Shown one piece after another: positions 1-64,000 of a stretch of DNA of 64,000 bases; positions within the stretch are counted from its first letter, which is position 1; the number at the start of each line of letters is the position of its first letter. Below the pieces are notes generated by a model. It was not told where the DNA came from. It searched no databases and worked only from the letters and a program-made list of their open reading frames with translations. The DNA is from Eubacteriales bacterium. GTDB lineage: Bacteria > Bacillota > Clostridia > Oscillospirales > QAKW01. The position numbers and the translations under genes are program-made. Where the stretch lies: the NCBI GenBank assembly GCA_045544255.1, contig JAZPYP010000074.1, positions 9,411-73,410 on the forward strand. Reading direction: 5' to 3'.

Positions 1-3000
1 AGATTAAAACAACCGAGGATGTTAGCGCAGGAGAATTAAAAGCGCGGCTTTATTTGAGCCATTCGGTTTCCTTTAAACTCAAGCGCAGCGGGCCATGCAA
101 TTACCAGCTTTCTTTTGTTGATGCGTTAGAAGAAGGCAAGCTCTATAATTTAAAGGCAGTTTATAATGGGATTGAAGTTGATAGCTGGGCGCTTCAAACG
201 AGAATACCTTTTTCTGTTGTTGCGTCATCGCCATCTGAAGGCGGAAATGATATTTTGTCTGCTGTTGAAATATCATTTTCTCATGCTGATGTTGAAGGTT
301 TTGAGGAAGCTTTTTCAATCGAGCCAAAAGTCGATGGTCGATTTGAGCATTATGGGAATACATGGGGATTTATTCCGTCCGCTCCGTTAGAAGAGGGAAC
401 TCTTTATCATGTTACGCTTAAAAAGAGCGTTTTGGGGCCTAATGATGAATCTTTAAGCGAGGACTATTCTTTTAGTTTCCAAACCGATTATGGCCGCTCC
501 TATGCCTATTTGATTAATGGGGAAAGCGGTCCTGCTGATCATTTCTTGGTTAATGAGGCGCCTGTTGCCGCTCTTTCTTGGTCTATGCTCGATATTTCCA
601 AGGCAAAGGTGAAAGTATACCCTCTTAAGGGCGCTGATCATTTTATCGAGGTTTATCAAAAATATGTTCGGTGCGGAATGGTTTCGGAGCAGATTATGAG
701 CGAAGGCGGGGAGCCGCTTTCTCAATTTGAAACAAAGCCTGTTCCGGCAGAAAATTATGGCCCCTATGAAAGCGCTGCTTTCATTCAATATCCCGATGCA
801 TTTCCTAAAGGGTATTATTTTTCTTCGATCGATATTGGTGGCAAGGTTCTTTATCAACTTTTTCAAATAACAGACCTTTCTGTTTTCTCTTTTTCTGTGA
901 ATGAAGATTATGTTGTATGGGTTAATGATGCTGTTAGCGGAGGATCTGTTTCCGGTGAAAAGATTGATCTTGAGGGATTTCAACCCACCAAAACTTCCTC
1001 CTCCGGTATTGCAATTTTAAAGGGTGCAAAAGAGAAAAAAGAGTTGCGTTGCCTGAAAGTCGGCGATGATAACGCGCCTTTTATTGCGATGCTGAAGAAT
1101 GAATCAAAAGAAGAAGCTTTAAAAGAGAATTATTATTCTTATATTTCAAGCAATTCTCCCATCTATCGAATCGGTGAAAAGGTTCAGCTTTTCGGCGCTG
1201 TTTTGCCCCGCACTATGAAGGGGGCAATTCTATCATCGGTTACCTTGAAAAGTGAATTTTTTGAAGAGGATCTTATTCTATCAACAGATCCTAACGGTGC
1301 TTATACAGCAGAATTTATAATGCCTGATGGGGTGAAGGATCCTGTTGTTTCCGTATGGGTGAAAGATACTCTTATTGATTCTATCAATCTGTGCATCATG
1401 CAAGAGGCTCCTAAATATTATCTTTCGGTTTCGACTGATAAAAATGCCTATGTTATTGGCGAAAAAGTAACCTTTTTCGGCTCGATAACGGATTCCAATG
1501 GCGCTCCGGCGGCAAATATATCTATTACAGATGGGGATGACCTCCATGTTGTTAGTGATGAGAATGGTACTTTTTCCGGCAGTTTTTCAATGCCTTATGA
1601 TGAAAACGCAGTATTTGAGCAACTCCGAGTTTCCACTCTGCAACTGCATCCGGAGGAGGATTATACAGTTTTTGGCAGCTGCAATTATTTAGTTCTTGCT
1701 GCAGAATATATTTTGGAATCGGATTTTAAAGAAAATGTTTTATCTATTGGTGCTTTTGCTGCAAATCTTGATTCTGCAAAGGCATGGGATTCAGATTCCA
1801 TTGGGGCAGGAAAATATGATGAAAAAGATTTAAAAGGCGATTCGGCAGAGATTGATATTTACGCGGAGCTTCACGAAGTTCGTTATGAAAAGATCGAGGC
1901 CGGAGAAACCTATAATCCCATCAGCCGCCAGTTGCAAACCAAATGGTCTTCCATAGAGCGCGATTCAATTGCAGAAAAATATAATTTAAAAACCGTTAAT
2001 GGGATTGCATCTGTGCAAATACCGAAGAGCGACAGTAGCAAAAGATATTATGTAAACCTATTTCTTGGTGAGGAACGAAAAATCCCTGCCGGAAAGGTTT
2101 ATTTAAACGATGATCGAGATGATAATCAATATTCCATTGGCAACACCTATGAATTGGTAGCTTCTCAAAATGTTTGCTCCTTGGGAGAGGATGTTTCTTT
2201 TGGGGTTCGCAGAGAAGAAGATCATTCGGTAATTAATAACGGAAGCCTTATTTATATGGTTGTTGGTAATGAGTTGCTGGATGTATCCTATAGTTCTTCT
2301 TCGCGGGTTATCCTGAAATTTAAGGAGGAATATGCACCGGATGCATGGGTTTATGCGGCTTATTTTGATGGAAAGCATTGCCATTATTTGGGAAGAGATT
2401 ATCTCTCTTATCAAAAGGATGATTTCAAGCTTCAAATCGAGATGGAATTATCTTCCGATAGTGCTGTGCCCGGTGAAGAAATTACCATGAAATTTAAGGT
2501 TAAAAATTCCCGTGGAAATCCGGTTTCCGCAACCTTAAATGTTGGGCTGATGGATCGCAAACTCTATTGTATTAATGAATTTTTAGAGCCGGTTGATGAA
2601 ATCTATACCGCCCAAAGTATTTCAACAGATTCTTCTTTTTATTCTTCTTATCGAGATTTTAATCAAATGGAAGATTACGGTATGGGCGCTTTTGATCCGG
2701 AAATCTCTCGGGCATCAGGGTGTAATTATACCGAAGGAACCTTTTGCAAGAATATAGTTACCGATCAAAACGGAGAGGGATCTTTATCGCTTATATTACC
2801 GACCAATTCTGCAGAGTGGAAATTGATCGCAAAGGCAATCACTCAAAATGGTGAAGCAGGCTCAAATGTTTTTGCTCTTTCTCCCCAAAAGAATTTAAAT
2901 ACCCATGTGGTTATGCAGAAAAGCTTTGATATTGAAGAAAAATGCAAGCTTTCCATCATGGCCGAGGGAAATGGATTAACCGGCGAGGATATCTGCCAAT

Positions 3001-4148
3001 TCCAAATCGGGGTTAATGATTCTAAAGGGCAGGAGATTGCAAAGCTCAGCCGTCAGGGGCTTTCGGGGCATTATATTCATTTGGATCTCGGAATTCTTCC
3101 AAGCGGCTATTATATGGTATATATTCAGAACAAAGCAGGGCATTATGAAGATAATGTGATCTTGCCTTTTAATGTGTGTGATCAATCCGAACCCGTTTTA
3201 ATGCAGGAATCAGCAGAAAAGCAAGAGGAATTTTCCTTTATGCTGAAACCTTTAGGTTCTTCTTCTATTATTACTGTTGCTGATCAAAGTATGGCTCTAT
3301 GGCCGCAGGCAATGATCCATTTGCAAAATGCGAAGGGCGCGCAAATTGACCGATTTTTGGCAAAAAAACTGGTAGAGTCATTCTATAATTGCGGCTCTTG
3401 GAAGGAAGCTGCTGCAATAATTCCGAGCGAATATGGCTATGATGGATTGAAATCCTTGCCAACTGATGAGTCTGGTGATTTGAGGGTTTCTGCAATTATT
3501 GCTGCCATTGCCCCGAACTCTGTTGATCGCGCAATGATGGTTGATTATTTTGAAAACTATCTTAATAATCGATATGCTTCTTCTAGTGATCGAATTCTTG
3601 CTTATCTTGGGCTTGGAGCACTGGGCGAGCCAATCCTTGATGATTTGCAATATCAATATAAGCAAGCTGTGGAGCTCTCATCTGAAGAAGCGATCTATAT
3701 GGCATTGGCGTTTGCTTATAGCGGCGATCATCAAACAGCGCGGTTTATTTATGATCAGAAGGTCAAAGCTTTGATTGAGGGTGAAGAGGAACTGTGCATT
3801 CAAAAAGATGGGCAAGCGGATCAAAATATGAGCTCCCTTGCGGCTGTGCTTGCTGCTAAAATCGGCGCTACCGAATGTTCGGGGCTTTTGAATTTTGCCC
3901 TCAATCATTCAAGCGATAATTGCTATTTGAATTATGCCCTTATTGCTTATCTGAAGCATTATGTTGGAGCAGATTATGAGGAGATTCAGGTAACAGTATC
4001 GATGAACGGAAATGTGGAAACTCATCGTTTTCACCGCTGTGCTCCTTTGATTTTGATCAAGGAAGGGGAAGGAGAGGTTCGGATTATTTCTAAAAACTCC
4101 GATCTTTCTGTTCTTTGCGGATACTTCTCTTCCGGTATTCGAAGCTAA
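1..4148 (+). CDS. Alpha-2-macroglobulin-like large protein with Ig-like/MG-type repeats; 5' end lies outside the window
   Basis: The ORF frame is open from base 3 with no upstream stop, so the listed TTG at 54 is probably not the true start. It has repeated beta-sandwich-like segments (e.g. GEKVTFFGSITDSNGAPAANISI, PGEEITMKFKVKNSRGNPVSATLNVGLMDRKLY) and an alpha-helical C-terminal region typical of bacterial A2M-like proteins. I saw no CxEQ thioester motif. Confidence 0.6.
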   Translation, partial: IKTTEDVSAGELKARLYLSHSVSFKLKRSGPCNYQLSFVDALEEGKLYNLKAVYNGIEVDSWALQTRIPFSVVASSPSEGGNDILSAVEISFSHADVEGFEEAFSIEPKVDGRFEHYGNTWGFIPSAPLEEGTLYHVTLKKSVLGPNDESLSEDYSFSFQTDYGRSYAYLINGESGPADHFLVNEAPVAALSWSMLDISKAKVKVYPLKGADHFIEVYQKYVRCGMVSEQIMSEGGEPLSQFETKPVPAENYGPYESAAFIQYPDAFPKGYYFSSIDIGGKVLYQLFQITDLSVFSFSVNEDYVVWVNDAVSGGSVSGEKIDLEGFQPTKTSSSGIAILKGAKEKKELRCLKVGDDNAPFIAMLKNESKEEALKENYYSYISSNSPIYRIGEKVQLFGAVLPRTMKGAILSSVTLKSEFFEEDLILSTDPNGAYTAEFIMPDGVKDPVVSVWVKDTLIDSINLCIMQEAPKYYLSVSTDKNAYVIGEKVTFFGSITDSNGAPAANISITDGDDLHVVSDENGTFSGSFSMPYDENAVFEQLRVSTLQLHPEEDYTVFGSCNYLVLAAEYILESDFKENVLSIGAFAANLDSAKAWDSDSIGAGKYDEKDLKGDSAEIDIYAELHEVRYEKIEAGETYNPISRQLQTKWSSIERDSIAEKYNLKTVNGIASVQIPKSDSSKRYYVNLFLGEERKIPAGKVYLNDDRDDNQYSIGNTYELVASQNVCSLGEDVSFGVRREEDHSVINNGSLIYMVVGNELLDVSYSSSSRVILKFKEEYAPDAWVYAAYFDGKHCHYLGRDYLSYQKDDFKLQIEMELSSDSAVPGEEITMKFKVKNSRGNPVSATLNVGLMDRKLYCINEFLEPVDEIYTAQSISTDSSFYSSYRDFNQMEDYGMGAFDPEISRASGCNYTEGTFCKNIVTDQNGEGSLSLILPTNSAEWKLIAKAITQNGEAGSNVFALSPQKNLNTHVVMQKSFDIEEKCKLSIMAEGNGLTGEDICQFQIGVNDSKGQEIAKLSRQGLSGHYIHLDLGILPSGYYMVYIQNKAGHYEDNVILPFNVCDQSEPVLMQESAEKQEEFSFMLKPLGSSSIITVADQSMALWPQAMIHLQNAKGAQIDRFLAKKLVESFYNCGSWKEAAAIIPSEYGYDGLKSLPTDESGDLRVSAIIAAIAPNSVDRAMMVDYFENYLNNRYASSSDRILAYLGLGALGEPILDDLQYQYKQAVELSSEEAIYMALAFAYSGDHQTARFIYDQKVKALIEGEEELCIQKDGQADQNMSSLAAVLAAKIGATECSGLLNFALNHSSDNCYLNYALIAYLKHYVGADYEEIQVTVSMNGNVETHRFHRCAPLILIKEGEGEVRIISKNSDLSVLCGYFSSGIRS

Positions 4149-4157
4149 AATAAGGGG

Positions 4158-4186
4158 TTGACAATAGACGCGAAAAAAGGTAAAAT
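4158..4186 (+). promoter_or_regulatory. Sigma-A type promoter for the tyrS leader
   Basis: TTGACA (4158-4163), 17-nt spacer, TAAAAT (4181-4186). Confidence 0.6.
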
Positions 4187-4189
4187 AGG

Positions 4190-4458
4190 AAGGACTGAGA
4201 TGGGACTAAGTACCCGTATGCTCTCTTCTTAAGAGAACCGCCGGTTGGTGCGAGGCGGTGAAGATCATGCGCGGGAATACAGCCCGGAGTCTTTTGCGCT
4301 GAAGGAAGAGTAGGTTGCAACGGATGCCCTTCGTTATCGGGGCAGTGGTTCAATTATTTGAACCCAATGAGGAATCCTTTGCGAGAAGGATTTGCCGCAG
4401 AGGTGGTACCGCAAAATTTTGCCCTCTGCTCCCGTTAGGGGGCAGAGGGCTTTAATAT
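4190..4458 (+). promoter_or_regulatory. T-box leader (tyrosine-specific) with terminator/antiterminator
   Basis: Conserved T-box sequence AGAGGTGGTACCGC at 4399-4412. Terminator stem GCCCTCTGC (4421-4429) / GCAGAGGGC (4442-4450) followed by TTT. Tyr codons TAC (4211-4213) and TAT (4217-4219) sit in the stem I region, directly upstream of tyrS. Confidence 0.85.
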
Positions 4459-4472
4459 TAAGGAGAAGAAAG

Positions 4473-5693
4473 ATGCAGATTTATGAAGAATTAGTAGCGC
4501 GTGGCCTGATTGCTCAAGTAACGAATGAGGATGAAATTCGGGATATGATCAATAACGGAAAGGCCACCTTTTATATTGGTTTCGATCCCACTGCCGATAG
4601 CTTGCATGTTGGCCATTTTATGGCCCTTTGCTTGATGAAGCGTTTGCAAATGGCAGGAAATCGCCCCATTGCGCTGATTGGCGGCGGCACTGCGATGATC
4701 GGAGATCCCTCGGGACGCACCGATATGCGTTCTATGATGACCAAAGAAACTATTCAGCATAATTGCGATTGCTTTAAAAAGCAGATGGAGCGTTTTATCG
4801 AATTTGGCGAAGGTAAAGCCCAAATGGTAAATAACGCTGATTGGCTGCTTGATCTTAATTATGTGGAAGTCCTGCGAGAAGTTGGCGCTTGCTTTTCTGT
4901 TAATAATATGCTTCGTGCAGAATGCTATAAGCAGAGAATGGAAAAGGGCTTATCTTTCCTTGAGTTCAACTACATGATTATGCAGTCTTATGATTTTTAT
5001 CATCTTTTTAAAAATTATGGCTGCAACATGCAATTTGGCGGCAATGATCAATGGAGCAATATGTTGGGCGGAACCGAATTGATTCGTCGCAAACTCGGCA
5101 AAGATGCCCATGCGATGACAATTACCCTTTTGCTGACCAGTGAAGGCAAGAAGATGGGCAAAACTGCAGGCGGCGCTGTTTGGTTGGATCCCAATAAAAC
5201 ATCTCCCTTTGATTTTTATCAATATTGGCGCAATGTTGATGACGCTGATGTTCTTAACTGTATTCGAATGCTCACCTTCCTGCCCCTTGAGCAGATCGAC
5301 GAAATGGATAAATGGGAAGGAAGCCAGCTGAATAAAGCAAAAGAAATTCTTGCCTATGAGCTTACTAATTTGGTTCATGGAGAAGAAGAGGCTAAAAAGG
5401 CGGAAGAAAGCGCTCGCGCACTCTTTGGCTCCGGTGATGCTGCCAATATGCCTACCTATCTGGTTGAAGATGAAGATTATAAAGATGGCATGGTTGATGT
5501 GATTACTCTTTTGGTAAAGAGCGGCTTGGTTCCTTCTCGCTCTGAAGGGCGGCGCGCTATGGAGCAGGGCGGCGTTTCGGTTGATGGCGAGAAGATCACC
5601 GACGTTAAATTCGCTTATTCCAAAGAAAAGGTTGATGCCGGCTTTGTTTTAAAAAGAGGCAAAAAGAAATTCATTAAGATTCTCGGAAAATAA
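4473..5693 (+). CDS. tyrS: Tyrosine--tRNA ligase
   Basis: Class I HIGH motif (SLHVGHF), KMSKS-like KMGKT and a C-terminal S4-like domain. Start chosen at ATG 4473 behind AAGGAGAAG; the upstream ORF extension would cover the T-box. Confidence 0.95.
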   Translation: MQIYEELVARGLIAQVTNEDEIRDMINNGKATFYIGFDPTADSLHVGHFMALCLMKRLQMAGNRPIALIGGGTAMIGDPSGRTDMRSMMTKETIQHNCDCFKKQMERFIEFGEGKAQMVNNADWLLDLNYVEVLREVGACFSVNNMLRAECYKQRMEKGLSFLEFNYMIMQSYDFYHLFKNYGCNMQFGGNDQWSNMLGGTELIRRKLGKDAHAMTITLLLTSEGKKMGKTAGGAVWLDPNKTSPFDFYQYWRNVDDADVLNCIRMLTFLPLEQIDEMDKWEGSQLNKAKEILAYELTNLVHGEEEAKKAEESARALFGSGDAANMPTYLVEDEDYKDGMVDVITLLVKSGLVPSRSEGRRAMEQGGVSVDGEKITDVKFAYSKEKVDAGFVLKRGKKKFIKILGK

Positions 5694-6169
5694 TGGGTAA
5701 AGAACTTAAAACAAATGCAATGCGGATTTTGGAGCAAAAAGGAATCCCTTTTCGCATGAATTTATATGAATGCGAGGAATTTATTGATGGGCTTCATATT
5801 GCCCATCAATTAGGTCAAGATCCGGAGCGCTCCTTCAAATCGCTGATCGCAAAAGGGAAGAGCGGGAATCATTATGTTTTTGCTTTACCGGTAGCGGAGG
5901 AACTTGATTTAAAGAAAGCGGCAAAAGCGGCAGGCGAAAAATCTATTGAACTGATTCCGGTAAAGGAACTTTTCGGATTAACCGGCTATGTGCGCGGAGG
6001 ATGCACCGCTATTGGCCTTAAAAAGCCTTTTCCGGCGATTTTTGATGAAACAGCGATCCTTTTTGAGGAGATTATCATCAGCGGCGGAAGAATCGGGGCT
6101 CAAATCCTTATGAATCCGATGGATTTACCAAAGGTGATTGATTGCAGATTTGAGGATATAACAATATAA
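5693..6169 (+). CDS. ybaK: YbaK/EbsC-family Cys-tRNA(Pro) deacylase
   Basis: 158-aa protein with the typical N-terminus TNAMRILEQKGIPF and a GGCTAIG motif. Its ATG overlaps the tyrS stop by 1 nt (TAATG). Confidence 0.8.
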   Translation: MGKELKTNAMRILEQKGIPFRMNLYECEEFIDGLHIAHQLGQDPERSFKSLIAKGKSGNHYVFALPVAEELDLKKAAKAAGEKSIELIPVKELFGLTGYVRGGCTAIGLKKPFPAIFDETAILFEEIIISGGRIGAQILMNPMDLPKVIDCRFEDITI

Positions 6170-6212
6170 AAAAGAGTTGCAAAAAACGAAAGTTTTTTGC
6201 AACTCTTTTGCT
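6168..6212. terminator. Bidirectional intrinsic terminator between ybaK and rnc
   Basis: 17-bp perfect stem AAAGAGTTGCAAAAAAC / GTTTTTTGCAACTCTTT with a GAAA loop and A/T tracts on both sides. Confidence 0.8.
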
Positions 6213-6239
6213 TTTAAAATTTAGAGGCTCATAATTGCT

Positions 6240-6932
6240 TTAGGTTTCGCCCATTAATTTTAATGCCTCTTTTGCTGCTAATTGCTCGGCTTCTTTTTTG
6301 CTTCTGCCTTTTCCTTTCCCGAGCAAATTACTGTTTAAGTAACAATGAACCTCAAAGATTTTAGCATGATCGGGGCCGGTGGAACCAACTAATTCATAGT
6401 GAATTAATTCGCCGGGGTTTTGCTGAGCGATTTCCTGCAACGCGGTTTTATAATCTCGATCCTGATGGCTGATTGAGAGATTTCGAGCTCCTGCTTGAAT
6501 AAAGGGGAGCACATAATCCTTTGCAGCCTGAAATCCTCCATCAAGATATACTGCCGCCAATACCGCTTCAAATGCATCGGAAACAATAGAGGGGCGATTG
6601 CGGCTTCCGGAGCGCTCCTCACCATGACCGAGCAATAAGGCGTTGCCCAAATCCAATTCCTTGGAAAATTCAAAAAGAGAATTTTCGCATACTAATGCAG
6701 CTCTCATTTTAGTAAGATTTCCTTCGGGTAGGGAGCGGAAATGGGTATAGAGATATTCTGCGGTAATCAAGCCAAGAACAGAATCTCCTAAAAATTCTAA
6801 CCGCTCATTGGAACCGGGCACTTCGCTGCGATGCTCATTTGCATAGCTGGAATGGGAGAGCGCGTGGCGCAGCAGGCTTTCATCCTTGAATGAATAGCCC
6901 ATTCGATTTTGCAGTTCTTTGAGATCCTGCAT
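6240..6932 (-). CDS. rnc: Ribonuclease III
   Basis: RNase III signature ERLEFLGDSVL and a C-terminal dsRBD (KTALQE...GKGKGRSKKEAEQLAAKEAL). Confidence 0.95.
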   Translation of the reverse strand: MQDLKELQNRMGYSFKDESLLRHALSHSSYANEHRSEVPGSNERLEFLGDSVLGLITAEYLYTHFRSLPEGNLTKMRAALVCENSLFEFSKELDLGNALLLGHGEERSGSRNRPSIVSDAFEAVLAAVYLDGGFQAAKDYVLPFIQAGARNLSISHQDRDYKTALQEIAQQNPGELIHYELVGSTGPDHAKIFEVHCYLNSNLLGKGKGRSKKEAEQLAAKEALKLMGET

Positions 6933-6934
6933 GC

Positions 6935-7153
6935 TTATTTCTGGATATACTCGATCAAATCAGCAAGAGTTTTCAAGCTTTCAAGATCTTCGTCTTTGAT
7001 CTGCACATCGAATTCATCTTCAATGGCCATGATAACCTCTACCATATCCAAAGAATCTGCACCCAGATCCTCCAAAGTGGTATTTAAAGTTACCATTTCC
7101 TCATCGGTGATCGATAATTGATCCATTACGATTGCTTTAACTTTTTCAAACAT
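6935..7153 (-). CDS. acpP: Acyl carrier protein
   Basis: 72 aa with the phosphopantetheine site LGADSLDMVE. Start taken at MFEKVKAIV; the longer ORF extension has no support. Confidence 0.92.
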   Translation of the reverse strand: MFEKVKAIVMDQLSITDEEMVTLNTTLEDLGADSLDMVEVIMAIEDEFDVQIKDEDLESLKTLADLIEYIQK

Positions 7154-7192
7154 GTTCTCAATTTCCTTTCTGTTGTGTGTTACACAAATAAT

Positions 7193-7221
7193 ATAGTACT
7201 CATTTTGCAAAAAAATGTCAA
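7193..7221 (-). promoter_or_regulatory. Candidate acpP promoter
   Basis: Minus-strand TTGACA (7221-7216), 17-nt spacer, TACTAT (7198-7193). Confidence 0.5.
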
Positions 7222-7226
7222 GTTAA

Positions 7227-8222
7227 TTATTCTTTAACCAAGGATTTTTCAATAATTTGGATCATGCCGCTCTTGGCGAAAGTTTCTGCTTGGCGAATTG
7301 CGTTCTTGAAGGCTTTGGCGTTAGAGGAGCCATGGGCCTTAATAACAGGCTTGGAAATTCCAAGGAGAGGAGCGCCGCCATATTCGGTATAGTCCATCTT
7401 TTTGCGGAATCCGTTGATTTGATCCATCAGCATCAAAGCGCCGAGCTTGGTTTTCAGATTTTTAGTCAGCATCTCTTTAAGAGAGGTGGAAAACATTTTT
7501 CCCCAACCTTCTGCTGTCTTAAGAGCAATATTGCCGGTAAATCCATCGGCCACAACAACATCGCTTCCGCCAAGGGGAGCATCGCGGCCCTCGATATTTC
7601 CAATGAAGTTAATGGAATTGTTTTCTTCGAGTAATTTATAGGCTTCTTGCTGCAAATCAGTTCCTTTGCATTCTTCGGCACCATTATTGAGCAAACCAAC
7701 TCTTGGATTTTCAATTCCAAGGCAAGCGTTCATATAGATGCTGCCCATGGTTGCAAATTGGTTTAGGTATTCCGGCTTGCATTCAGCGTTTGCGCCGCAA
7801 TCCAAAAGCATATAAGGCCCTTTTATAGAGGGCATTACTGCTGCAAGAGCGGCTCTCTTTATTCCGCGAATGCGCTTTACCAGAAGAGTGGCGCCCACAA
7901 GCACTGCGCCGCTGTTTCCTGCGCTGACAAAAGCATCGGCTTTATCTTCTTTCAGCATTTTGAATGCAATCGCCATGGAGCTATATTGCTTTTCTTTGAG
8001 AACAGAGGTGGGCTCATCTTCCATGGTAAGAACATCCGGTGCATCAATGATCTCGATTCCGGCAGAGGAAAGACCGTTTTCATTCATGATCTGGGTAAGT
8101 TCATTCTTTCTTCCAACAAGTAAAATAGAAAGATCTTCGATTTCGGCAACCGCCATGCAGCATCCTTTGATGATTTCAAGGGGTGCATTATCGCCGCCAT
8201 GGGCATCAACAACAATTCTCAT
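7227..8222 (-). CDS. plsX: Phosphate acyltransferase PlsX
   Basis: N-terminus MRIVVDAHGGDNAP and the overall PlsX pattern, in the conserved plsX-acpP-rnc order. Confidence 0.95.
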   Translation of the reverse strand: MRIVVDAHGGDNAPLEIIKGCCMAVAEIEDLSILLVGRKNELTQIMNENGLSSAGIEIIDAPDVLTMEDEPTSVLKEKQYSSMAIAFKMLKEDKADAFVSAGNSGAVLVGATLLVKRIRGIKRAALAAVMPSIKGPYMLLDCGANAECKPEYLNQFATMGSIYMNACLGIENPRVGLLNNGAEECKGTDLQQEAYKLLEENNSINFIGNIEGRDAPLGGSDVVVADGFTGNIALKTAEGWGKMFSTSLKEMLTKNLKTKLGALMLMDQINGFRKKMDYTEYGGAPLLGISKPVIKAHGSSNAKAFKNAIRQAETFAKSGMIQIIEKSLVKE

Positions 8223-8226
8223 AAAA

Positions 8227-9549
8227 TTATTCTCCTTTCAACAACGGGGAATTTTCGATTATTTGATCCAGCGCATCAAGGCTTCGCTGGGAAATCGCCA
8301 TATACCGATCTGCTTTGGAGCGAATCCGCTCTTCAAGAGAGGCGATGATACCAAAGTTAACATTCATGGGCTGAAAGTATTTTTCGCTTGCGGTGCTGAT
8401 ATATTGCCCCAAGGCTCCGATGGCATGGAGATTTGAAAATTGGGGAAGGGGTTGCTCCAGCAAGCGCGCCGCAAGAGAAAGCCCTGCCATAAGGCCGGAA
8501 GAAGCGGATTCCACATAGCCTTCCACCCCTGTCATCTGCCCGGCAAAATATAGCCCTTCTCTTTTTTTAACGCTAAAATCGGCATTTAAAAGGGCAGGGG
8601 AATTCAGATAGGTATTGCGGTGCATTACTCCATAGCGAACAAAATCAGCATTTTCTAATCCGGGAATCATAGAAAATACTCGTTTTTGTTCACCGAATTT
8701 CAGATGCGTTTGAAACCCAACAATATTATAAAGAGTGCCTGCTGCATCATCCTTGCGGAGCTGAACCACTCCATAAGAACGGAGCCCTGTTCGATCATCA
8801 ACCAGTCCAACAGGTTTTAAGGGGCCGTAACGCATGGTGTCTTCCCCGCGGTGCGCCATTTCTTCAATGGGCATGCATCCTTCAAAAACTTGATGATCAA
8901 AATCATGAAGCTCGGCGCATTCTGCATCGCGAAGCGCTTGGTAAAAGGCTAAATATTCCTCTTTGGTCATGGGGCAGTTGATATAATCAGGGGTTCCTTT
9001 ATTATATCGGGATGCAAAGAATGCTTTATCCATATTAATGCTCTCATAGGTAACAATGGGAGCGGCTGCATCGAAGAAAGAAAGATATTCTTCGCCAAAG
9101 AATTCACGAATGGATTCGGAAAGAGTTTCGCTGGTCAGTGGGCCGGTGGCAATGATTACAGCCGGATCATCCGGAATTTCTTTTAATTCCTCTTCCACAA
9201 CATGAATCAAAGGGTGGGAGCGAATGATCTCGGTAATCATTTTTGAAAAAGCAACTCGATCAACCGCTAAAGCGCCTCCGGCCGGCACACCGGTGGCATC
9301 TGCTGCTTTCATGATAATAGAATCAAGCCTGCGCATCTCTTCTTTTAAAAGGCCAACAGCATTGGTCAAAGAAGCGCCGCGAAGAGAATTGGAGCAAACC
9401 AATTCAGCATAATCTGCGCTATGGTGAGCAGGGGTCATCTTTCTTGGTTTCATCTCATAGAGGGTAACCTCGATGCCTCTTTTGGCAAGCTGGTAAGCCG
9501 CTTCGCATCCGGCAAGACCGGCCCCGACAACGATTGCTTTTTTATTCAT
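8227..9549 (-). CDS. trmFO: Methylenetetrahydrofolate--tRNA-(uracil-5-)-methyltransferase TrmFO
   Basis: FAD-binding fold [16 protein letters not shown] and TrmFO/Gid-like sequence throughout. Start at MNKKAIVVG gives an ATGA overlap with the topA stop. Confidence 0.92.
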
Positions 9550-11615
9550 TGGTTTTCTCCTGTTTTGCCGCAAGAAGAGTTGGAGCAATAGGTTTCGTTG
9601 CCGCGACCGCTTCTTTTGAATAGCGGGGCGCCGCAGATCTCGCATTTCTTGGTTAAGGGTTCATCCCATGTCATAAAATCGCAGGTGGGATTTTTTTCGC
9701 ATCCATAATAGGTTTTTCCTGCTTTGGAGCGCTTTTTCAAAATTTTCCCGCCGCATTTAGGGCAAGGAACACCGGTATCGATAATAATGGTTTTGGTAAA
9801 GCGGCAGTCCGGATAGCCGGGGCATGCCAAAAATTTACCGAATCGGCCGCTTTTGATCACCAAATTTTTGCCGCAATTCGGGCAGATTTCATCGGTAACC
9901 TCTTCGGGGACTTTAACCCGCTCGGTTAAATCTTTTTCGGCTTTATCAAGGGTTTTCATAAAGAGATCATAGAAGGGGGCAACAATGCTTTGCCATTTTG
10001 CTTTTCCTTCTTCAACTTTATCCAGCTGGGTTTCCAGATGAGCAGTAAAGTCATAATCAACAATGGAAGAAAAATGATCTTTCATGAGCTTGGTTGTAAC
10101 CTCGCCGAGAGCGGTGGGTTTAAGGGCTTTTCCTTCTCGCTCAACATATTCCCTTGCAAGAATAGTGGTAATAATGGGCACAAAGGTTGAAGGGCGGCCA
10201 ATCTCGTTTTCTTCCAACGCTTTGATCAACGATGCTTCGGTATAGCGAGAGGGCGGTTGAGTGAAATTTTGCTCTTTCATTAAATTAGAAAGGAGCAGTT
10301 CATCGCCTTTTTCAATATTATAGAGTTTGCGATGATTTTTCTCCTTTTCAGTTTCTTGGTATGCCGCAGTGAAGCCTTTGAACTTAACAACCTGGCAAGC
10401 GGCCTTGAAGATATATTTTCCGTCGGTAATCTCGGCATTTAAGGTATCGTAAACTGCATCCGCCATTTGGGAGGCGATGAATCGATCATAAATCAGTTTA
10501 TATATTCTGTACTGATCGGGGGTGCAGGTCAGCTTGGCTTGCTCCGGAGTGATAGAAAGATTAGAAGGGCGGATTGCCTCGTGCGCATCTTGTGCGCTCT
10601 TTTTTGTTTTATAAATGCGGCGAACAGAAGGGTAGAATTGCTCTCCAAATGTCTCGATAATATGCTGCTTTGCTGCTGCAGCAGCTTCATCGGAGATGCG
10701 CAAAGAATCGGTTCTCATATAGGTGATCAAACCAACAAGGCCTTCGCCCTTGATGTTCACACCTTCGTATAATTCCTGCGCCGCTTTCATGGTTCGCTTT
10801 GCTTGGAAATTATAGCGGCGGGAAGCTTCCTGCTGAAGAGTGGAGGTAATGAAGGGGGGAGCAGGCGTTTTTCTTTTTTCTGCTCTCTTTATATCGCTGA
10901 TGCGGAAAATTCCCTTTTCCAACTCTTGATAGATTTTGGTGGCTTCCTCCTCATTATGAATTTCAAGGCTGCCCTTTGCAGTGCCGAAAAAGCGCGCTTC
11001 GATTTTATTGGCTCCTTTGGAATCGGTGAAATCAGCAGTGATATTCCAATATTCCTTGGGTATAAATGCGCGGATCTCCTCTTCTCTATCAACAATCATG
11101 GCGGTTGCAACAGATTGCACGCGCCCTGCCGAAAGCCCTTTCTTTACCTTTCTCCAAAGGAAGGGGCTGAGCTTATAACCAACAATGCGATCCAATACTC
11201 TTCTTGCTTGTTGAGCATCTACTAAATTCATGTTGATTTCGGTAGGAGAAGCAACGGCTGCTTTCAGCGCGGATTTGGTAATTTCGTTGAAAACCACCCG
11301 CTTGCATCGATCGGGTTCTACTTGAAGAATGGTGGAAAGATGCCAAGAGATGGCTTCTCCCTCGCGATCAGGGTCGGTTGCAAGATAAATCATATCTGCT
11401 TTTTTAGCTTCCTTCTTCAAAGAACGAATCAATTCGCTTTTGCCGCGAATGGAGATATATTTAGGGGCAAAATTTTCTTCAACATCAATTCCGAAATCGC
11501 TTTTCGGCAGATCGCGGATATGCCCCATTGAGGCAACAACTTTAAATTTCTTGCCTAAATATTTCTCGATGGTTTTGGCTTTGGACGGGGATTCAACAAT
11601 GAATAAATTTGACAT
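9546..11615 (-). CDS. topA: DNA topoisomerase I
   Basis: TOPRIM N-terminus ([18 protein letters not shown]), active-site region [10 protein letters not shown] and C-terminal Cys4 zinc ribbons. Confidence 0.96.
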
Positions 11616-11644
11616 AAGGACCTCTCTTATTGGAAAACTTTAAT

Positions 11645-12799
11645 TTACAGAATAATTTTATATTTTTCGCCGGGGCAGGAAACGATCAAACCGCTATATT
11701 CAAGGGTTGTTAAAATTTGCAAAACATCGTTGACCGGCAGGGCAGAGGCCTCTATAATGGCTTCTGCCGATTTTTCTTCGGTTGAAAGCAAAGAAAAAAC
11801 AATTTGTTCTGAAGAACTTAATTTCTTCAGATTTTTCTTTTTAAATGCATCCAGCTTTTCTTGCTGTAGTTCTTCTTGAAGGGAAATCACATGCTCCGGC
11901 TTGCAGTTGATTTGAGCGAGTTCTTCTTCATAATGGGGAAGGAAATGCTGAAGGATATCGCTAAAATCGGTAACCGGATAGCACCCTTCCTTAATCAGGC
12001 GATTGCTGCCGGCAGATTCTATCATATCGGTATTCGCCATGCATGCGAATACATCGCGATTTTGCTCGGCGGCATAATGCGCTGTCATAAGAGCGCCGCT
12101 CTTCTCCGGCGCTTGGGTAACTAATGTTGCCTCGGAAAGACCGCTTAGGATGCGGTTTCTTTCATGATATGCGTAGCGGTGGGAGGAAAGGCGCGGAAAG
12201 ATTTCGCTAACAATAGCCCCTCGCCGCAAAATATCTTTAAAAAATCTTGTTTTCCATCCATGGTTGGAAAGAAGGCCAAAAGGCGCAACTAATATAAGGC
12301 GTGCATCTGCTTGAAGCGCCGCTTGATAGGCGATGGTATCGATTCCTTCGGCAACACCGCATATAATTGTAAATCCGCAGGCGGAGAGTGCGGCGGCAAG
12401 CTCTTTGGTTATCTTCTCGCCATAGCCATTGGTTTTTCTGGTTCCAACAATGGTAATGGACGGCTTTTCCAAGCAGGAAAGAAGATGCCCTTTGAAAAAT
12501 AGGGGAGAGGGCGGGTTATCAATCTCCAGCAATAATTCTGGATAAAGACGATCTTCCAAAGTGAAGATGCCGATCTCGTTTTCCATGCATTCTCCATAAA
12601 TTTCCCAAGCGGAGCGAAGATCTTTCTTGGAAAGGATGCGAATTTCTTTTTCGGTTAGAAAAGAGCAAACAGAATAATCCATGGCATTGTAAACTTCTTC
12701 GGCACTGCCAAAATAGTCTACAAGTTTTATGGTCTTTTTATTATTATAATTCAGGCTTTCTTTGATCCAAAGCCAAAGGATTTGGTGATTTAGTTCCAT
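11645..12799 (-). CDS. dprA: DNA-processing protein DprA (Smf)
   Basis: DprA Rossmann-like core (IVGTRKTNGYGEKIT...GVAEGIDTIAYQAAL). The start could be 12799 or 12814. Confidence 0.87.
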   Translation of the reverse strand: MELNHQILWLWIKESLNYNNKKTIKLVDYFGSAEEVYNAMDYSVCSFLTEKEIRILSKKDLRSAWEIYGECMENEIGIFTLEDRLYPELLLEIDNPPSPLFFKGHLLSCLEKPSITIVGTRKTNGYGEKITKELAAALSACGFTIICGVAEGIDTIAYQAALQADARLILVAPFGLLSNHGWKTRFFKDILRRGAIVSEIFPRLSSHRYAYHERNRILSGLSEATLVTQAPEKSGALMTAHYAAEQNRDVFACMANTDMIESAGSNRLIKEGCYPVTDFSDILQHFLPHYEEELAQINCKPEHVISLQEELQQEKLDAFKKKNLKKLSSSEQIVFSLLSTEEKSAEAIIEASALPVNDVLQILTTLEYSGLIVSCPGEKYKIIL

Positions 12800-13554
12800 T
12801 TTGTTTGCTCCCAAAGGATAATGGAGGCCGCAACAGCGGCATTGAGGGATTCATTTTCTCCTTGCATGGGGATAAATAATCCATGATCACAAAGCCCCAT
12901 GATTTCCTCTGTAATTCCGTTGGCTTCGTTGCCGATAACAACAATCGTTGGGCTATCAAACTTTATATCGGGGAGCTGCTTGAAGTTTCGATCGAGGCCT
13001 GCGCCTAAAATTCGATATCCTTCCGCTTTGCTTTCTATAAGAAAATCCTTGAGATTTCCTCGCATCATCGGCACTCGGAATGCGCTTCCCATAGCTCCGC
13101 GCAAAACTTTTGAGGAAAAGAGATCTACGCTGCCATCACTCAAATATACCATTTTAACACCAAAGGCTTCCGCAGAGCGAAGCACGGCCCCAAGATTGGA
13201 AGGATCTGAAAGATGATCCAGCGCCAAGATGAATTTGGGTTTGATCGGAATAGAAGTTGTTGGCATGGCTATCACCATGAAAACTCCGGGGCAGGTATCC
13301 ATCTCGGTGAGTTTATTTGCAATGGAATCGCCAATTAATAAGATTTGGTCGGCGTAAAGCTTCTTTAGCAGAGGGTTGCTTGCTTCTTGTTTGGTAACAA
13401 GGCATTTATGTATTTGCAGACCGCTTTTTAAGGCTTCTTGGCAGAGCTTTTTTCCTTCTACCATAAATAAACCTGCTTTGCGCCTTCCTGAAGCTGTTTT
13501 TAGCTTTTGAAGCTGCTTAATGTATTCATTTTGCAAACTTGTGATTTGTTCCAT
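12790..13554 (-). CDS. TrmH/SpoU-family RNA 2'-O-methyltransferase
   Basis: SpoU methylase motifs (LDHLSDPSNLGAVLRSAEAFG, VVIGNEANGI, ESLNAAVAASIILWE). Confidence 0.8.
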   Translation of the reverse strand: MEQITSLQNEYIKQLQKLKTASGRRKAGLFMVEGKKLCQEALKSGLQIHKCLVTKQEASNPLLKKLYADQILLIGDSIANKLTEMDTCPGVFMVIAMPTTSIPIKPKFILALDHLSDPSNLGAVLRSAEAFGVKMVYLSDGSVDLFSSKVLRGAMGSAFRVPMMRGNLKDFLIESKAEGYRILGAGLDRNFKQLPDIKFDSPTIVVIGNEANGITEEIMGLCDHGLFIPMQGENESLNAAVAASIILWEQTKWN

Positions 13555-14210
13555 TAGTCTTTCACCAATTTATCGATGGTCATGTTATGGCCGATCACAA
13601 CCATATGGCTATCTTTATCTAGTGGGACGGCAGGATCAGGGTTGATGCTCAATTCACCGTTTTGCGCTCGAAATGCAATTACATTAATGTTATAGCGCGT
13701 GCGAAGATGGAGTTCGGTTAAAGTTTTGCCTGCCCACTCCTCGGGTACGCACATTTCAATAATTGAATATTCATCAGAAAGGTCAATATAATCCATAATG
13801 CTATTATGACCAAGGCTTTTAGCAAGACGAATACCCATATCTTTTTCGGGAAAAATAACTCGATCTGCACCGACTTTTTGCAAAATTCGCCCGTGAAGTT
13901 CACTGGTGGATTCTGCAATTACATTTTTCATCCCCATTTCCTTGAGAATCATTGTTACCAAAACACCACTCTGAATATCTTCGGTAAGAGCAACGATTGC
14001 CATATCGGCTTGCGTAACATCCAACGCTTGCAAAACATCCTTGTCTGTTGGATCTCCAACTGCAGCGTGGGTAATGAGATCGGCGACGCGATCCACTTTT
14101 TCCTGGTCTTCATCAATTCCGACAACCTCATGGCCGCATTTTTCAAGATGAATTGCCAAATTATATCCAAATCGATCTAAACCGATTATAACAAAGTTTC
14201 TTTTTTTCAA
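13554..14210 (-). CDS. trkA: Trk/Ktr potassium uptake NAD-binding subunit
   Basis: RCK N-domain (IIGLDRFGYNLAIHLEKCGHEVVGIDED) plus a C-terminal TrkA_C domain, adjacent to trkH. Confidence 0.88.
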   Translation of the reverse strand: MKKRNFVIIGLDRFGYNLAIHLEKCGHEVVGIDEDQEKVDRVADLITHAAVGDPTDKDVLQALDVTQADMAIVALTEDIQSGVLVTMILKEMGMKNVIAESTSELHGRILQKVGADRVIFPEKDMGIRLAKSLGHNSIMDYIDLSDEYSIIEMCVPEEWAGKTLTELHLRTRYNINVIAFRAQNGELSINPDPAVPLDKDSHMVVIGHNMTIDKLVKD

Positions 14211-14293
14211 ATTGGTTCACTCCCATATCTTTATGTTTAGGTTAGATTCTTATGGTTGAATAAGAATCTGATGATCTTTACTATTATAAAACT

Positions 14294-15667
14294 TTATCCA
14301 ATAAATATGTTTGCTTTTGGATAGGTGATTTTATCTTGGTCTCGATTGAGCCGCACCATGATGGCAAGGGTTATGGTTAATACACCTATTCGGCCCATAA
14401 ACATCAGTGCAATCAGCAAAATCTTTCCGATTACGGACATGGCCGATATTGCATAACCGGCAACCCCAACAGTGGCAAATGCAGAGGTGTAATTAATAAG
14501 TAGATCTAAAAGGTGTGCATCGGGATCCAGAAAACACCCTAAAATCGTAGAGGTCAAAATTGTTCCTACTGCAATGGAAAAAAGGGAAAATGCCCGATTG
14601 ATATCCTTGCTGGAGATCGTTTTTCCATGTAAATGAACCTTATTTCGCCCGCATGCGGTGAGATAAGCGCAAATAACGACTAAAAGAAATGTAACAGTCT
14701 TAATTCCGCCTGCAGTAGAACCTGAAGATCCTCCAATCAGCATTAAAAATGTAGAAATCAGTTTGGAGGGTTCGGTTAAGCTGCCAATATCAAATGTTGA
14801 AAAGCCGACAGTGCGCATTGTAACGGAGCAGAACAAAGAATTCAATATTTTGTCTCCGATAGAGAGGTTGCCAATGGTTTGAGGATTATTCCATTCGGCA
14901 ACTAAATAAAAAATGGTGCCGAAGACCAGTAAACTGCCTGTGGTCCATAAAACCATCTTGCTGTAAAGAGATAACCGCTGTTTTTTTCGGTAATCCAGAA
15001 GATCTTTCCAAACCCAAAAACCAAGGCCACCAATAATTGTAAGAATCATTAAAATGGAAAGAATATATCCATTTGATTTCAAAGCTGCCAAACTGTCGCC
15101 GGAGCCGAGAATATCAAATCCTGCATTACAGAAGGAAGAAATAGCATGAAAAACAGAAAGCCAAATCCCTCTTAAAATTCCGTGTTGCGGAATAAAAAAG
15201 AAAGAAAGCAGTATGGCGCCGATACCTTCAATAATGAGAGTTCCAATAACAGATAATCGAACAAAAGAAAGAACACCGCCGGGTTGGTCGAGCCCCAAAG
15301 AGGAAGAAAGTAAAAAGCGTTCCCTGAAAGAAAACTTTTTTCGGAATGTCATCATGAGTATCATGGCTAAACTCATGAATCCAAGTCCGCCAACCTGAAT
15401 CAGAAGAAGAATAATCAATTCTCCAAAAAATGTGAAAGTGGAATGTGTATCTATAACGGTAAGACCGGTAACACAGGTTGCACTGGTGGCGGTGAAGAGG
15501 GCAGAAAGCGGGTTCATCCATTCTCCGCTACGATTTGAGATCGGAAGCATTAGAAAAAAGGTTCCAAGCAGGATAATAAAGATGAACCCAATAATCACGA
15601 TGAACATGGGGTTGTGTGTATAATTCAATTTGGAAGCGCGTAATTTATTGTTTAATTTAAACTTCAT
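14294..15667 (-). CDS. trkH: TrkH/KtrB-family potassium transporter membrane subunit
   Basis: Polytopic membrane protein with repeated selectivity-filter-like segments (TATCVTGL, CNAGFD, RTVGFST, GSTAGGIK). Confidence 0.88.
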   Translation of the reverse strand: MKFKLNNKLRASKLNYTHNPMFIVIIGFIFIILLGTFFLMLPISNRSGEWMNPLSALFTATSATCVTGLTVIDTHSTFTFFGELIILLLIQVGGLGFMSLAMILMMTFRKKFSFRERFLLSSSLGLDQPGGVLSFVRLSVIGTLIIEGIGAILLSFFFIPQHGILRGIWLSVFHAISSFCNAGFDILGSGDSLAALKSNGYILSILMILTIIGGLGFWVWKDLLDYRKKQRLSLYSKMVLWTTGSLLVFGTIFYLVAEWNNPQTIGNLSIGDKILNSLFCSVTMRTVGFSTFDIGSLTEPSKLISTFLMLIGGSSGSTAGGIKTVTFLLVVICAYLTACGRNKVHLHGKTISSKDINRAFSLFSIAVGTILTSTILGCFLDPDAHLLDLLINYTSAFATVGVAGYAISAMSVIGKILLIALMFMGRIGVLTITLAIMVRLNRDQDKITYPKANIFIG

Positions 15668-15755
15668 TTTAAAAAACCTACATATTTATTATAAAGAACT
15701 GTGGCTCTATTATAAAAGCATCTTTTAAAAAAAGCAATAGTTTTTTTATATAAAG

Positions 15756-15787
15756 AAAAACAGAGCAGAAAAATCTGCTCTGTTTTA
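15756..15787 (-). terminator. Intrinsic terminator after rplT
   Basis: Stem CAGAGCAG (15761-15768) / CTGCTCTG (15775-15782) with a flanking T tract on the minus strand. Confidence 0.75.
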
Positions 15788-15793
15788 AGAAAA

Positions 15794-16153
15794 TTATTTG
15801 TTCAACTGCTTCTTTGCGGTAGTTACCAAAACAGTGAAAGCGGCTGCATCGGAAACCGCGATCTCGGCCAACATCTTTCTGTTGAGATTGATTTTGGCGA
15901 GCTTCAGGCCGTGCATGAACTGGGAATAATTGATATCGTTCATCTTGCAAGCGGCGGAGATTCTGGTGATCCAGAGGGAACGGAAATCTCTCTTCTTTTG
16001 CTTTCTGCCGATGTATGCGTTTGTCAAAGAGCGCATAACTGCCTGATTAGCGGTTCTGAACTGCTTGCTCTTAGCACCATAGAAGCCCTTAGCGAGCTTT
16101 AAAATCTTTTTTCTTCTCTTGCGGGTAGTAACCGCACCTTTAATTCTAGCCAT
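15794..16153 (-). CDS. rplT: 50S ribosomal protein L20
   Basis: [26 protein letters not shown] is a canonical L20 N-terminus. Confidence 0.97.
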
Positions 16154-16179
16154 TTATTTCAGCCTCCGTTACTTTAAAA

Positions 16180-16377
16180 TTATTTGTAGGGGATCAGCTT
16201 TTTGAGACCTGCAACGTTGGTTGCGTCTACATAAGCCTCTTTGCGCAGAGTTCTCTTGCGCTTAGTTGTCTTCTTATTCAAGATGTGAGATCTGAAAGCG
16301 TGGCTTCTTTTCACTTTGCCGCCTTTTGTAATCTTGAAACGTTTCTTTGCACCACTATGGGTTTTTACCTTAGCCAT
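16180..16377 (-). CDS. rpmI: 50S ribosomal protein L35
   Basis: [24 protein letters not shown] is canonical L35. Confidence 0.97.
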
Positions 16378-16390
16378 TTTATAGCCTCCC

Positions 16391-16921
16391 TTATTTTTTT
16401 TCTTTCTTTGGCGCCAGGACCATGATCATATTGCGCCCCTCCAATTTGGCGGGCTTTTCGATCACGCAGTTTTCTTCAGTCAGGGAACAAAAACGCTTTG
16501 CGATATCGTATCCCAGTTCAGTATGAGCCATCTCGCGACCTTTAAACTTCACAACAACTTTAACCTTATCGCCGGCTTTTAAGAACCGGTTGGCATGAGA
16601 TGCCTTGGTTTGAATATCGTGGGTATCGATTTTGAGAGTCAACTGAATTTCCTTAACAGAAACAATGTTTTGGTTTTTCTTGGCCTCTTTTTCTTTTTTT
16701 GCCTGCTCATAGCAATATTTACCAAAATCGATAATCTTGCAAACAGGGGGTTGAGCCTTGGGCGCGATCATTACCAAATCCAAATTTTTGCCTTCGGCAA
16801 TCTTGAGCGCATCGGCAGAGGACATGATCCCAAGCTGGCTTCCGTCGGAATCTACAACACGAATCTCTTTCTCTCGGATGGCATCATTGATGCTCAATCC
16901 TTTTGCTTCTTTTGCGTTAAT
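16391..16921 (-). CDS. infC: Translation initiation factor IF-3, ATT (AUU) start
   Basis: IF-3 sequence [17 protein letters not shown]... On the minus strand GGAGG is followed 9 nt later by ATT AAC GCA AAA (ATT at 16921-16919). The ATG-initiated ORF extension (to 17014) encodes an implausible hydrophobic leader. Confidence 0.9.
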
Positions 16922-17077
16922 GTTTCCACACCTCCGAAAAATAATAAAAACGAGCAACATAAATTGCTCGCTCCAAAACATAAAAACACCTAATGATCCA
17001 TTAAGTGAAACCATGTTAACCGCTGCTATTAAAAACGCAGGGTGAGGAACAGAACAATCTATCCTACTTCTTTTTGC
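16922..17077 (-). promoter_or_regulatory. infC-rpmI-rplT leader with attenuator hairpin (L20-leader-like)
   Basis: Leader of about 155 nt. The minus strand has CGAGCAA / TTGCTCG (16951-16970) followed by TTTTTATTATTTTT just before the infC RBS, which matches the known L20-dependent attenuation layout in Firmicutes. Confidence 0.5.
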
Positions 17078-17083
17078 TCATAT

Positions 17084-17112
17084 AGGATACCACACCGCCC
17101 CGTGTGTGTCAA
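17084..17112 (-). promoter_or_regulatory. Candidate promoter of the infC operon
   Basis: Minus-strand TTGACA (17112-17107), 17-nt spacer, TATCCT (17089-17084). Confidence 0.45.
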
Positions 17113-17151
17113 CCTTTTTTTGAAAAAACTTTAATTTTTTTGAAAAACATC

Positions 17152-17180
17152 TTTACAAACTGATAAGAGTTGTGTATAAT
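17152..17180 (+). promoter_or_regulatory. Promoter of the tRNA-Asp/tRNA-Thr unit
   Basis: TTTACA (17152-17157), 17-nt spacer, TATAAT (17175-17180). Confidence 0.7.
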
Positions 17181-17210
17181 AGGGGAGCATTTTGAAGAAA
17201 AATGCCATTT

Positions 17211-17287
17211 GGCCCGGTAGTTCAGCTGGTTAGAACGCTAGCCTGTCACGCTAGAGGTCGTGGGTTCGAGCCCCATCCGGGTCGCCA
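17211..17287 (+). tRNA. tRNA-Asp (anticodon GTC), CCA encoded
   Basis: Cloverleaf folded by eye: acceptor GGCCCGG/CCGGGTC, anticodon loop CTGTCAC, T loop TTCGAGC, 3' GCCA. Confidence 0.95.
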
Positions 17288-17292
17288 TTTTT

Positions 17293-17368
17293 GCTGCTAT
17301 AGCTCAGGTGGTAGAGTGCATCCTTGGTAAGGATGAGGTCACCAGTTCAAATCTGGTTAGCAGCTCCA
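17293..17368 (+). tRNA. tRNA-Thr (anticodon GGT), CCA encoded
   Basis: Acceptor GCTGCTA/TAGCAGC, anticodon stem CATCC/GGATG with loop TTGGTAA, T loop TTCAAAT, 3' TCCA. Confidence 0.95.
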
Positions 17369-17373
17369 AAAAA

Positions 17374-17405
17374 TAAAGCACTTCGTCACGAAGTGCTTTA
17401 TTTTT
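17374..17405 (+). terminator. Intrinsic terminator after tRNA-Thr
   Basis: 12-bp stem TAAAGCACTTCG / CGAAGTGCTTTA, loop TCA, then TTTTT. Confidence 0.8.
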
Positions 17406-17407
17406 AT

Positions 17408-17590
17408 CCAATCCGAAGGATTGGTATGTAATCGCCGATAGGCGTATGTAATCAGTTCGCCTTGCGAACTGTATGTTATCAAAGCGTAAGCTTTGTATGT
17501 TTCTTCCTTCGGATTGATAACATACCACCTACGGTGGATTACATTCCGCAACAAGTTGCGGATTACATGCAATGCTTCGCATTGATTTTT
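17408..17590. repeat. Ordered array of eight distinct mini-hairpins separated by a constant GTATGTAATC / GATTACAT linker, in two convergent halves
   Basis: Read directly from the sequence; coordinates of every hairpin and linker are given in the finding. Confidence 0.8.
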
Positions 17591-17610
17591 CGCCGCTTTT
17601 ATGCTATAAT
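17582..17610 (+). promoter_or_regulatory. Candidate promoter of ORF 17631
   Basis: TTGATT (17582-17587), 17-nt spacer, TATAAT (17605-17610). The -35 overlaps the last hairpin of the array. Confidence 0.55.
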
Positions 17611-17630
17611 ACAGCCAAGGCGGTGATTTT

Positions 17631-18185
17631 ATGAAAAAATCAAAATTGATTCTAAAAACGACTTTGATTATTGTTTCAGTTTTAGCTGTGGGTTTGATTG
17701 GTATTTTTGCGCTTTTATCACTTCCGTGGTTATTGATCTTCGGCGGAATATGGTTATCTCCGGATCCGCCGAAGCCGGAAATTACCAATGGGGAATTCCC
17801 CTTCGAAATCACATATGCAATAAATGAGGAAGTTTATTCTGTTGATGGTGTGTATGTTTGCGAGTATGCAGGAATCGGAGCGGACGAGGGTGTTGGAAAA
17901 TATGTGGATTGGGATGGATATATTAAGGGTACCGAAGATGAAGCTCTGTTTATAATGGAAAAAGACGGTAAAAAAATCTACTGCTCCGTTGGCTGGCCCG
18001 AATATTATATGGATGATCCGGAAGATGATGCAGCAGTTGCGCCGGAGCCGTTTTTTTACAGCGTATACCCCAATAACATGGGAGGAACCACATCTCATTA
18101 TATTAATGATGAAGAAATGCAAACTTACGGCATTTCGATTATCGGTTATGAGTTTTCTGAACCGATAGAAAACGAATTCAAATGA
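17631..18185 (+). CDS. Hypothetical membrane-anchored protein (N-terminal TM segments, acidic extracytoplasmic domain)
   Basis: ATG preceded by AAGGCGGTGA. Hydrophobic N-terminus KTTLIIVSVLAVGLIGIFALLSLPWLLIFGGIWL. I do not recognise a family. Confidence 0.65.
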   Translation: MKKSKLILKTTLIIVSVLAVGLIGIFALLSLPWLLIFGGIWLSPDPPKPEITNGEFPFEITYAINEEVYSVDGVYVCEYAGIGADEGVGKYVDWDGYIKGTEDEALFIMEKDGKKIYCSVGWPEYYMDDPEDDAAVAPEPFFYSVYPNNMGGTTSHYINDEEMQTYGISIIGYEFSEPIENEFK

Positions 18186-18200
18186 TTAGTTTCTAAAAAC

Positions 18201-18503
18201 AGAGACCACTTGGGGCACCCTTCGTAAGGAAGGATAGCCTTGATAAAGCGAGATTTTGGCGCAAAACAGCGTTAAAATGCTCGCCACCCGTCAAGGGTGC
18301 CTGCGCTTTTTGCCTTGTCTTGCATCCAAACTTTCGCCAATCAAGGTGCCATAAGCAGTTTTGAAATACAGATTTTTTGTTCAAGCGAATTGACAAAAAT
18401 CCCGCCATGCTGGCGCATGGCGAGATTTTTTCGATTTGTTTGGGCGAAAAAGAGGCTTTCAAAACCTATTCTTCCTTGCGGAGGGTGCCCCTTGGTGGTC
18501 TTT
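18201..18503. repeat. Imperfect 32/33-nt inverted repeat pair bracketing a roughly 240-bp intergenic core
   Basis: AGAGACCACTTGGGGCACCCTTCGTAAGGAAG (18201-18232) versus the reverse complement of 18471-18503, AAAGACCACCAAGGGGCACCCTCCGCAAGGAAG. About 27 of 33 positions are identical. Confidence 0.75.
18395..18431. terminator. Bidirectional terminator shared by ORF 17631 and sdaA
   Basis: Stem AAATCCCGCCATG / CATGGCGAGATTT (one mismatch), with an A tract upstream and a T tract downstream. Confidence 0.7.
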
Positions 18504-18507
18504 ATTT

Positions 18508-19938
18508 TTATAGTTTAATTTTAGCAAGGCCGGCTTCCGCGGTTTCCTTATAAGGAGAGGAGAGGTCGTGGCCGGTTTCTTTCATGGTTTTGATTACGTT
18601 GTCCAACGAGATTCTTCTGGTGCTCCAAAGGAAACTGGAAAGGCTGACGGCGTTGATGGCGCGCATGGCAGCCACTGCATTACGCTCAATGCAGGGAATC
18701 TGCACAAGACCGCAGATGGGATCGCAGGTAAGCCCCAAATGGTGCTCAATAGCGATTTCGGCGGCATATTCAATCTTTTCAATACTTAATTCAAAAAGTT
18801 CTGCAAGCGCCGCGGCAGCCATTGCACAGGCGCTTCCGATCTCGGCTTGGCAACCGCATTCCGCACCGGAGATGGAGGCATTGGTTTTGATGAGGTTGCC
18901 GATAAGTCCGGCAGTCATCAGTGCACGGATGATTTGATCGTCGCTATATTGATTTTTCTTTTGCTGATAATATAGTACCGCCGGAAGAACGCCTGCTGCA
19001 CCGCAGGTGGGCGCGGTAACAATGGTTTCGCCGGATGCATTTTGTTCGCTGGTGGCAAAGGCATAGGAGCAAACCATGCGATGCTCTCTAGTTTCGGCGG
19101 ATTCATCAATATGTTGGCTGTTAAAAAGGGTTTTAGCCTTTCGCTGCAATTCAAGCCCCCCCGGTAAAACTCCCTCGCTTTCAAGCCCTTCTTCAATAGC
19201 ATTTTTCATGGTCTGCCATATTTTTTTGAGGTATTTTTCCAGTTGATCGCCTTCATGCTTTTGAACATATTCCCAAAGACGAATGCGATGCTCCTTGCAG
19301 TAGGCACAGATTTCACTGAATTGAGCATGACGATAAACGATTTTTTGGGGCTTGACCATATCGTTTTCAAAAAGAATATTGCCGCCACCAACGCTGAATA
19401 CACGTGTACGCGCAAGTTCTTTTTTTCCTTTGAAAGCGAACAGCTGCATTGTATTTGGATGAGGAATATTTTTCTCTAATAAATCAAATTCGATTTCGCA
19501 GGGGATAGGTGAGAGGGTTTTTTGGATTACAACATCGGTTCCATGGCCTTTCCCTGTTTTGGAAAGAGAGCCGTAAAGAATAACTTTAAAAAGATCGGCA
19601 TCGGGATTATTGGCGCGGAAAATTTCGCAAGCGCGTTCAGGCCCGATGGTATGAGAGCTGGAAGGGCCGCGACCAATTTTATAAATTTCGGAAACAGAGC
19701 CCATTCCTTGAGGCTTATTTTCGATGAGGGGCGCAGCGGGCTTTTCGTAAAAATAATCGATGGGCACTTGGAATATCTTGGATAGGCAATAGATATTTTT
19801 GGCCGAAGGTTGGGATAATCCGCCTTCCCATTTCGAAATAGCTCTATTACTGATCCCCAGATGATCCCCTAATGCTTTTTGCGACATTTTATGTTGCGCG
19901 CGCAGTTCTTTAATTGCTTTCGGCGAGAATTTTTCCAT
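18508..19938 (-). CDS. sdaA: XRE-type HTH domain fused to single-chain iron-sulfur L-serine dehydratase
   Basis: Residues 1-65 are a Cro/C1-type HTH (MSQKALGDHLGISNRAISKWEGGLSQPSAKNIYCLSKIF). The rest carries SdaA signatures (KIGRGPSSSHTIGP, GSLSKTGKGHGTD, APTCGAAGVLPAVL, GAECGCQAEIGSACAMAA, LGLTCDPICGLVQIPCIERNA). Confidence 0.85.
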   Translation of the reverse strand: MEKFSPKAIKELRAQHKMSQKALGDHLGISNRAISKWEGGLSQPSAKNIYCLSKIFQVPIDYFYEKPAAPLIENKPQGMGSVSEIYKIGRGPSSSHTIGPERACEIFRANNPDADLFKVILYGSLSKTGKGHGTDVVIQKTLSPIPCEIEFDLLEKNIPHPNTMQLFAFKGKKELARTRVFSVGGGNILFENDMVKPQKIVYRHAQFSEICAYCKEHRIRLWEYVQKHEGDQLEKYLKKIWQTMKNAIEEGLESEGVLPGGLELQRKAKTLFNSQHIDESAETREHRMVCSYAFATSEQNASGETIVTAPTCGAAGVLPAVLYYQQKKNQYSDDQIIRALMTAGLIGNLIKTNASISGAECGCQAEIGSACAMAAAALAELFELSIEKIEYAAEIAIEHHLGLTCDPICGLVQIPCIERNAVAAMRAINAVSLSSFLWSTRRISLDNVIKTMKETGHDLSSPYKETAEAGLAKIKL

Positions 19939-20010
19939 GTGATCATACCCCTTTTTAGCAGTATATAACTATTTTAGCATATTTTTCATCAACTATAAAG
20001 AGAAAAGTTT

Positions 20011-20053
20011 AAAAAAAGCCCCCTAAAATCAACCAACAGTTGATTTTAGGGGA
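20011..20053 (-). terminator. Intrinsic terminator after mtaB
   Basis: On the minus strand CCCCTAAAATCAAC / GTTGATTTTAGGGG is followed by CTTTTTTT. Confidence 0.8.
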
Positions 20054-20058
20054 CGAAA

Positions 20059-21375
20059 TTATCCATCGATTTCAATACCAATCAGGCCTTCATCGCTATA
20101 TCCGGTGATTTTAATTGGGATAAGATCGGCATTTTTTTCTCCGCTCCATAGAACAGGGCAATAATTCCTTGTGAACCCGTGAAGCTTTCCTTCTTTTTTT
20201 GCTTCCGGTAAAACCCATTGAGTGGTTCCGATCATTTTTTTCCAAAAAGCATGGCGGGAAGCTTTTTCGATTTCTTCCATTTTTTTAACACGCTTTGATT
20301 TGATCTCTTTTGTTAATTGATCGGGCATGGCAGCAGCGCGAGTGCCTTGGCGGGGAGAATAGGGGAAAATATGGATTTTTGCAAAGCCGATTTCTTCTGC
20401 AAATGCAAGAGATTTTTGAAAGTCCTCTTCTGTTTCGCCGGGGAATCCAACTATGATATCGGTAGTGATGGCGCAATCGGGATAAGCGGCGCGAAGAAGA
20501 TTTACTGCCTCTCGATATTCATCGGTGGTATAATGGCGATTCATCGCTTTAAGAGTTTTATCGCATCCACTTTGCAAGGAAAGATGAAAATGAGGGCAAA
20601 GGGATTGAACCGATGCAATAGCGCTCAAAAATTCGGGAGTAATTGCTCTTGGTTCAAGGGAACCCAAACGAATCCTTTCAATCCCTTGAATCTCTGCAGC
20701 GCAAAGAATTGCTTTTTGAAGGCATCTTTCGCCCCATTCTTTTCCATAGGATGCAAGATGAATTCCTGTTAAAACAATTTCGCGATATCCGCATTTAACA
20801 AGGGAGAGAATTTCCTTCTTAATAATTTCCAGCGGTTTAGAGCGGATCCTGCCGCGGGCATAGGGGATAAGGCAATAGGAGCAAAAGTTTTCGCATCCAT
20901 CTTCGATTTTTAAAACAGCGCGGTTTTTCTCGCCAAAGGAATGAATCTCTTCTTGCTCCAAGGAACCGCAATTATCAACATCGATAATTTTCTCGCCGGT
21001 TTCTTTGAATTTATTAATATAATGAAGAATGTCTTTGCGATTTGAAGTGCCTAAAACGATATCAACGCCCTCTAAAGCCGCCGCGGCATTGGGAGCAACT
21101 TGCGAAAAGCAACCGCAAACTACTAAAATTGATTCGGGCTGCTCCCTTTTAGCTCTGGCAATCATTTGCCGAGATTTTTTATCGGAAATCTGAGTTACAG
21201 TACAGGTGTTGATAATATAAACATCGGCGGGGCTTCCAAAGGGAACCGTTTCATAGCCGATGCTTTCCATTTTATCGCGCATAATCTGCGTATCGTATTG
21301 ATTCACCTTGCAACCCAAGGTGTAAAATGCAACTTTCACTGAATGTTCTTCCGCCTTTATCTTTAGTGAAATCAT
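20059..21375 (-). CDS. mtaB: Radical-SAM methylthiotransferase, MtaB type (tRNA t6A37)
   Basis: UPF0004 N-domain (FYTLGCKVNQYD), radical SAM CxxxCxxC (CENFCSYCLIPYARG) and a short TRAM-like C-terminus. A separate MiaB lies at 41845. Confidence 0.8.
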   Translation of the reverse strand: MISLKIKAEEHSVKVAFYTLGCKVNQYDTQIMRDKMESIGYETVPFGSPADVYIINTCTVTQISDKKSRQMIARAKREQPESILVVCGCFSQVAPNAAAALEGVDIVLGTSNRKDILHYINKFKETGEKIIDVDNCGSLEQEEIHSFGEKNRAVLKIEDGCENFCSYCLIPYARGRIRSKPLEIIKKEILSLVKCGYREIVLTGIHLASYGKEWGERCLQKAILCAAEIQGIERIRLGSLEPRAITPEFLSAIASVQSLCPHFHLSLQSGCDKTLKAMNRHYTTDEYREAVNLLRAAYPDCAITTDIIVGFPGETEEDFQKSLAFAEEIGFAKIHIFPYSPRQGTRAAAMPDQLTKEIKSKRVKKMEEIEKASRHAFWKKMIGTTQWVLPEAKKEGKLHGFTRNYCPVLWSGEKNADLIPIKITGYSDEGLIGIEIDG

Positions 21376-21424
21376 GATAGCAAAAAAAACTTATGATTTC
21401 AAGGTGTTTTTTTAAAAAAGACTC

Positions 21425-21452
21425 TTGACATTTTAAAAATTCGTGCTATAAT
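21425..21452 (+). promoter_or_regulatory. Promoter of tRNA-Leu
   Basis: TTGACA (21425-21430), 16-nt spacer, TATAAT (21447-21452). Confidence 0.7.
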
Positions 21453-21467
21453 CAAGTGGTACTTTAC

Positions 21468-21552
21468 GCGAGAGTGGCGGAACTGGCAGACGCGCACGTT
21501 TGAGGGGCGTGTGGTTAACACCGTACGGGTTCAAGTCCCGTCTTTCGCACCA
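21468..21552 (+). tRNA. tRNA-Leu (anticodon GAG), long variable arm, CCA encoded
   Basis: Acceptor GCGAGAG/CTTTCGC, anticodon stem CACGT/GCGTG with loop TTGAGGG, extra arm, T loop TTCAAGT, 3' ACCA. Confidence 0.92.
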
Positions 21553-21554
21553 AA

Positions 21555-21587
21555 AAAGAGGCGTCCGTCGGATGCCTCTTTTGTTTT
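21555..21587 (+). terminator. Intrinsic terminator after tRNA-Leu
   Basis: AAGAGGCGTCC / GGATGCCTCTT stem followed by TTGTTTT. Confidence 0.85.
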
Positions 21588-21608
21588 AATTGAAAAGGGG
21601 ATGAAACG

Positions 21609-22979
21609 ATGTCCAAGCATCTAAAGAGAAGGTCGCAAAAACATAATTTTATCTTGTTTATGTTGATCATTTGCGTTTTTGTTGGCGTGTTAATTGCGAT
21701 ATTTGCTTTGCCGCGGGGAAATGATCAAGGCTCTTCTAAACCGCAAAAGCCGGTTTCGGAGCAAAAAGAGGAGCCACCGATTGTAAAGGAATCAACCTTT
21801 ACAATCTCGGCGACAGGTGATATTCTAATGCATTCGCCTCTTCTGCGTTCGGGCTCCACCGGTGGCGGCTATGATTTTTCGCCTATGTTCAAATATTTCA
21901 ATGAATATGTTGAAAAAGCCGACCTTGCAGTGGCTAATCTTGAAACCACATTGGCAAGCTCTGATCGAGGCTATAGCTATTCCGGATATCCTTGCTTTAA
22001 TTGTCCCGATGCCATTGTTGATGCTTTGAAAGGCGCCGGATTTGATATGTTGCTTACCGCGAATAATCATTCCTATGATACGCGTGGAACAGGATTGCAT
22101 CGCACGGTTGAGGTTGTGCGCGAAAAGGGCCTTTTCAATCTTGGCTCCAAAGCCACGGAAGAGGAAGCCGATTATAGGATAGTGAATAAAAACGGGATTT
22201 CTCTTGGGTTGCTTTGCTATACCTATGAAAATAACGAAAGCATTGATGTGAAGGCGCCAAACGGAATCACAATGAATTCTAAAGATGCTCCTTTCTTAAA
22301 AACCTTTGATTATGCGAATCTTGAATCATTTTATCAGGAAATCAGCCAAAATCTTGCTTTAATGAAAAATGAAGGGGCAGATGCATCGATCCTCTTCATT
22401 CATTGGGGCGAAGAGTATGATATAAAAGAAAATACCGTTCAAAATGAAATGGCGCAAAGGCTTTGTGATCTTGGAATCGATGTGATTATTGGCGGGCATC
22501 CTCATGTGGTGCAACCGGTTGAGTTGCTTGAGAGCAGTGTTGATGCCAATCACAAAACTGTTTGCCTTTATTCTATGGGAAATGCCGTTTCTAATCAGCG
22601 GCGCCAACGCATGAACCTTAATACCGGCCATACAGAAGATGGGGTTTTATTCGGTGTTCGCTTCGCACGCTATTCTGATGGCACTGTTATTTTGGAGGGT
22701 GTTGAACTTTTGCCCACATGGGTTCACATGTTTACTTCCTCTTCCGGAAATAAAAATTATAGAATTCTTCCTTTAGAAGAGGGGGAAAATTGGCAGGAAC
22801 GCTTCGATTTATCCGATAGTAATTTCAACCATGCCAAAGATTCCTACGAGAGAACGATGAAAATTGTTGGCGAAGGAATGGCTGAGGTTGAAACTTGGGT
22901 TAAGGATAACATTAATCATACAGAAAAGAAGCTTGGAATTATTGAAGAAACCGTTGCAAACGAAAAAGAGGCATCATAA
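21609..22979 (+). CDS. CapA-family (poly-gamma-glutamate synthesis-like) metallophosphatase, membrane anchored
   Basis: N-terminal TM segment plus CapA/PGA_cap motifs (ATGDILMH, ANLETTLA, LTANNHSYD, IHWGEEY, IIGGHPHVVQP). Confidence 0.8.
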   Translation: MSKHLKRRSQKHNFILFMLIICVFVGVLIAIFALPRGNDQGSSKPQKPVSEQKEEPPIVKESTFTISATGDILMHSPLLRSGSTGGGYDFSPMFKYFNEYVEKADLAVANLETTLASSDRGYSYSGYPCFNCPDAIVDALKGAGFDMLLTANNHSYDTRGTGLHRTVEVVREKGLFNLGSKATEEEADYRIVNKNGISLGLLCYTYENNESIDVKAPNGITMNSKDAPFLKTFDYANLESFYQEISQNLALMKNEGADASILFIHWGEEYDIKENTVQNEMAQRLCDLGIDVIIGGHPHVVQPVELLESSVDANHKTVCLYSMGNAVSNQRRQRMNLNTGHTEDGVLFGVRFARYSDGTVILEGVELLPTWVHMFTSSSGNKNYRILPLEEGENWQERFDLSDSNFNHAKDSYERTMKIVGEGMAEVETWVKDNINHTEKKLGIIEETVANEKEAS

Positions 22980-22993
22980 GATGCCTCTTTTTC
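22963..22993. terminator. Bidirectional terminator between capA-like and asnS
   Basis: AAAGAGGCATC / GATGCCTCTTT stem; the capA-like stop codon lies in the loop. Confidence 0.75.
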
Positions 22994-23005
22994 ATTATTG
23001 TTTAA

Positions 23006-24397
23006 TTACAGTTCGCAGTTATTAACAGTTCTGGGGAAGGGGATTACATCGCGGATGTTGCCCATGCCGGTGAGATACATGATGCAGCGCTCAAAACCAA
23101 GGCCAAAGCCTGCATGGCGGGTTGAACCATATCTGCGAAGATCCAAATAGAAATCATAGTCTTCGGGATTGAGGCTCAGCTCTTTGATGCGTTCTTCCAA
23201 TAAGCCAAGATCGTCTTCACGCTGGCTGCCGCCGATGATCTCGCCAATGCCGGGAACCAGGCAGTCCATTGCGGCAACAGTTTTGCCATCTTCGTTCAGC
23301 TTCATATAGAAGGCTTTGATTTCCTTGGGATAATCGGTAACAAAAACAGGGCGCTTAAACACTTGCTCGGTGAGATATCTTTCGTGCTCTGTCTGCAGGT
23401 CGCAACCCCAATATGCTTTGAAGTCAAAAGCATCGTTGTTCTTTTCCAAAATTTCGATTGCTTCAGTATAGGTTACATGAGCAAACTCATTGTTAACCAC
23501 ATTGTTCAGGCGCTCGATCAATCCTTTATCAATAAATTGATTGAAGAAATTCATTTCTTCGGGAGCGTTTTCCATCACATAGCGGATAACATATTTGAGC
23601 ATGCTTTCAGCAAGCATCATATCATCTTTAAGATCGGCAAATGCAATTTCCGGCTCGATCATCCAAAATTCTGCCGCATGACGGGTGGTATTGGAATTTT
23701 CGGCGCGGAAAGTGGGGCCGAAGGTATAGATATTTTTGAATGCTTGGGCATAGGTTTCGCCATTGAGCTGACCGGATACAGTTAAATTGGTTACCTTATT
23801 AAAGAAATCTTGGCTATTATCCACTTTGCCATCCTCGGTCAATGGAAGGTTATTAAGGTCTAAAGTGGTAACGCGGAACATTTCACCCGCACCCTCGCAA
23901 TCGCTTCCGGTGATGAGAGGGGTGTGCACATAAATGAAATTGCGCTCATTAAAGAACTTATGAATAGCATAAGCTGCCAAAGAACGGATACGGAAAACAG
24001 CCTGAAAGGTATTGGTACGAGCGCGAAGATGGGGGATGGTGCGCAGGTATTCAAGGCTATGGCGCTTTTTTTGCAAGGGATATTCAGGGGTAGAGCTCCC
24101 CTCGATTGCCACAGATTGCGCTTGAATTTCAAAAGGCTGCTTGGAATCAGGGGTTTCAACCAAAAGACCGGTTACAACGACAGCAGCACCAACATTGATT
24201 TTTGAAAGCTCGGCAAAATTTTCGAGTTGATCTCCGTATACAACTTGAAGAGGCTCAAAGAAAGTACCATCGTTAACAACTAAAAAACCAAAATTTTTAG
24301 ATGCACGATTTGAGCGCACCCAACCGCCAACAGTGATAGTTTTGTTGGCATATTCTTTTGTTTCGCGAAAAAGCTTTTTGATTTCGATCAGTTCCAT
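23006..24397 (-). CDS. asnS: Asparagine--tRNA ligase
   Basis: 463 aa with an N-terminal OB fold ([20 protein letters not shown]) and class II motifs ([33 protein letters not shown]). Confidence 0.94.
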
Positions 24398-24430
24398 GAG
24401 AATTCCTTCTTTTTAACAAAATTTTGAGAT

Positions 24431-24459
24431 ATTGTATCATATTTTAATAATAAATTCAA
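24431..24459 (-). promoter_or_regulatory. Candidate asnS promoter
   Basis: Minus-strand TTGAAT (24459-24454), 17-nt spacer, TACAAT (24436-24431). Confidence 0.6.
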
Positions 24460-24624
24460 TGCTTTTTTAAAAATCGATGTAATTGGTTTTTGGGTTATAA
24501 AGGAACTGTCCGTCGGTGGTGCACAAATGTAGGCAAATTGCATAAATTGCTATGGTCATTTCCGAGGAAATCCTTTTGGATTTTTGTTAATATCAACAAT
24601 GTTTTAAGAAAAAATGATGATTTC

Positions 24625-24653
24625 TTGAAAATAAATTAATTATATTGTATAAT
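24625..24653 (+). promoter_or_regulatory. Candidate liv operon promoter
   Basis: TTGAAA (24625-24630), 17-nt spacer, TATAAT (24648-24653). Confidence 0.65.
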
Positions 24654-24683
24654 GGTAACAACAATCTATTAGGAGGATTTGTT

Positions 24684-25865
24684 ATGAAAAGAATGCACAA
24701 AATCATTGCACTTCTGATGGTGCTTGTTCTGGCGCTGGGCGCTTTGGCCGGCTGCGGATCAAGCAATGAAAAGGTCATTAAGATCGGAATCTTTGAGCCC
24801 GGTACCGGTGAAAATGCCGGCGGCGGTAAGCAAGAGGTTCTTGGCATGCGGTATGCAAACTCTATTGTACCTGAAGTGACCGTTGGCGGCGAGGTTTATA
24901 AGATCGAGCTCGTTGAAGTAGATAACCAGTCTGATGCCAGCAAGGCTCCCTCTGCTGCTCAGCAGTTGGTTTCTTCCAAGGTTTCTGTTGTTCTTGGTAC
25001 TTATGGTTCTGCCTGCGCAATCGCAGCCGGTCCTCTCTTTGCAGAGAATAAGATTCCTGCAATCGGCGCTTCCTGCACCAATCCTCAGGTAACCGCAGAA
25101 AACGATTTCTATTTCCGCGTTTGCTTCCTGGATCCCTTCCAAGGCACCGTTATGGCAAACCTTGCTTTAGAGCAGGGCTGCAAGAAGGTTGGCGTTTTGA
25201 CTCAGGCCGGCGATGACTATTCTGTTGGCCTTGGTAATTATTTCACCGAAGCGTTCAAGAATGCAGGCGGCACTGTTGTACCCGCAAGCTTCCAGACCGG
25301 TGAGACCGACTTTAGCGCTATCGTTACCAACTTTAAGGATTGCGACGCTGTATTTGCTCCTTCCTCTATCGAAACCGGTCCGCTGATCATTAAGCAGCTT
25401 CGCGCTGTTAATAAGGATTGCAAGATCCTTGCCAGCGATACTTGGGAAAATGGTAAGATTATCGAGAATGCAGGCGATGCCGCTACCGAGGTTTATTTCT
25501 CCACCTTCTTTGATGAGAACGACGATAGCAATCCCTTGAGCAAGACCTTTGTTGAAGGCTTTAAGAAATGGCTCAATGCCGATGCTGCTAACCTGAATAA
25601 TAACGGTGGCGACGATACTGTTGCTGCAGTTTCCGCTTTGGGTTATGATGCATATATGGCGGCAATCGAGGCTATTAAGGCTGCTGATTCTACCGATGGT
25701 ACTGCAATCCGCGATGCTCTTAAGGGCGTTGAGATGGATGGTGTTACCGGTGCTCTCTCCTTTGATGAGAAGGGTGATGCCAATAAAGATATGGCTTATA
25801 TCAAGACCATTGATGTTGCAAACGGTACCTTCAAATTCTTGAAGACTCAAACTGTTGCAGAGTAA
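24684..25865 (+). CDS. livJ: Branched-chain amino acid ABC transporter substrate-binding lipoprotein
   Basis: AGGAGG RBS, lipobox LAGC, and Peripla_BP_6-like sequence, upstream of livHMGF. Confidence 0.88.
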   Translation: MKRMHKIIALLMVLVLALGALAGCGSSNEKVIKIGIFEPGTGENAGGGKQEVLGMRYANSIVPEVTVGGEVYKIELVEVDNQSDASKAPSAAQQLVSSKVSVVLGTYGSACAIAAGPLFAENKIPAIGASCTNPQVTAENDFYFRVCFLDPFQGTVMANLALEQGCKKVGVLTQAGDDYSVGLGNYFTEAFKNAGGTVVPASFQTGETDFSAIVTNFKDCDAVFAPSSIETGPLIIKQLRAVNKDCKILASDTWENGKIIENAGDAATEVYFSTFFDENDDSNPLSKTFVEGFKKWLNADAANLNNNGGDDTVAAVSALGYDAYMAAIEAIKAADSTDGTAIRDALKGVEMDGVTGALSFDEKGDANKDMAYIKTIDVANGTFKFLKTQTVAE

Positions 25866-25885
25866 TCTTTATCTTTAATTCCAAG

Positions 25886-25918
25886 GGTAGTAGGGAGCTT
25901 TTGCTCCCTGCTACTTTT
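25886..25918 (+). terminator. Intra-operon terminator/attenuator hairpin after livJ
   Basis: 12-bp stem GTAGTAGGGAGC / GCTCCCTGCTAC (one T-G wobble valid only on the plus strand), loop TTTT, then TTTTGG. Confidence 0.75.
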
Positions 25919-26009
25919 GGTGTTTTATCCGGATGATTGAAGCTTTGCGTTGAGCGAATCGAAGCAAGGCTTCAGTCATCCGACTGATCATTTCAATGGA
26001 GGAAAGAAT

Positions 26010-26894
26010 ATGAACAATTATATCCAATTGCTTCTATCCGGTATAGCGGTTGGAAGTCTTTATGCTTTGATTGCCATTGGTTATACAATGGTTTACGGCA
26101 TTTTGCGGCTGATTAACTTTGCCCATGGAGATATGTTTATGATCTCCGGCTTCTTTTTGATCTATATTGCAGCAGTGCCCCATATGCCGATCTGGGCCGC
26201 TCTGATTATCACCATTTTACTAACGGTGTTGCTCGGCTTTATGATTGAGCGGTGCGCCTATAAACCCCTGCGCTCTGCACCAAGAATGTCGGTTATGATC
26301 TCGGCAATTGGTGTGTCATATCTGTTACAGAATTTTGCCACATATTTTACCGGCGGCCTTGCCCAAGCATATCCCTCTATTCCTTGGATCAGCAATGAGA
26401 TTAGTGTCTTTGGTGTAAATACCAAATTGATCACTATCATTACTCCGATTCTGACCATTGTTTTGGTGCTTGCCTTGGTTGCTCTCATTAAGTTTACCAA
26501 GATCGGCATGGCCATGCGCGCGGTTTCCAAGGATTTTGAAACTTCTCAGTTGATGGGTATTAAGATCAATAACGTTATCAGCATGACCTTTATTATCGGC
26601 TCTTTCCTTGCCGCCGTGGGTTCGATCATGTATTTCTCTTATTATGAGCAGGTGAGCCCCACTATTGGCGCAATGCCCGGTCTGAAGGCGTTTGTTGCGG
26701 CGGTATTTGGCGGTATCGGCTCGATTCCCGGTGCGGTAATCGGTGCTTATATCATCGGTATTTGCGAAAACTTGATTAAGAGCTATCCTGCCATTGCAGA
26801 TCTTAGCAATGCATTTACCTTTGTGCTTTTGATTGTTATTTTGATTTGTAAGCCGAACGGGTTGTTCGGAGAAAAACTGTCGGAGAAGGTGTAA
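26010..26894 (+). CDS. livH: Branched-chain amino acid ABC transporter permease LivH
   Basis: Typical LivH start MNNYIQLLLSGIAVGSLYALIAIGYTMVYG and the INFAHGD motif. Confidence 0.9.
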   Translation: MNNYIQLLLSGIAVGSLYALIAIGYTMVYGILRLINFAHGDMFMISGFFLIYIAAVPHMPIWAALIITILLTVLLGFMIERCAYKPLRSAPRMSVMISAIGVSYLLQNFATYFTGGLAQAYPSIPWISNEISVFGVNTKLITIITPILTIVLVLALVALIKFTKIGMAMRAVSKDFETSQLMGIKINNVISMTFIIGSFLAAVGSIMYFSYYEQVSPTIGAMPGLKAFVAAVFGGIGSIPGAVIGAYIIGICENLIKSYPAIADLSNAFTFVLLIVILICKPNGLFGEKLSEKV

Positions 26895-26897
26895 GCG

Positions 26898-27986
26898 ATG
26901 AAAAAGAATACAAAACTGATTGCGTCGCTGATTCTGGCGGCGGTCTTCCTTGGCTTCCTTATTTTTATTGATAATACCCCCTTGAAATCCTCTATGCTAT
27001 CTACTTGCCTGCAAAAAGGGGCAATTTACGCATTGGTAGCGGTTTCCATGAACCTCTTAAATGGTTTTACCGGTCTTTTCTCTTTGGGGCAGGCAGGATT
27101 TATGCTGATCGGGGCCTATACCTATGGAATTCTTACCATTCCTGTGGCAAGCCGCGGTTCGGTTTTCCAATATTTTGATGGCGGTATTGTGCAGTTTGAA
27201 ATGCCGGTTATTCCTGCAATTATTTTGGCAGGCATTCTTGCGGCCTGCTTTGCCGCTTTGATCGGTCTTCCTGTATTGAAGCTGAAGAGCGATTATCTTG
27301 CCATCGCTACTCTTGGCTTTGCCGAGATTTTGCGTGCACTGATTCAGTGGCAGCAGATTGCTCCTTTGACCAATGGTTCTAATATGCTTCGCTCTTTCCC
27401 CACATATAAAAGTATTTTGTTCCCGTTTATTGTTGTGGCAATCTGCATTGCTATGATCGTTCTATTGATTCGCTCTTCTTACGGGCGCGCCTTTAAGGCA
27501 ATTCGCGAGGATGAAATTGCCGCTGAAGCAATGGGCATCAATCTATTTAAGCATAAAATGATGAGCTTTGTGATCAGCTCTTTCTTTGCAGGGGTGGGCG
27601 GCGCATTGCTGGCAATGTTTCAGGCCAGTGTGCAAGCCAAGGCTTTTACTTCCGCAATGACTTATGAGATTCTCTTGATCGTTGTTATCGGCGGTATCGG
27701 TTCTATTACCGGTAGCATTATCGCATCCTTCCTCTTTGTTTGCTGCATGGAGTGGTGGTTGCGTTTCTTGGATCAGGTGCAGTATGTTGGAAATTTCCAG
27801 CTTCCTTTAATGCGCACCGGTTTCCGTATGGTTGTTTTCTCGATCATTATTATGATCATTGTTCTCTTCTGGCGCAGAGGCATTATGGGGAATAAAGAAT
27901 TCTCATGGGATGGAATTGCGAAGTTTTTCAAAGATCCCTTTGGCCTTGTCAGCAAGAAAAATAAGAAAGGGGAGGTAAAGGAATAA
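26898..27986 (+). CDS. livM: Branched-chain amino acid ABC transporter permease LivM
   Basis: LivM-like polytopic protein (LNGFTGLFSLGQAGFMLIGAY). Confidence 0.9.
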   Translation: MKKNTKLIASLILAAVFLGFLIFIDNTPLKSSMLSTCLQKGAIYALVAVSMNLLNGFTGLFSLGQAGFMLIGAYTYGILTIPVASRGSVFQYFDGGIVQFEMPVIPAIILAGILAACFAALIGLPVLKLKSDYLAIATLGFAEILRALIQWQQIAPLTNGSNMLRSFPTYKSILFPFIVVAICIAMIVLLIRSSYGRAFKAIREDEIAAEAMGINLFKHKMMSFVISSFFAGVGGALLAMFQASVQAKAFTSAMTYEILLIVVIGGIGSITGSIIASFLFVCCMEWWLRFLDQVQYVGNFQLPLMRTGFRMVVFSIIIMIIVLFWRRGIMGNKEFSWDGIAKFFKDPFGLVSKKNKKGEVKE

Positions 27987-28828
27987 TGGCAAATACTGTC
28001 CTTTCTATTGAAAATATTACTGTTCAGTTTGGCGGCGTTGTGGCTGTAAATAATCTTTCCATGGAAGTTCGCAAGGGAGAGATTGTTTCGCTGATCGGCC
28101 CCAATGGTGCAGGAAAAACCACTGCATTTAATGCGATTACCGGTGTTTATCAAGCAACGAATGGGCGCGTGATCTTTAATGATGCAGTAATTTTAGAAAG
28201 CTATCCTACCGGTAAGATGAAAAAACTCTATGCCGGCGAAAATGCAGATCTTTATCGTAAGATCATCAAGAATAGCCCTGATAAGATTGCCAAAATGGGC
28301 ATGGGCCGCACTTTCCAGAATATCCGCCTTTTTAAAGAACTTTCGGTTTTGGATAATGTTTTGATCGCGATGCATATGCGGCTAAAGGGCAACCTTTTTA
28401 CCGATACCTTTATGATTAACCATAAAGAAGAACAATCGATGCGCGAGGAAGCAATGCGATTGCTTGAGATTGTGCATCTTCAGGATTTGAAGGATGAAAA
28501 AGCTTCTTCTTTGCCCTATGGTAAGCAGCGCCACCTTGAGATCGCAAGAGCTTTGGCTACCAAGCCTTCTCTTCTTTTGTTGGATGAGCCTGCAGCCGGT
28601 ATGAACCCGCAGGAAACCGAAGAATTAACTGCGCTGATCCGCAAGATTCGCGATGATTTTGATCTTACTGTTTTGCTGATCGAGCATCATATGAATTTGG
28701 TTATGGATATCTCCGATCGAATTTATGTAATCGATTTTGGTAAATTGATTGCATCGGGCAATCCCGAGGAAATTCAAAATAATCAAAAGGTAATCGATGC
28801 ATATTTGGGGGTGGCAGAGGATGAGTAA
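27986..28828 (+). CDS. livG: Branched-chain amino acid ABC transporter ATP-binding protein LivG
   Basis: Walker [10 protein letters not shown], signature [15 protein letters not shown], Walker [11 protein letters not shown]. Confidence 0.92.
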
Positions 28829-29534
28829 TATTCTTGAAATTAAAGATCTTGTTGTCTCCTATGGTGGCATCGAGGCGGTTAAGGGAATCTCGATGGAAGT
28901 GCCTGAAGGGCAGATTGTTACTCTGATTGGCTCTAATGGCGCCGGAAAGAGCACAACATTGAAATCCATCGCCGGAATTGTTAAGCCTAAAAATGCTTCA
29001 ATTTTGCTCAGCGGCAAGGAGATCAGCGGAAAAAGCCCTGATTTTATTGTTAGCAGCGGAATTACCTTGGTTCCCGAAGGGCGGCGTGTATTTCCGAATC
29101 TGACGGTTTTGGAAAACCTGAAGATGGGCGCTTATCTGCGAAAAGATAGCATTAAAGCAGATTTAGAGTATGTTTATGATCTTTTCCCCCGCTTGAAGGA
29201 AAGAGAATGGCAGCTTGCGGGCACCCTTTCCGGCGGTGAGCAGCAAATGCTCGCGGTGGCGCGCGCGTTGATGAGTAAACCGCGCATCATCATGATGGAT
29301 GAGCCTTCTTTGGGCCTTGCTCCATTGGTTGTTAAGGATATTTTTGAGATTATTAAAACAATTAATAGTCAGGGTATTACAGTGCTTTTGATTGAGCAAA
29401 ATGCAAATATGGCTTTAAAGATTGCGCATAAGGCATATGTAATGGAAACCGGCAAAATCACCCTTGAGGGAACCGGTGCGGAGCTTCTTGCCAATGAAAG
29501 CGTTAAGGAAGCTTATCTTGGAAAAAGTAAATAA
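28821..29534 (+). CDS. livF: Branched-chain amino acid ABC transporter ATP-binding protein LivF
   Basis: Walker A GSNGAGKST, signature LSGGEQQMLAVARAL, Walker B IMMDEPSLG. Start at ATG 28821 overlaps the livG end by 8 nt. Confidence 0.92.
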   Translation: MSNILEIKDLVVSYGGIEAVKGISMEVPEGQIVTLIGSNGAGKSTTLKSIAGIVKPKNASILLSGKEISGKSPDFIVSSGITLVPEGRRVFPNLTVLENLKMGAYLRKDSIKADLEYVYDLFPRLKEREWQLAGTLSGGEQQMLAVARALMSKPRIIMMDEPSLGLAPLVVKDIFEIIKTINSQGITVLLIEQNANMALKIAHKAYVMETGKITLEGTGAELLANESVKEAYLGKSK

Positions 29535-29564
29535 AAATTCATGTTGACAGAGTGAGGAATTATT

Positions 29565-32500
29565 ATGAAAAAGAGCATTTTGCGAGTATGTTCCTTTTTA
29601 ATGATTTTGATCCTCGGTATTTCTAATCTGCCAATTATTTATGCTGAGGGATCTCATATTGCTGTGAATCGTTTTTCTGATTATGCAGTTAATCCTATGT
29701 TGGGGGATATTGAGATCCCTCAAACTGTTTATTCTAAAAGATACGCCTCTTTGGAAGAGGAGACCTTCAATCCGGAAGATTTTTTAGAAACAGAGGAAGA
29801 GGCGGCAGCGGTTATACGCGAGGCGATAGAAGCGCGGGATGAATTGTTTACTCTGCGCTATATTTCAGATCAGGTTGCCACAGAGCAAGAAGTTATTGAT
29901 TTGATCGAGGTTGCTTTTGCAGAAACCGATCAGCCAACCGAAGGGGATTCTCTGCGCTATGCATGGAAATCCAGAGCTTTTGAAGGCGAATGTATCTTAT
30001 ATGAAAACGAATACTATACAACGATTCGTTTTACCTATGGATATTATACTACTGCCGAGCAGGAAGCGGAGCTGACAGAAGCAGTTGATGCCTTGGTTGC
30101 TTCCTTTGGGTTTACAAGCTCGACCGACCAAAGAGCAAAGATCGATAAAATTTATGGTTACATTACTTCTAATGTAACCTATGATTATGAACATCTTGAA
30201 CAAGAAGATTATTGGCTTCAATATACTGCGTATGCAGCGTTGGTTCAAAAAACCGCTGTTTGCGAGGGGTATGCAGTTCTTCTTTATCGATTGGCTGAGG
30301 AATGCGGATTGGATGCGCGGGTGATCACCGGTGTGGGCGGCTCCGGAAGAGATGCAAATCATGCATGGAATATTATTGGCCTCGGAGACCTTTATTATTA
30401 TCTTGATGCTACTTGGGATGCAGAGCGTTCATCTGATGCGTATGAATGGTATCTAAAAGGGAGTGCCGACTTTTTCTCCCATAGCAATGAGCCGCAATTT
30501 AATACAGTTGAGTTTAACGAGCGTTATCCGATTCCCGATAAAGGGCTTACCTTCGAGCCCTATGAAGGGCCCTATACTTTTGGCGACTTTGAATATTACG
30601 CTAATTCTTCAAATGCTGTTATAACCAAATATATCGGTTCTGATGCGGAAGTTATTGTTCCTGCAGAGGTGGGAGATATTCCTGTTGTTGGGGTAGAGAC
30701 AGGTGCTTTTTATCAAAATTACAGCGTGGAGAGCCTTGCTTTCAGCGAAGGGATTCTTTTTTTATCCCCCCAAGCGGTGCAATATTGCTTTGCGTTGAAG
30801 TCGGTTCATTTTCCGTCTACAATGAATATAAGGGATCGTGGTTCTACCAGTTTTACCGAAGCGCCCATTGATTGCCATGCTCTCGAAACCATTACGGTTG
30901 CAGAAGGAAACCCATATATCAAGGTTGAAGATGGAATTCTTTATGATATTGATAGGACAACTCTGCTTTTATGCCCCGCTCTTTATCCAAATGAAGAACT
31001 TGTGATTCCGGATGGAGTTGTAACGCTTGCGAATAATTCAGTGGCCGATTGCCCCAATATTAAAGAAGTTAAGATGCCTGATTCGGTTGAATATATTTGG
31101 AGCTGGGTATTTGCTTCCAGTAATAATCTTGAAAAGGTTAATGTTTCTGAAAAATGCACCGTTATCGGTCAATTTTTCTTAACTTCTACTAAAGTTGAGC
31201 AGCTGCATATCCCTGCATCTGTAACCATCATTATGCCCGATGCGATCGGAACGAGTGTTTCCTATTTGCGGGAAATTACCGTTGATCCGGAAAATGCGGT
31301 CTTTCGCGTGGAAAATGGCGCTTTATATGAAGGGAAAACCCTGATTAAATATCCATCCATGATTCCAAATGAAAGCTTCGAAATTTCCGAAGGAACTCGA
31401 TCTATTGCATATGGCGCATTCTATGATGCTAAAAATTTAAAATCCATCACTATTCCGGTAGGGGTAAAAAATATCTATAATTCCGCATTTTCGGGCTGCG
31501 CAGGGCTTACCCATGTAACGATTCCGGAAGGTGTTGCTTTTATGGAAAAATATATTTTCTATGGTTGCACCTCTTTAATGAGTGTTTCTCTTCCCGAAAG
31601 CTTGACCACAATGGAAGATTATAATATTTTCCATCCCTGCGATGCGCTTACAATTTATGGTAAGCGCGGCACCCTTGCAGAGACCTGCGCTAATGAGAAT
31701 TCCGGCTTTATTTTTAAGGATATTTCTGAATTCGTTTGCGTTAATGGTCATAATCAAGATGTGGAGCTGATTGATTGGCAAACCGAGTTTAATAAGAAGC
31801 TTCGCTATGAATGCTCTGCTTGCGGGTGTAAAACTATCATCAACTATGTTAAACTTGCTGATGATATTTTGGAAGCAGAGGTTGTTCTTGAATATACCGA
31901 GGCTGAATATGATGGGAATCCTCATCAACCGGCGATTCTTTCGGTTTCTTTTTATGGGAAAGAACTGAGTGAGAATGTTGATTATACTATGCAATATTTC
32001 TCTGAGGGAATCAACGCAGACCAGTATGCCATCGAATTTAAAGGAATTGGGAAATTTGCCGGCACCAAAACAGTTCTTTATCAGGTTCTTCCCAAACCAT
32101 TGGGAAATATAACCGTTAAAAATATGCAGAAATATTATCCATATCATGGATATAATCATTATCCGCAATCTTTTTCTGTATATGATGGAAATGAAGAAAT
32201 AAGCTGGGAAAATCTATATTGCGAGTATGCGAATAATAGAGAGATCGGTGTTGGAACAATCTTTTTAAAGGGAAGAAACAATTATAGCGGTACAGTTGAA
32301 ATTCCCTTCTATATCTATCCTGCAGAATCTCTTGGGGTTACCGATTTAGGCGGCGATGAGAATATTGCTCTGAGCGGTGGCGTATCAAATGATGATGGTT
32401 TGATTACAGTTGATCTTTTGGGTGCGCCTAACTATATAGTTAAAACATATTCACCCAATGGTTCCGTTAAGGTTTATGCTGACGAAGGGTGCACGGTTGA

Positions 32501-33185
32501 GGTATCGGAAGGGCAGAAAATAGTGCCGGATTGCGGCATCACTCGCCTCTATGCGCAGGGAGTTGATGCAAGCGGAAATCCGGTGAAATCAACGATTGAG
32601 ATCATTTCTCCGATTTATTCGAACTATACTGATACGCTGACTCCATGGGCGAAAAAATCTATTAAAAAGCTGAATGATCTTGGCCTTGGTTTAATCAAAG
32701 GCGATGGTGCGGGCAGATTTAATGGAAAAAAAACTCTTTCTCGCTATGAAATGGCTACCATGATGGTGCGGTTAAAAGGAATCAATGCAGCCTCCTATAA
32801 GAAAATGAAGAGTCCTTTTACCGATAAAATCACAAGCTGGGCCAAGAAATATGTTAATGCGGCTTATAAGAACGGCATTGTAAGTGGTATTGGGACTGAA
32901 TTTGTTGGTGATAAGGCGGCCAGCAGAAATGAATTCTTCCGCGTTTTGATGAATGTAACCCTTGGGGATGTTGATGCTTATTATAAAGAGCATAAGGCGG
33001 AAATTAACGCTTATGTTCAGGCGCAGAATTTTAAGGATATCGATAAGGTTAAAGGCTGGGCCAAGTCCGGCACCTATACTGCGATCTATCTTGGTTATGT
33101 TGCCGGTGATAACGGTTATATTAATCCCCTGAATACCATCACAAGAAATGAAGCGGCTGTAATGTTGGCCAGAATTTTAACTTGA
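29565..33185 (+). CDS. Secreted S-layer-anchored mosaic protein: transglutaminase-like cysteine protease core + BspA-type leucine-rich repeats + Ig-like region + three SLH repeats
   Basis: Signal peptide (LMILILGISNLPIIYAEG). Transglutaminase Cys-His-Asp triad context (TAVCEGYAVLLY, NHAWNII, YYLDATWD). LRR_5-like repeats (ITIPVGVKNIYNSAFSGCAGLTHVTIPEGV...). C-terminal SLH-like repeats (WAKKSIKKLNDLGLGLIKGDG..., FTDKITSWAKKYVNAAYKNGIVSG, FKDIDKVKGWAKSGTYTAIYLGYVAG). Confidence 0.8.
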   Translation: MKKSILRVCSFLMILILGISNLPIIYAEGSHIAVNRFSDYAVNPMLGDIEIPQTVYSKRYASLEEETFNPEDFLETEEEAAAVIREAIEARDELFTLRYISDQVATEQEVIDLIEVAFAETDQPTEGDSLRYAWKSRAFEGECILYENEYYTTIRFTYGYYTTAEQEAELTEAVDALVASFGFTSSTDQRAKIDKIYGYITSNVTYDYEHLEQEDYWLQYTAYAALVQKTAVCEGYAVLLYRLAEECGLDARVITGVGGSGRDANHAWNIIGLGDLYYYLDATWDAERSSDAYEWYLKGSADFFSHSNEPQFNTVEFNERYPIPDKGLTFEPYEGPYTFGDFEYYANSSNAVITKYIGSDAEVIVPAEVGDIPVVGVETGAFYQNYSVESLAFSEGILFLSPQAVQYCFALKSVHFPSTMNIRDRGSTSFTEAPIDCHALETITVAEGNPYIKVEDGILYDIDRTTLLLCPALYPNEELVIPDGVVTLANNSVADCPNIKEVKMPDSVEYIWSWVFASSNNLEKVNVSEKCTVIGQFFLTSTKVEQLHIPASVTIIMPDAIGTSVSYLREITVDPENAVFRVENGALYEGKTLIKYPSMIPNESFEISEGTRSIAYGAFYDAKNLKSITIPVGVKNIYNSAFSGCAGLTHVTIPEGVAFMEKYIFYGCTSLMSVSLPESLTTMEDYNIFHPCDALTIYGKRGTLAETCANENSGFIFKDISEFVCVNGHNQDVELIDWQTEFNKKLRYECSACGCKTIINYVKLADDILEAEVVLEYTEAEYDGNPHQPAILSVSFYGKELSENVDYTMQYFSEGINADQYAIEFKGIGKFAGTKTVLYQVLPKPLGNITVKNMQKYYPYHGYNHYPQSFSVYDGNEEISWENLYCEYANNREIGVGTIFLKGRNNYSGTVEIPFYIYPAESLGVTDLGGDENIALSGGVSNDDGLITVDLLGAPNYIVKTYSPNGSVKVYADEGCTVEVSEGQKIVPDCGITRLYAQGVDASGNPVKSTIEIISPIYSNYTDTLTPWAKKSIKKLNDLGLGLIKGDGAGRFNGKKTLSRYEMATMMVRLKGINAASYKKMKSPFTDKITSWAKKYVNAAYKNGIVSGIGTEFVGDKAASRNEFFRVLMNVTLGDVDAYYKEHKAEINAYVQAQNFKDIDKVKGWAKSGTYTAIYLGYVAGDNGYINPLNTITRNEAAVMLARILT

Positions 33186-33192
33186 GGGCATT

Positions 33193-33591
33193 ATGATTGT
33201 TATTTTATGTATTGATGATAGGGGAGGCCTGCTCTTTAATAAGCGGCGGGTCTCCTCGGATCAAAAGGTTTGCGAGCGAATTTGCGCCCTTGCTGCAGAT
33301 GGAGTGTTAAGAATGAATCATTATTCGGCGTTGCTTTTTAAGAGCATAAAACCGGAAGTTGATGAGGATTTCATGAATCAAGCAGAAGCGGGAGATTTTT
33401 GCTTTGTTGAAGATCAGAATCTCTCGCAGTATGGGGATAAGATCGAAAAATGGATCCTATATAGATGGAATCGAAAATATCCCTCGGATTTCAAATTTGA
33501 TTTTTCACTCCTTAATGGCAAAGAACTCATTCAATCTTCAAATTTTGAAGGCAGTTCCCATTCGGAAATTACAGAGGAGATTTACCAATGA
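33193..33591 (+). CDS. Small cytoplasmic hypothetical protein, DHFR-like layout with degenerate motifs
   Basis: 132 aa. The N-terminus MIVILCIDDRGGLLFNKRR and the C-terminal WILYRWNRKYPSDFKFD resemble the beta-strand pattern of dihydrofolate reductase, but the GG cofactor motif is absent. Its stop overlaps the next start (ATGA). Confidence 0.55.
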   Translation: MIVILCIDDRGGLLFNKRRVSSDQKVCERICALAADGVLRMNHYSALLFKSIKPEVDEDFMNQAEAGDFCFVEDQNLSQYGDKIEKWILYRWNRKYPSDFKFDFSLLNGKELIQSSNFEGSSHSEITEEIYQ

Positions 33592-34454
33592 AAATGCAAA
33601 AAAGATTTTTAGCTTTTCTTTTGCTGATTACCGCTGTTCTTTCATTATTTGGGTGTTTTCTGCAGGAAAAAGCAAGCTATTCCATCGGCGAAATTCCGCC
33701 GTTTTCAAATGAACCTTATGTTGTTGTTAATGATAATCAGCCCAATTTTTCAAAGGAGCAATTAAAATCAAAGTCTTATGAAAAATATGCTCCGTTGGAT
33801 ATTTTGGGCAGATGCGGGCCGGCTATCGCTTGCATTGGAAAAGATTTGATGCCCGATGAAGATCGAAAGAGCATCGGTCAGGTGAAACCAAGCGGTTGGC
33901 ATACAGTGAAGTATGATTGTGTTGATGGTAAATATCTTTATAATCGATGCCATTTGATTGGATTTCAATTAACAGGCGAAAATGCCAACGAGCAAAATCT
34001 TATTACCGGAACCCGCTATATGAATGTTGATGGTGTATTGCCCTTTGAAAACATGATTGCCGACTATATTAAGGAAACAGATCATCATGTTTTATATCGG
34101 GTAACGCCGATTTTTGATGGGAATAACCTTGTTGCTTCCGGTGTGCAGCTTGAGGCTTTTTCAGTCGAGGATCAGGGCGCTGGGGTTTGTTTCAATGTTT
34201 ATGCATATAACTGCCAGCCCGGAGTAGTGATTGATTATGCAACGGGGGCAAGCCGATTAGAAAATGAGCCGGAAAAATCCGATAGCGATGAGGCAGAGGA
34301 ATATATCTTAAATGTTAATTCCAAAAAGATTCATCTTTCTTCTTGCTCTGGCGCAAAAAACATGAAGGAATCCAATAAAGAGATTTCCTCTAAATCCATA
34401 ACCGAATTAATTGCCGAGGGCTATGAGCCTTGCGGCCAATGCCTGAAAGATTGA
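33588..34454 (+). CDS. Secreted lipoprotein DNA/RNA non-specific endonuclease (EndA/DNA-entry nuclease type) with C-terminal Cys-rich tail
   Basis: Lipobox LSLFGC. Nuclease core YNRCHLIGFQLTGENANEQNLITGTRYMN...YRVTPIFDGNNLVASGVQLEAFS. C-terminal segment IHLSSCSG...EPCGQC. Confidence 0.82.
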   Translation: MKMQKRFLAFLLLITAVLSLFGCFLQEKASYSIGEIPPFSNEPYVVVNDNQPNFSKEQLKSKSYEKYAPLDILGRCGPAIACIGKDLMPDEDRKSIGQVKPSGWHTVKYDCVDGKYLYNRCHLIGFQLTGENANEQNLITGTRYMNVDGVLPFENMIADYIKETDHHVLYRVTPIFDGNNLVASGVQLEAFSVEDQGAGVCFNVYAYNCQPGVVIDYATGASRLENEPEKSDSDEAEEYILNVNSKKIHLSSCSGAKNMKESNKEISSKSITELIAEGYEPCGQCLKD

Positions 34455-34457
34455 TTA

Positions 34458-34493
34458 TTAAATAATATCCCGCCTTTGGCGGCATATTATTTT
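34458..34493. terminator. Terminator hairpin, copy 1 of a 36-bp direct repeat
   Basis: TTAAATAATATCCCGCCTTTGGCGGCATATTATTTT. 14-bp stem with one C-C mismatch, A/T tracts on both sides, immediately after the nuclease stop codon. Confidence 0.8.
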
Positions 34494-34610
34494 CAGACTG
34501 TCAAAAAAGCCCCCGACCGCAGAAAAAGGAAAGAAAGCAAACAGATTGTGCCAATCAATAAGTCAAGAAGGAGAAAGAGATGTCATTCTTACTTTTTGTT
34601 CTCTTTAAAA

Positions 34611-34885
34611 GGAAAAAATCCGCATGGTAATGCGGATTTCATTATAATTTTCTGCTATCCGCCAAACCGCTCTCTACCGTGCGTCAAACCTAATGGTAAC
34701 CGTTCCATTTTGCTCAATAGCAAAACACCACTTATACCATTAGGTTCTCCTTTTCCCCAACAAAACTTTTGTTTTGCCGGGGTGCCCCCCAAAAACGCCG
34801 ACGAGAACGGTTTGACGAATTCGGAAACATTTTTGAGAGTCTCCCAGCGTGTCAAAGATAATAAAACAGGGTTCTTTGACACGCT
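34611..34885 (-). ncRNA. Candidate structured non-coding RNA of unknown class (about 250-275 nt) with its own intrinsic terminator
   Basis: Several perfect nested helices, described in the finding. One 12-bp helix has two G-U pairs that are valid only on the minus strand. The minus-strand terminator AAATCCGCA/TGCGGATTT is followed by U-rich sequence at 34639-34604. I found no convincing promoter or coding potential. Confidence 0.5.
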
Positions 34886-34921
34886 TTAAATAATATCCCG
34901 CCTTTGGCGGGATATTATTTT
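34886..34921. terminator. Terminator hairpin, copy 2 of the 36-bp direct repeat
   Basis: TTAAATAATATCCCGCCTTTGGCGGGATATTATTTT. Perfect 14-bp stem. It differs from copy 1 at one base (G at 34911 versus C at 34483). Confidence 0.8.
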
Positions 34922-34963
34922 TATGAAGGAGATTGCATATAATAAGATATATCTTGAGAGGTT

Positions 34964-35794
34964 ATGGTGAAGATGGATCTATTTTGTGTATTCATAAAAG
35001 GGATTTGGATCGGCGCAACATTATCAATTCCGGGAATCAGCGGCGGATCAATGGCGATGATATTGGGGATTTATGAAAAATTAATCCTTTCTTTCAACAA
35101 GCTGTTTCAAAAAGGGGAAAAGAAAAAGGAGAGTTTCTTATTTATCCTTGTATTTTCTTTAGGTGCGTTAACAGGATTATTTGCAATTTCCGGTTTAGTT
35201 GTTCGCTTATTGAAGCAATATCCTTTGCCGATATCTTTTCTTTTTGCCGGCGCGGTTCTTGGTGGAATGAGAGTGATTTTTCATGAGATTAATAGAGAAA
35301 TATTAAAGGCATCCGATATTCTCTATCCCCTTATTGGAATTGCTATTGTATTATCGATCGCTTCTTTACCAAGTGGCCTTGTTTCTTTTGAGAATAGCGG
35401 CCCTTTTCAGTGGTTGCTTCAAATTGCCATAGGAATAGTTGCGGCAGTTGCGTTGGTATTGCCCGGAATCAGCATTTCTCAGGTTCTTTATGTTCTTGGC
35501 ATGTATACCCTGATTTTCGAGCATCTTTCGCGATTTTCTTTGCTGCCTTTAATTCCGTTTGCTATGGGGCTTTTATCTGGCGTTATATTTATTTCAAAGG
35601 CATTGGAAGATTTATTAATACGATTTCGAAAGGAAACATTTTTGGTAACCTTGGGCTTTGTGGGCGGCTCAGTAATAGAGCTGCTTCAGAGCGTATCCTA
35701 TAATGAGTTTGGTTTTCACTGTATTCTATTGCTTATGATTGGGTTTATCCCCATTTTTATGATCTCTAAAAAGGAAAGAGTGCGTCAGGAATAA
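34964..35794 (+). CDS. DUF368-family polytopic membrane protein (family recently linked to undecaprenyl-phosphate recycling)
   Basis: Signature IPGISGGSMAMILGIYEKLI near the N-terminus and a second PGISISQVLYVLG repeat. The start may be 34964 or 34973. Confidence 0.82.
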   Translation: MVKMDLFCVFIKGIWIGATLSIPGISGGSMAMILGIYEKLILSFNKLFQKGEKKKESFLFILVFSLGALTGLFAISGLVVRLLKQYPLPISFLFAGAVLGGMRVIFHEINREILKASDILYPLIGIAIVLSIASLPSGLVSFENSGPFQWLLQIAIGIVAAVALVLPGISISQVLYVLGMYTLIFEHLSRFSLLPLIPFAMGLLSGVIFISKALEDLLIRFRKETFLVTLGFVGGSVIELLQSVSYNEFGFHCILLLMIGFIPIFMISKKERVRQE

Positions 35795-35810
35795 CCTGAC
35801 GCACTTTTTT
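35779..35810. terminator. Bidirectional terminator between DUF368 and the GH20 gene
   Basis: AGTGCGTCAGG / CCTGACGCACT stem with the DUF368 stop codon in the loop, then TTTTT. Confidence 0.8.
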
Positions 35811-37647
35811 AATAGTTGATGCAAGCGCTGGAAAATTTCACCCAGCTTGTAAAAAGATCCGGAACTTCAAGAAGCGGTTGCTCTAATTGTTCGATTTTTT
35901 CTCTTTTGCCGCTTAGATATTCTTCAATTGTGCGTTTTGCAGTGGAAAGGCGTTCTTTAAGGCCGCCAATTCGAAGCTCGATAATATCAAAACCAAAAGT
36001 CTTATTATCATAGTACCATTCTTCTCGGGCAGCATCAAGATATTCGCCAAGTGCCGCAAGAGTTTGAGGGATAATGTTTTCGGCAATATCTTTTAAGGTT
36101 GATGAATCTCCTTTGTTATATGCTTCTCTGGTTTCGTAAGAAAGAGTCGCTTTGGTTGAAAGGGTTTTGGCGAGAAGGGAAGCGGTTTTAAAAAGATAAC
36201 CAAACTGATCACTCTTGATTTTTGCGAGTTTTTCCGCCTTTTCAGCATACTCATCGGCATAGCAGGGGCTAACATGGCAATCAAACCAACCGCCCAAAGG
36301 ATCGTTATATAGAAAGGCTTTCGAAGTGGGGATATTTCTTGTTAAAGTATTATAATCGCTAAATTGATTGAGGGAATCCAGCTGCAGGAATTCATCGAAA
36401 GAAACATCGAAGGTTTCGGCAAAACGCGCTTTAACCCAATTATGATCTTCGCCGTTTGCATAGCAATATTCGGCATATTGCTGAAGAGTGGGCAAAATTG
36501 CAAAATTGGAAACCTCGCTTCCGTTATCGCCCCAAGCGGTGGCGATCACCATGGGAAGCTTCTCTTCTTTGCAGATTTTTAGATGCATATCATTCACATG
36601 AAGAGAGTAATAATTTCTCGGCGCATTGCTATCCCATTTCCAAGCGCCGCCTGCAAAATAATAAGGGTTGTTAAATTGCTTATGGCAATGGATCATATGG
36701 CGGAAGGTTTGCTCATCTTCGGGCAGAGTATAATAATTCCAATATATAAGAGTAATCTCGGGCGGAACTTCGTCAATAACGCGCTGGGGAATTTCCCCTT
36801 TGGATACGCGATATTCGCCAAAGGTTGCCCGAAAGAACATATCGCTCCAAATCATCGGCTGATACTCATATTTTTTACAGATCTCAACAACACGCTTTAG
36901 ATGGTCTAAAACAATGTCGTGGCGATGGCGATGGCCGTTTTTAATCAAATATTGGCCTGCGCCGAGGGTCCATGCTTCATCCATTCCCAAATTGATGCGA
37001 TTGGAGCGAAAAGAGGCTTTGCAACTTTTAAGCATGCAGTCGATTAAATGATAGGTTTTTTCTTCTCCAACAAGCAGAATATTATCGATATCTTTAATCT
37101 CGCTGAAGGAATTCCATCTTAATGCTCCCTCAAGATGCGCAAGAACCTGAATGCAGGGGATTACTTCGATTCCAAAGGAATAGGCGTAATCATCAATTTC
37201 TTTAAGTTCCTCTTGAGAAAATCTTCCGCGCAGATAACCAAAGAGCGGATATTCAGGGATTTCATAAGTATCTTCGGTATAGAGCATCATGGAAGTAAAG
37301 CCCATCATGGCAAGGTAACGAATCATTCTTTTGGCAGAAGGAAGATTAAAAACTGCATTACGGGAGCATTCTGCCATTAAGCAAAGATCATCATGGGCGG
37401 GAGTTTCTTCATAATTGCCAATAGATTCCAATTTATTCGGAAGCATGGTGAGAAGGCGGAAAAACTCCGGAATTTTATGGAATTCCAAGGTTCCCTTATT
37501 TTTCTCAATGGTAAGTTTAGGGCCAATATTATTTTCTTTAACCTCAATGGGAAAGCCTTCTTGAGAGATTTTAAAGCGAAGATAGGGGAGAATCTCTTTA
37601 AGCGGCTTTTCCAATTTCTGGGGCAAATTTAAAAGATGAATTTCCAT
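35809..37647 (-). CDS. Glycoside hydrolase family 20 beta-N-acetylhexosaminidase-like enzyme
   Basis: TIM-barrel GH20 pattern including the catalytic motif context INLGMDEAW and MLYTEDTYEIP...VIPCIQVLAHLE. Confidence 0.8.
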   Translation of the reverse strand: MEIHLLNLPQKLEKPLKEILPYLRFKISQEGFPIEVKENNIGPKLTIEKNKGTLEFHKIPEFFRLLTMLPNKLESIGNYEETPAHDDLCLMAECSRNAVFNLPSAKRMIRYLAMMGFTSMMLYTEDTYEIPEYPLFGYLRGRFSQEELKEIDDYAYSFGIEVIPCIQVLAHLEGALRWNSFSEIKDIDNILLVGEEKTYHLIDCMLKSCKASFRSNRINLGMDEAWTLGAGQYLIKNGHRHRHDIVLDHLKRVVEICKKYEYQPMIWSDMFFRATFGEYRVSKGEIPQRVIDEVPPEITLIYWNYYTLPEDEQTFRHMIHCHKQFNNPYYFAGGAWKWDSNAPRNYYSLHVNDMHLKICKEEKLPMVIATAWGDNGSEVSNFAILPTLQQYAEYCYANGEDHNWVKARFAETFDVSFDEFLQLDSLNQFSDYNTLTRNIPTSKAFLYNDPLGGWFDCHVSPCYADEYAEKAEKLAKIKSDQFGYLFKTASLLAKTLSTKATLSYETREAYNKGDSSTLKDIAENIIPQTLAALGEYLDAAREEWYYDNKTFGFDIIELRIGGLKERLSTAKRTIEEYLSGKREKIEQLEQPLLEVPDLFTSWVKFSSACINY

Positions 37648-37796
37648 AGTTTAAACCCTCCTTTTTAATGGATTCATTCTAACATTTTTAATACAAAAAA
37701 TCAATTATAACAAAAGCATATATCTGATTTTATAAAAATACTATCTTAAATTACAAAATACCTTTATAATTTAGGTAAGTTTAACTTGCTTTTTCT

Positions 37797-37825
37797 TTGA
37801 AAAAAGTTTAAAATTAATACATTAT
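37797..37825 (+). promoter_or_regulatory. Candidate promoter of the flavoprotein-cmk-ispH unit
   Basis: TTGAAA (37797-37802), 17-nt spacer, CATTAT (37820-37825). Confidence 0.4.
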
Positions 37826-37845
37826 GTGAAAAAGGAAATAAAGCG

Positions 37846-39060
37846 TTGAAAAAAATTTTAGTTATTGGCGGCGGCCCTGCGGGTATGATGGCAGCGGAGG
37901 CTGCGGCGGAGCAGGGTGCTGATGTTATATTAATCGAACAAAACTCGATTCTTGGCCGAAAGCTATTGATCACCGGAAAAGGCCGATGCAATGTTACCAA
38001 TTTTTGCGATGAAAATGAATTGATCAGCCAAGTGGTAACCAATCCCAAATTTTTATATTCTGCCTTTTCTTCCTTTAATGCCTATGATGCTTATGCTTAT
38101 TTTGAAGAAGCGGGGCTGGCGCTGAAGATCGAGCGGGGGAACAGGGTTTTTCCGGAATCGGATCGGGCGGCAGATGTGCGCAATGCGCTTCAAAAGCGGT
38201 TGAAAGAGCGTGGCGTTGCAGTTGTTCAAGATAAAATTCTATCTATTTCTGCAGATCCCCTTTGCGCCAAAGGAGAAAAAAGATATTATGAATGCGATGC
38301 CATGATCATTGCAACCGGTGGGGTTTCATATCCTGCAACCGGATCCACCGGTGATGGCTATAAATTTGCAAAAATGATAGGGCATAAGGTTGCTCCGGCC
38401 ACCCCTTCGCTGGTTCCTTTGATTGGCGAGAAAAACCTTTGCGCTTCTATGGCGGGGCTATCCTTAAAAAATGTGGAACTAACGATTAAAAAGCAAAAGG
38501 TAATTTACCAAGGATTTGGGGAAATGCTTTTCACCCACGAAGGAATTTCCGGTCCCTTGGTGCTTTCCGCTTCTTCTTATTTGAAAGAAAAAGATTTTCC
38601 CTGCACAGCGCTGATCGACCTTAAACCTGCTTTGGATGTTCAAACCCTTGATAAAAGAATTTGCAGGGATTTTGAAGAATATATTAATCGTGATTTTTCT
38701 AATGCATTGGATAAACTTTTGCCCAAAAAAATGATTCCGCAGATCATTTCAATGAGCGTTATTCCGACAGGTGTTAAGGTGCATCAGATCACCAGAGAGC
38801 AAAGGCTTAATTTGGTAAATATTATTAAAGCGTTTCCGATCAAACTATTTAATAAAAGCGGGTTCAATGAAGCGATCATAACTTCAGGAGGAATCGACAT
38901 TCGCGAAGTCGACCCCCGAACAATGGAATCGAAGCTGATAAAAAATCTATATTTTGCCGGCGAGGTGCTTGATGTTGATGCCCTGACCGGTGGTTATAAT
39001 TTGCAGATTGCTTATTCTACCGGTCGCTTGGCCGGCAGGAATGCAGCGAAGGAGGATTAA
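37846..39060 (+). CDS. HI0933/BaiN-family NAD(P)/FAD-dependent oxidoreductase, TTG start
   Basis: Dinucleotide fold KKILVIGGGPAGMMAA, GKGRCNVTN, and C-terminal LYFAGEVLDVDALTGGYNLQIAYSTG. Confidence 0.85.
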   Translation: MKKILVIGGGPAGMMAAEAAAEQGADVILIEQNSILGRKLLITGKGRCNVTNFCDENELISQVVTNPKFLYSAFSSFNAYDAYAYFEEAGLALKIERGNRVFPESDRAADVRNALQKRLKERGVAVVQDKILSISADPLCAKGEKRYYECDAMIIATGGVSYPATGSTGDGYKFAKMIGHKVAPATPSLVPLIGEKNLCASMAGLSLKNVELTIKKQKVIYQGFGEMLFTHEGISGPLVLSASSYLKEKDFPCTALIDLKPALDVQTLDKRICRDFEEYINRDFSNALDKLLPKKMIPQIISMSVIPTGVKVHQITREQRLNLVNIIKAFPIKLFNKSGFNEAIITSGGIDIREVDPRTMESKLIKNLYFAGEVLDVDALTGGYNLQIAYSTGRLAGRNAAKED

Positions 39061-39061
39061 A

Positions 39062-39733
39062 ATGAGTATTAATATTGCAATTGATGGTCCGAGCGGTGCA
39101 GGAAAGAGCACCCTTTCGAGAAAATTGGCAGAGAAACTGAAATTCATCTATGTGGATACCGGTGCTCTTTATCGCACCGTTGGTTTATATATGCTTCAAA
39201 ACGGGATTGATCCCAAAGATGCAGTATCGGTTGAAGAAGCGCTTCCCGATGTTGGGGTTGAGATTCGCTTTATCAGCGGGGAGCAGCATGTTTTTTTGAA
39301 TGGTGTTGATGTTTCTAAAGAGATCCGCATTCATGAAGTGAGTAATTATGCTTCTTTGGTCAGCGCCATTCCCGCAGTGCGTAAGTTTCTTTTTGAAACC
39401 CAGCAAAAAATGGCGGCAGAATATGATGTTATTATGGATGGGCGAGATATCGGAACCGTTGTGTTACCGAATGCTGATGTTAAAATCTTTTTAACAGCCT
39501 CCGCCGAAGTGCGCGCAGAGCGGCGATATAAAGAATTGCTGGAGAGAGGGCAAGAAGTATCCTATGATCAGGTTCTTGCAGATGTAAATGCCCGAGATGA
39601 GCAGGATACAAATAGACCTATTGCTCCCTTGAAGCCGGCAGAAGATGGTGTCATTGTTGATACTTCTGAATGCACTTTTGATGAATCTCTGGCGCTTCTT
39701 TATAAAACAGTTGTTGAAAGGCTTAATCGCTAA
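39062..39733 (+). CDS. cmk: Cytidylate kinase
   Basis: IAIDGPSGAGKSTLSRKLA P-loop and YVDTGALYR. Confidence 0.95.
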   Translation: MSINIAIDGPSGAGKSTLSRKLAEKLKFIYVDTGALYRTVGLYMLQNGIDPKDAVSVEEALPDVGVEIRFISGEQHVFLNGVDVSKEIRIHEVSNYASLVSAIPAVRKFLFETQQKMAAEYDVIMDGRDIGTVVLPNADVKIFLTASAEVRAERRYKELLERGQEVSYDQVLADVNARDEQDTNRPIAPLKPAEDGVIVDTSECTFDESLALLYKTVVERLNR

Positions 39734-41733
39734 TGAAGATTTCAGTTATTGAACATGCGGGATTTTGCTTTGGAGTATCCAGAGCAGTTGAATTGTTGGA
39801 AAAAGAAATATCGAAAAATCATTTTCCGCTTTATACGATCGGGCCCATTATTCATAATCCGCAAATCATCGCAGATATGGAAAAGAAAGGGGTTCAAATT
39901 GCTTCCGGTGTTGAAGAGATTCCAAAAGATGCCTACGCAGTAATTCGAGCGCATGGTATTCCAAAGGAAGATCTTGCGCTGCTTGAGGAGCGCGGTGTTG
40001 CTTTTGTGAATGCAACCTGCCCTTTTGTTGAAAAGATCCAAAAGATTGTGGCCGATGAGAATGAAAATGTGATTTTGATCGGTGGAAATCCTGACCATCC
40101 TGAAGTGCGCGGTATCAAAAGTTATGGAAATGAACGCACATTTGTGTTCAGAAACTGCGATGAACTTCAAAAAATCGGCAATTCGGTGAAAGAATTTTCG
40201 TCAAAATACATAGTAGTTGTATGGCAAACGACATTTAATTTAACCGAATTTGAAAAATGTTCAACTTTTTTGAAAAAAGAGTTTGAAAATTTGAAACTTT
40301 ATGATACAATATGTAAAGCAACTCAAATCAGGCAGCAGGAAACCGCTGCTTTAGCCGCCCAATGCGATGCAATGATCATTGTTGGCGGAAAGGAGAGCTC
40401 TAATACTGCGAAGCTTCATTCTATTGCTTCGGCGGTATGTCCCTGCACGGTTTTAATCGAGCAGTCAAATGAGGTACCAATAAATTTATTATATAAAGAG
40501 AGGATTGGTATTGCAGGCGGGGCTTCCACCCCCGTTTGTATCATCGAGGAGGTAAAACGTATTATGTCGGAACAAAATGTCAACTTGGTCGAGGAAGAAA
40601 TGACCTTTGAGCAGATGCTCGAGAATTCCTTAAAAGTAATCAATAATGGAGATAGGGTAAAGGGCATCGTTGTCGGATTCAACGCTTCTGAAGTCAATGT
40701 TGATCTTGGAACTAAATATTCCGGATTCATTACCAGAGATAATTTCTCTAATGATCCTAATGTAGATCTGACCACTGCTGTGGCTATCGGCGATGAAATC
40801 GAGTGCATTGCTTTGCGCGTGAATGATGTTGAGGGTACTGTTGCGCTTTCTAAAAAGAAGGTTGATGCTATGGCAGGCTTCGAGAAGCTTGAGCAGGCTT
40901 GCGAAGAAAAAGCAACTTTGACCGGTAAGGTTACTGAAGTAACCAATGGCGGTTTGACTGTTATGATCGAGGGCGTTCGCGTGTTCGTTCCCAAGTCTTT
41001 GTCCGGTAAGCCCCGCAACTTTGATTTTGATACCATGATGAATGAAGAGATCGAGCTGCAGATCACCGAGATCTCTACCATTCGCGGCCGTAAGAAAGTG
41101 ATCGGCTCTATGCGTGCTCTTGAAAATGAAAAGCGCAAGGCTGCTCGCAAGGAATTTTGGGATAATGCTGCAGTTGGCAATCGCTATAATGGTATTGTTA
41201 AGTCCCTGACCACTTTTGGTGCATTTGTTGACCTTGGTGGTGTTGATGGTCTTTTGCATATCACCGAAATGTCTTGGAATAAGATTAAGCATCCCAGCGA
41301 TGTGATGCAGGTTGGCGATATCGTTGATGTATACATTAAGGCTATTGATGAAGAAAAGAAGAAGATCTCCTTGGGCCATAAGAAAGCCGAGGATAATCCC
41401 TTTGTTCTCTTCACTAATCAGTTCAGCGTTGGTGATGTTACCACTGTTAAGATCATGAACCTGATGCCTTTTGGCGCCTTCGCTCGCATTATTGATGGTG
41501 TTGATGGCTTGATCCATATTTCCCAGATCAGCACTCGCCATATCAATAAGCCCGCTGATGTTCTCAATGTCGGCGATGAGGTTGAGGTTAAGATTGTTGA
41601 TATCAACGAAGAAACCCAGAAGGTTGGCCTTTCCATTCGCGCTCTGCTGAATGAAGAGGAAGAGGCTGAAGCTGCTGCTCCCGTTGAAGTTGCTGCAGAT
41701 GATGCTGCTCCTGCTGAGGAAGCCGCTGAATAA
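39733..41733 (+). CDS. ispH: Bifunctional 4-hydroxy-3-methylbut-2-enyl diphosphate reductase (IspH/LytB) fused to ribosomal protein S1 repeats
   Basis: The N-terminal ~280 aa are LytB-like (GFCFGVSRAV, ATCPFVEKIQ, IIVGGKESSNTAKL). The C-terminal part has four S1 OB-fold repeats (e.g. GIVKSLTTFGAFVDLGGVDGLLHITEMS). Confidence 0.92.
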   Translation: MKISVIEHAGFCFGVSRAVELLEKEISKNHFPLYTIGPIIHNPQIIADMEKKGVQIASGVEEIPKDAYAVIRAHGIPKEDLALLEERGVAFVNATCPFVEKIQKIVADENENVILIGGNPDHPEVRGIKSYGNERTFVFRNCDELQKIGNSVKEFSSKYIVVVWQTTFNLTEFEKCSTFLKKEFENLKLYDTICKATQIRQQETAALAAQCDAMIIVGGKESSNTAKLHSIASAVCPCTVLIEQSNEVPINLLYKERIGIAGGASTPVCIIEEVKRIMSEQNVNLVEEEMTFEQMLENSLKVINNGDRVKGIVVGFNASEVNVDLGTKYSGFITRDNFSNDPNVDLTTAVAIGDEIECIALRVNDVEGTVALSKKKVDAMAGFEKLEQACEEKATLTGKVTEVTNGGLTVMIEGVRVFVPKSLSGKPRNFDFDTMMNEEIELQITEISTIRGRKKVIGSMRALENEKRKAARKEFWDNAAVGNRYNGIVKSLTTFGAFVDLGGVDGLLHITEMSWNKIKHPSDVMQVGDIVDVYIKAIDEEKKKISLGHKKAEDNPFVLFTNQFSVGDVTTVKIMNLMPFGAFARIIDGVDGLIHISQISTRHINKPADVLNVGDEVEVKIVDINEETQKVGLSIRALLNEEEEAEAAAPVEVAADDAAPAEEAAE

Positions 41734-41745
41734 TTTTTCAATTTC

Positions 41746-41786
41746 AAATGCAGCATGGATTTTCCATGCTGCATTTTTATTTTTTT
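41746..41786 (+). terminator. Intrinsic terminator after ispH-rpsA
   Basis: AAATGCAGCATGGA / TCCATGCTGCATTT stem followed by TTATTTTTTT. Confidence 0.85.
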
Positions 41787-41787
41787 A

Positions 41788-41816
41788 TAGACAAGGTGCT
41801 AAAAATATGTTATAAT
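41788..41816 (+). promoter_or_regulatory. Candidate miaB promoter with extended -10
   Basis: TAGACA (41788-41793), 17-nt spacer ending in TGT, TATAAT (41811-41816). Confidence 0.6.
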
Positions 41817-41844
41817 TATTTGAAATAATTTGGAGCGAATATTT

Positions 41845-43251
41845 ATGACAAAAACGAGTAATATCAATCATAACGAAGCGGAAAGAAAAGCCGCTTCTGC
41901 ATATATAGCAGGTCTTATGGCTACCCGCGCTGCAAAACCCCTTGCTTGCGTTAGAACTTATGGCTGCCAGCAAAATGTGGCAGATAGTGAGCGCATCAAA
42001 GGGCAACTCCAAGAAATGGGCTATGGGTTCACTGATGATACAGCAAAGGCAGATTTAATTTTGTTTAATACCTGCGCTGTGCGAGAACATGCGGAGCTCA
42101 AAGTTTATGGAAATGTGGGCGCTTTGAAGCATCTTAAGGAGGCAAACCCCTCTCTGATGATTATTTTATGCGGATGCATGATGCAGCAGGAAAGTGTGCA
42201 GCAGCAAATTCGCAGGAAGTATAAGCATGTTGATATAGTATTTGGCCCCTCCATGATTGCTCAACTGCCTCAAATGATGGAGCAAGCTTTTAGAAAGAAG
42301 GAGAAGATCTTTACCCGCATGGAGCTTCCTTCCATTGCAGAAGATATTCCTGTTTATCGGGATGATTCTCATAAAGCATGGGTTTCGGTAATGACCGGTT
42401 GCAATAATTTCTGCACTTATTGCATTGTTCCTTATGTGCGCGGGAGAGAGCGCAGCCGCAGAAGCGCAGAAATTTTGAAAGAAATCCGCCGGTTGGTTTC
42501 TGAAGGATATCGCGATATTAATCTTTTGGGCCAAAATGTTAATTCTTATGGCAAAGATCTTGAAGGGGAGATGGATTTTGCGGATCTCCTTTGCGCTATC
42601 AATGAAATCGATGGGGATTTTTGGATTCGGTTCACAACCAGCCACCCAAAGGATTGCAGCAAAAAGCTTTTAGATGCCATGGCGCAATGCAGCAAGGTAT
42701 GCAATCAGCTTCAGTTGCCCTTTCAATCGGGAAGCAATCGTATTCTTCGGGAGATGAACCGGAATTATACAGCGGAATCCTATTATGATTTGATTGCATA
42801 TGCCCGCAAAGTTATGCCAAATGTTGTAATAACAAGCGACGTGATTGTTGGCTTTCCCGGGGAAACAGAAGAGGATTTTCAAGATACACTAAATCTTATC
42901 GAAAAGGTTCAATATGATAATCTTTATACCTTTTTGTATTCTCGCAGAAGCGGAACCAAGGCGGCGATTGCAGAAAATCAAATCGAAGAAAGCGTAAAAA
43001 AAGAGCGTTTTCAGCGCCTTTTAGCGCTTCAGCATCCAATCTGTCTTGAAAAGAATAAAGAGATGGAAGGGAAGGATTATCGGGTTTATGTGGAATCGAT
43101 CAGCAAAAATGATCCTCTTATGCTTTCGGGAAAAACCGAAGGCGGGAAAACAGTTGATTTTAAAGGGGATGCATCATTGATCGGGCAATTTTGCACTATA
43201 ACAGTTACCAAAGCAAAAACTTGGTCGCTGGACGGAAAAATAAAGGAGTAA
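41845..43251 (+). CDS. miaB: tRNA-2-methylthio-N6-dimethylallyladenosine synthase MiaB
   Basis: YGCQQNVADSE N-domain, radical SAM CNNFCTYCIVPYVRG, and a C-terminal TRAM domain. Confidence 0.92.
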   Translation: MTKTSNINHNEAERKAASAYIAGLMATRAAKPLACVRTYGCQQNVADSERIKGQLQEMGYGFTDDTAKADLILFNTCAVREHAELKVYGNVGALKHLKEANPSLMIILCGCMMQQESVQQQIRRKYKHVDIVFGPSMIAQLPQMMEQAFRKKEKIFTRMELPSIAEDIPVYRDDSHKAWVSVMTGCNNFCTYCIVPYVRGRERSRRSAEILKEIRRLVSEGYRDINLLGQNVNSYGKDLEGEMDFADLLCAINEIDGDFWIRFTTSHPKDCSKKLLDAMAQCSKVCNQLQLPFQSGSNRILREMNRNYTAESYYDLIAYARKVMPNVVITSDVIVGFPGETEEDFQDTLNLIEKVQYDNLYTFLYSRRSGTKAAIAENQIEESVKKERFQRLLALQHPICLEKNKEMEGKDYRVYVESISKNDPLMLSGKTEGGKTVDFKGDASLIGQFCTITVTKAKTWSLDGKIKE

Positions 43252-43256
43252 GAAAG

Positions 43257-43646
43257 ATGACTGAAATTATTGAGAAAACCAAAGAACTTGGCAAATTAAT
43301 TCAAGAAAGCGAGCAGGTGAAGAACTTTCATCTTACCAAAGCCGCTTATGATAATGATGAGGAGATTCAACGCCTTATCCAAGAATTCAATCTGCATAAA
43401 ATGTCGATGACCACTTTAACACAAGGGGATAATCAGGATCAAGAGCGGATCAAAGAAGTGGAAGAGCGAATTAAAGCTGTTTATGAGAAGATCATGGCAA
43501 GCGATAAGATGCAGCAATATCAGGCTGCAAGCAAAGCGGTGCAGGAACTTTTGAATCAGGTGAATGCAGTGATTGGCTATTATGTTACCGGTGAGGAGCC
43601 CAGTGATTGCACTCACGATTGCTCGACTTGCGGTGGTTGCCACTAA
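43257..43646 (+). CDS. YlbF/YmcA-like helical regulator with C-terminal Cys cluster
   Basis: Helical pattern TKELGKLIQESEQVKNF...IQRLIQEFN typical of the YlbF/YmcA (Com_YlbF) family. C-terminus CTHDCSTCGGCH. Confidence 0.65.
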   Translation: MTEIIEKTKELGKLIQESEQVKNFHLTKAAYDNDEEIQRLIQEFNLHKMSMTTLTQGDNQDQERIKEVEERIKAVYEKIMASDKMQQYQAASKAVQELLNQVNAVIGYYVTGEEPSDCTHDCSTCGGCH

Positions 43647-43681
43647 TTTTGGCTTTAGAAAGCCATAGGGGAGGATAGGAA

Positions 43682-46285
43682 ATGGCGAAACTTTCTCCGA
43701 TGATGGAGCAATTTTTTGAAGTAAAGAGTCGCTATAAGGACTATATTTTGTTTTATCGTGTTGGTGATTTTTATGAAATGTTTTATGATGATGCCATTAC
43801 TGCATCGCGAGAACTTCAGCTCACCTTAACCGGTAAGGATTGCGGAGCAGCAGAGCGAGCGCCCATGTGCGGAGTGCCCTTTCATAGCTATGAAAACTAT
43901 GCTGCAAAATTGGTTGCTAAAGGCTATAAAGTTGGAATTTGTGAGCAAGTTGAGGATCCTAAGGAAGCCAAGGGGCTTGTTAAGCGCGATGTGATCAAGG
44001 TGATCACTCCGGGGACTGTTACCCAAACAAGCATGTTGGACGAGAGCAAAAATAATTATCTTGCTTGCATTATGCTTTCGAGAGAATATGCGGCGCTTTC
44101 CTTTGCGGATATTTCTACCGGCGATTTGGAGGTAACTCTTTTAAAGAGAAAAGACGATAAAAATATCCTCAATGAACTTACTCGCTTTAACCCAAGCGAG
44201 GTTTTGCTCAATGATATGGCTGCAGAAGATCGGCAGATTACCGGATATATTAAGGATCGCCTTGGCGCTTTGATTACAGGGATAGAAAAGATTGAAGATC
44301 TTCAGCCTGAAAAAGCAATTTTGCGGCATTTTAATGCAAATTCTATCGATGAATTAGGGCTTCCTGATCAAGAGGAAAGTTTGCATAGCCTTTATTATTT
44401 ATTGGCTTATGTTTCTCAAACTCAAAAATGCGATATTTCCTATCTTGATAAATTAAAGGTTTTTCAGCCCGATCAATATATGGAACTTGATGCTTCCAGC
44501 AGAAGAAATCTGGAGTTGATGGAAACCATTCGTCGCGGAGATAAAAAGGGTTCTTTATTTCATGTTTTAAATCGCACCAAAACATCAGCGGGAGCGCGTC
44601 TTTTGCGCGCTATTATGGAAAGACCGCTTGTGAATATGAATGAAATTAATCGCAGATTATATGCGGTTGATGAAATGAAGCAATCGATGATTCATCGCGA
44701 AGACCTTCGCGAGCTTCTCGATAAAACTTATGATTTAGAGCGGTTGATGACTAAGGTAATGCTTGGCACCTGCAATGGGCGCGATCTTTATGCTCTTGGG
44801 CAAACCTTTGGCACCTTTCCTGCTATTAAGAGTGTTTTGCAAAACTTTAATGGTGCATTAATTAAAGAGGCGGCTCGAAATCTTTCTGATATGAATGATC
44901 TTCATCAGCTGATTGTTTCTGCGATTAGAGAAGATGCTCCGCTGACCATTCGGGAAGGCGGAATTATTTGCAAAGGCTATGATGCAGAGGTTGATGAATG
45001 CAGAGCTCTTACCGAAGATTCTACTCGCATTATGCGGGAGTGGGAAGCGGAAGAGCGAGAGCGAACCGGCATTAAATCCTTAAAGATCAGTTATAATAAG
45101 GTTTTTGGTTACTATATTGAGGTGACCAAAATGTATTATGACCTTGTACCCGAAAACTATATTCGTAAACAAACGCTTGTGAATTGCGAGCGTTTTATAA
45201 CCGAGGAACTGAAGGCGCTGGAAACTAAAATTCTTTGTGCAAATCAGCGTTGCCAAAGTCGGGAATATCTGCTGTTCTGCCAGGTGCGGGAAACCGTTGG
45301 AAAACGATTTAAGGAAATTCAAAGAGCAGCAGGAGCTCTTGCCTTGCTTGATGTATTGGCCTCTTTTGCCCAAGTAGCGGAGCAAAACAATTATGTGATG
45401 CCTATTGTGGATGAAAGCGATGAAATCAAAATTGTTGATGGCCGGCATCCTGTGGTTGAAAGCTTGGTAAAAGATACTTTGTTTGTTCCGAATGATACCG
45501 AACTGAACCAATCGGAGCATCGATTGGCGCTGATTACCGGCCCCAATATGGCAGGTAAATCTACTTATATGCGTCAGGTCGCTGTTATCGTTTTGATGGC
45601 GCAGATTGGCTGTTTTGTGCCTGCAAAGAGCGCGCATATTGGCATTGTTGATAAAATCTTTACTCGTGTTGGGGCATCCGATGATCTTTCTTCCGGCCAA
45701 TCTACCTTTATGGTTGAAATGTCGGAGGTGGCGCATATTTTGGATAATGCAACCGCCTCATCGCTTTTGATTTTTGATGAGATTGGTCGCGGAACTTCCA
45801 CCTACGATGGAATGAGCATTGCCAGAGCGGTAATGGAATATGTGAATAATCCCGCAAAGATCGGCGCCAAAACTTTATTTGCCACCCATTATCATGAGCT
45901 TTGCGCGCTGGGAGATAACGGCAGCGGAATTGTGAACTATAATGTTGCTGTTAAAAAGAGGGGAGATGAAGTGATCTTCCTCAGAAAAATTGTGCAAGGT
46001 GGCGCAGATAAGAGCTATGGTATTGAAGTGGCGGCATTGGCCGGAGTGAATAGCGAAGTTGTGCGCAATGCAAAGAAGATTTTGAAAGAAATCGATCAAG
46101 GCCCTGTGGAGATGCCTAAGGTTTTGAAAGATGAAGCGCCGGTCGAGGAGCCGCAAATCAGCCTTGGCTATATGGAGCAGTGCGCAATCATTGATCGGCT
46201 GAAGAGCCTTGATGTTAATACTTTAAGCCCCATTGAAACCATGGGAATCCTTTATGAATTAAGTCAAAAAGCGAAGGAGTTATAA
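43682..46285 (+). CDS. mutS: DNA mismatch repair protein MutS
   Basis: N-terminus TPMMEQFFEVKSRYKDYILFYRVGDFYEMF and Walker A GPNMAGKSTYMRQ. Confidence 0.97.
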   Translation: MAKLSPMMEQFFEVKSRYKDYILFYRVGDFYEMFYDDAITASRELQLTLTGKDCGAAERAPMCGVPFHSYENYAAKLVAKGYKVGICEQVEDPKEAKGLVKRDVIKVITPGTVTQTSMLDESKNNYLACIMLSREYAALSFADISTGDLEVTLLKRKDDKNILNELTRFNPSEVLLNDMAAEDRQITGYIKDRLGALITGIEKIEDLQPEKAILRHFNANSIDELGLPDQEESLHSLYYLLAYVSQTQKCDISYLDKLKVFQPDQYMELDASSRRNLELMETIRRGDKKGSLFHVLNRTKTSAGARLLRAIMERPLVNMNEINRRLYAVDEMKQSMIHREDLRELLDKTYDLERLMTKVMLGTCNGRDLYALGQTFGTFPAIKSVLQNFNGALIKEAARNLSDMNDLHQLIVSAIREDAPLTIREGGIICKGYDAEVDECRALTEDSTRIMREWEAEERERTGIKSLKISYNKVFGYYIEVTKMYYDLVPENYIRKQTLVNCERFITEELKALETKILCANQRCQSREYLLFCQVRETVGKRFKEIQRAAGALALLDVLASFAQVAEQNNYVMPIVDESDEIKIVDGRHPVVESLVKDTLFVPNDTELNQSEHRLALITGPNMAGKSTYMRQVAVIVLMAQIGCFVPAKSAHIGIVDKIFTRVGASDDLSSGQSTFMVEMSEVAHILDNATASSLLIFDEIGRGTSTYDGMSIARAVMEYVNNPAKIGAKTLFATHYHELCALGDNGSGIVNYNVAVKKRGDEVIFLRKIVQGGADKSYGIEVAALAGVNSEVVRNAKKILKEIDQGPVEMPKVLKDEAPVEEPQISLGYMEQCAIIDRLKSLDVNTLSPIETMGILYELSQKAKEL

Positions 46286-46286
46286 A

Positions 46287-48230
46287 ATGCAGAAAATTCA
46301 GGTCTTAGACCAGGATATTGCAAATAAAATAGCAGCCGGCGAAGTGGTGGAGCGCCCCGGAAGCGTTATCAAGGAATTGGTAGAAAACGCTATTGATGCA
46401 GGGGCTTCCTCTATCCATGTTGAAATTCGCAACGGTGGTGTTACCTATATGCGCGTAACCGATGATGGGTGCGGTATGAATAGGGAGGATGCCCGTTGCT
46501 GCTTTTTGCGCCATGCAACCAGCAAGATCCAAAGAATCGAGGATCTTTATGCCATCGGAACCCTTGGTTTTCGCGGCGAAGCTTTGGCGGCAATTTCTGC
46601 TGTATCTCGGATTGAATTAGTAACTGCGCCAGAGCAACAAAGCGGAACAAGATTGATTTTGGAGGCGGGGAAAGAGCTTCTCTGCGAAGAAACAGGCTCT
46701 CCGGTTGGTACAACAATTATTGTAAGAGATCTTTTCTTTAATACCCCTGCGCGCATGAAATTTTTGAAATCCGATCGAAGTGAATCGGGGTATATTGCGG
46801 CTTTGATGGACCGCTTGGCCCTTTCTCATCCGGAAATTTCTTTCAAACTGATTCAAGATGGAAAAAATACTCTTTCAACCAATGGAAGCGGTAAACTTCT
46901 GGATGTTATCTACGCGTTATGGGGGAAGGAATTAACCAAAGGCATGCTGCAGGCCGATACCGAAGTGCAGCAGGTGCGTGTATATGGGTATGTTGGTGAA
47001 CCCACCCTTACCAAACCCAATCGTAACTATCAGCTTTGTTATATTAATGGTCGCTTGGTACGGAGCCAAACTGTTTTTGCGGCCATCGATCAGGCCTATC
47101 GAAATGACCTTTTTCATGGGCGCCATGCAGTATGCATCATTAAAATTGAGCTTCCGCTTGGACTTGTAGATGTAAATGTGCATCCCAATAAGATGGAAGT
47201 TAAATTCTCTAATGAAAAACTGATTTTTGAAGCGGTATATTATGCAATTAAAAATGCGTTAAATAAGCAAACCCTTCTGAAAAACGCAACGCCGACTGCG
47301 CCTGCCAAAAAGCCGAGCGCTTCGGTTTTGAAAAACGAATCTATAAAAGATTCGTTTGGCGTTATTAAAACTCTTGAGCGCCCCGAACCATTAATGAAAG
47401 AAGAGCCGGTTCAAAATGATGCGAAACCGGAAAATCCGATTGAAAATAAGGGAAAACCTGAAGGGGTGCAGGGAAAAATTGAGCCATCAGATGATGATTA
47501 TTTTGTTTCCTCGCCTAAAAAAACCGCTTTTACACTGACAAGGAATTATACTTTACACGAAGGCGTGCCTGCAGAACCGCTTCAAAAGCCGCAAAATGCT
47601 GATTTTGCTGCTCCCCAAGAGTTGGTTCAGGAAACATTGACTGAGATTAAAAAAGAGATCCCTTATCACTATATAGGCGAGGTTTTTAAAACCTATTTGC
47701 TGATTGAGAGCGGGGAATCTTTATATTTAGTTGATAAGCATGCGGCTCATGAGCGAATGATTTTTGAGCGCCTTTTGAGGGAAAAAGAACATCACAAAGC
47801 GGCTGTTCAAAGTTTTCTTGTGCCCGAAGAGTTATTGCTTTCTTCCGATGAGTTGGTTTATGCCGAGGAATGCGCTGCTGATTTTGAGGAAATGGGCTTT
47901 GAGTTCAGTGTGTTTGGCGAAAAGAAGGTTCTTTTGCGCAGCCGCCCTGTTTGCTTGACCGATGAGGGGGCCGCTGAAGCCTTTTATGAAATATTATCTG
48001 ATTGGATGAAGGGCGGAAAGAAAAATTCCACTGATCGGGAAAATAGAGCATTGAAAACGATTGCATGCAAATCTGCAATTAAAGCCGGCAACCAAAATGA
48101 TCCTGAAGAACTTCGTCGGCTTGTTATCAAATTAATTGAAGAGGACGAAGTGCATCAATGCCCCCATGGAAGGCCTGTTATGATCGCCTATGATAAAAAG
48201 ACCATTGAAAAGGCATTCAAAAGGTTATAA
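46287..48230 (+). CDS. mutL: DNA mismatch repair protein MutL
   Basis: GHKL ATPase N-terminus IANKIAAGEVVERPGSVIKELVENAIDAG and the C-terminal endonuclease motif region (DKHAAHERMIFE). Confidence 0.96.
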   Translation: MQKIQVLDQDIANKIAAGEVVERPGSVIKELVENAIDAGASSIHVEIRNGGVTYMRVTDDGCGMNREDARCCFLRHATSKIQRIEDLYAIGTLGFRGEALAAISAVSRIELVTAPEQQSGTRLILEAGKELLCEETGSPVGTTIIVRDLFFNTPARMKFLKSDRSESGYIAALMDRLALSHPEISFKLIQDGKNTLSTNGSGKLLDVIYALWGKELTKGMLQADTEVQQVRVYGYVGEPTLTKPNRNYQLCYINGRLVRSQTVFAAIDQAYRNDLFHGRHAVCIIKIELPLGLVDVNVHPNKMEVKFSNEKLIFEAVYYAIKNALNKQTLLKNATPTAPAKKPSASVLKNESIKDSFGVIKTLERPEPLMKEEPVQNDAKPENPIENKGKPEGVQGKIEPSDDDYFVSSPKKTAFTLTRNYTLHEGVPAEPLQKPQNADFAAPQELVQETLTEIKKEIPYHYIGEVFKTYLLIESGESLYLVDKHAAHERMIFERLLREKEHHKAAVQSFLVPEELLLSSDELVYAEECAADFEEMGFEFSVFGEKKVLLRSRPVCLTDEGAAEAFYEILSDWMKGGKKNSTDRENRALKTIACKSAIKAGNQNDPEELRRLVIKLIEEDEVHQCPHGRPVMIAYDKKTIEKAFKRL

Positions 48231-48241
48231 GGGTGGGGACC

Positions 48242-49183
48242 ATGCAGAAAATTATCGCAATTGTTGGCCCCACTGCTTCCGGAAAGACTGCCTTTTCCAT
48301 TGCTCTTGCCAAGCGTTTTGGCGGCGAGGTTGTATCTGCAGATTCCATGCAGATTTATAAGGAGATGCAGATTGGCACCGCAAAACCGGATGCAAAAGAA
48401 CGCAATGGTGTGCCTCATCATTTAATGAGCCATGTCGGCGTGGAGTCGACCTATAATGTTGCAGAATATGTTCAGGATGCGAAAGAGATTTTAGGTTCCT
48501 TAAAGGAAAGAGGCGTTGTTCCTATTTTATGCGGCGGAACCGGCCTTTATATTCAGCATCTTTTAGAGTCTACCGATTTTTTCGATATTCCCATTTTGGA
48601 AGAAGTACGCCTGCGTTTTCAAAAAATGGCGGAAGAGCGCGGAAAAGATCATCTTTTTGATCTGCTGCGGGAGCGCGATCCTGCCTTGGCAGAGCATTTG
48701 CATCCGAATGATTTGAAGCGGGTTATTCGCGGTCTGGAAGTATTTGAAGCAACCGGTCGCCCTCTTTCTGAATTTCAAAGAGAAAGCAAGCGCCAATCTC
48801 CCTACGAGGTTTTGTATTTTGGCCTGAATTATAAAGATCGAAATGTTCTATATGAGAGAATTGATCGCAGAGTTGATTTGATGATGGAAGCCGGCCTTTT
48901 GGAAGAGGTTCAAGAGCTTTTAAAAGGTCATGCGCTTTCTGCAACTGCGCGCGCCGCAATCGGATATAAGGAGCTTATTGATGCCATTGATGGAAAATAT
49001 TCTATTGATGAAGCAGTTGATTTGATAAAGCAAAAAAGCCGAAATTATGCAAAGCGGCAATTATCTTGGTTTCGAAGAAACGCAGAGATTCATTGGTTCT
49101 ATCCTGATGAAAGAGGTTTTGAGGAAATATTAAATGATGCCTGTGAAATGGCAGAAAAATTTTTGGAGGGAGATGCAAAATGA
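48242..49183 (+). CDS. miaA: tRNA dimethylallyltransferase MiaA
   Basis: P-loop IVGPTASGKT and SADSMQIYKEMQIGTAKP. ATG 48242 preferred over the GTG at 48233. Confidence 0.94.
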   Translation: MQKIIAIVGPTASGKTAFSIALAKRFGGEVVSADSMQIYKEMQIGTAKPDAKERNGVPHHLMSHVGVESTYNVAEYVQDAKEILGSLKERGVVPILCGGTGLYIQHLLESTDFFDIPILEEVRLRFQKMAEERGKDHLFDLLRERDPALAEHLHPNDLKRVIRGLEVFEATGRPLSEFQRESKRQSPYEVLYFGLNYKDRNVLYERIDRRVDLMMEAGLLEEVQELLKGHALSATARAAIGYKELIDAIDGKYSIDEAVDLIKQKSRNYAKRQLSWFRRNAEIHWFYPDERGFEEILNDACEMAEKFLEGDAK

Positions 49184-50406
49184 AAAGTAGCGGAATTGGT
49201 TTTATTCGCATTATTATCGGTGTATTATTAGCTGTTGCTGTTGTTATGATCGGATATCAACTTTATCGCTATAATTTTGTATCGATCAAAACCGAAGATG
49301 CTGTGATGGGAGATATGGAACGCACAGTTAATGGCGTTGGTATTTTTATTCGTGATGAAAAGCCGGTGAATAATGATGGCTATCATTATCTTGATGTTAT
49401 TCGCCAAGAAGGGGAGCGTGTTTCCGCTAATGGCGTGATCGCTCGCGTTTATAATAGCGAGGAATCTGCAATGGTGCAAAAGGATATTCGAGCAGTTGAG
49501 CAGAAGATCAGCACCTATGAAGAAGTTCTGGCTCATAGCGGTTCTTATGAGAGCGCAGAAGAGGGAATTGTTCAAGAAATCAATAATAATATTTCTTCTA
49601 TTGCCTCCTCTGCAAAAAAAGGCCATTCTCAAACTGCCTTTTCGGTTTCCGATGAATTGATCATCAATATTATGAAGCAAAAAATTGCTTCCGGCGATTT
49701 GGTGAGTTATGATTCTATTTTAGATGATCTTAAAGTAGAGCTTGCTGCGCTCAGATCCAAAAGTGAGGGAAGCGAAAAAACCTTAAAAAGTGAAAAAAGC
49801 GGTTATTTCTCCCTTCAAACAGATGGTCTTGAGGGAAAGATTAATGAGGAAACATTGTCCGCATTGGCCGTTGATAATTTTAAGGAAACACTCGATCTTT
49901 GCGAGGATGGTGAGGCCGACGAAGGCAATGTGGGAAAAATGGTGTATGGGAATTCTTGGACTGTTGCGATGAAAGTTGCCACCCAAGATGTTGATTCTTT
50001 GGAGATAAAAGATTCCGTATATATCAGAATTCCGAGCTACAGCGCTGATCGAATTAAATGCACAGTTGTTGATCTTCGAAAAGATGGGAAGGATACACTG
50101 CTTGTTCTTTCCTCTTCTGTAATCGACAGCAATATTTTAACATTGCGCCTTGAAGAGATTCAGTTGATCTTGGAAACCTATAGCGGAATCCGAGTTCGCC
50201 ATAGCGCATTAAGAAAAGTTGATGGAGAAGATGGCGTTTTCGTAAAGGTAGGCTTATTGCTTCGCTATAAAAAAGTTGAAATTCTTTATAATGATGGGGA
50301 ACATGCGATTATTAAATATGAAGCGGTAAACGAATCGGGGATTCGTGTGCACGATCAGGTGGTTTATAAGGGATCGCGCCTCTATGACGGAAAGGCGGTA
50401 TCTTAA
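49180..50406 (+). CDS. Single-pass membrane protein with HlyD-like (membrane-fusion/coiled-coil plus beta-barrel) organisation
   Basis: N-terminal TM segment (IRIIIGVLLAVAVVMIGYQLY), a central helical region and a beta-rich C-terminus. The family assignment is tentative. ATGA overlap with miaA. Confidence 0.5.
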   Translation: MKSSGIGFIRIIIGVLLAVAVVMIGYQLYRYNFVSIKTEDAVMGDMERTVNGVGIFIRDEKPVNNDGYHYLDVIRQEGERVSANGVIARVYNSEESAMVQKDIRAVEQKISTYEEVLAHSGSYESAEEGIVQEINNNISSIASSAKKGHSQTAFSVSDELIINIMKQKIASGDLVSYDSILDDLKVELAALRSKSEGSEKTLKSEKSGYFSLQTDGLEGKINEETLSALAVDNFKETLDLCEDGEADEGNVGKMVYGNSWTVAMKVATQDVDSLEIKDSVYIRIPSYSADRIKCTVVDLRKDGKDTLLVLSSSVIDSNILTLRLEEIQLILETYSGIRVRHSALRKVDGEDGVFVKVGLLLRYKKVEILYNDGEHAIIKYEAVNESGIRVHDQVVYKGSRLYDGKAVS

Positions 50407-50408
50407 TT

Positions 50409-51077
50409 ATGTATCCTCATATTAAGAAAAATTTAGAAGAGATTTTTCAAAAGCTTGAAGGAAAAGAAACGCAGCTTATTGCTGTTAGCAAAACCCGCTC
50501 AACGGATGAAATCAATTATGCGATTGAATGCGGGGTGCGGCATATTGGCGAAAACCGCGTGCAAGAGCTTTTGGAAAAATATGATCGCCTTCAAAAGGAT
50601 GAGTTGACAATTCATTTGATTGGCCGCCTTCAAACCAATAAGGTGAAATACATTATCGATAAAGTTGATCTTATTCATTCGGTGGATTCCATTCGCCTGG
50701 CTGCCGAAATTAATAAGAGGGCGGCTGCTATCGGGAAGATTCAAGATGTTTTATTGGAGGTTAATGTCGGCGAGGAAGAGTCCAAGGGCGGGTTTATGCC
50801 CTCCGATCTATATGAAGCGCTCAAAGATATTTCTTCCTATCCTTCCCTTCGAATTTGCGGTTTGATGGCTATTCCGCCTATTCAGCAGAAGGAGCATCAA
50901 AATTATGAATATTTTTTAAAATTGAAGCAAATGTTAGTTGACATAAGAGCAAAAAAGTTAGATAATGTTAGTATGGACATTCTGTCTATGGGAATGTCGG
51001 ATGATTATGAAGATGCCATTCGGGCAGGGAGTAGCTTTATTCGTGTCGGGCGTGGCATTTTCGGACCGCGAAATTAA
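50409..51077 (+). CDS. yggS: YggS-family pyridoxal-phosphate homeostasis protein
   Basis: LIAVSKTRS (PLP lysine), HIGENRVQE, GRLQTNKVKY and LSMGMSDDYEDAI motifs. Confidence 0.9.
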   Translation: MYPHIKKNLEEIFQKLEGKETQLIAVSKTRSTDEINYAIECGVRHIGENRVQELLEKYDRLQKDELTIHLIGRLQTNKVKYIIDKVDLIHSVDSIRLAAEINKRAAAIGKIQDVLLEVNVGEEESKGGFMPSDLYEALKDISSYPSLRICGLMAIPPIQQKEHQNYEYFLKLKQMLVDIRAKKLDNVSMDILSMGMSDDYEDAIRAGSSFIRVGRGIFGPRN

Positions 51078-51095
51078 TTTTGGAGGTTTAATGAT

Positions 51096-51533
51096 ATGGG
51101 AAAATGGGATAAGATTAAGGCTGCCATTGGTTTGCCTGATGATAGCGATATCATGGGGGATGATGAGCGCGATGAAGAAGAGGTTGTGCGCCCTGCTGAA
51201 CCCGAAGCAGTGAAGAGCGAGCCTCGTCGCCCTGTTAATCGGCCTGTGGTATCAACTGCCAAAAACCAAGTAAATATGGTGATTATCAAATCCAGCGACT
51301 ATAGCGATGCCCGCGCAGTTGCTGATCATGTTTTGGAAAATCGCGCTGTTTTGCTCAATCTTGAGAGTAGCACCAAAGAAATGGCGCAGAGAATCCTTGA
51401 TTTCTTGAGCGGCGTTGTATATGCTCAAGGCGGCGATCTTCAGCGTGTTGCGCATAGCACCTATGCTGTTACTCCGCGGAACGTTGGTCTTCAAGGGGAA
51501 CTGGGCGAAGATACCAGAGAAGAGGAATTTTAA
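51096..51533 (+). CDS. sepF: Cell division protein SepF
   Basis: Conserved C-terminal domain (VIIKSSDYSDARAVADHVLENRAVLLNLE...FLSGVVYAQGGDLQRV). Confidence 0.9.
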   Translation: MGKWDKIKAAIGLPDDSDIMGDDERDEEEVVRPAEPEAVKSEPRRPVNRPVVSTAKNQVNMVIIKSSDYSDARAVADHVLENRAVLLNLESSTKEMAQRILDFLSGVVYAQGGDLQRVAHSTYAVTPRNVGLQGELGEDTREEEF

Positions 51534-51534
51534 T

Positions 51535-51816
51535 TTGATCTTTAAAATCGCGATTTATCTTATTAGTCAGCTTATAAGCCTTTATGCATTGGTGATGCTG
51601 ATCTATTGCCTGACAACTTGGTTTATTCGAGATCCGGCAAATCGTTTTGTGCGCTTTCTTGCATTTTTTACCGAACCCCCTTTAGAGCCGATTCGTCGAT
51701 TATTGCGCAGGTTTTCTTATTTTGAAAATTCACCGGTGGATTTTTCGCCGCTGATTTTGTTTTTCTTGTTGCGAATTTTGATGAATCTTCTATCAAGGAT
51801 CGGTTCCTTTTTATGA
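51535..51816 (+). CDS. yggT: YggT-family membrane protein, probable TTG start
   Basis: Two-TM YggT pattern (LYALVMLIYCLTTWF...EPPLEPIRRLL...FSPLILFFLL). TTG at 51535 lies about 9 nt after AGAGGAA. The longer listed ORF overlaps sepF. Confidence 0.72.
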   Translation: MIFKIAIYLISQLISLYALVMLIYCLTTWFIRDPANRFVRFLAFFTEPPLEPIRRLLRRFSYFENSPVDFSPLILFFLLRILMNLLSRIGSFL

Positions 51817-52556
51817 GCGAAAAGAATTATTTTGCCGGAAAAATCCATGATCTTATTCGCCGCCGAGAGCGGGGAGAGGGCATGGTCTTTTCCTCGTTTT
51901 TAACTGCTGAAGAGGCCGATGAAGCGGCGCGGATATGCAGGGCTGCCCGAGCCCCTTTTCATCTATATGGTGGATATAATGAGGCGGAGCGAAAGATGCT
52001 TGCCATATCTGATATGGATCAAGAAACGCTTCAATTTTGCTATCCCTTTTCCTTGATTTCTGTGGAGGCATATGAGCCGCAAGAGATTTCCAATCGAGAT
52101 ATTTTAGGTGCGCTGATGGCATCGGGGATTCGCAGAGATTGCCTTGGAGATATAATTGCCAGAGATGGCGTTTTGCTCTTTTTTGCAAGTGAGCAGATTG
52201 CGGATTACCTATTGGAAAATGTGGATTCAATCGGGCGCCAAGGGGTTGTTCTCAAAAGGCAAGAAGAAGGCTTTTTAATCCCGCCCCCTCATTTTGAAGA
52301 GCATCGTGATACAGTGGCTTCGTTGAGATTAGATGCCATTGTTGCTTCTTTTGCGCGGTGCTCCAGAGAGCAGGCATGCAAAATGATTGAGCTTGGCAAT
52401 GTTTCTGTCAATCATATCCAAATGGATAAAAAAACCAAAGAGATTGCGGCCGGTGAGCGCATTGTTATTCGCGGCCGCGGAAAATGGATGATCGATGAGT
52501 GCGAAGGGCACTCGAAAAAGGGAAGAATTATAATTAAAGCGAGAAAATATATTTAG
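51813..52556 (+). CDS. ylmH: YlmH-like S4-domain RNA-binding protein
   Basis: C-terminal S4 domain (RLDAIVASFARCSREQACKMIELGNVSVN) and the conserved position between yggT and divIVA. Confidence 0.8.
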   Translation: MSEKNYFAGKIHDLIRRRERGEGMVFSSFLTAEEADEAARICRAARAPFHLYGGYNEAERKMLAISDMDQETLQFCYPFSLISVEAYEPQEISNRDILGALMASGIRRDCLGDIIARDGVLLFFASEQIADYLLENVDSIGRQGVVLKRQEEGFLIPPPHFEEHRDTVASLRLDAIVASFARCSREQACKMIELGNVSVNHIQMDKKTKEIAAGERIVIRGRGKWMIDECEGHSKKGRIIIKARKYI

Positions 52557-52568
52557 GAGGATTTGAAG

Positions 52569-53441
52569 ATGCTGACACCGGATGTTATTCAAAAAAAAGA
52601 ATTTGAGCAGAGTGTTCTTGGCGGCTACCGCAGAGATGAAGTGGATGCCTTTTTAGATGAGGTTGAAGCTGATTATCGCAAACTTTATGATGAAAATAAA
52701 GATTTGATCGAGAAGCTTAAGGCTTGTCTTTCTAAAATTGAAGATTATAAGAAGGATGAAGATTTCTTAAAGAGCGCCATTATTAATGCTCAACGATTGA
52801 ATGAAACCACTTTGAAGGAAATTGAGCTTCGCGAAAAGGAAGTGGAGGTTTCTTGCAAAGAAAAGGCGGCCTCTATTATTTCTGAAGCAGAGGAGAAAGC
52901 TGCTGCAATTATGGAAAAGGCCGAAAAGGATTCTGCAGATGCTCTTGATGCAGCAAGGGAGCAATGTAAGGCTGAAATTGAGGAAGAGCAGAAAAAATGC
53001 GATCAAGAAGTGCTGAAAATCAGAGGCGCTGTTGAAGCAGAGCAGAAGCGGCTGGATTATCTTAAAAAGCAAGTTGCAGAATTTAAATCGACTATTTTGG
53101 ATATTTATCGCGCACATGTTACTTCGATTTCTAAACTTCCTGATTTTTCCGAGCCTGTTGAAGAGGATGCTGAGCAACCAAAGGTTCAGGAAAAGGCCCC
53201 TGTGGTAGAGGCAGTTCCTGTTAAAGAAGAACCCAAGCCTGTTGAAAAAGTGGTTGCTGCTCCTGTTGAAGAAAAAAAGGTTGCGGAAGAGGTTCAAGAA
53301 AAGGATATAGCCGACGATAGCACTGTTGAATTTAAGATCGAAGAGAAGCAACCGAAGAAAAAGGAAGAAGAGCCTAAAAGTTCGAAGTTCGAAAACCTTA
53401 AATTTGGCGTTGATTATAATATCAACGATGATGATAATTAA
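52569..53441 (+). CDS. divIVA: DivIVA-domain cell division/septum-site protein
   Basis: MLTPDVIQKKEFEQSVLGGYRRDEVDAFLDEV is the canonical DivIVA N-terminus, followed by a long coiled coil. AGGAGG lies 8 nt upstream of ATG 52569. Confidence 0.88.
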   Translation: MLTPDVIQKKEFEQSVLGGYRRDEVDAFLDEVEADYRKLYDENKDLIEKLKACLSKIEDYKKDEDFLKSAIINAQRLNETTLKEIELREKEVEVSCKEKAASIISEAEEKAAAIMEKAEKDSADALDAAREQCKAEIEEEQKKCDQEVLKIRGAVEAEQKRLDYLKKQVAEFKSTILDIYRAHVTSISKLPDFSEPVEEDAEQPKVQEKAPVVEAVPVKEEPKPVEKVVAAPVEEKKVAEEVQEKDIADDSTVEFKIEEKQPKKKEEEPKSSKFENLKFGVDYNINDDDN

Positions 53442-53959
53442 TGGGGGCCAAATTGAAGTTTTTTAAGAAAAATTTTTGGATTTTTTTGGTGCTGATTGCA
53501 GTTGCTTTGGATCAGATCTCCAAATATATTGTTGCCCATTTGCTCCCTTTTGAAGATACTTTTACAGTAATTCCCGGTTTTTTTAGCCTGACTCATACGC
53601 GCAATCCCGGTGCTGCTTTCGGCATTCTTGCCGGTCAAAGATGGATCTTTATGGTATTTACTTCTTTGATTATTTTGGCTGCGATTTTTGCGCTCCTATC
53701 CGGTAAAATTAAAAATATTTGGGGGATTGTTGCGCTCTCGATGGTTTTGGGCGGCGGAATCGGTAATATGATTGATCGCATCTTCATCGGCGAGGTAATC
53801 GATTTCTTTGCTTTTAATTTTTGGGGTTATGAATTTGCAGTTTTTAATGTAGCGGATATTTTTGTCTGTTGCGGAGTATTTATTTTGGCCTTTTATATTA
53901 TTTTTACCCATGATTTTGATTCTCCTGAATCGGTGGAGGAGCAAAATGGAACGGTTTGA
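53441..53959 (+). CDS. lspA: Lipoprotein signal peptidase II
   Basis: Motifs NPGAAFG, GGGIGNMIDR and FAVFNVAD. Confidence 0.92.
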   Translation: MGAKLKFFKKNFWIFLVLIAVALDQISKYIVAHLLPFEDTFTVIPGFFSLTHTRNPGAAFGILAGQRWIFMVFTSLIILAAIFALLSGKIKNIWGIVALSMVLGGGIGNMIDRIFIGEVIDFFAFNFWGYEFAVFNVADIFVCCGVFILAFYIIFTHDFDSPESVEEQNGTV

Positions 53960-54866
53960 GCTGATTTCTGATGCATCGGGGATTCGCCTGGATTCTTTTA
54001 TAGCTGCTCATTGCGAGCAGCTTTCGCGCTCTCGGATCGAGGCTTTGATTAAAGAAGGCGCAGTTCTTTTGAATGATAAAATCGTTCCAAAAAGTGCGAA
54101 GGTTTGCGAAGGGGATTGCATCTCCTTGGAGCTTCCGCCGTTGGAAGAGGCGGCTCCGCAACCGGTGCCTATGGATCTTGATATCATCTATGAAGATGAT
54201 GACCTTTTAGTTATTAATAAGCCTAAAGGCCTTGTGGTGCATCCTGCACCCGGTCATTTGGAAGATACCCTTGTGAATGGCCTTTTGGCCCATTGCGGAG
54301 AAGGCTTATCGGGTATTAACGGAGAGAAGCGCCCCGGCATTGTTCATCGGATAGATAAAGATACCAGCGGGTTATTGGTTGTTGCAAAAAATGATGCGGC
54401 GCATAAAGGGTTATCCTCTCAATTCGAAACCCATTCCATTGATCGCCGCTATGAAACGATTGTTTTTGGAAAAATGCCTGCGGAGAAAGGAACTGTTGAT
54501 GCCCCGATCGGCCGCGCCCAGAATGATCGCAAGAAAATGGCGGTTGGCGCGCGAAACGGGAAGCGCGCGGTTACCCACTATCATGTTCTTCGCCAATATG
54601 AGCGGTTTTGCCATGTGGCTTGCGAACTTGAAACCGGCAGAACCCATCAAATTCGGGTACATCTTTCCTCTATTGGTCATTTTGTGATCGGCGATGAGGT
54701 TTATGGGCGGAAAATCCCGAATTTGAATCTTGATTTTGAAGGGCAATGCCTTCATGCAAGGGTTTTGGGGTTTGATCATCCGATTACCGGCGAGCATCTT
54801 CGCTTTGAAAGCCCTTTGCCGGAATATTTTGAAAAACTCTTGACAAAACTGGATAGAATGGAGTAA
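53946..54866 (+). CDS. rluD: RluA-family 23S rRNA pseudouridine synthase (RluD type)
   Basis: N-terminal S4 domain, catalytic HRIDKDTSGLLVVAK, and GRTHQIRVH. Confidence 0.92.
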   Translation: MERFELISDASGIRLDSFIAAHCEQLSRSRIEALIKEGAVLLNDKIVPKSAKVCEGDCISLELPPLEEAAPQPVPMDLDIIYEDDDLLVINKPKGLVVHPAPGHLEDTLVNGLLAHCGEGLSGINGEKRPGIVHRIDKDTSGLLVVAKNDAAHKGLSSQFETHSIDRRYETIVFGKMPAEKGTVDAPIGRAQNDRKKMAVGARNGKRAVTHYHVLRQYERFCHVACELETGRTHQIRVHLSSIGHFVIGDEVYGRKIPNLNLDFEGQCLHARVLGFDHPITGEHLRFESPLPEYFEKLLTKLDRME

Positions 54867-54883
54867 TATTTAATTACAATTTT

Positions 54884-54970
54884 AAACGGGGTGCTGAGTA
54901 AACTCGGCTGAGAGGATGAATGAATTCATCTAACCCATGAACCTGATGCGGGTAATGCCGACGTAGGAAC
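54884..54970 (+). promoter_or_regulatory. TPP (THI-box) riboswitch aptamer
   Basis: GGGGTGC...CTGAGA...ACCC...AACCTGATGCGGGTAATGCCGACGTAGGAA matches the conserved TPP aptamer core. Confidence 0.9.
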
Positions 54971-54988
54971 TATATTTTGCCTTTTATT

Positions 54989-55027
54989 AGGCCCTGCGCT
55001 GACATACTGCGCAGGGTCTTTCTTTTT
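54989..55027 (+). terminator. Expression-platform terminator of the TPP riboswitch
   Basis: GCCCTGCGC / GCGCAGGG stem followed by TCTTTCTTTTT. Confidence 0.8.
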
Positions 55028-55045
55028 CGATAGGAGGTAAAAAAG

Positions 55046-55702
55046 ATGAAGAAAGAACGCGTACATATGTTGGTTGAGAGCGCTATGCTGATAACGCTCG
55101 GAATTGCTTTGGAGCTTGGGAGTAAATTATTGATTCCTGAGATGCCGTTTGGAGGGCAGCTTACTTTAGCAAGCATGTTGCCATTGGTGCTGATCTCATA
55201 TCGCTATGGAGTGCGGTGGGGACTTTTCTGCGGCGCTGCATACTCTATTTTGCAGATGGCGATCGGAACCAAAACGGTAATGGCGGCTTTTCAACCCGGT
55301 TATTTTGGCGATGAAAGAATGATTTTAAACGCTATGGTTATGGTGCTTTTAGATTATTTTTTGGCTTATTTGCTTTTGGGACTTGGCGGGATTTTTCGCA
55401 ACCGGATCAAAAAGTCGGGGGTGGCTTTAATGTGCGGCAGCATTGTGGCGCTTTTGTGCCGCTATGCAGCGCATATCTTTTCCGGTTTTATTCTCTTTTC
55501 GGGATGGGCAGAATGGTTCTTTACCCAAGAGGGATTTCCTCTTTGGGGAAAAACATTGGTGGAAAATCTCGGCGACGGGATGCTTGGATTAACCTATAGT
55601 ATTGTATATAACGGTATGTTTATGATCCCCGAAATTATTATCACAGCGATCGCGGCTATTCTTATTGCAAGAGTGCCGAAAATTGTGGTTAAAATGAATT
55701 GA
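55046..55702 (+). CDS. thiT: ECF-type thiamine transporter S component ThiT
   Basis: Six-TM protein behind the TPP riboswitch. The pattern (AMLITLGIALELG...GGQLTLASMLPLVLISYRYG) is typical of ThiT. Confidence 0.82.
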   Translation: MKKERVHMLVESAMLITLGIALELGSKLLIPEMPFGGQLTLASMLPLVLISYRYGVRWGLFCGAAYSILQMAIGTKTVMAAFQPGYFGDERMILNAMVMVLLDYFLAYLLLGLGGIFRNRIKKSGVALMCGSIVALLCRYAAHIFSGFILFSGWAEWFFTQEGFPLWGKTLVENLGDGMLGLTYSIVYNGMFMIPEIIITAIAAILIARVPKIVVKMN

Positions 55703-55708
55703 TTTTAG

Positions 55709-55745
55709 AAAAGAAACGATCAAAATGATCGTTTCTTTTTTTATA
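55709..55745 (+). terminator. Intrinsic terminator after thiT
   Basis: AAAGAAACGATC / GATCGTTTCTTT stem followed by a T tract. Confidence 0.85.
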
Positions 55746-55751
55746 TTTTAC

Positions 55752-55781
55752 TTTACAAATAGGGTAATAATATATTATAAT
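55752..55781 (+). promoter_or_regulatory. Candidate pyrH operon promoter
   Basis: TTTACA (55752-55757), 18-nt spacer, TATAAT (55776-55781). Confidence 0.5.
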
Positions 55782-55817
55782 AATATAAAATAATGTCTAC
55801 TGGGAGTGTGACGATTT

Positions 55818-56534
55818 ATGGCTAAAATTGCTTATCGCAGAATTCTTTTGAAATTAAGCGGAGAAGCCCTTGCCGGAAAGAATAAAACCGGTGTGGATTT
55901 CGATTATGTCCTGAAGATTTGTTCGCATATTAAAGAGTGTGTGGATCTTGGGGTTCAGGTTGCCATCGTTGTTGGCGGCGGTAACTATTGGAGAGGCCGC
56001 AGTAATCAGCAGATGGATCGCACCAGAGCGGATTACATTGGGATGTTGGCAACCACTATGAACGCTCTTACCGTTCAAGATGCATTGATTCAGAATGGTC
56101 TTGATTGCCGCGTGATGAGCGCAATCGAGATGCGCCAGATTGCCGAGCCTTTTATTCGCAATCGTGCTATTTCGCATTTGGAAAAAGGCAGAGTGGTTAT
56201 TTTTGCAAGCGGTACCGGTAATCCTTTCTTTTCTACCGATACTTGCGCCGCCCTTCGCGCCGCAGAAGTTAATGCTGATGTAATCTTTAAAGCAACAAAT
56301 GTGGATGGTGTTTATACTGCTGATCCCAAGAAGGATCCTTCCGCAAAGAAATTGCACCATATTCGCTATATTGATGTTTTGAAAGATCAGCTTCAGGTAA
56401 TGGATAGCGCGGCAGCAGCTCTTTGCAATGAAAATAATATTCCCATCTATGTCTTTGATATGTCGAATCCCGAAAATATTGTAGCGGCAGTTCAAGGCGA
56501 TGATATTGGTACAACAATTGATAAAGGAGAATAA
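55818..56534 (+). CDS. pyrH: UMP kinase
   Basis: [23 protein letters not shown] and [11 protein letters not shown] motifs. Confidence 0.96.
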
Positions 56535-56538
56535 AACT

Positions 56539-57090
56539 ATGGCAAACTACATTGAATTTGAAGAGAAGATGAAGAAAACAATCGTTGCGCTCAGCAATGA
56601 TTATGCAGGCTTGCGCGCCGGTCGCGCAAATGCGGCGATTCTGGATCGGTTGCGTGTTGAATATTATGGCGCCTCCAGCAAAATCAACGAAGTGGCCGCG
56701 GTTACTGTTCCCGAACCTCGTATGCTCGTGATTCAGCCTTGGGATGTAACTGTTCTGAAAGAGATTGAAAAGGCAATTCTTGCTTCCGATATCGGAATTA
56801 CTCCCACCACCGATGGTAAGGTGATTCGCCTTGCATTCCCTCAACCCACTGAGGAACGCAGAAGAGAACTTGCAAAAGACGCAAAAAAATATGGCGAGGA
56901 TGCCAAGGTTGCCATCCGCAATATTCGCAGAGATGCTTTGGATAAATTTAAGAAGCAAGAAAAAGCTCATGAAATTACTGAAGATGAGCTCAAGGGCATT
57001 GAAACCGATATTCAGAAGCTGACCGATAAATATGTTGCAGAAATCGATAAGATGGTTAGCGAAAAAGAAAAAGAGATTATGGCAGTTTAA
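56539..57090 (+). CDS. frr: Ribosome recycling factor
   Basis: Sequence LRAGRANAAILDRLRVEYYG...IRNIRRDALDKFKK. Start at ATG 56539 after AAAGGAGA. Confidence 0.96.
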   Translation: MANYIEFEEKMKKTIVALSNDYAGLRAGRANAAILDRLRVEYYGASSKINEVAAVTVPEPRMLVIQPWDVTVLKEIEKAILASDIGITPTTDGKVIRLAFPQPTEERRRELAKDAKKYGEDAKVAIRNIRRDALDKFKKQEKAHEITEDELKGIETDIQKLTDKYVAEIDKMVSEKEKEIMAV

Positions 57091-57111
57091 TCACTGCAAA
57101 GGAGGCCTATT

Positions 57112-57849
57112 ATGGGGTTATTTAAGAAAAAACAAATAAAAATCGATCCCGATCGGCTTCCAAAGCATGTGGGAATTATTATGGACGGCAACGGGCGCTG
57201 GGCGCAAAAACGCGGCCTGCCCCGCTATGCCGGCCATGTTGCAGGAGCGAAGGTATTTAAGACGATTGCCTATTACGCGCGAGACATTGGTTTGAAAAAT
57301 CTTACGGTTTATGCTTTTTCTACTGAAAACTGGCAACGCCCCGAGGAAGAAGTATCAAGAATCATGAAGGTTTTGGAAGAATTTATCGATGACGCGCTGA
57401 ATACCTTTGAAGAGGAGAAGGTTCGGATCCGTTTTCTTGGTGATCTATCTGTTTTTACCGGTATTTTGCGAGAAAAAATGGATCGTATAGTGGCATCAAC
57501 TGCGCACTTCCCCGGCTTGACCTTGAATATTGCCATGAACTATGGCGGTCAGCACGAGATTGTGCATGGAGTGCGAAAAGCGGCGGAGTTATATAAAAGC
57601 GGAGCCCTTTCTCTGGAGGAGCTTACTCCGGAGCAATTTGGGAAGCTTTTATATTTTGATGATTGCGATTCAGTTGATTTGATTATTCGCCCCAGCGGCG
57701 AGCTTCGGCTTTCAAATTTTCTTCTTTGGCAGGCGGCCTATGCTGAATTTTGGTTTTCCGATATTCTTTGGCCCGATTTCAAGCCGGAGCATTTAGATCA
57801 AGCAATCATCGAATTTCAAAAACGCAACAGGAGGTTTGGGGGAGTATGA
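57112..57849 (+). CDS. uppS: Isoprenyl transferase (undecaprenyl diphosphate synthase)
   Basis: HVGIIMDGNGRWA, FSTENWQRP and RPSGELRLSNFLLWQ motifs. Confidence 0.95.
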   Translation: MGLFKKKQIKIDPDRLPKHVGIIMDGNGRWAQKRGLPRYAGHVAGAKVFKTIAYYARDIGLKNLTVYAFSTENWQRPEEEVSRIMKVLEEFIDDALNTFEEEKVRIRFLGDLSVFTGILREKMDRIVASTAHFPGLTLNIAMNYGGQHEIVHGVRKAAELYKSGALSLEELTPEQFGKLLYFDDCDSVDLIIRPSGELRLSNFLLWQAAYAEFWFSDILWPDFKPEHLDQAIIEFQKRNRRFGGV

Positions 57850-58700
57850 TGAAAAATTTCATGCAAAGATTATGGACATCGCTGATTATTTTAGGGGTGT
57901 TTTTAGCTTTATTCCTGATTTCTGATTTTTCACCGTTCTTTGAAATCGCTGTTGCCATTTTGATTTGTCTTTGCATCTACGAAGCATTAACCTGTACCGG
58001 TTGCGCAACGCAAAAGAAGCTATTGATTCCATGCTTGGTCTATGGTGCAGTTGTTCCTCTTTCTTTTATTTTCAGAGATTTTCTCTTTCCGGGCAGAAGT
58101 CCCTATTATGGAGTGATTTTAGCTTCCTTTGTTTATCTTTTGGTATTATTTATCATGTTGATGGTTAATTTCGAAAATACCAAATTTTCAGATGCAACCA
58201 TTGCTATGTTTATCACATTTGTGATCACCTGCTTCCTCACTAATATTATTTTTATCCGCAGGGTAGATGAGCATGGATTTTTCTATATGGTTCTCTGCAT
58301 TGTTTGCGGCGCATGGTGCACCGATATCTTTGCCTATCTGGTTGGTATTCTGATCGGAAAGCATCGCCCGTTTCCTTTGATCAGCCCCAAAAAATCTATT
58401 GAAGGCTGTATCGGTGGAGCGCTTTGCTCCGTTGGAATTTATTTTTTGTTTTGCAAATTGTATCAAAATTTCACCGGAGTTGAGATGAATTGGATTTTGG
58501 TGCTTGTTTATAGCATTTGTTGCACCTTGATCGGCCAGATCGGGGATCTATCTTTTTCTTATATTAAGCGCTCCTATGGCATTAAGGATTTCGGCAAAGT
58601 TTTGCCCGGTCATGGCGGCTTTTTGGATCGGCTTGATAGCTTGATCTTTATTGCGCCGATGTTCTATGCGCTTATCAATACTGAAAGTTTTATCGGGTGA
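57846..58700 (+). CDS. cdsA: Phosphatidate cytidylyltransferase
   Basis: C-terminal signature SYIKRSYGIKDFGKVLPGHGGFLDRLDS. ATGA overlap with uppS. Confidence 0.9.
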   Translation: MMKNFMQRLWTSLIILGVFLALFLISDFSPFFEIAVAILICLCIYEALTCTGCATQKKLLIPCLVYGAVVPLSFIFRDFLFPGRSPYYGVILASFVYLLVLFIMLMVNFENTKFSDATIAMFITFVITCFLTNIIFIRRVDEHGFFYMVLCIVCGAWCTDIFAYLVGILIGKHRPFPLISPKKSIEGCIGGALCSVGIYFLFCKLYQNFTGVEMNWILVLVYSICCTLIGQIGDLSFSYIKRSYGIKDFGKVLPGHGGFLDRLDSLIFIAPMFYALINTESFIG

Positions 58701-58705
58701 ATGAA

Positions 58706-59857
58706 ATGAAAAAAATTTCAATTCTCGGTTCAACAGGATCAATCGGTACCCAGACCCTTGCAGTTTGCAGGGATCTGGGCCTTTCCGTCGCTGCAGTTTC
58801 TGCGGCGCGTAATATCGATCTGTTGGAAGAGCAAATTCGCGAGTTTAATATTCCTTTGGCCAGTGTATACGATGAAGGGCAAGCGGAAAAACTGAAAGAA
58901 AGGCTCTGCGATATTCCTTGCACCGTTTTGAGCGGAAATGATGGAAATTGCAGGGTTGCCGAAGCAGAAGAGGCCTCCATTGTTGTAACCGCAATGATGG
59001 GAATGATTGGCCTTCGCCCAACTTTAGCGGCAATCGAAGCAGGGAAGGATATTGCTCTTGCCAATAAGGAAACCCTTGTTTGCGCCGGTCAAATTGTTAT
59101 GCAACGTGCGCGGGAAAAGGGAGTGCGTATCCTTCCCGTGGATAGCGAGCACAGCGCTATTTTTCAAGCGTTGCAAGGCAAAGCGGATAATAAAATCAAA
59201 AAGATTTTGCTTACAGCTTCGGGTGGCCCCTTTTTTGGCAAAACCACCGAAGATCTTGAGGGGGTAACGGCTTCTGATGCCCTTAAGCATCCAAATTGGA
59301 GCATGGGCTCAAAAATAACCATTGATAGCGCAACTCTAATGAATAAGGGCCTTGAATGGATGGAGGCGAAATGGCTTTTTGATATTAGCGATGAGCAAAT
59401 TGAAATTTTGGTTCATCGAGAAAGCATTGTCCATTCGGCGGTTGAATTCGAAGATGATTCTATTCTTGCTCAAATGGGGGTTCCCTCCATGTATTTGCCG
59501 ATCAAATACGCGCTGACTTATCCTGATCGGGTGCCCAGCGGCAATTTTAATCTTTCGCTTATTGGAAAAACCTTGCATTTTGAGCACCCGGATGAAGATA
59601 CATTTCGTTGCTTAAAACTTGCGAAAGAGGCCAGCCGTGCAGGAGGGCTTTATCCCACTGTTCTTAATGGCGCAAATGAGCAGGCAGTTGCTTTATTCCT
59701 TCAGGAGAGGATTCCGTTTTTATCTATTGCTAAATTGGTTGAAAAATCGCTTGAAGCAACCCCTGCAGGGAAGGGTTTGCTGCTTGATGAAGTGATTCGC
59801 GCTGATGAGATGGCGCGAGAAAATGTTTTATCTATTTTTGAAAAGGGCAATTTTTAA
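58706..59857 (+). CDS. dxr: 1-deoxy-D-xylulose 5-phosphate reductoisomerase
   Basis: ILGSTGSIGTQTL NADPH motif, ALANKETLV, DSEHSAIFQ and NKGLEWMEA. Confidence 0.95.
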   Translation: MKKISILGSTGSIGTQTLAVCRDLGLSVAAVSAARNIDLLEEQIREFNIPLASVYDEGQAEKLKERLCDIPCTVLSGNDGNCRVAEAEEASIVVTAMMGMIGLRPTLAAIEAGKDIALANKETLVCAGQIVMQRAREKGVRILPVDSEHSAIFQALQGKADNKIKKILLTASGGPFFGKTTEDLEGVTASDALKHPNWSMGSKITIDSATLMNKGLEWMEAKWLFDISDEQIEILVHRESIVHSAVEFEDDSILAQMGVPSMYLPIKYALTYPDRVPSGNFNLSLIGKTLHFEHPDEDTFRCLKLAKEASRAGGLYPTVLNGANEQAVALFLQERIPFLSIAKLVEKSLEATPAGKGLLLDEVIRADEMARENVLSIFEKGNF

Positions 59858-60888
59858 TGCAAACTGTTTTTAATATCATTATAACGATATTTGTTTTTGG
59901 ATTGTTGATTTTATCTCATGAAGCAGGCCATTTCTTTACTGCATTATGGGCCAAAATTAAAATTCACGAATTTTCTATTGGGATGGGGCCGGCAATTTAT
60001 AAGCGCCAAGGCAAACGCTGCTTATTTGCAATTCGCGCATTCCCGATCGGAGGATATGTGCAAATGGAAGGGGAGGATGGAGAAAGCGATGATGAAAACG
60101 CTTTTTCCAAAAAGCCTCGTTGGAAGCGTTTTTTGGTTCTTGTGATGGGCGCAGCAATGAATATTCTTATGGGCTTTTTGCTGATCTGCTGCGTTAATGC
60201 TGCAACCTCTCTCTATCCAACAACTGTTGTGGCGGAGTTTAATGAGAATGCGGTATCGATAGAATCGGGCCTTCAAGAAGGAGATAAGATCATTTCGATT
60301 GATGATTATCGCATCTTTTCCTATATGGATATCTCCTATGCTTTATCCAAAGATAGCAAGGCAGAGGATTTTGATCTTTTGGTAGAGCGAAAAGGGAAAA
60401 GAGTAACTCTTGAAAATGTTGAATTTCCAATTATTGAAGATGAAACCTATGGATCTTTTCATGATACAGATTTTAAAGTTTATGGCGAAAAAAGATCAAT
60501 AGGCTCTGTTTTTCGATATTCTTTTGGCTATACCATTTCGGTTTGCAGGTCTATTTATTCCTTTATTGGAACAATTTTTACCGGTGGCGCTGATTTTAGT
60601 CAGGTTACCGGACCGGTGGGCACCGCTTCGGCTATCGGCCAAAGCGCTACCGTTGGCTTGAATTCGCTTTTATTGATGATCGCCATGATCTCGATTAATT
60701 TGGGTGTTATGAATTTGCTTCCGTTTCCGGCATTGGATGGGGGAAGGATTCTTTTGCTCTTGATTGAAGCCATTCGGCGGAAGCCTTTAAATCCGAAGGT
60801 TGAAACCGTTTTGAATGGTGTGGGCCTGATTTTGTTGATGGGCCTGATGCTGGTGGTTACTTTTAAGGATATAATAGGGCTATTTTAG
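59857..60888 (+). CDS. rseP: RIP site-2 metalloprotease RseP/RasP
   Basis: HEAGHF zinc motif, a central PDZ-like segment, and NLLPFPALDGG. Confidence 0.9.
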   Translation: MQTVFNIIITIFVFGLLILSHEAGHFFTALWAKIKIHEFSIGMGPAIYKRQGKRCLFAIRAFPIGGYVQMEGEDGESDDENAFSKKPRWKRFLVLVMGAAMNILMGFLLICCVNAATSLYPTTVVAEFNENAVSIESGLQEGDKIISIDDYRIFSYMDISYALSKDSKAEDFDLLVERKGKRVTLENVEFPIIEDETYGSFHDTDFKVYGEKRSIGSVFRYSFGYTISVCRSIYSFIGTIFTGGADFSQVTGPVGTASAIGQSATVGLNSLLLMIAMISINLGVMNLLPFPALDGGRILLLLIEAIRRKPLNPKVETVLNGVGLILLMGLMLVVTFKDIIGLF

Positions 60889-60899
60889 GAGGATAATTT

Positions 60900-61946
60900 G
60901 TGAGTAGAAAAGTCAAGGTGGGCAATTTAATACTCGGCGGAGACCAAATCTATATTCAGTCGATGCTCTCCACTGCAGCAGGGGATCATGGGGCGGCAAT
61001 CGCTCAAGCAAAGGCCCTTGAAGCGGCCGGATGCCATATTTTGCGGTTGAGTATACCTGATATGGAATCAGTTGAAACCATTCGCCTTTTGAAAAGGGAG
61101 GTTTCCATGCCCATTGTTGCTGATATTCATTTTGATTATCGCCTTGCTTTGGCTTCTGTTGAGGCGGGAGTTGATAAAATTCGCATAAATCCCGGCAATA
61201 TTGGTTCAGATGAAAAAGTTGAGGCTGTTGTTATGGCCTGCAAGGAAAAGAAAATTCCGATCCGAATCGGCGTTAACGGCGGTTCTTTGGAAAAAGAGCT
61301 TCTTGAGCAGTATGGTTCTCCCACCCCTGAAGCTTTGGTTGAAAGCGCCATGCGCCATGTTCGTTTATTGGAAAAATTCGATTTTCATGATATTGTAATT
61401 TCCATTAAGAGCTCTAATGTTAAAAATATGATTTCGGCTTATCGTATTTTAGCGCAAAAATGCGATTATCCTCTTCATCTCGGTGTTACTGAAGCGGGAA
61501 CGCGCGAGATGGGAATTGTGAAAAACGCTATCGGGATCGGCGCTCTTCTTGCCGATGGAATCGGCGCCACTTTGCGCGTTTCTTTAACGGCAGATCCTGT
61601 TGATGAAATTGATGCGGGTTTTCGGATTTTGCGAGCGCTCGATTTGGATAAAGGGGCATGCCAGCTTGTTTCTTGCCCCACCTGCGGGCGTACAAAAATT
61701 CCGGTGATTGAAATTGCAGAAAAGGTTGAAAAAGCCCTTCAGCTAAATCGCTCGGGATTGAAGGTCGCTGTGATGGGGTGTGCAGTTAATGGCCCCGGAG
61801 AAGCAAGAGAGGCTGATGTTGGTATCGCAGGCGGCGATGGTGAAGGCCTGATTTTTAAAAAGGGGAAAATTATCAAAAAGGTGCCCCAAGAGCAATTATT
61901 TGATGAACTTATGAAAGAAATTGCCGCGATGGCAAAGGAAGAATAA
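60900..61946 (+). CDS. ispG: 4-hydroxy-3-methylbut-2-en-1-yl diphosphate synthase (flavodoxin), GTG start
   Basis: IRINPGNIG, and the Fe-S cysteines in SCPTCGRT and GCAVNGPGEA. Confidence 0.95.
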   Translation: MSRKVKVGNLILGGDQIYIQSMLSTAAGDHGAAIAQAKALEAAGCHILRLSIPDMESVETIRLLKREVSMPIVADIHFDYRLALASVEAGVDKIRINPGNIGSDEKVEAVVMACKEKKIPIRIGVNGGSLEKELLEQYGSPTPEALVESAMRHVRLLEKFDFHDIVISIKSSNVKNMISAYRILAQKCDYPLHLGVTEAGTREMGIVKNAIGIGALLADGIGATLRVSLTADPVDEIDAGFRILRALDLDKGACQLVSCPTCGRTKIPVIEIAEKVEKALQLNRSGLKVAVMGCAVNGPGEAREADVGIAGGDGEGLIFKKGKIIKKVPQEQLFDELMKEIAAMAKEE

Positions 61947-61947
61947 A

Positions 61948-64000
61948 ATGGTTAGTAAAGATTTTTTATCTTTTTTCAGGCGTTGTAGTTTTTCAGAAGA
62001 AGAGCGCGAGGTTTTGAAAGATGCGGTGGCAATAAAGGTGGAGGCCAGCCAAGAGCATCGTTTAATTAAAGCGCAGGTTTCTTTTAAGAGCTATTTGCCG
62101 TATAAATTTATTGAAAAAATTGAAACGCGGATCATTGAGGCTTATCAGCTTCATGCCGCAGAGATCACTCCTCTTTTTCCTGAGGTTGAATTTTCGGCGG
62201 AAATGTGGAGCGATATTATTGATGCCGCCAAGCGCAGATGCAGCGGTGTTAATGGTTTTTTAAATGATTCAGAGGTTGAACTCGCTGATCATAAGGTTAT
62301 CATTCATCTTCGTTATGGCGGATTGGATATTATGGAGGCTCTGAAAATTCCTGAAATCCTGCGCCAGATCTTTGGAAATTGGTTTGCAAAGTCTTTGGAG
62401 GTTTCCTTTGCCGGCTCTACTCAAGTTGATCAAAGCAATCTTCAGGAAATTCCGGAGCCTAAATTCGAAGAGCTTCCTCCGCCGCCTCCCAAAGAGGAGT
62501 TTGTGCAAAAAGAGCCGCCCAAAAGAGAATGGAAGCGGCCTGCACCGGTTGTAACCGAAATGCCAAAGATTCCTTTTAAGCTGACTGACAATGTGATTTA
62601 CGGGAATCATGTGGCCCGTAATTTTTATTCCCTTGATAAAGTTGCGCAGGTAACGGGAAATGTTTCTGTTATGGGAAATATCTTTAAGTGCGAAAGCAAA
62701 CCCACTTGGGATATGAAAAATGTTCGTTTTACGGTTTACATAACTGACTATACGAGCTCCATTATTTTGAAATTCATGGTTCCCCAAGAGAAGGCAGATG
62801 ACCTTTCCGGTCAATTAAAGCCCGGAAAAGCGATTGGCGCCTCCGGTCAGCCCATGTATGATAAATATGAGCAAGATAATGTGATCAATGTTAAGTGTAT
62901 CTTTGAAGCAAAATATTTGGTTCGTCAGGATTTTGCGGAAGAGAAGCGGGTTGAGCTTCATCTTCACACGAATATGTCGTCGATGGACGCAGTCAGCACC
63001 ATTGAAGACTATGTGAAAAGAGCGGCCTATTGGGGCCATGATGCGATTGCCATAACCGACCATGGGAATCTTCAAAATTATCCTGCTGCGTGTGCCGCTG
63101 CAAAAGATTACAAGTTGAAGATGATCTATGGCGTTGAGGGCTATTTGGTTGATGATACAATTCCCGGTTTTAATCCTACAGAAACCTATCGGCAGAAGAA
63201 TACTCCGCGATATCATATTATTCTTTTGGTTAAAAATATGGTTGGGCTCCGCAATCTTTATGAGTTGATCACCCTTTCCAGCATTAAGCATTTTTTCCGT
63301 AGACCGCTGATGTATCGCTCGGAAATCGAGCGTTTGCGCGAAGGGCTGATTATTGGCAGCGCTTGCGAGGCAGGGGAGTTATTCCGTTCTGTTGTGGCGG
63401 GGGCTCCTGAAGAAGAGCAATTAAAGATTGCGTCCTTTTATGATTATTTAGAAATCCAACCGCTTGGCAATAATGAATATATGATCCGCAACGGTACAGC
63501 AAAAGATGAAGAAGATCTGATTGGATATAATAAGCAGATCATTCATCTTGGTGAAGAGCTTGGGAAACCTGTTGTTGCAACTTGCGACGCTCATTTTCTT
63601 GATGCAAAAGATGAAGTGTTCCGCAGAATTTTGATGGCGGGAAATGGGTTCGCAGATGCAGATCATCAGCCCCCTCTTTATTTCCGCACTACAGAAGAAA
63701 TGCTGAAGGAATTTGACTATTTGCCCGAAAACCAAGCCTATGAAATCGTTGTTGAGAATACGCGCAAGATTGCAGCTCAAGTTGAGGAATTGATCCCGAT
63801 TCCTGTTGGAATGCGTGCTCCCGAAATGGAAGGGGCTGAAGAAGAGCTTCGAAGCATTTCTTGGGAAACTGCTCATCGCATTTATGGAGACCCTTTGCCT
63901 GAAATTGTTGAAAAACGCTTGGCTCGCGAGCTTGATTCCATTATTGGTAATGGGTATGCAGTAATGTATATGATCTCCCAAAAGCTTGTTAAAAAATCCA
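61948..64000 (+). CDS. polC: DNA polymerase III PolC-type, 3'-truncated by the window end
   Basis: Not in the ORF track because no stop codon is reached. My own translation from ATG 61948 gives MVSKDFLSFF... with an OB-fold region and the PHP domain signature RVELHLHTNMSSMDAVSTIEDYVKRAAYWGHDAIAITDHG. All minus-strand ORFs listed at 62269-63981 are its shadows. Confidence 0.92.
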   Translation, partial: MVSKDFLSFFRRCSFSEEEREVLKDAVAIKVEASQEHRLIKAQVSFKSYLPYKFIEKIETRIIEAYQLHAAEITPLFPEVEFSAEMWSDIIDAAKRRCSGVNGFLNDSEVELADHKVIIHLRYGGLDIMEALKIPEILRQIFGNWFAKSLEVSFAGSTQVDQSNLQEIPEPKFEELPPPPPKEEFVQKEPPKREWKRPAPVVTEMPKIPFKLTDNVIYGNHVARNFYSLDKVAQVTGNVSVMGNIFKCESKPTWDMKNVRFTVYITDYTSSIILKFMVPQEKADDLSGQLKPGKAIGASGQPMYDKYEQDNVINVKCIFEAKYLVRQDFAEEKRVELHLHTNMSSMDAVSTIEDYVKRAAYWGHDAIAITDHGNLQNYPAACAAAKDYKLKMIYGVEGYLVDDTIPGFNPTETYRQKNTPRYHIILLVKNMVGLRNLYELITLSSIKHFFRRPLMYRSEIERLREGLIIGSACEAGELFRSVVAGAPEEEQLKIASFYDYLEIQPLGNNEYMIRNGTAKDEEDLIGYNKQIIHLGEELGKPVVATCDAHFLDAKDEVFRRILMAGNGFADADHQPPLYFRTTEEMLKEFDYLPENQAYEIVVENTRKIAAQVEELIPIPVGMRAPEMEGAEEELRSISWETAHRIYGDPLPEIVEKRLARELDSIIGNGYAVMYMISQKLVKKS

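Follow-up and report, generated by a model that had tools for sequence, protein, structure and literature searches.

We report a conserved family of DNA arrays with two-fold symmetry, so far undescribed, found at the borders of small accessory-gene cassettes in one group of gut Clostridia. The member studied here lies in a window of 64 kb (the whole stretch of DNA that was analysed). The units are mini-hairpins, rich in GC and with perfect Watson-Crick pairing, each followed by an AT-rich motif, N-A-T-nnn-A-T-C. Three or four of them stand on one strand, and beyond a conserved centre another three or four stand on the opposite strand. How the family is conserved, its two-fold symmetry and its place between terminator and promoter are directly observed. 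We suggest, with a probability of about 40%, that the array is a DNA-level, dyad-symmetric cassette-boundary element which would serve as a recombination joint and possibly as an insulator.

An earlier note had described eight short hairpins in the window. Eight different palindromes with their linkers were found at 17408-17584, each where it had been placed, although the fifth ("H5", 17505-17513) belongs to the conserved centre. The array and its neighbours are made up as follows.

17211-17368, + strand: tRNA-Asp(GTC) and tRNA-Thr(GGT), the upstream unit (ARAGORN, Rfam).
17368-17405, unstranded: bidirectional intrinsic terminator (A-tract, perfect stem, T-tract) with 18-nt arms, 100% complementary.
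17408-17424, + strand: H1, the conserved first hairpin, CCAATCC-GAA-GGATTGG, the same in most family members (alignment columns 2-18 invariant).
17425-17433, + strand: linker L1, TATGTAATC.
17433-17444, + strand: H2, CGCC-GATA-GGCG; relatives have homologous hairpins with other loops or stems.
17445-17453, + strand: linker L2, TATGTAATC.
17453-17471, + strand: H3, CAGTTCGC-CTT-GCGAACTG, with compensatory double changes at two pairs in 12 relatives.
17472-17480, + strand: inner linker L3, TATGTTATC; most relatives have TATGTCATC or TATGGCATC.
17480-17495, + strand: H4, CAAAGC-GTAA-GCTTTG, with compensatory double changes at two pairs.
17496-17503, + strand: fourth left linker, degenerate, TATGTTTC.
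17504-17516, + strand: conserved centre TTCCTTCGGATTG, a shortened H1 in inverse orientation that is a recombination breakpoint in relatives.
17516-17524, + strand: linker R1, GATAACATA, of the reverse-complement type.
17525-17537, + strand: H6, CCACC-TAC-GGTGG, the same hairpin in L115, L095, L072 and L149.
17537-17545, + strand: linker R2, GATTACATT.
17546-17561, + strand: H7, CCGCAAC-AA-GTTGCGG, common to many relatives, among which L001 and L013 have wobble variants.
17561-17569, + strand: linker R3, GATTACATG.
17570-17584, + strand: H8, the last hairpin, CAATGC-TTC-GCATTG, whose 3' arm is the -35 of the promoter.
17582-17626, + strand: conserved promoter and 5'UTR module (-35 TTGATT at 17582-17587, spacer CCGCTTTTATGC, -10 TATAAT at 17605-17610).
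17617-17626, + strand: Shine-Dalgarno AAGGCGGTGA of that module.
17631-18185, + strand: cassette gene for a 184-aa protein that has a membrane anchor at its N terminus and belongs to no Pfam family.
18356-18431, + strand: degenerate cassette-junction motif (CAGTTTT...GACAAAAA) and terminator before the convergent sdaA; intact junctions are seen in L001 and L043.

As the earlier note had it, the array comes right after the tRNA-Thr terminator, here a perfect 18-bp one, and runs into the -35 of the next promoter (TTGATT, 17 nt, TGcTATAAT). The centre mirrors the first hairpin, with 17505-17516 being the exact reverse complement of 17409-17420, and it covaries with H1 in L021, L055, L062 and L064. 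H8 is also akin to H1, since CAAnnC-GAA-GnnTTG can be read on its opposite strand. The closing C or G of each hairpin doubles as a linker base, and so the unpaired linker is 8 nt. Near-constant linkers of 8-10 nt, as first described, are present, but the fourth left one is degenerate and the closing base is common to linker and hairpin. GTATGTAATC (up to 1 mismatch) occurs in 8 copies in the 64-kb window against 1.9 expected, 6 of the 8 being inside the array, and none of 100 shuffles of the window reached 8 copies. No second array was found across the 64-kb window. The segment at 18356-18431 is the remnant of another cassette boundary.

The same architecture was found in at least ~40 genome loci and 18 metagenome loci. 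At least ~55 independent assemblies carry the grammar, from Acutalibacteraceae/Oscillospirales genomes and gut or rumen metagenomes, so the constant linkers and variable hairpins are real, conserved and not unique to one strain. The order is a terminator, the conserved first hairpin, two to four repetitions of TATGTAATC plus hairpin, the conserved centre, and three or four repetitions of GATTACATA plus hairpin; the final hairpin shares bases with the -35 of a promoter close to consensus. A bidirectional terminator precedes the array in ~40 loci, always in the same arrangement. Among the matches listed, no assembly gave two of the ~40 genome-scan arrays, which suggests that each linker type has roughly one copy in a genome. 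For a count of arrays of all types, the output of a generic hairpin-chain detector was too noisy. All carriers found are metagenome-assembled genomes (MAGs) of Acutalibacteraceae and related Clostridia.

In the same genomes, neighbouring cassettes are headed by sister arrays whose linkers differ (TATATCATC, ATGAAAT, GTGAAGT, GTGATAT, ATGATGT, or bare heptads), and every cassette of a tandem series has an array type of its own. Some sister arrays lack hairpins; in these, heptads (TTCACTN / AGTGAAN) follow one another without gaps, in opposed sets that reach up to the -35. The two convergent halves previously described are found in the window but are not obligatory: sister types are divergent, L233 has window-type linkers in divergent order, and one-sided arrays exist (L063, L032, L114, L033 and L207). 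In L091, L059, L030 and L002 the two halves are not complementary. A perfect 12-nt inverted repeat (17471-17482 and 17514-17525), to which the earlier note had drawn attention, occurs in the window genome alone and is not a feature of the family.

The linkers follow the profile N-A-T-g-t-a-A-T-C, with positions 2, 3, 7, 8 and 9 at 94% or more, and left- and right-half linkers share this one profile in opposite orientations. They hold just 3-4 scattered T, and their exact sequence is kept far beyond what base composition would demand. H1, the centre and the exact 9-mer are strongly conserved across species, which would demand a putative sequence-specific recognition and counts against the cassette-boundary reading. 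In a rival reading the array is operator- or centromere-like: opposed copies of a 7-9-bp motif, directly upstream of the -35, would bind a protein (e.g. an omega-type ribbon-helix-helix protein) that regulates or insulates the promoter, the palindromes being spacers. Several observations speak for such binding, namely the conservation of the motif without pairing compensation, the single profile in both halves, the dyad symmetry in a region predicted to be untranscribed, and the hairpin-less sister arrays with their opposed heptads at the -35. The linker type AGTGATA also fits the omega heptad WATCACW. Omega heptad operators/centromeres of inc18 plasmids and lambda-type attP arms likewise have 7-10-bp copies in inverted sets round a centre, beside a promoter, but their sites are contiguous or regular and the binder or integrase is encoded alongside, whereas the arrays have irregular spacing, selected palindromic spacers and no such gene nearby.

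Site-to-site spacing is 19-29 bp with modes of 21, 23 and 27, and because it spans this range with several modes there is no fixed helical phasing, which weakens the case for bound protein. Binding would also leave unexplained why the spacers are perfect, covarying palindromes with strand-biased loops, and the L244 array persists with neither promoter nor gene behind it. The cassettes encode no candidate binding protein: no ribbon-helix-helix or Rep gene was found among the cassette proteins scanned, nor a recombinase or motif-binding protein adjoining the arrays in the loci inspected. The known boxes of WalR, Fur/Zur, PlcR, Rex and SinR fail on spacing. We consider a protein-binding array of this kind unlikely. 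Six or more linker types exist, and a dedicated protein for each seems unlikely; this counts against the cassette-boundary reading too, as does the lack of a recombinase or motif-binding protein beside the arrays in the loci inspected.

Other resemblances of the linker were dropped by reasoning. The boxes named above, together with those of CtsR and IHF, have the wrong spacing or orientation. The XerD arm of dif (TTATGTAA) was dropped in the same way, as were -10-like elements, K-turn or box C/D motifs and primase trinucleotides. A MazF site (UACAU) is in one linker type only, on the "antisense" strand, and an AUG-UAA start-stop is absent from the TATGTCATC, TATGGAATC and TATATCATC variants.

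The hairpins behave differently from the linkers; in relatives, linkers are kept while stems covary or turn over, the very pattern that the earlier note had proposed to look for. In the alignment 99.6% of cells are paired and 4 pairs show double changes, which was matched by none of 500 shuffles; MAFFT misaligns hairpins differing in length (H2 in A1), and that helix was excluded from the pair count. Watson-Crick pairs make up 657 of the 690 stem pairs. G.T and A.C are about equally frequent on either strand, with no excess of G-U in the stems, and these mismatches were too few and too balanced to tell which strand is transcribed. Most loops are G..A tri- or tetraloops closed by C:G, on opposite strands in the two halves: the ratio of G..A to T..C loops is 19:1 for the left half but 0:38 for the right (p = 2e-14). 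Triloops and tetraloops stand at 71:29 in the arrays versus 9:14 in the adjacent genuine terminators (p = 0.007), which bears out the earlier suggestion that triloops hint at a role as DNA.

Folding on both strands, another check proposed at the outset, gave RNA z-scores of -7.0 and -8.0 relative to shuffled sequence. For DNA the z-scores were -8.7 and -9.5, with nearly equal energies on the two strands (-46.7 and -46.8 kcal/mol). The minimum-free-energy RNA fold is a rod with left linkers paired to right linkers, exactly the model of the earlier note, in which a single structured non-coding RNA forms stacked four-way junctions that carry the variable hairpins. Whatever the array type, moreover, the linker of the right half is always that of the left half in reverse complement, and a weak promoter-like site on the minus strand (TTCATA, 18 nt, TATTAT) would, with the terminator, bracket an RNA of ~230 nt. 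The pairing of left with right linkers is nevertheless not upheld by comparison: of 83 positions off consensus in nested linker pairs, 3 are compensated in the partner, and arrays with non-complementary halves or a single side occur. The absence of a wobble excess on either strand, the free swapping of halves and units, and the conservation of the outward-facing promoter with no other on either strand also argue against an RNA of this kind. A search with Rfam (4227 models, E up to 10) over 16500-18500 returned two tRNAs and a sub-threshold L20 leader, with nothing credible over the array, and in five related loci no match reached the gathering score. Such an RNA is very doubtful.

The array always has a terminator upstream and usually a promoter downstream, and on predicted terminators and promoters it is predicted to sit in an untranscribed gap. 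In L114 the one-sided array stops 11 nt before the Shine-Dalgarno and must therefore be in the 5'UTR, an observation that counts against reading the arrays as untranscribed DNA. Hairpin clusters have been proposed as termination units (PMC8355165), and the array could be a bidirectional insulator of this type working on nascent RNA, its hairpin and AU-rich units pausing or terminating transcription or marking read-through for cleavage. Whether convergent or divergent, every array would give one "sense" half per direction. It lies between the terminator of a highly expressed tRNA operon and a promoter, and a relaxed scan found 7 terminator-like sites in the region versus 1.0 expected, four of them array hairpins. 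A strong canonical bidirectional terminator is, however, already upstream of each array, and the linkers are not U-tracts but sequences conserved beyond composition. The neighbouring terminators have GNRA or UUCG tetraloops, unlike the G..A triloops of the arrays, whose stems show no tolerance of G-U. We find an insulator on nascent RNA rather unlikely.

The promoter and 5'UTR module recurs before unrelated genes (L001, L038, L043, L076, L083, L115, L229 and L280). Upstream, the tRNA varies (Arg, Gln, Leu, Thr, Ala, Asn) or a protein gene takes its place; downstream, the gene changes from genome to genome and is unrelated, and the flanks have no synteny. Between the tRNA cluster and sdaA there is a hypervariable cassette region in the window, L244 and L246. 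Pfam searches of selected cassette proteins returned solely 23S_rRNA_IVP, SAP/FokI-like and TMEM164. An Avd-like gene in five loci was ruled out as part of a diversity-generating retroelement.

The history of the arrays is one of recombination: whole units have been gained and lost, hairpins have been swapped, each half has a history of its own, and breakpoints fall at linkers and at the centre. In three strains, L244, L245 and L411, the DNA is the same over more than 9 kb, yet their type-2 array is a mosaic of swapped hairpins at the level of units, with one breakpoint exactly at the centre. It is there that homology between L244 and L245 breaks, and the recombinant L411 has a mismatched H1 and centre. 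Two main haplotypes, L244-like and L245-like, are each present in several assemblies. Left and right halves combine freely across species, as measured by a crude identity measure for half-array mosaicism. Repeats and palindromes might produce this pattern as a side effect, without its being the selected function.

Two inverted sets of a short repeated motif resemble transposon ends or attP arm-type sites, and the tRNA-adjacent location differs between genomes. One could think of a selfish or relic mobile element without host function, such as a MITE, abutted transposon ends or the fused arms of an old tRNA-adjacent integrative element. In two scans of 2.9 million viral contigs of IMG/VR, 1 true array was found (L280), adjoining terminase and portal genes. 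The rarity of this hit weighs against mobility and its neighbours weigh for it, and BLAST searches of 50,697 phage and 72,556 plasmid records gave no hit to the array. The single copy in the window, and the lack of assemblies with two of the ~40 genome arrays among the matches listed, also weigh against a mobile element, as does conservation across dozens of species with covarying stems. No target-site duplication was found at 17406/17590, and no transposase or integrase near the arrays; a Xer-like integrase lies 6 kb off in L244, with no homologue in the window or any other locus. The array boundaries merge into terminator and promoter, which is at odds with a MITE or transposon ends. A mobile element without host function is highly improbable. 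Phage or plasmid elements (pac/cos, oriT, sso) were rejected as well, there being no phage or plasmid hit and L280 standing alone in IMG/VR. A replication origin or terminus was set aside too: GC skew is positive over almost all of the window; it never changes sign for long, and at the array it does not change sign at all.

The earlier note knew of no described element with this grammar, and the literature on the linker sequence, on tandem hairpins with conserved linkers and on mobile promoters yielded no description of the array. As it also held, the array is neither REP/BIME nor attC; it is likewise neither CRISPR nor a member of an Rfam family. REPs of one family have one palindrome sequence in tens to hundreds of dispersed copies, often with a RAYT transposase. 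Like the arrays, REP/BIME are extragenic hairpin units after gene 3' ends, in both orientations, with short conserved linkers and variable unit number. One paper (PMC3733652) defines them by a palindrome consensus common to the family and a GTAG or CGTC tag, and suggests roles in supercoiling, termination and as single-stranded DNA substrates. The stems of the arrays, in contrast, all differ and the linker alone is constant, there is no GTAG or CGTC tag, and one array is present in the window, with no two genome matches per assembly among those listed. No RAYT transposase was seen in the loci inspected (8-kb loci and the 64-kb window).

Pneumococcal BOX elements (boxA-boxB(n)-boxC) are modular, structured and intergenic, with conserved ends and variable internal modules, near promoters. 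The arrays share the conserved end modules, the variable internal number, the strong predicted secondary structure and the nearness to promoters, but BOX modules are 45-59 nt of fixed sequence in more than 100 copies per genome, and BOX has neither the logic of constant linkers and variable hairpins nor two-fold unit symmetry. CRISPR has alternating constant and variable segments, strain-level turnover of the variable ones and assembly breaks in common with the arrays. CRISPR repeats are, however, 21-48 nt and the spacers non-palindromic, whereas here the constant segment is an unstructured 8-9 nt and the variable one a perfect palindrome of 10-19 nt, in two opposed half-arrays, with variable units drawn from a limited pool common to the species. 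No Cas-like family was found when the ORFs of five loci were listed and selected cassette proteins scanned with Pfam.

Integron attC sites act as folded single-stranded DNA. Like the arrays, they bound tandem exchangeable cassettes and keep a folded, imperfectly palindromic structure while the sequence varies, and the DNA-like hairpins and cassette mosaicism of the arrays point the same way. Unlike attC, the arrays have no R''/L''-L'/R' boxes and no GTTRRRY or RYYYAAC core in 17406-17592, and no integron integrase was found in the loci inspected; their breakpoints are at the centre and the linkers, not at one end, and their cassettes, unlike those of integrons, carry their own promoter and terminator. 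It is quite unlikely, but conceivable, that the arrays are the recombination sites of a hitherto unknown, integron-like cassette-exchange system in Oscillospirales. Folded hairpin arrays would then be recognised by structure and a short motif, several orthogonal linker "addresses" in each genome would keep cassettes in register, and the hairpins would be actively diversified between strains as an inverse-CRISPR-like barcode.

Our preferred reading, that of a cassette-boundary element, would have the array work as DNA and not as a dedicated RNA. As one of a lineage-specific family, it would mark where the bidirectional terminator of one unit, in the window the tRNA-Asp/Thr operon, gives way to the sigma-A promoter of the small, self-contained accessory cassette that follows. 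When the duplex opens, on the lagging-strand template or in underwound DNA behind a strong promoter, the palindromes may fold into stable hairpins, which would leave the identical linkers, the first hairpin and the centre as short reusable joints. A point against this reading is that for cruciforms to be extruded from duplex DNA, stems of 4-8 bp are short. Template switching or recombination at these joints, possibly helped by a putative motif-binding protein, could exchange units and whole flanks, so that terminator-array-promoter-gene cassettes would be replaceable while keeping their own expression signals. A plausible second role would be to insulate the promoter from a highly transcribed neighbour.

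If this is true, these gut Clostridia keep a share of their accessory genes in self-contained terminator-array-promoter-gene cassettes, whose boundaries are a new kind of structured two-fold-symmetric DNA element, and the arrays offer a handle on cassette exchange in this phylum. We know of no report of classical integrons in it. The arrays would also be a natural case of short hairpins under strong purifying selection as DNA and not RNA. Even if they merely insulate, the constant-linker and variable-hairpin grammar and its strain-level turnover are unreported. Such boundaries would account for the recurrent assembly breaks in MAGs of this group; many contigs stop inside arrays.

The eight short perfect palindromes within 17408-17584 and the constant linkers between them, inverted on the right side as the earlier note had described, were recovered by reading the sequence (17000-18000) and with a repeat finder. 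Left-half linkers are of the TATGTAATC type and right-half ones are its reverse complement. With up to one mismatch, the linker has 8 copies in the 64 kb against 1.9 expected, 6 of them within the array, and the closing C or G of the hairpins doubles as a linker base. The palindromes listed in the note stand, except that H5 is no separate hairpin: it belongs to the conserved centre, a truncated inverted copy of the first hairpin, H1 (17505-17516 matches the reverse complement of 17409-17420 exactly). Of the left linkers, the fourth is degenerate. The locus comprises:

upstream of the array: tRNA-Asp, then tRNA-Thr, then a perfect 18-bp bidirectional terminator
17408-17584: array of hairpins and linkers
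17504-17516: centre, between the left and right half-arrays
downstream of the array: near-consensus promoter (TTGATT, 17 nt, TGcTATAAT, then AAGGCGGTGA, then ATG), its -35 being the 3' arm of the last hairpin (H8)
17631-18185, plus strand: cassette gene, starting at the ATG behind AAGGCGGTGA; membrane-anchored product of 184 aa

A pattern scan over genomes, one per species, detected at least 120 loci (numbered L001 and so on). Among the matches listed, about 40, from gut and rumen MAGs, have the same architecture, and the carriers are Acutalibacteraceae, Oscillospiraceae or unclassified Clostridia, with no others. A metagenome scan added 18 further members. The array is a member of a conserved family and not a one-off. 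Since no two family loci among the matches listed share an assembly, the data suggest about one array of the TATGTAATC linker type per genome. The family order is a tRNA (...CCA), an A-tract, a terminator, TTTTTAT, CCAATCCGAAGGATTGG, two to four units of TATGTAATC plus hairpin, an inner variant linker, the centre (..TCCTTCGGATT), three to four units of GATTACATA plus hairpin, and CAAGGCTTCGCCTTG-ATTT. No Rfam family matches the array, and no description of such an element was found in the literature. BLAST against phage and plasmid collections gave no match to it either, and we regard a mobile element, selfish or relic, as highly improbable.

In the relatives, linkers are kept and stems covary, as the note had anticipated. 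One linker profile, N-A-T-g-t-a-A-T-C, serves both orientations, with positions 2, 3, 7, 8 and 9 conserved at 94% or more and positions 4-6 at 80-90%. In a left-half alignment of 12 sequences, 99.6% of cells are paired, compensatory double changes occur at four pairs, and none of 500 shuffles gave covariation as good; family-wide, 657 of 690 stem pairs are Watson-Crick. Loops change freely between near relatives (e.g. the window and L115). The hairpins are under selection to fold. Folding both strands of the window array, as had been proposed, gave results far better than shuffled sequences, both as RNA (z = -7.0 and -8.0) and as DNA (z = -8.7 and -9.5).

The stack of four-way junctions envisaged in the earlier note, a single structured RNA held by linker pairing, appears in the minimum-free-energy fold of the window array, where left linkers pair with right ones (L1:R3, L2:R2, L3:R1), but the family does not support it. 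Deviating linker positions in the nested pairs of 40 arrays are compensated in only 3 of 83 cases, the others being 54 mismatches and 26 wobbles on either strand. The halves can also carry different variants, with GATTCCATA three times opposite TATGTAATC in L091 and GATGATATA opposite TATGTAATC in L030, and L001 has two additional right-hand units. The perfect 12-nt inverted repeat of the window is therefore a lineage peculiarity, and we consider this RNA model very doubtful. What is conserved in the linkers is a motif and not their ability to pair. An operator-like array bound by a protein would best account for this motif conservation and for versions made only of heptads, but it explains the covarying palindromes poorly and seems rather unlikely. 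Units vary from 19 to 29 bp (modes 21, 23 and 27), a spread that speaks against cooperative binding to B-DNA in rigid phase.

A dedicated RNA is disfavoured by several tests. On its own strand, a structured RNA normally carries G-U pairs in clear excess; here non-Watson-Crick stem pairs are rare (about 5%), with G.T not commoner than A.C on either strand. Loops of the G..A and T..C types occur 19:1 in the left half and 0:38 in the right (p = 2e-14). As this strand bias reverses at the centre, the element is two-fold symmetric, each half having its own 'sense' strand. Triloops to tetraloops are 71:29 in the arrays versus 9:14 in nearby genuine terminators (p = 0.007), which a few bases away have GAAA and UUCG loops. 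C-GNA-G triloops are a signature of very stable DNA mini-hairpins, e.g. d(GCGAAGC). In sister types the 'sense' halves are divergent, not convergent, and L233 has window-type linkers in divergent order; how the halves are ordered with respect to the flanks is therefore immaterial. The array has a strong bidirectional terminator on one side and an outward-facing promoter on the other, and no conserved promoter for either array strand was found in the window and related loci. We hold it unlikely that the array is a bidirectional hairpin cluster that insulates by working on nascent RNA. One-sided arrays occur, and they count against a purely DNA view. The one at L114:1380-1580 (linkers TATGTAATC and CATGTACCC) must sit in a 5'UTR, since 11 nt separate its end from a Shine-Dalgarno sequence downstream. 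The gene behind it has an N-terminus that is MgtE-like by eye, and neither an M-box riboswitch nor a promoter was detectable in between.

Sequence comparisons mark the arrays as recombination hot spots. The SdaA protein is identical in L244, L245 (= L410) and L411, and between L244 and L245 identity is 100% across more than 9 kb, the whole TATGTAATC array included. Their TATATCATC array, in contrast, is a unit-level mosaic: between L245 and L244 the tRNA, terminator, first hairpin and all left-half hairpins differ, with linkers unchanged, and identity jumps to 100% exactly at the first right-half linker. In L411 the outer left part is L244-like and the inner hairpin and centre are L245-like, so that its first hairpin mismatches its own centre; its first right-half hairpin also differs. 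Both main haplotypes, L244-like and L245-like, recur in several independent assemblies. By a crude identity measure, left and right halves combine freely across species (L095/L244, left 98% and right 44% identical; L096/L201, 64% and 92%), and hairpin types reappear in differing orders across the family. The constant linkers, the first hairpin and the centre are the joints where units and flanks swap. Many contigs, from independent assemblies, end inside or a few hundred bases from an array (L001, L009, L013, L065, L144, L149, L168, L241, L410, L411), which suggests that palindromes or strain heterogeneity break metagenome assemblies there.

Our highest-ranked explanation, at a probability of roughly 40%, is a dyad-symmetric boundary element of accessory-gene cassettes that acts at the DNA level. 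Its selected role would be exchange at the joints, perhaps with promoter insulation too, and the active form may be locally single-stranded DNA. Among known elements, the family comes closest to REP/BIME clusters, pneumococcal BOX elements, integron attC sites with their cassette arrays, CRISPR arrays, whose logic is inverted here, and opposed short protein-binding repeats (omega operators, attP arm sites). Every one of these lacks at least one defining feature among those testable here, which leads us to class the family as an element of a new kind.

The cassette context is variable. The upstream tRNA is Arg, Gln, Leu, Thr, Ala or Asn, or is missing in some genomes, and downstream genes encode, for example, lipoproteins or small membrane proteins, a GNAT, or an Avd-like protein of the four-helix-bundle type. 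The flanking genes of the window show no synteny with relatives, save a MtaB homologue in L068. In L244 and L246, relatives with the window's sdaA, a hypervariable cassette block lies between the tRNA cluster and sdaA, and the TATGTAATC array of L244 is followed by neither a promoter nor a gene. The promoter and 5'UTR module (..CCGCTTTTATGCTATAAT..CCAAGGCGGTGAT..ATG) has two or three tandem copies in several loci, so it behaves as a 'portable' promoter; the genes it drives are small and mutually unrelated. Ahead of each tandem copy stand a terminator and an array that follows the same grammar with a different linker. Sister linker types are TATATCATC/GATGATATA, ATGAAAT/ATTTCAT, GTGAAGT/AACTTCAC, GTGATAT/ATATCAT and ATGATGT/CATCAT, and one type without hairpins consists of contiguous heptads, TTCACTN/AGTGAAN.

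The module reads -35, CCGCTTTTATGC, TATAAT, ACACCCAAGGCGGTGAT, ATG (window 17582-17630, L001, L038, L043, L076, L083, L115, L229, L280). In L083, L038, L115, L229 and L244 (e.g. L244:6700-6745, minus strand), cassette stop codons are closely followed by a conserved motif of about 45 nt, CAGTTTTCAGGCACATTYCATTCGTGTCATTAAGTTCAAAMNCCC, which precedes the terminator ahead of the array and may mark the cassette 3' end; a second version, CCAGTTCTTTTTCGGACACGAATGACAAAAA, holds the reverse complement of its core. In the window, the 260 nt that separate sdaA from the cassette gene are flanked by a long-range inverted repeat, CAGAGACCACTTGGGGCACCC / GGGTGCCCCTTGGTGGTCT (18200-18220 and 18483-18501). Enclosed by it, at 18356-18431, are a junction motif in degenerate form and a terminator, not followed by any array; this looks like a decayed cassette boundary. 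The Avd-like '23S rRNA intervening sequence protein' (four-helix bundle) is the first cassette gene in six genomes (L004, L068, L092, L106, L137, L244), with no reverse transcriptase nearby in any of them; in L244 a SAP/FokI-cleavage-domain protein follows. The only array found in viral contigs (L280:3900-4330, IMG/VR) has on one side a divergent 93-aa gene, then large terminase and P22-like portal genes, and on the other the usual promoter and a 193-aa gene. It could be a phage moron or a prophage edge.

Near the tRNA operon, a direct repeat, TTTTTTTGAAAAAAC..TTTTTTTGAAAAAC (17114-17150), resembles an UP element just upstream of the -35 of the tRNA-Asp/Thr promoter (TTTACA, 17152). Upstream of infC-rpmI-rplT, the window has a sub-threshold Rfam match to the ribosomal protein L20 leader (16936-17075, minus strand; 34.6 bits against a gathering score of 58.7, E = 1.5e-4), which is probably a divergent true leader.

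What the first reader, a model, noticed from the sequence alone, without database searches (positions are those of the whole stretch)
34611..34885. Densely structured, terminator-ended candidate ncRNA of unrecognised class inside the insert
The insert is packed with perfect helices.

Helices (plus-strand coordinates):
- 12-bp AGCGTGTCAAAG / CTTTGACACGCT (34846-57 / 34874-85)
- 9-bp CGTCAAACC / GGTTTGACG (34682-90 / 34809-17), which encloses the next three
- 12-bp AACCTAATGGTA / TACCATTAGGTT (34687-98 / 34735-46)
- 7-bp TTTTGCT / AGCAAAA hairpin (34708-25)
- a 12-bp hairpin at 34755-82

On the minus strand the last hairpin reads CCCCGGCAAAAC-AAAA-GTTTTGTTGGGG with two G-U pairs. On the plus strand those two pairs would be A-C mismatches.

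The low-coordinate end has AAATCCGCA / TGCGGATTT (34616-39). On the minus strand this is followed by UUUUUUCCUUUU, a good intrinsic terminator.

Together this predicts a minus-strand RNA of roughly 250-275 nt with a multi-branched fold. No gene lies downstream of it on that strand, so it would be a stand-alone RNA and not a leader. I do not recognise it as 6S, SRP, tmRNA, RNase P or any riboswitch class I know.

There is an alternative reading on the plus strand. The block ends exactly at terminator copy 2, 42 nt upstream of the DUF368 gene. TATCCGCC at 34657-34664 resembles the 5' arm of that terminator. A very long riboswitch-like leader for DUF368 therefore cannot be excluded. I could not find a convincing promoter for either orientation.
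Basis: partly seen in the sequence, partly recalled or inferred. Interest (0 to 1): 0.75.

Follow-up and report, generated by a model that had tools for sequence, protein, structure and literature searches.

The report
Terminator-duplicating miniature transposon with structured RNA
The "candidate ncRNA" is one copy of a small, non-coding mobile repeat found in uncultured gut Clostridia; it inserts at transcription terminators, duplicates the whole terminator hairpin, and carries a conserved folded RNA-like core on its minus strand.

Summary
It is not a stand-alone, single-copy ncRNA gene, and it is not a DUF368 leader.

It is one member of a multi-copy repeat family. A public-genome scan found 40 loci in 9 Eubacteriales/Clostridia MAGs. 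Copies are about 285 nt (short) or about 390 nt (long, as in the window). The ends are imperfect inverted repeats, CAG(A/C)(C/G)TGTCAAA.

About 25 of 30 complete copies are flanked by a direct duplication of a different local terminator hairpin (18-37 nt), next to gene 3' ends. This is the signature of a MITE-like transposon that targets palindromic terminators with cuts staggered across the whole hairpin. IS1182-family elements such as IS1272 are the nearest precedent. No transposase partner was found.

The copies share a secondary structure with real covariation: 59 pairs, 97.8% paired, 14 with double changes. High-frequency G·U pairs in the core helices occur only on the minus strand.

A promoter-like site (TTGACA-16-AAAAAT) and a strong internal terminator bracket a predicted minus-strand sRNA, 34822 to 34608 in the window. 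There is no Rfam match.

Verdict: a new variant of a known kind, of moderate interest.

The parts
34458..34493 (+). Target-site duplication, copy 1. This is the intrinsic terminator hairpin of the upstream Endonuclea_NS_2 gene (33588-34454).
   Evidence: 36-nt direct repeat with 34886-34921, 35 of 36 identical. The gene is identified.
34494..34885 (-). The mobile element itself: a long-variant copy (392 nt) of a MITE-like repeat family. The strand given is that of the conserved fold.
   Evidence: BLAST and nhmmer match family copies in 40 loci. The window copy scores E = 4e-78 against the family HMM. L002 is 86.5% identical over 401 nt at a different terminator.
34886..34921 (+).
34494..34509 (+). 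Left terminal inverted repeat, CAGACTGTCAAAAAAG.
   Evidence: Conserved at the element boundary in all complete copies. The motif occurs in the window only at the element ends.
34846..34885 (-). Right end: hairpin P1. It holds the right terminal repeat (CAGCGTGTCAAAGAAC on the minus strand) and its inverted copy. Its 3' arm carries a perfect -35 hexamer, TTGACA (34855 to 34850, minus strand).
   Evidence: (I7). Its invariance among the copies is partly an artefact, because the scan pattern required it.
34821..34842 (-). Internal inverted copy of the left terminal repeat. It forms the 5' arm of the outer helices that pair with 34495-34516. It also contains the -10-like AAAAAT (34834 to 34829, minus strand; the spacer is 15 nt in this copy and 16 nt in most copies).
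   Evidence: I3; helices 2 and 3, with 3 compensatory pairs.
34657..34674 (-). 3' arm (in minus-strand terms) of the main covarying helix (helix 4). It pairs with 34803-34820.
   Evidence: (I5), 39, 63, 65: 16 pairs, 7 with changes on both sides (CAAA/TTTG, GGGG/CCCC, CGAT/ATCG variants).
34803..34820 (-). 5' arm of helix 4.
   Evidence: Same as above.
34672..34805 (-). Apical domain found only in long variants. It comprises hairpin B (34755-82, two G-U pairs), the unpaired purine tract AAAAGGAGAA (34754 to 34745), hairpin A (34687-34746) and the inner hairpin 34708-25.
   Evidence: Alignment of 6 long copies with compensatory changes. CM R1 hits 34672-34805 at 136.7 bits.
34609..34640 (-). 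Internal intrinsic terminator: stem 34640 to 34615, then a U tract. It is conserved in all copies.
34608..34822 (-). Predicted element-borne sRNA, about 215 nt, running from about 7 nt after the -10-like box to the end of the terminator U tract. The ends are inferred, not measured.
   Evidence: Fold -95.9 kcal/mol, z = -9.15. The same promoter-terminator unit is found in L030 and L022.
34564..34607 (.). Degenerate copy of a family hairpin (consensus CGAGAAAGAG...CTCTTTCTCG). Its purine arm mimics a ribosome-binding site ahead of a 16-codon ORF (34580-34630) that is not conserved.

Best explanation
The region 34494-34885 is a non-autonomous DNA transposon (MITE-like), present as the long variant of its family.

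Shown:
- It belongs to a family of at least 40 copies in related uncultured Clostridia.
- It has imperfect terminal inverted repeats and no conserved ORF.
- It is almost always inserted at a gene's intrinsic terminator.
- The complete terminator hairpin, with a different sequence at each locus, is duplicated on both sides.

Inferred mechanism of insertion:
- A transposase supplied in trans binds the CAG(A/C)(C/G)TGTCAAA ends.
- It picks palindromic or cruciform terminators by shape, not by sequence.
- It joins the element ends at the two outer feet of the palindrome.
- Gap repair then copies the whole hairpin (18-37 bp).
- This is the behaviour modelled for IS1182-family DDE elements such as IS1272.
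- The upstream gene keeps a terminator, and the element is insulated on both sides. The site is therefore a harmless landing place.

Shown by covariation: the element keeps a multi-helix fold that pairs best on the minus strand.

Inferred from this fold:
- The element expresses a minus-strand sRNA from a promoter whose -35 box lies in the terminal hairpin.
- The sRNA ends at the internal terminator (34822 to 34608 here).
- It probably descends from, or regulates, the untranslated regions of the parent transposase mRNA. It retains a Shine-Dalgarno-like tract plus an AUG sequestered in hairpin A.
- The window copy looks slightly decayed: the promoter spacer is 15 nt and one hairpin is broken.
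For: Family and mobility:
- The genome scan with the terminal hairpin found 45 loci. Forty belong to the family, across 9 MAGs, and many lie at contig ends.
- BLAST defines short copies (~285 nt), long copies (~390 nt) and one ~195-nt variant with the same ends.
- In 24-26 of 30 complete copies a locus-specific hairpin of 18-37 nt (median 31) abuts both junctions.
- 26 of 31 copies have a gene 3' end within 120 nt.
- The terminal motif occurs in the window only at the element ends.
- No conserved ORF exists.

Structure:
- 59 pairs are 97.8% paired, and 14 pairs have changes on both sides.
- The covariation score is 0.176, against 0.082 for shuffles (0 of 500 reach it) and 0.04-0.06 for slid partners.
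- The same pairs are 97.8% paired on the minus strand and 91.1% on the plus strand.
- All high-frequency wobble positions in helices 3, 4 and B are G-U on the minus strand.

Expression signals:
- TTGACA-16-AAAAAT is present in 21 of 31 copies, with a terminator on the same strand.
- The predicted sRNAs fold with z = -9.15 (window) and -8.15 (L030).

Precedent:
- IS1272 (IS1182 family) targets terminator stem-loops. A published model predicts whole stem-loop duplication when joining occurs at the 5' feet (PMC5678879; PMC4923244).
Against: - No transposase or full-length parent with these ends was found in any locus, in viral contigs, or in plasmid and phage collections. The DDE / IS1182-like assignment therefore rests on analogy.
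- IS1272 itself deletes the target hairpin rather than duplicating it.
- No clean empty site was recovered for the window locus.
- There are no expression data. The -10 box is weak, and its spacer is 15 nt in the window copy.
- Helices 2, 3 and 5 pair across the internal terminator, so they would not lie within the predicted sRNA.
- One left-side hairpin shows wobble pairs that favour the plus strand.
- Most G-U cells come from a few fixed positions, so they are few independent events.
- The copies were found through an exact terminal-hairpin pattern, which biases the sample.
Confidence: 0.7

Rival explanations
1. It is a purely DNA-level MITE. The conserved pairing would reflect inverted repeats and palindromes kept for transposase binding or inherited from the parent IS. 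Any transcript would be incidental and without function.
For: - Terminal and subterminal inverted repeats are typical of MITEs, and four copies of the end motif are present.
- MITE transcripts generally fold into stable stem-loops (PMC10969869).
- Both strands fold well.
- Several covarying changes come from single subfamilies.
Against: - The covarying block in helix 4 changes freely (CAAA, GGGG, CGAT) as long as complementarity is kept. It also sits at asymmetric distances from the two ends.
- Fixed mismatches between the arms are all transitions that read as G-U on one strand, and they include a U-G to G-U flip.
- A promoter-like site and a terminator bracket the core on that same strand.
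Confidence: 0.2
2. It is an RNA-mediated (SINE-like) or single-stranded-DNA mobile element. The minus-strand fold would be the transposition intermediate, recognised by a reverse transcriptase or an HUH/Y1 enzyme that acts at hairpins.
For: - Selection acts on a strand-specific fold that brings the two element ends together (the P1 hairpin stacked on the outer helix).
- The duplication length is variable, as in target-primed reverse transcription.
- No transposase partner was found.
Against: - The sharp inverted-repeat ends CAG...CTG fit a cut/strand-transfer transposase.
- IS200/IS605-type elements make no target duplication.
- No 5'-truncated series, no A-tail and no RT or HUH gene was seen in about 270 kb of flanking DNA.
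- Rfam finds no group II intron, retron or ribozyme match.
Confidence: 0.08
3. It is a stand-alone chromosomal ncRNA gene of a new class, conserved for a host function and not mobile.
For: Strong fold, covariation, a terminator, and no Rfam match.
Against: - There are up to 13 copies per MAG, at unrelated loci and in both orientations relative to neighbouring genes.
- Each copy has terminal inverted repeats and a locus-specific flanking duplication.
- Deletion variants exist.
Confidence: 0.03
4. It is a plus-strand riboswitch-like leader of the DUF368 gene.
For: It lies 42 nt upstream of DUF368, and a promoter-like TTGAGA-18-GATAAT sits at 34833-62 on the plus strand.
Against: - An intact terminator copy (34886-34921) lies between it and DUF368.
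- The same element occurs next to about 30 unrelated genes.
- DUF368 loci in relatives have a tRNA, and no such sequence, upstream.
- The core helices contain A-C mismatches on the plus strand.
Confidence: 0.01

Closest known systems
IS1182-family insertion sequences (e.g. IS1272 of staphylococci) and MITEs derived from them
   Same: The target is a palindromic stem-loop, usually an intrinsic terminator just downstream of a gene, with no primary-sequence specificity (PMC4923244, PMC5678879). A published model predicts whole stem-loop duplication when strand transfer occurs at the 5' feet. From my own recollection of ISfinder, which I did not check here, the family is listed with direct repeats of 0-60 bp. 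Extra copies of a terminal repeat at one end are also seen in IS1272L and TnSha1.
   Different: IS1272 deletes or replaces the hairpin, whereas this family duplicates it. No IS1182-type transposase (or any other) with matching ends was found. Similarity of the terminal repeats to known members was not tested. A conserved strand-specific internal fold is not described for that family.
Bacterial MITEs that give rise to small RNAs or fold as RNA (Coxiella QMITE, Neisseria Correia, ERIC, pneumococcal RUP/BOX/SPRITE)
   Same: They are short, non-coding, multi-copy and intergenic, with terminal inverted repeats and stable predicted transcript structure. Some carry promoters or terminators or yield sRNAs (PMC10969869).
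   Different: Those elements make short fixed duplications (2-9 bp) and do not duplicate a whole terminator. Here the fold is a multi-branched structure with compensatory changes, not a simple foldback of the two ends.
Bacterial class C group II introns
   Same: They insert immediately next to intrinsic terminator stem-loops, which they recognise by structure.
   Different: There is no ribozyme domain and no Rfam match. The element is far too small. It has inverted-repeat ends and duplicates the hairpin, which introns do not do.
IS200/IS605 PATE elements and IS110-family elements with bridge RNA or Ssr9-type RNA modules
   Same: They show strand-specific hairpins or a structured RNA inside a small mobile unit, and they insert at extragenic palindromes (REP) (PMC12288879).
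   Different: Those families make no long target duplication and choose sequence-defined targets. Here the targets share only their shape, and the ends are inverted repeats.

Membership tests
MITE (non-autonomous DNA transposon) | Short (less than about 600 bp) with no coding capacity | tested here: met
   Copies are 195-392 nt. No ORF is conserved among them.
MITE (non-autonomous DNA transposon) | Many dispersed copies per genome | tested here: met
   40 loci in 9 MAGs, up to 13 in one MAG.
MITE (non-autonomous DNA transposon) | Terminal inverted repeats | tested here: met
   CAGACTGTCAAAAAAG against CAGCGTGTCAAAGAAC, about 14 of 19 positions. The boundaries are sharp in all copies.
MITE (non-autonomous DNA transposon) | Target-site duplication flanking each copy | tested here: met
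   24-26 of 30 copies show one. It is unusual in being the entire local terminator hairpin, 18-37 nt.
MITE (non-autonomous DNA transposon) | An autonomous IS partner sharing the ends | tested here: inconclusive
   None was found in 45 genome loci, viral contigs, plasmids or phages. MAG assemblies often lose multi-copy ISs.
IS1182 family (as the source or mobiliser) | Insertion into palindromic or terminator stem-loops without sequence specificity | tested here: met
   compared with PMC4923244 and PMC5678879.
IS1182 family (as the source or mobiliser) | A DDE transposase of the IS1182 type encoded by a partner with the same ends | tested here: inconclusive
   No partner was found. Candidate ORFs next to copies turned out to be Glyco_hydro_77.
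IS1182 family (as the source or mobiliser) | Terminal repeats similar to those of known family members | not tested
IS200/IS605 (PATE) | No inverted-repeat ends and no target duplication; insertion 3' of a fixed tetra- or pentanucleotide | tested here: not met
   Inverted-repeat ends and long duplications are present, and the flanks share no common sequence.
Group II intron (class C) | Ribozyme domains (e.g. domain V) and no duplication of the terminator | tested here: not met
   No Rfam intron hit. The terminator is duplicated.
Any Rfam 15 RNA family (6S, tmRNA, RNase P, SRP, riboswitches, HEARO, ROOL, GOLLD, raiA and others) | A covariance-model score at or above the gathering threshold | tested here: not met
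   Nothing in 34300-35100, even at E <= 10, other than terminator look-alikes. Nothing in homologous loci either.
Stand-alone sRNA gene | Promoter, defined transcript and terminator, with demonstrated expression | not testable with these tools
   A promoter-like site and a terminator are present on the minus strand. No transcript data are available.

The most novel reading that the evidence does not exclude
The element may be an RNA-centred mobile unit. Its conserved minus-strand fold would itself be required for mobility, for example as a bacterial SINE-like retroelement or as an RNA or ssDNA scaffold that recruits a structure-specific integrase to terminator hairpins. Its apical domain (hairpin B, a GGAG tract and hairpin A) would then be an independent RNA module shared with an unrelated terminator-associated unit in human-gut Clostridia.
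Probability: 0.1. Interest if true: 0.85.

Novelty: new variant of a known kind. Interest (0 to 1): 0.45.

Why it matters
- It re-labels an apparent orphan ncRNA as a mobile repeat. This matters for annotating these uncultured gut Clostridia, and it explains the duplicated terminator upstream of DUF368.
- The family gives an unusually clean natural data set, with about 25 independent insertions. It documents a transposition mode that is barely described: shape-directed insertion at intrinsic terminators with duplication of the entire hairpin. Such insertion leaves flanking genes terminated and insulates the element.
- The element carries a covarying, strand-specific fold between a promoter-like site and a terminator. 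If that fold is expressed, the element spreads a structured sRNA around the genome, and the sRNA may feed back on transposition.
- All of this is testable with RNA-seq and a transposition assay once the transposase is found.

Tried and rejected
- Rfam at gathering score and at relaxed thresholds, on the window and on homologous loci: no family.
- Coding readings: the 137-aa plus-strand ORF and the 75-aa minus-strand ORF have implausible translations. The 16-codon ORF with a perfect RBS (34580-34630) is a degenerate hairpin arm that is not conserved.
- blastn of the insert against the plasmid and phage collections: nothing.
- Exact-protein look-ups of the flanking genes: not on record.
- Four viral-contig pattern scans: nothing.
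- The single metagenome scan used the long-variant hairpin B pattern, in the hope of catching a parent element. It found a different human-gut unit instead of this family.
- Search for a transposase: extra terminal-repeat matches, proteins repeated among loci, and Pfam on two 500-aa neighbours (which are Glyco_hydro_77). All negative.
- nhmmer for diverged copies in the window and in all loci: only two known fragments.
- Empty-site test through DUF368 relatives: the DUF368-GH20 arrangement is kept, but the upstream gene differs, so the result is not decisive.
- Models rejected: IS200/IS605, class C group II intron, integron attC, Xer/dif-type integration and IS110 bridge RNA. The reasons are that the flanking repeats differ from locus to locus, the ends are inverted repeats, and no matching RNA or protein signature is present.

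Full report
**1. Observation**

- 34846-58 / 34873-85, which is 13 bp rather than 12;
- 34682-90 / 34809-17;
- 34687-98 / 34735-46;
- 34708-14 / 34719-25;
- the 34755-82 hairpin;
- 34616-25 / 34630-39, which the terminator scan reports on the minus strand with a T-rich tail.

The insert 34494-34885 lies between two copies of a 36-nt hairpin, 34458-93 and 34886-921, identical at 35 of 36 positions.

The insert folds at -155.7 kcal/mol on the minus strand (z = -9.17) and -127.3 kcal/mol on the plus strand (z = -8.11). Rfam 15 gives nothing at gathering score, and only terminator look-alikes at E <= 10.

**2. It is a dispersed repeat, not a single gene**

I scanned one genome per GTDB species with the terminal hairpin pattern GCGTGTCAAAG-N10-20-CTTTGACACGC. 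This returned 45 loci.
- Forty come from nine Eubacteriales/Clostridia MAGs, with up to 13 per MAG.
- Many lie at contig ends, as expected for a repeat that breaks assemblies.
- Five hits in other phyla are chance palindromes.

BLAST of the window insert against these loci shows two main forms with the same ends.
- About 26 complete short copies of about 285 nt lack window 34681-34794.
- Four long copies of about 390 nt match the window copy. L002 is 86.5% identical over 401 nt.
- L040 is a third form of about 195 nt, explained by a deletion between two ATTTTCTGCG repeats.

The ends are CAGACTGTCAAAAAAG... and ...GTTCTTTGACACGCT(G). These are imperfect terminal inverted repeats sharing the core CAG(A/C)(C/G)TGTCAAA. 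In the 64-kb window this motif occurs only four times, all at the element ends.

No ORF is conserved. The window has only this one copy.

**3. The flanks**

In 24-26 of 30 complete copies, a hairpin of 18-37 nt (median 31) abuts both junctions as a direct repeat. Each typically consists of an A tract, a G+C stem-loop and a T tract. The hairpin sequence differs at every locus.

Most of the exceptions are explained as follows:
- L006 and L042 carry mixed flanks that share one hairpin, which points to recombination between copies.
- L020 and L045 carry a copy with a shortened loop.

Twenty-six of 31 copies have a gene 3' end within 120 nt, so the targets are real terminators. The gene end lies on the left in 20 copies, on the right in 14 and on both sides in 8. 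The element's orientation relative to these genes is not fixed.

In the window the target is the terminator of an Endonuclea_NS_2 gene (33588-34454). DUF368 (34964-35794) and a convergent GH20 gene follow.

The "36-nt terminator copy" is therefore a target-site duplication that spans the whole palindrome.

**4. Mechanism**

The following features fit a cut/strand-transfer transposon supplied with transposase in trans:
- inverted-repeat ends;
- sharp boundaries;
- duplications of variable length that track the size of each palindrome;
- no shared target sequence.

On this reading the enzyme recognises the palindrome or cruciform by shape. It joins the element at the two outer feet, and gap repair then duplicates the hairpin.

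The nearest documented system is the IS1182 family.
- IS1272 and TnSha1 insert into terminator stem-loops without sequence specificity (PMC4923244).
- Wan et al. draw a pathway in which joining at the 5' feet duplicates the whole stem-loop (PMC5678879).
- IS1272 itself removes the hairpin. This family would therefore use the sister pathway.
- From memory only, ISfinder lists direct repeats of 0-60 bp for the family.

I could not find the transposase.
- There are no extra end motifs and no proteins repeated among loci.
- Two 500-aa neighbours are Glyco_hydro_77.
- There are no additional diverged copies.
- Viral contigs, plasmids and phages hold nothing.

Membership in the IS1182 family is therefore untested. 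Only the working resemblance is supported.

**5. The fold is conserved and strand-specific**

*Overall statistics.* An alignment of 31 copies in minus orientation (A1) gives 59 consensus pairs in 7 helices.
- 97.8% of cells are paired.
- 14 pairs have changes on both sides.
- The covariation score is 0.176, against 0.082 +/- 0.005 for shuffles (0 of 500 reach it).
- With slid partners the score is 0.04-0.06.

*Covarying helices.* The clearest case is helix 4 (window 34657-74 with 34803-20). A 4-5-nt block reads CAAA/TTTG, GGGG/CCCC or CGAT/ATCG in different subfamilies. The outer helix (34495-516 with 34821-42) has three compensatory pairs in one subfamily.

*Strand.* The same 59 pairs are 97.8% paired on the minus strand but 91.1% on the plus strand.
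- All wobble positions that are fixed or frequent in helices 3, 4 and hairpin B are G-U on the minus strand. They include a U-G to G-U flip.
- The two G-U pairs of hairpin B become G-C and A-U in L017.
- Singleton mismatches in individual copies are about equally of both types, as expected for neutral decay.

*Long-variant domain.* The apical domain (34672-34805) also shows compensatory changes in hairpin A and in its inner hairpin.

*Caveats.*
- The P1 hairpin is invariant partly because the scan pattern demanded it.
- Several compensatory changes are single evolutionary events.
- One left-side hairpin (consensus CGAGAAAGAG/CTCTTTCTCG, degenerate in the window) prefers plus-strand wobbles.
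- Helices 2, 3 and 5 pair across the internal terminator.

**6. A transcription unit inside the element**

On the minus strand the 3' arm of P1 supplies a perfect TTGACA.
- In 21 of 31 copies it is followed after 16 nt by AAAAAT. In the window the spacer is 15 nt.
- The scan tool reports this site in L030 and L022. In L030 the internal terminator lies on the same strand.
- The predicted RNA is about 113 nt in short copies (z = -8.15).
- In the window it is about 215 nt, from 34822 to 34608 (-95.9 kcal/mol, z = -9.15).
- It consists of helix 4 capped by the apical domain, then a linker and the terminator.

The unpaired tract AAAAGGAGAA is followed after 6-7 nt by an AUG buried in hairpin A. This looks like a sequestered translation start. 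The ORFs that follow are 2 to about 80 codons long and are not conserved. I read this as a relic of, or decoy for, the parent transposase mRNA leader. That step is inference.

**7. Rivals**

- **DUF368 leader.** This is excluded. The element sits in about 30 unrelated contexts, an intact terminator copy lies between it and DUF368, and DUF368 relatives have a tRNA there instead.
- **Unique housekeeping ncRNA.** This is excluded by the copy distribution.
- **DNA-only MITE with an incidental fold.** This remains plausible (about 0.2).
- **RNA- or ssDNA-mediated element.** This cannot be excluded (about 0.1), but the inverted-repeat ends argue against it.

**8. Novelty and verdict**

MITEs, sRNA-bearing MITEs and terminator-seeking ISs are all known. 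The combination seen here appears to be undescribed in Rfam and in the papers I could search. It consists of whole-terminator duplication documented at about 25 independent sites and a multi-branched, covarying, strand-specific core between a promoter-like site and a terminator.

I file it as a new variant of a known kind, with interest 0.45.

Noticed in passing
L046 1500-1670 (also L054 6301-6432, L057, L059, L083); compare window 34672-34805: The metagenome scan for hairpin B found a ~170-nt unit in human-gut contigs (gcaatcaaagggcatat...atatgccttttgattgc). It lies directly after a terminator-like hairpin in at least three different contexts. It shares the module TCTCCTYT-CCCCAACAAAAC-loop-GTTTTGYCGGGG-N-CCCC. 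It also matches the whole apical-domain covariance model end to end at 28-30 bits, whereas hairpin B alone gives about 17-22 bits. It may be a shared RNA module. It has no Rfam hit.
   Followed up: partly
window 34580-34630 (+): A 16-codon ORF (MSFLLFVLFKRKKSAW) follows a perfect AAGGAG ribosome-binding site, and its stop codon lies in the loop of the terminator hairpin. In the family this region is the purine arm of a hairpin. The ORF is not conserved, so it is an artefact of decay.
   Followed up: yes
window 34833-34862 (+): An outward-facing promoter-like site, TTGAGA-18-GATAAT (10 of 12 matches), lies in the right end and points toward DUF368. Terminator copy 2 lies in between. The -35 part is conserved in the family.
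   Followed up: partly
L030 3418-3520: A solo, degenerate right-end fragment of the element is followed at once by a perfect TTGACA-17-TATAAT promoter. The -35 box overlaps element-derived sequence (GAATTGACA), and the promoter lies upstream of host genes. This may be a case of a transposon relic donating a promoter.
   Followed up: no
L006 and L042 flanks; L020 and L045: The right-flank hairpin of L006 equals the left-flank hairpin of L042, and the two loci come from different MAGs. This suggests recombination between copies or tandem insertions at one terminator. L020 and L045 come from the same MAG, carry the same locus at about 96% protein identity, and differ in loop length in one hairpin copy.
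   Followed up: partly
L040 2166-2376: A ~195-nt deletion variant places the hairpin B / GGAG / AUG module directly after the short-type helix-4 cap. This is a different position from that in the long variants, which hints that the module moves or recombines independently.
   Followed up: partly
window 54877-54987 (+); 17211-17365 and 21468-21549 (+): A TPP riboswitch (63.2 bits) and three tRNA genes are the only Rfam hits in the window.
   Followed up: no
window 33193-37647; L093-L095: DUF368 followed by a convergent GH20 glycosidase is conserved in relatives whose DUF368 is 53-56% identical. The nearest DUF368 homologue outside the window's own genome is only 56% identical, so the host lineage is poorly sampled.
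   Followed up: partly
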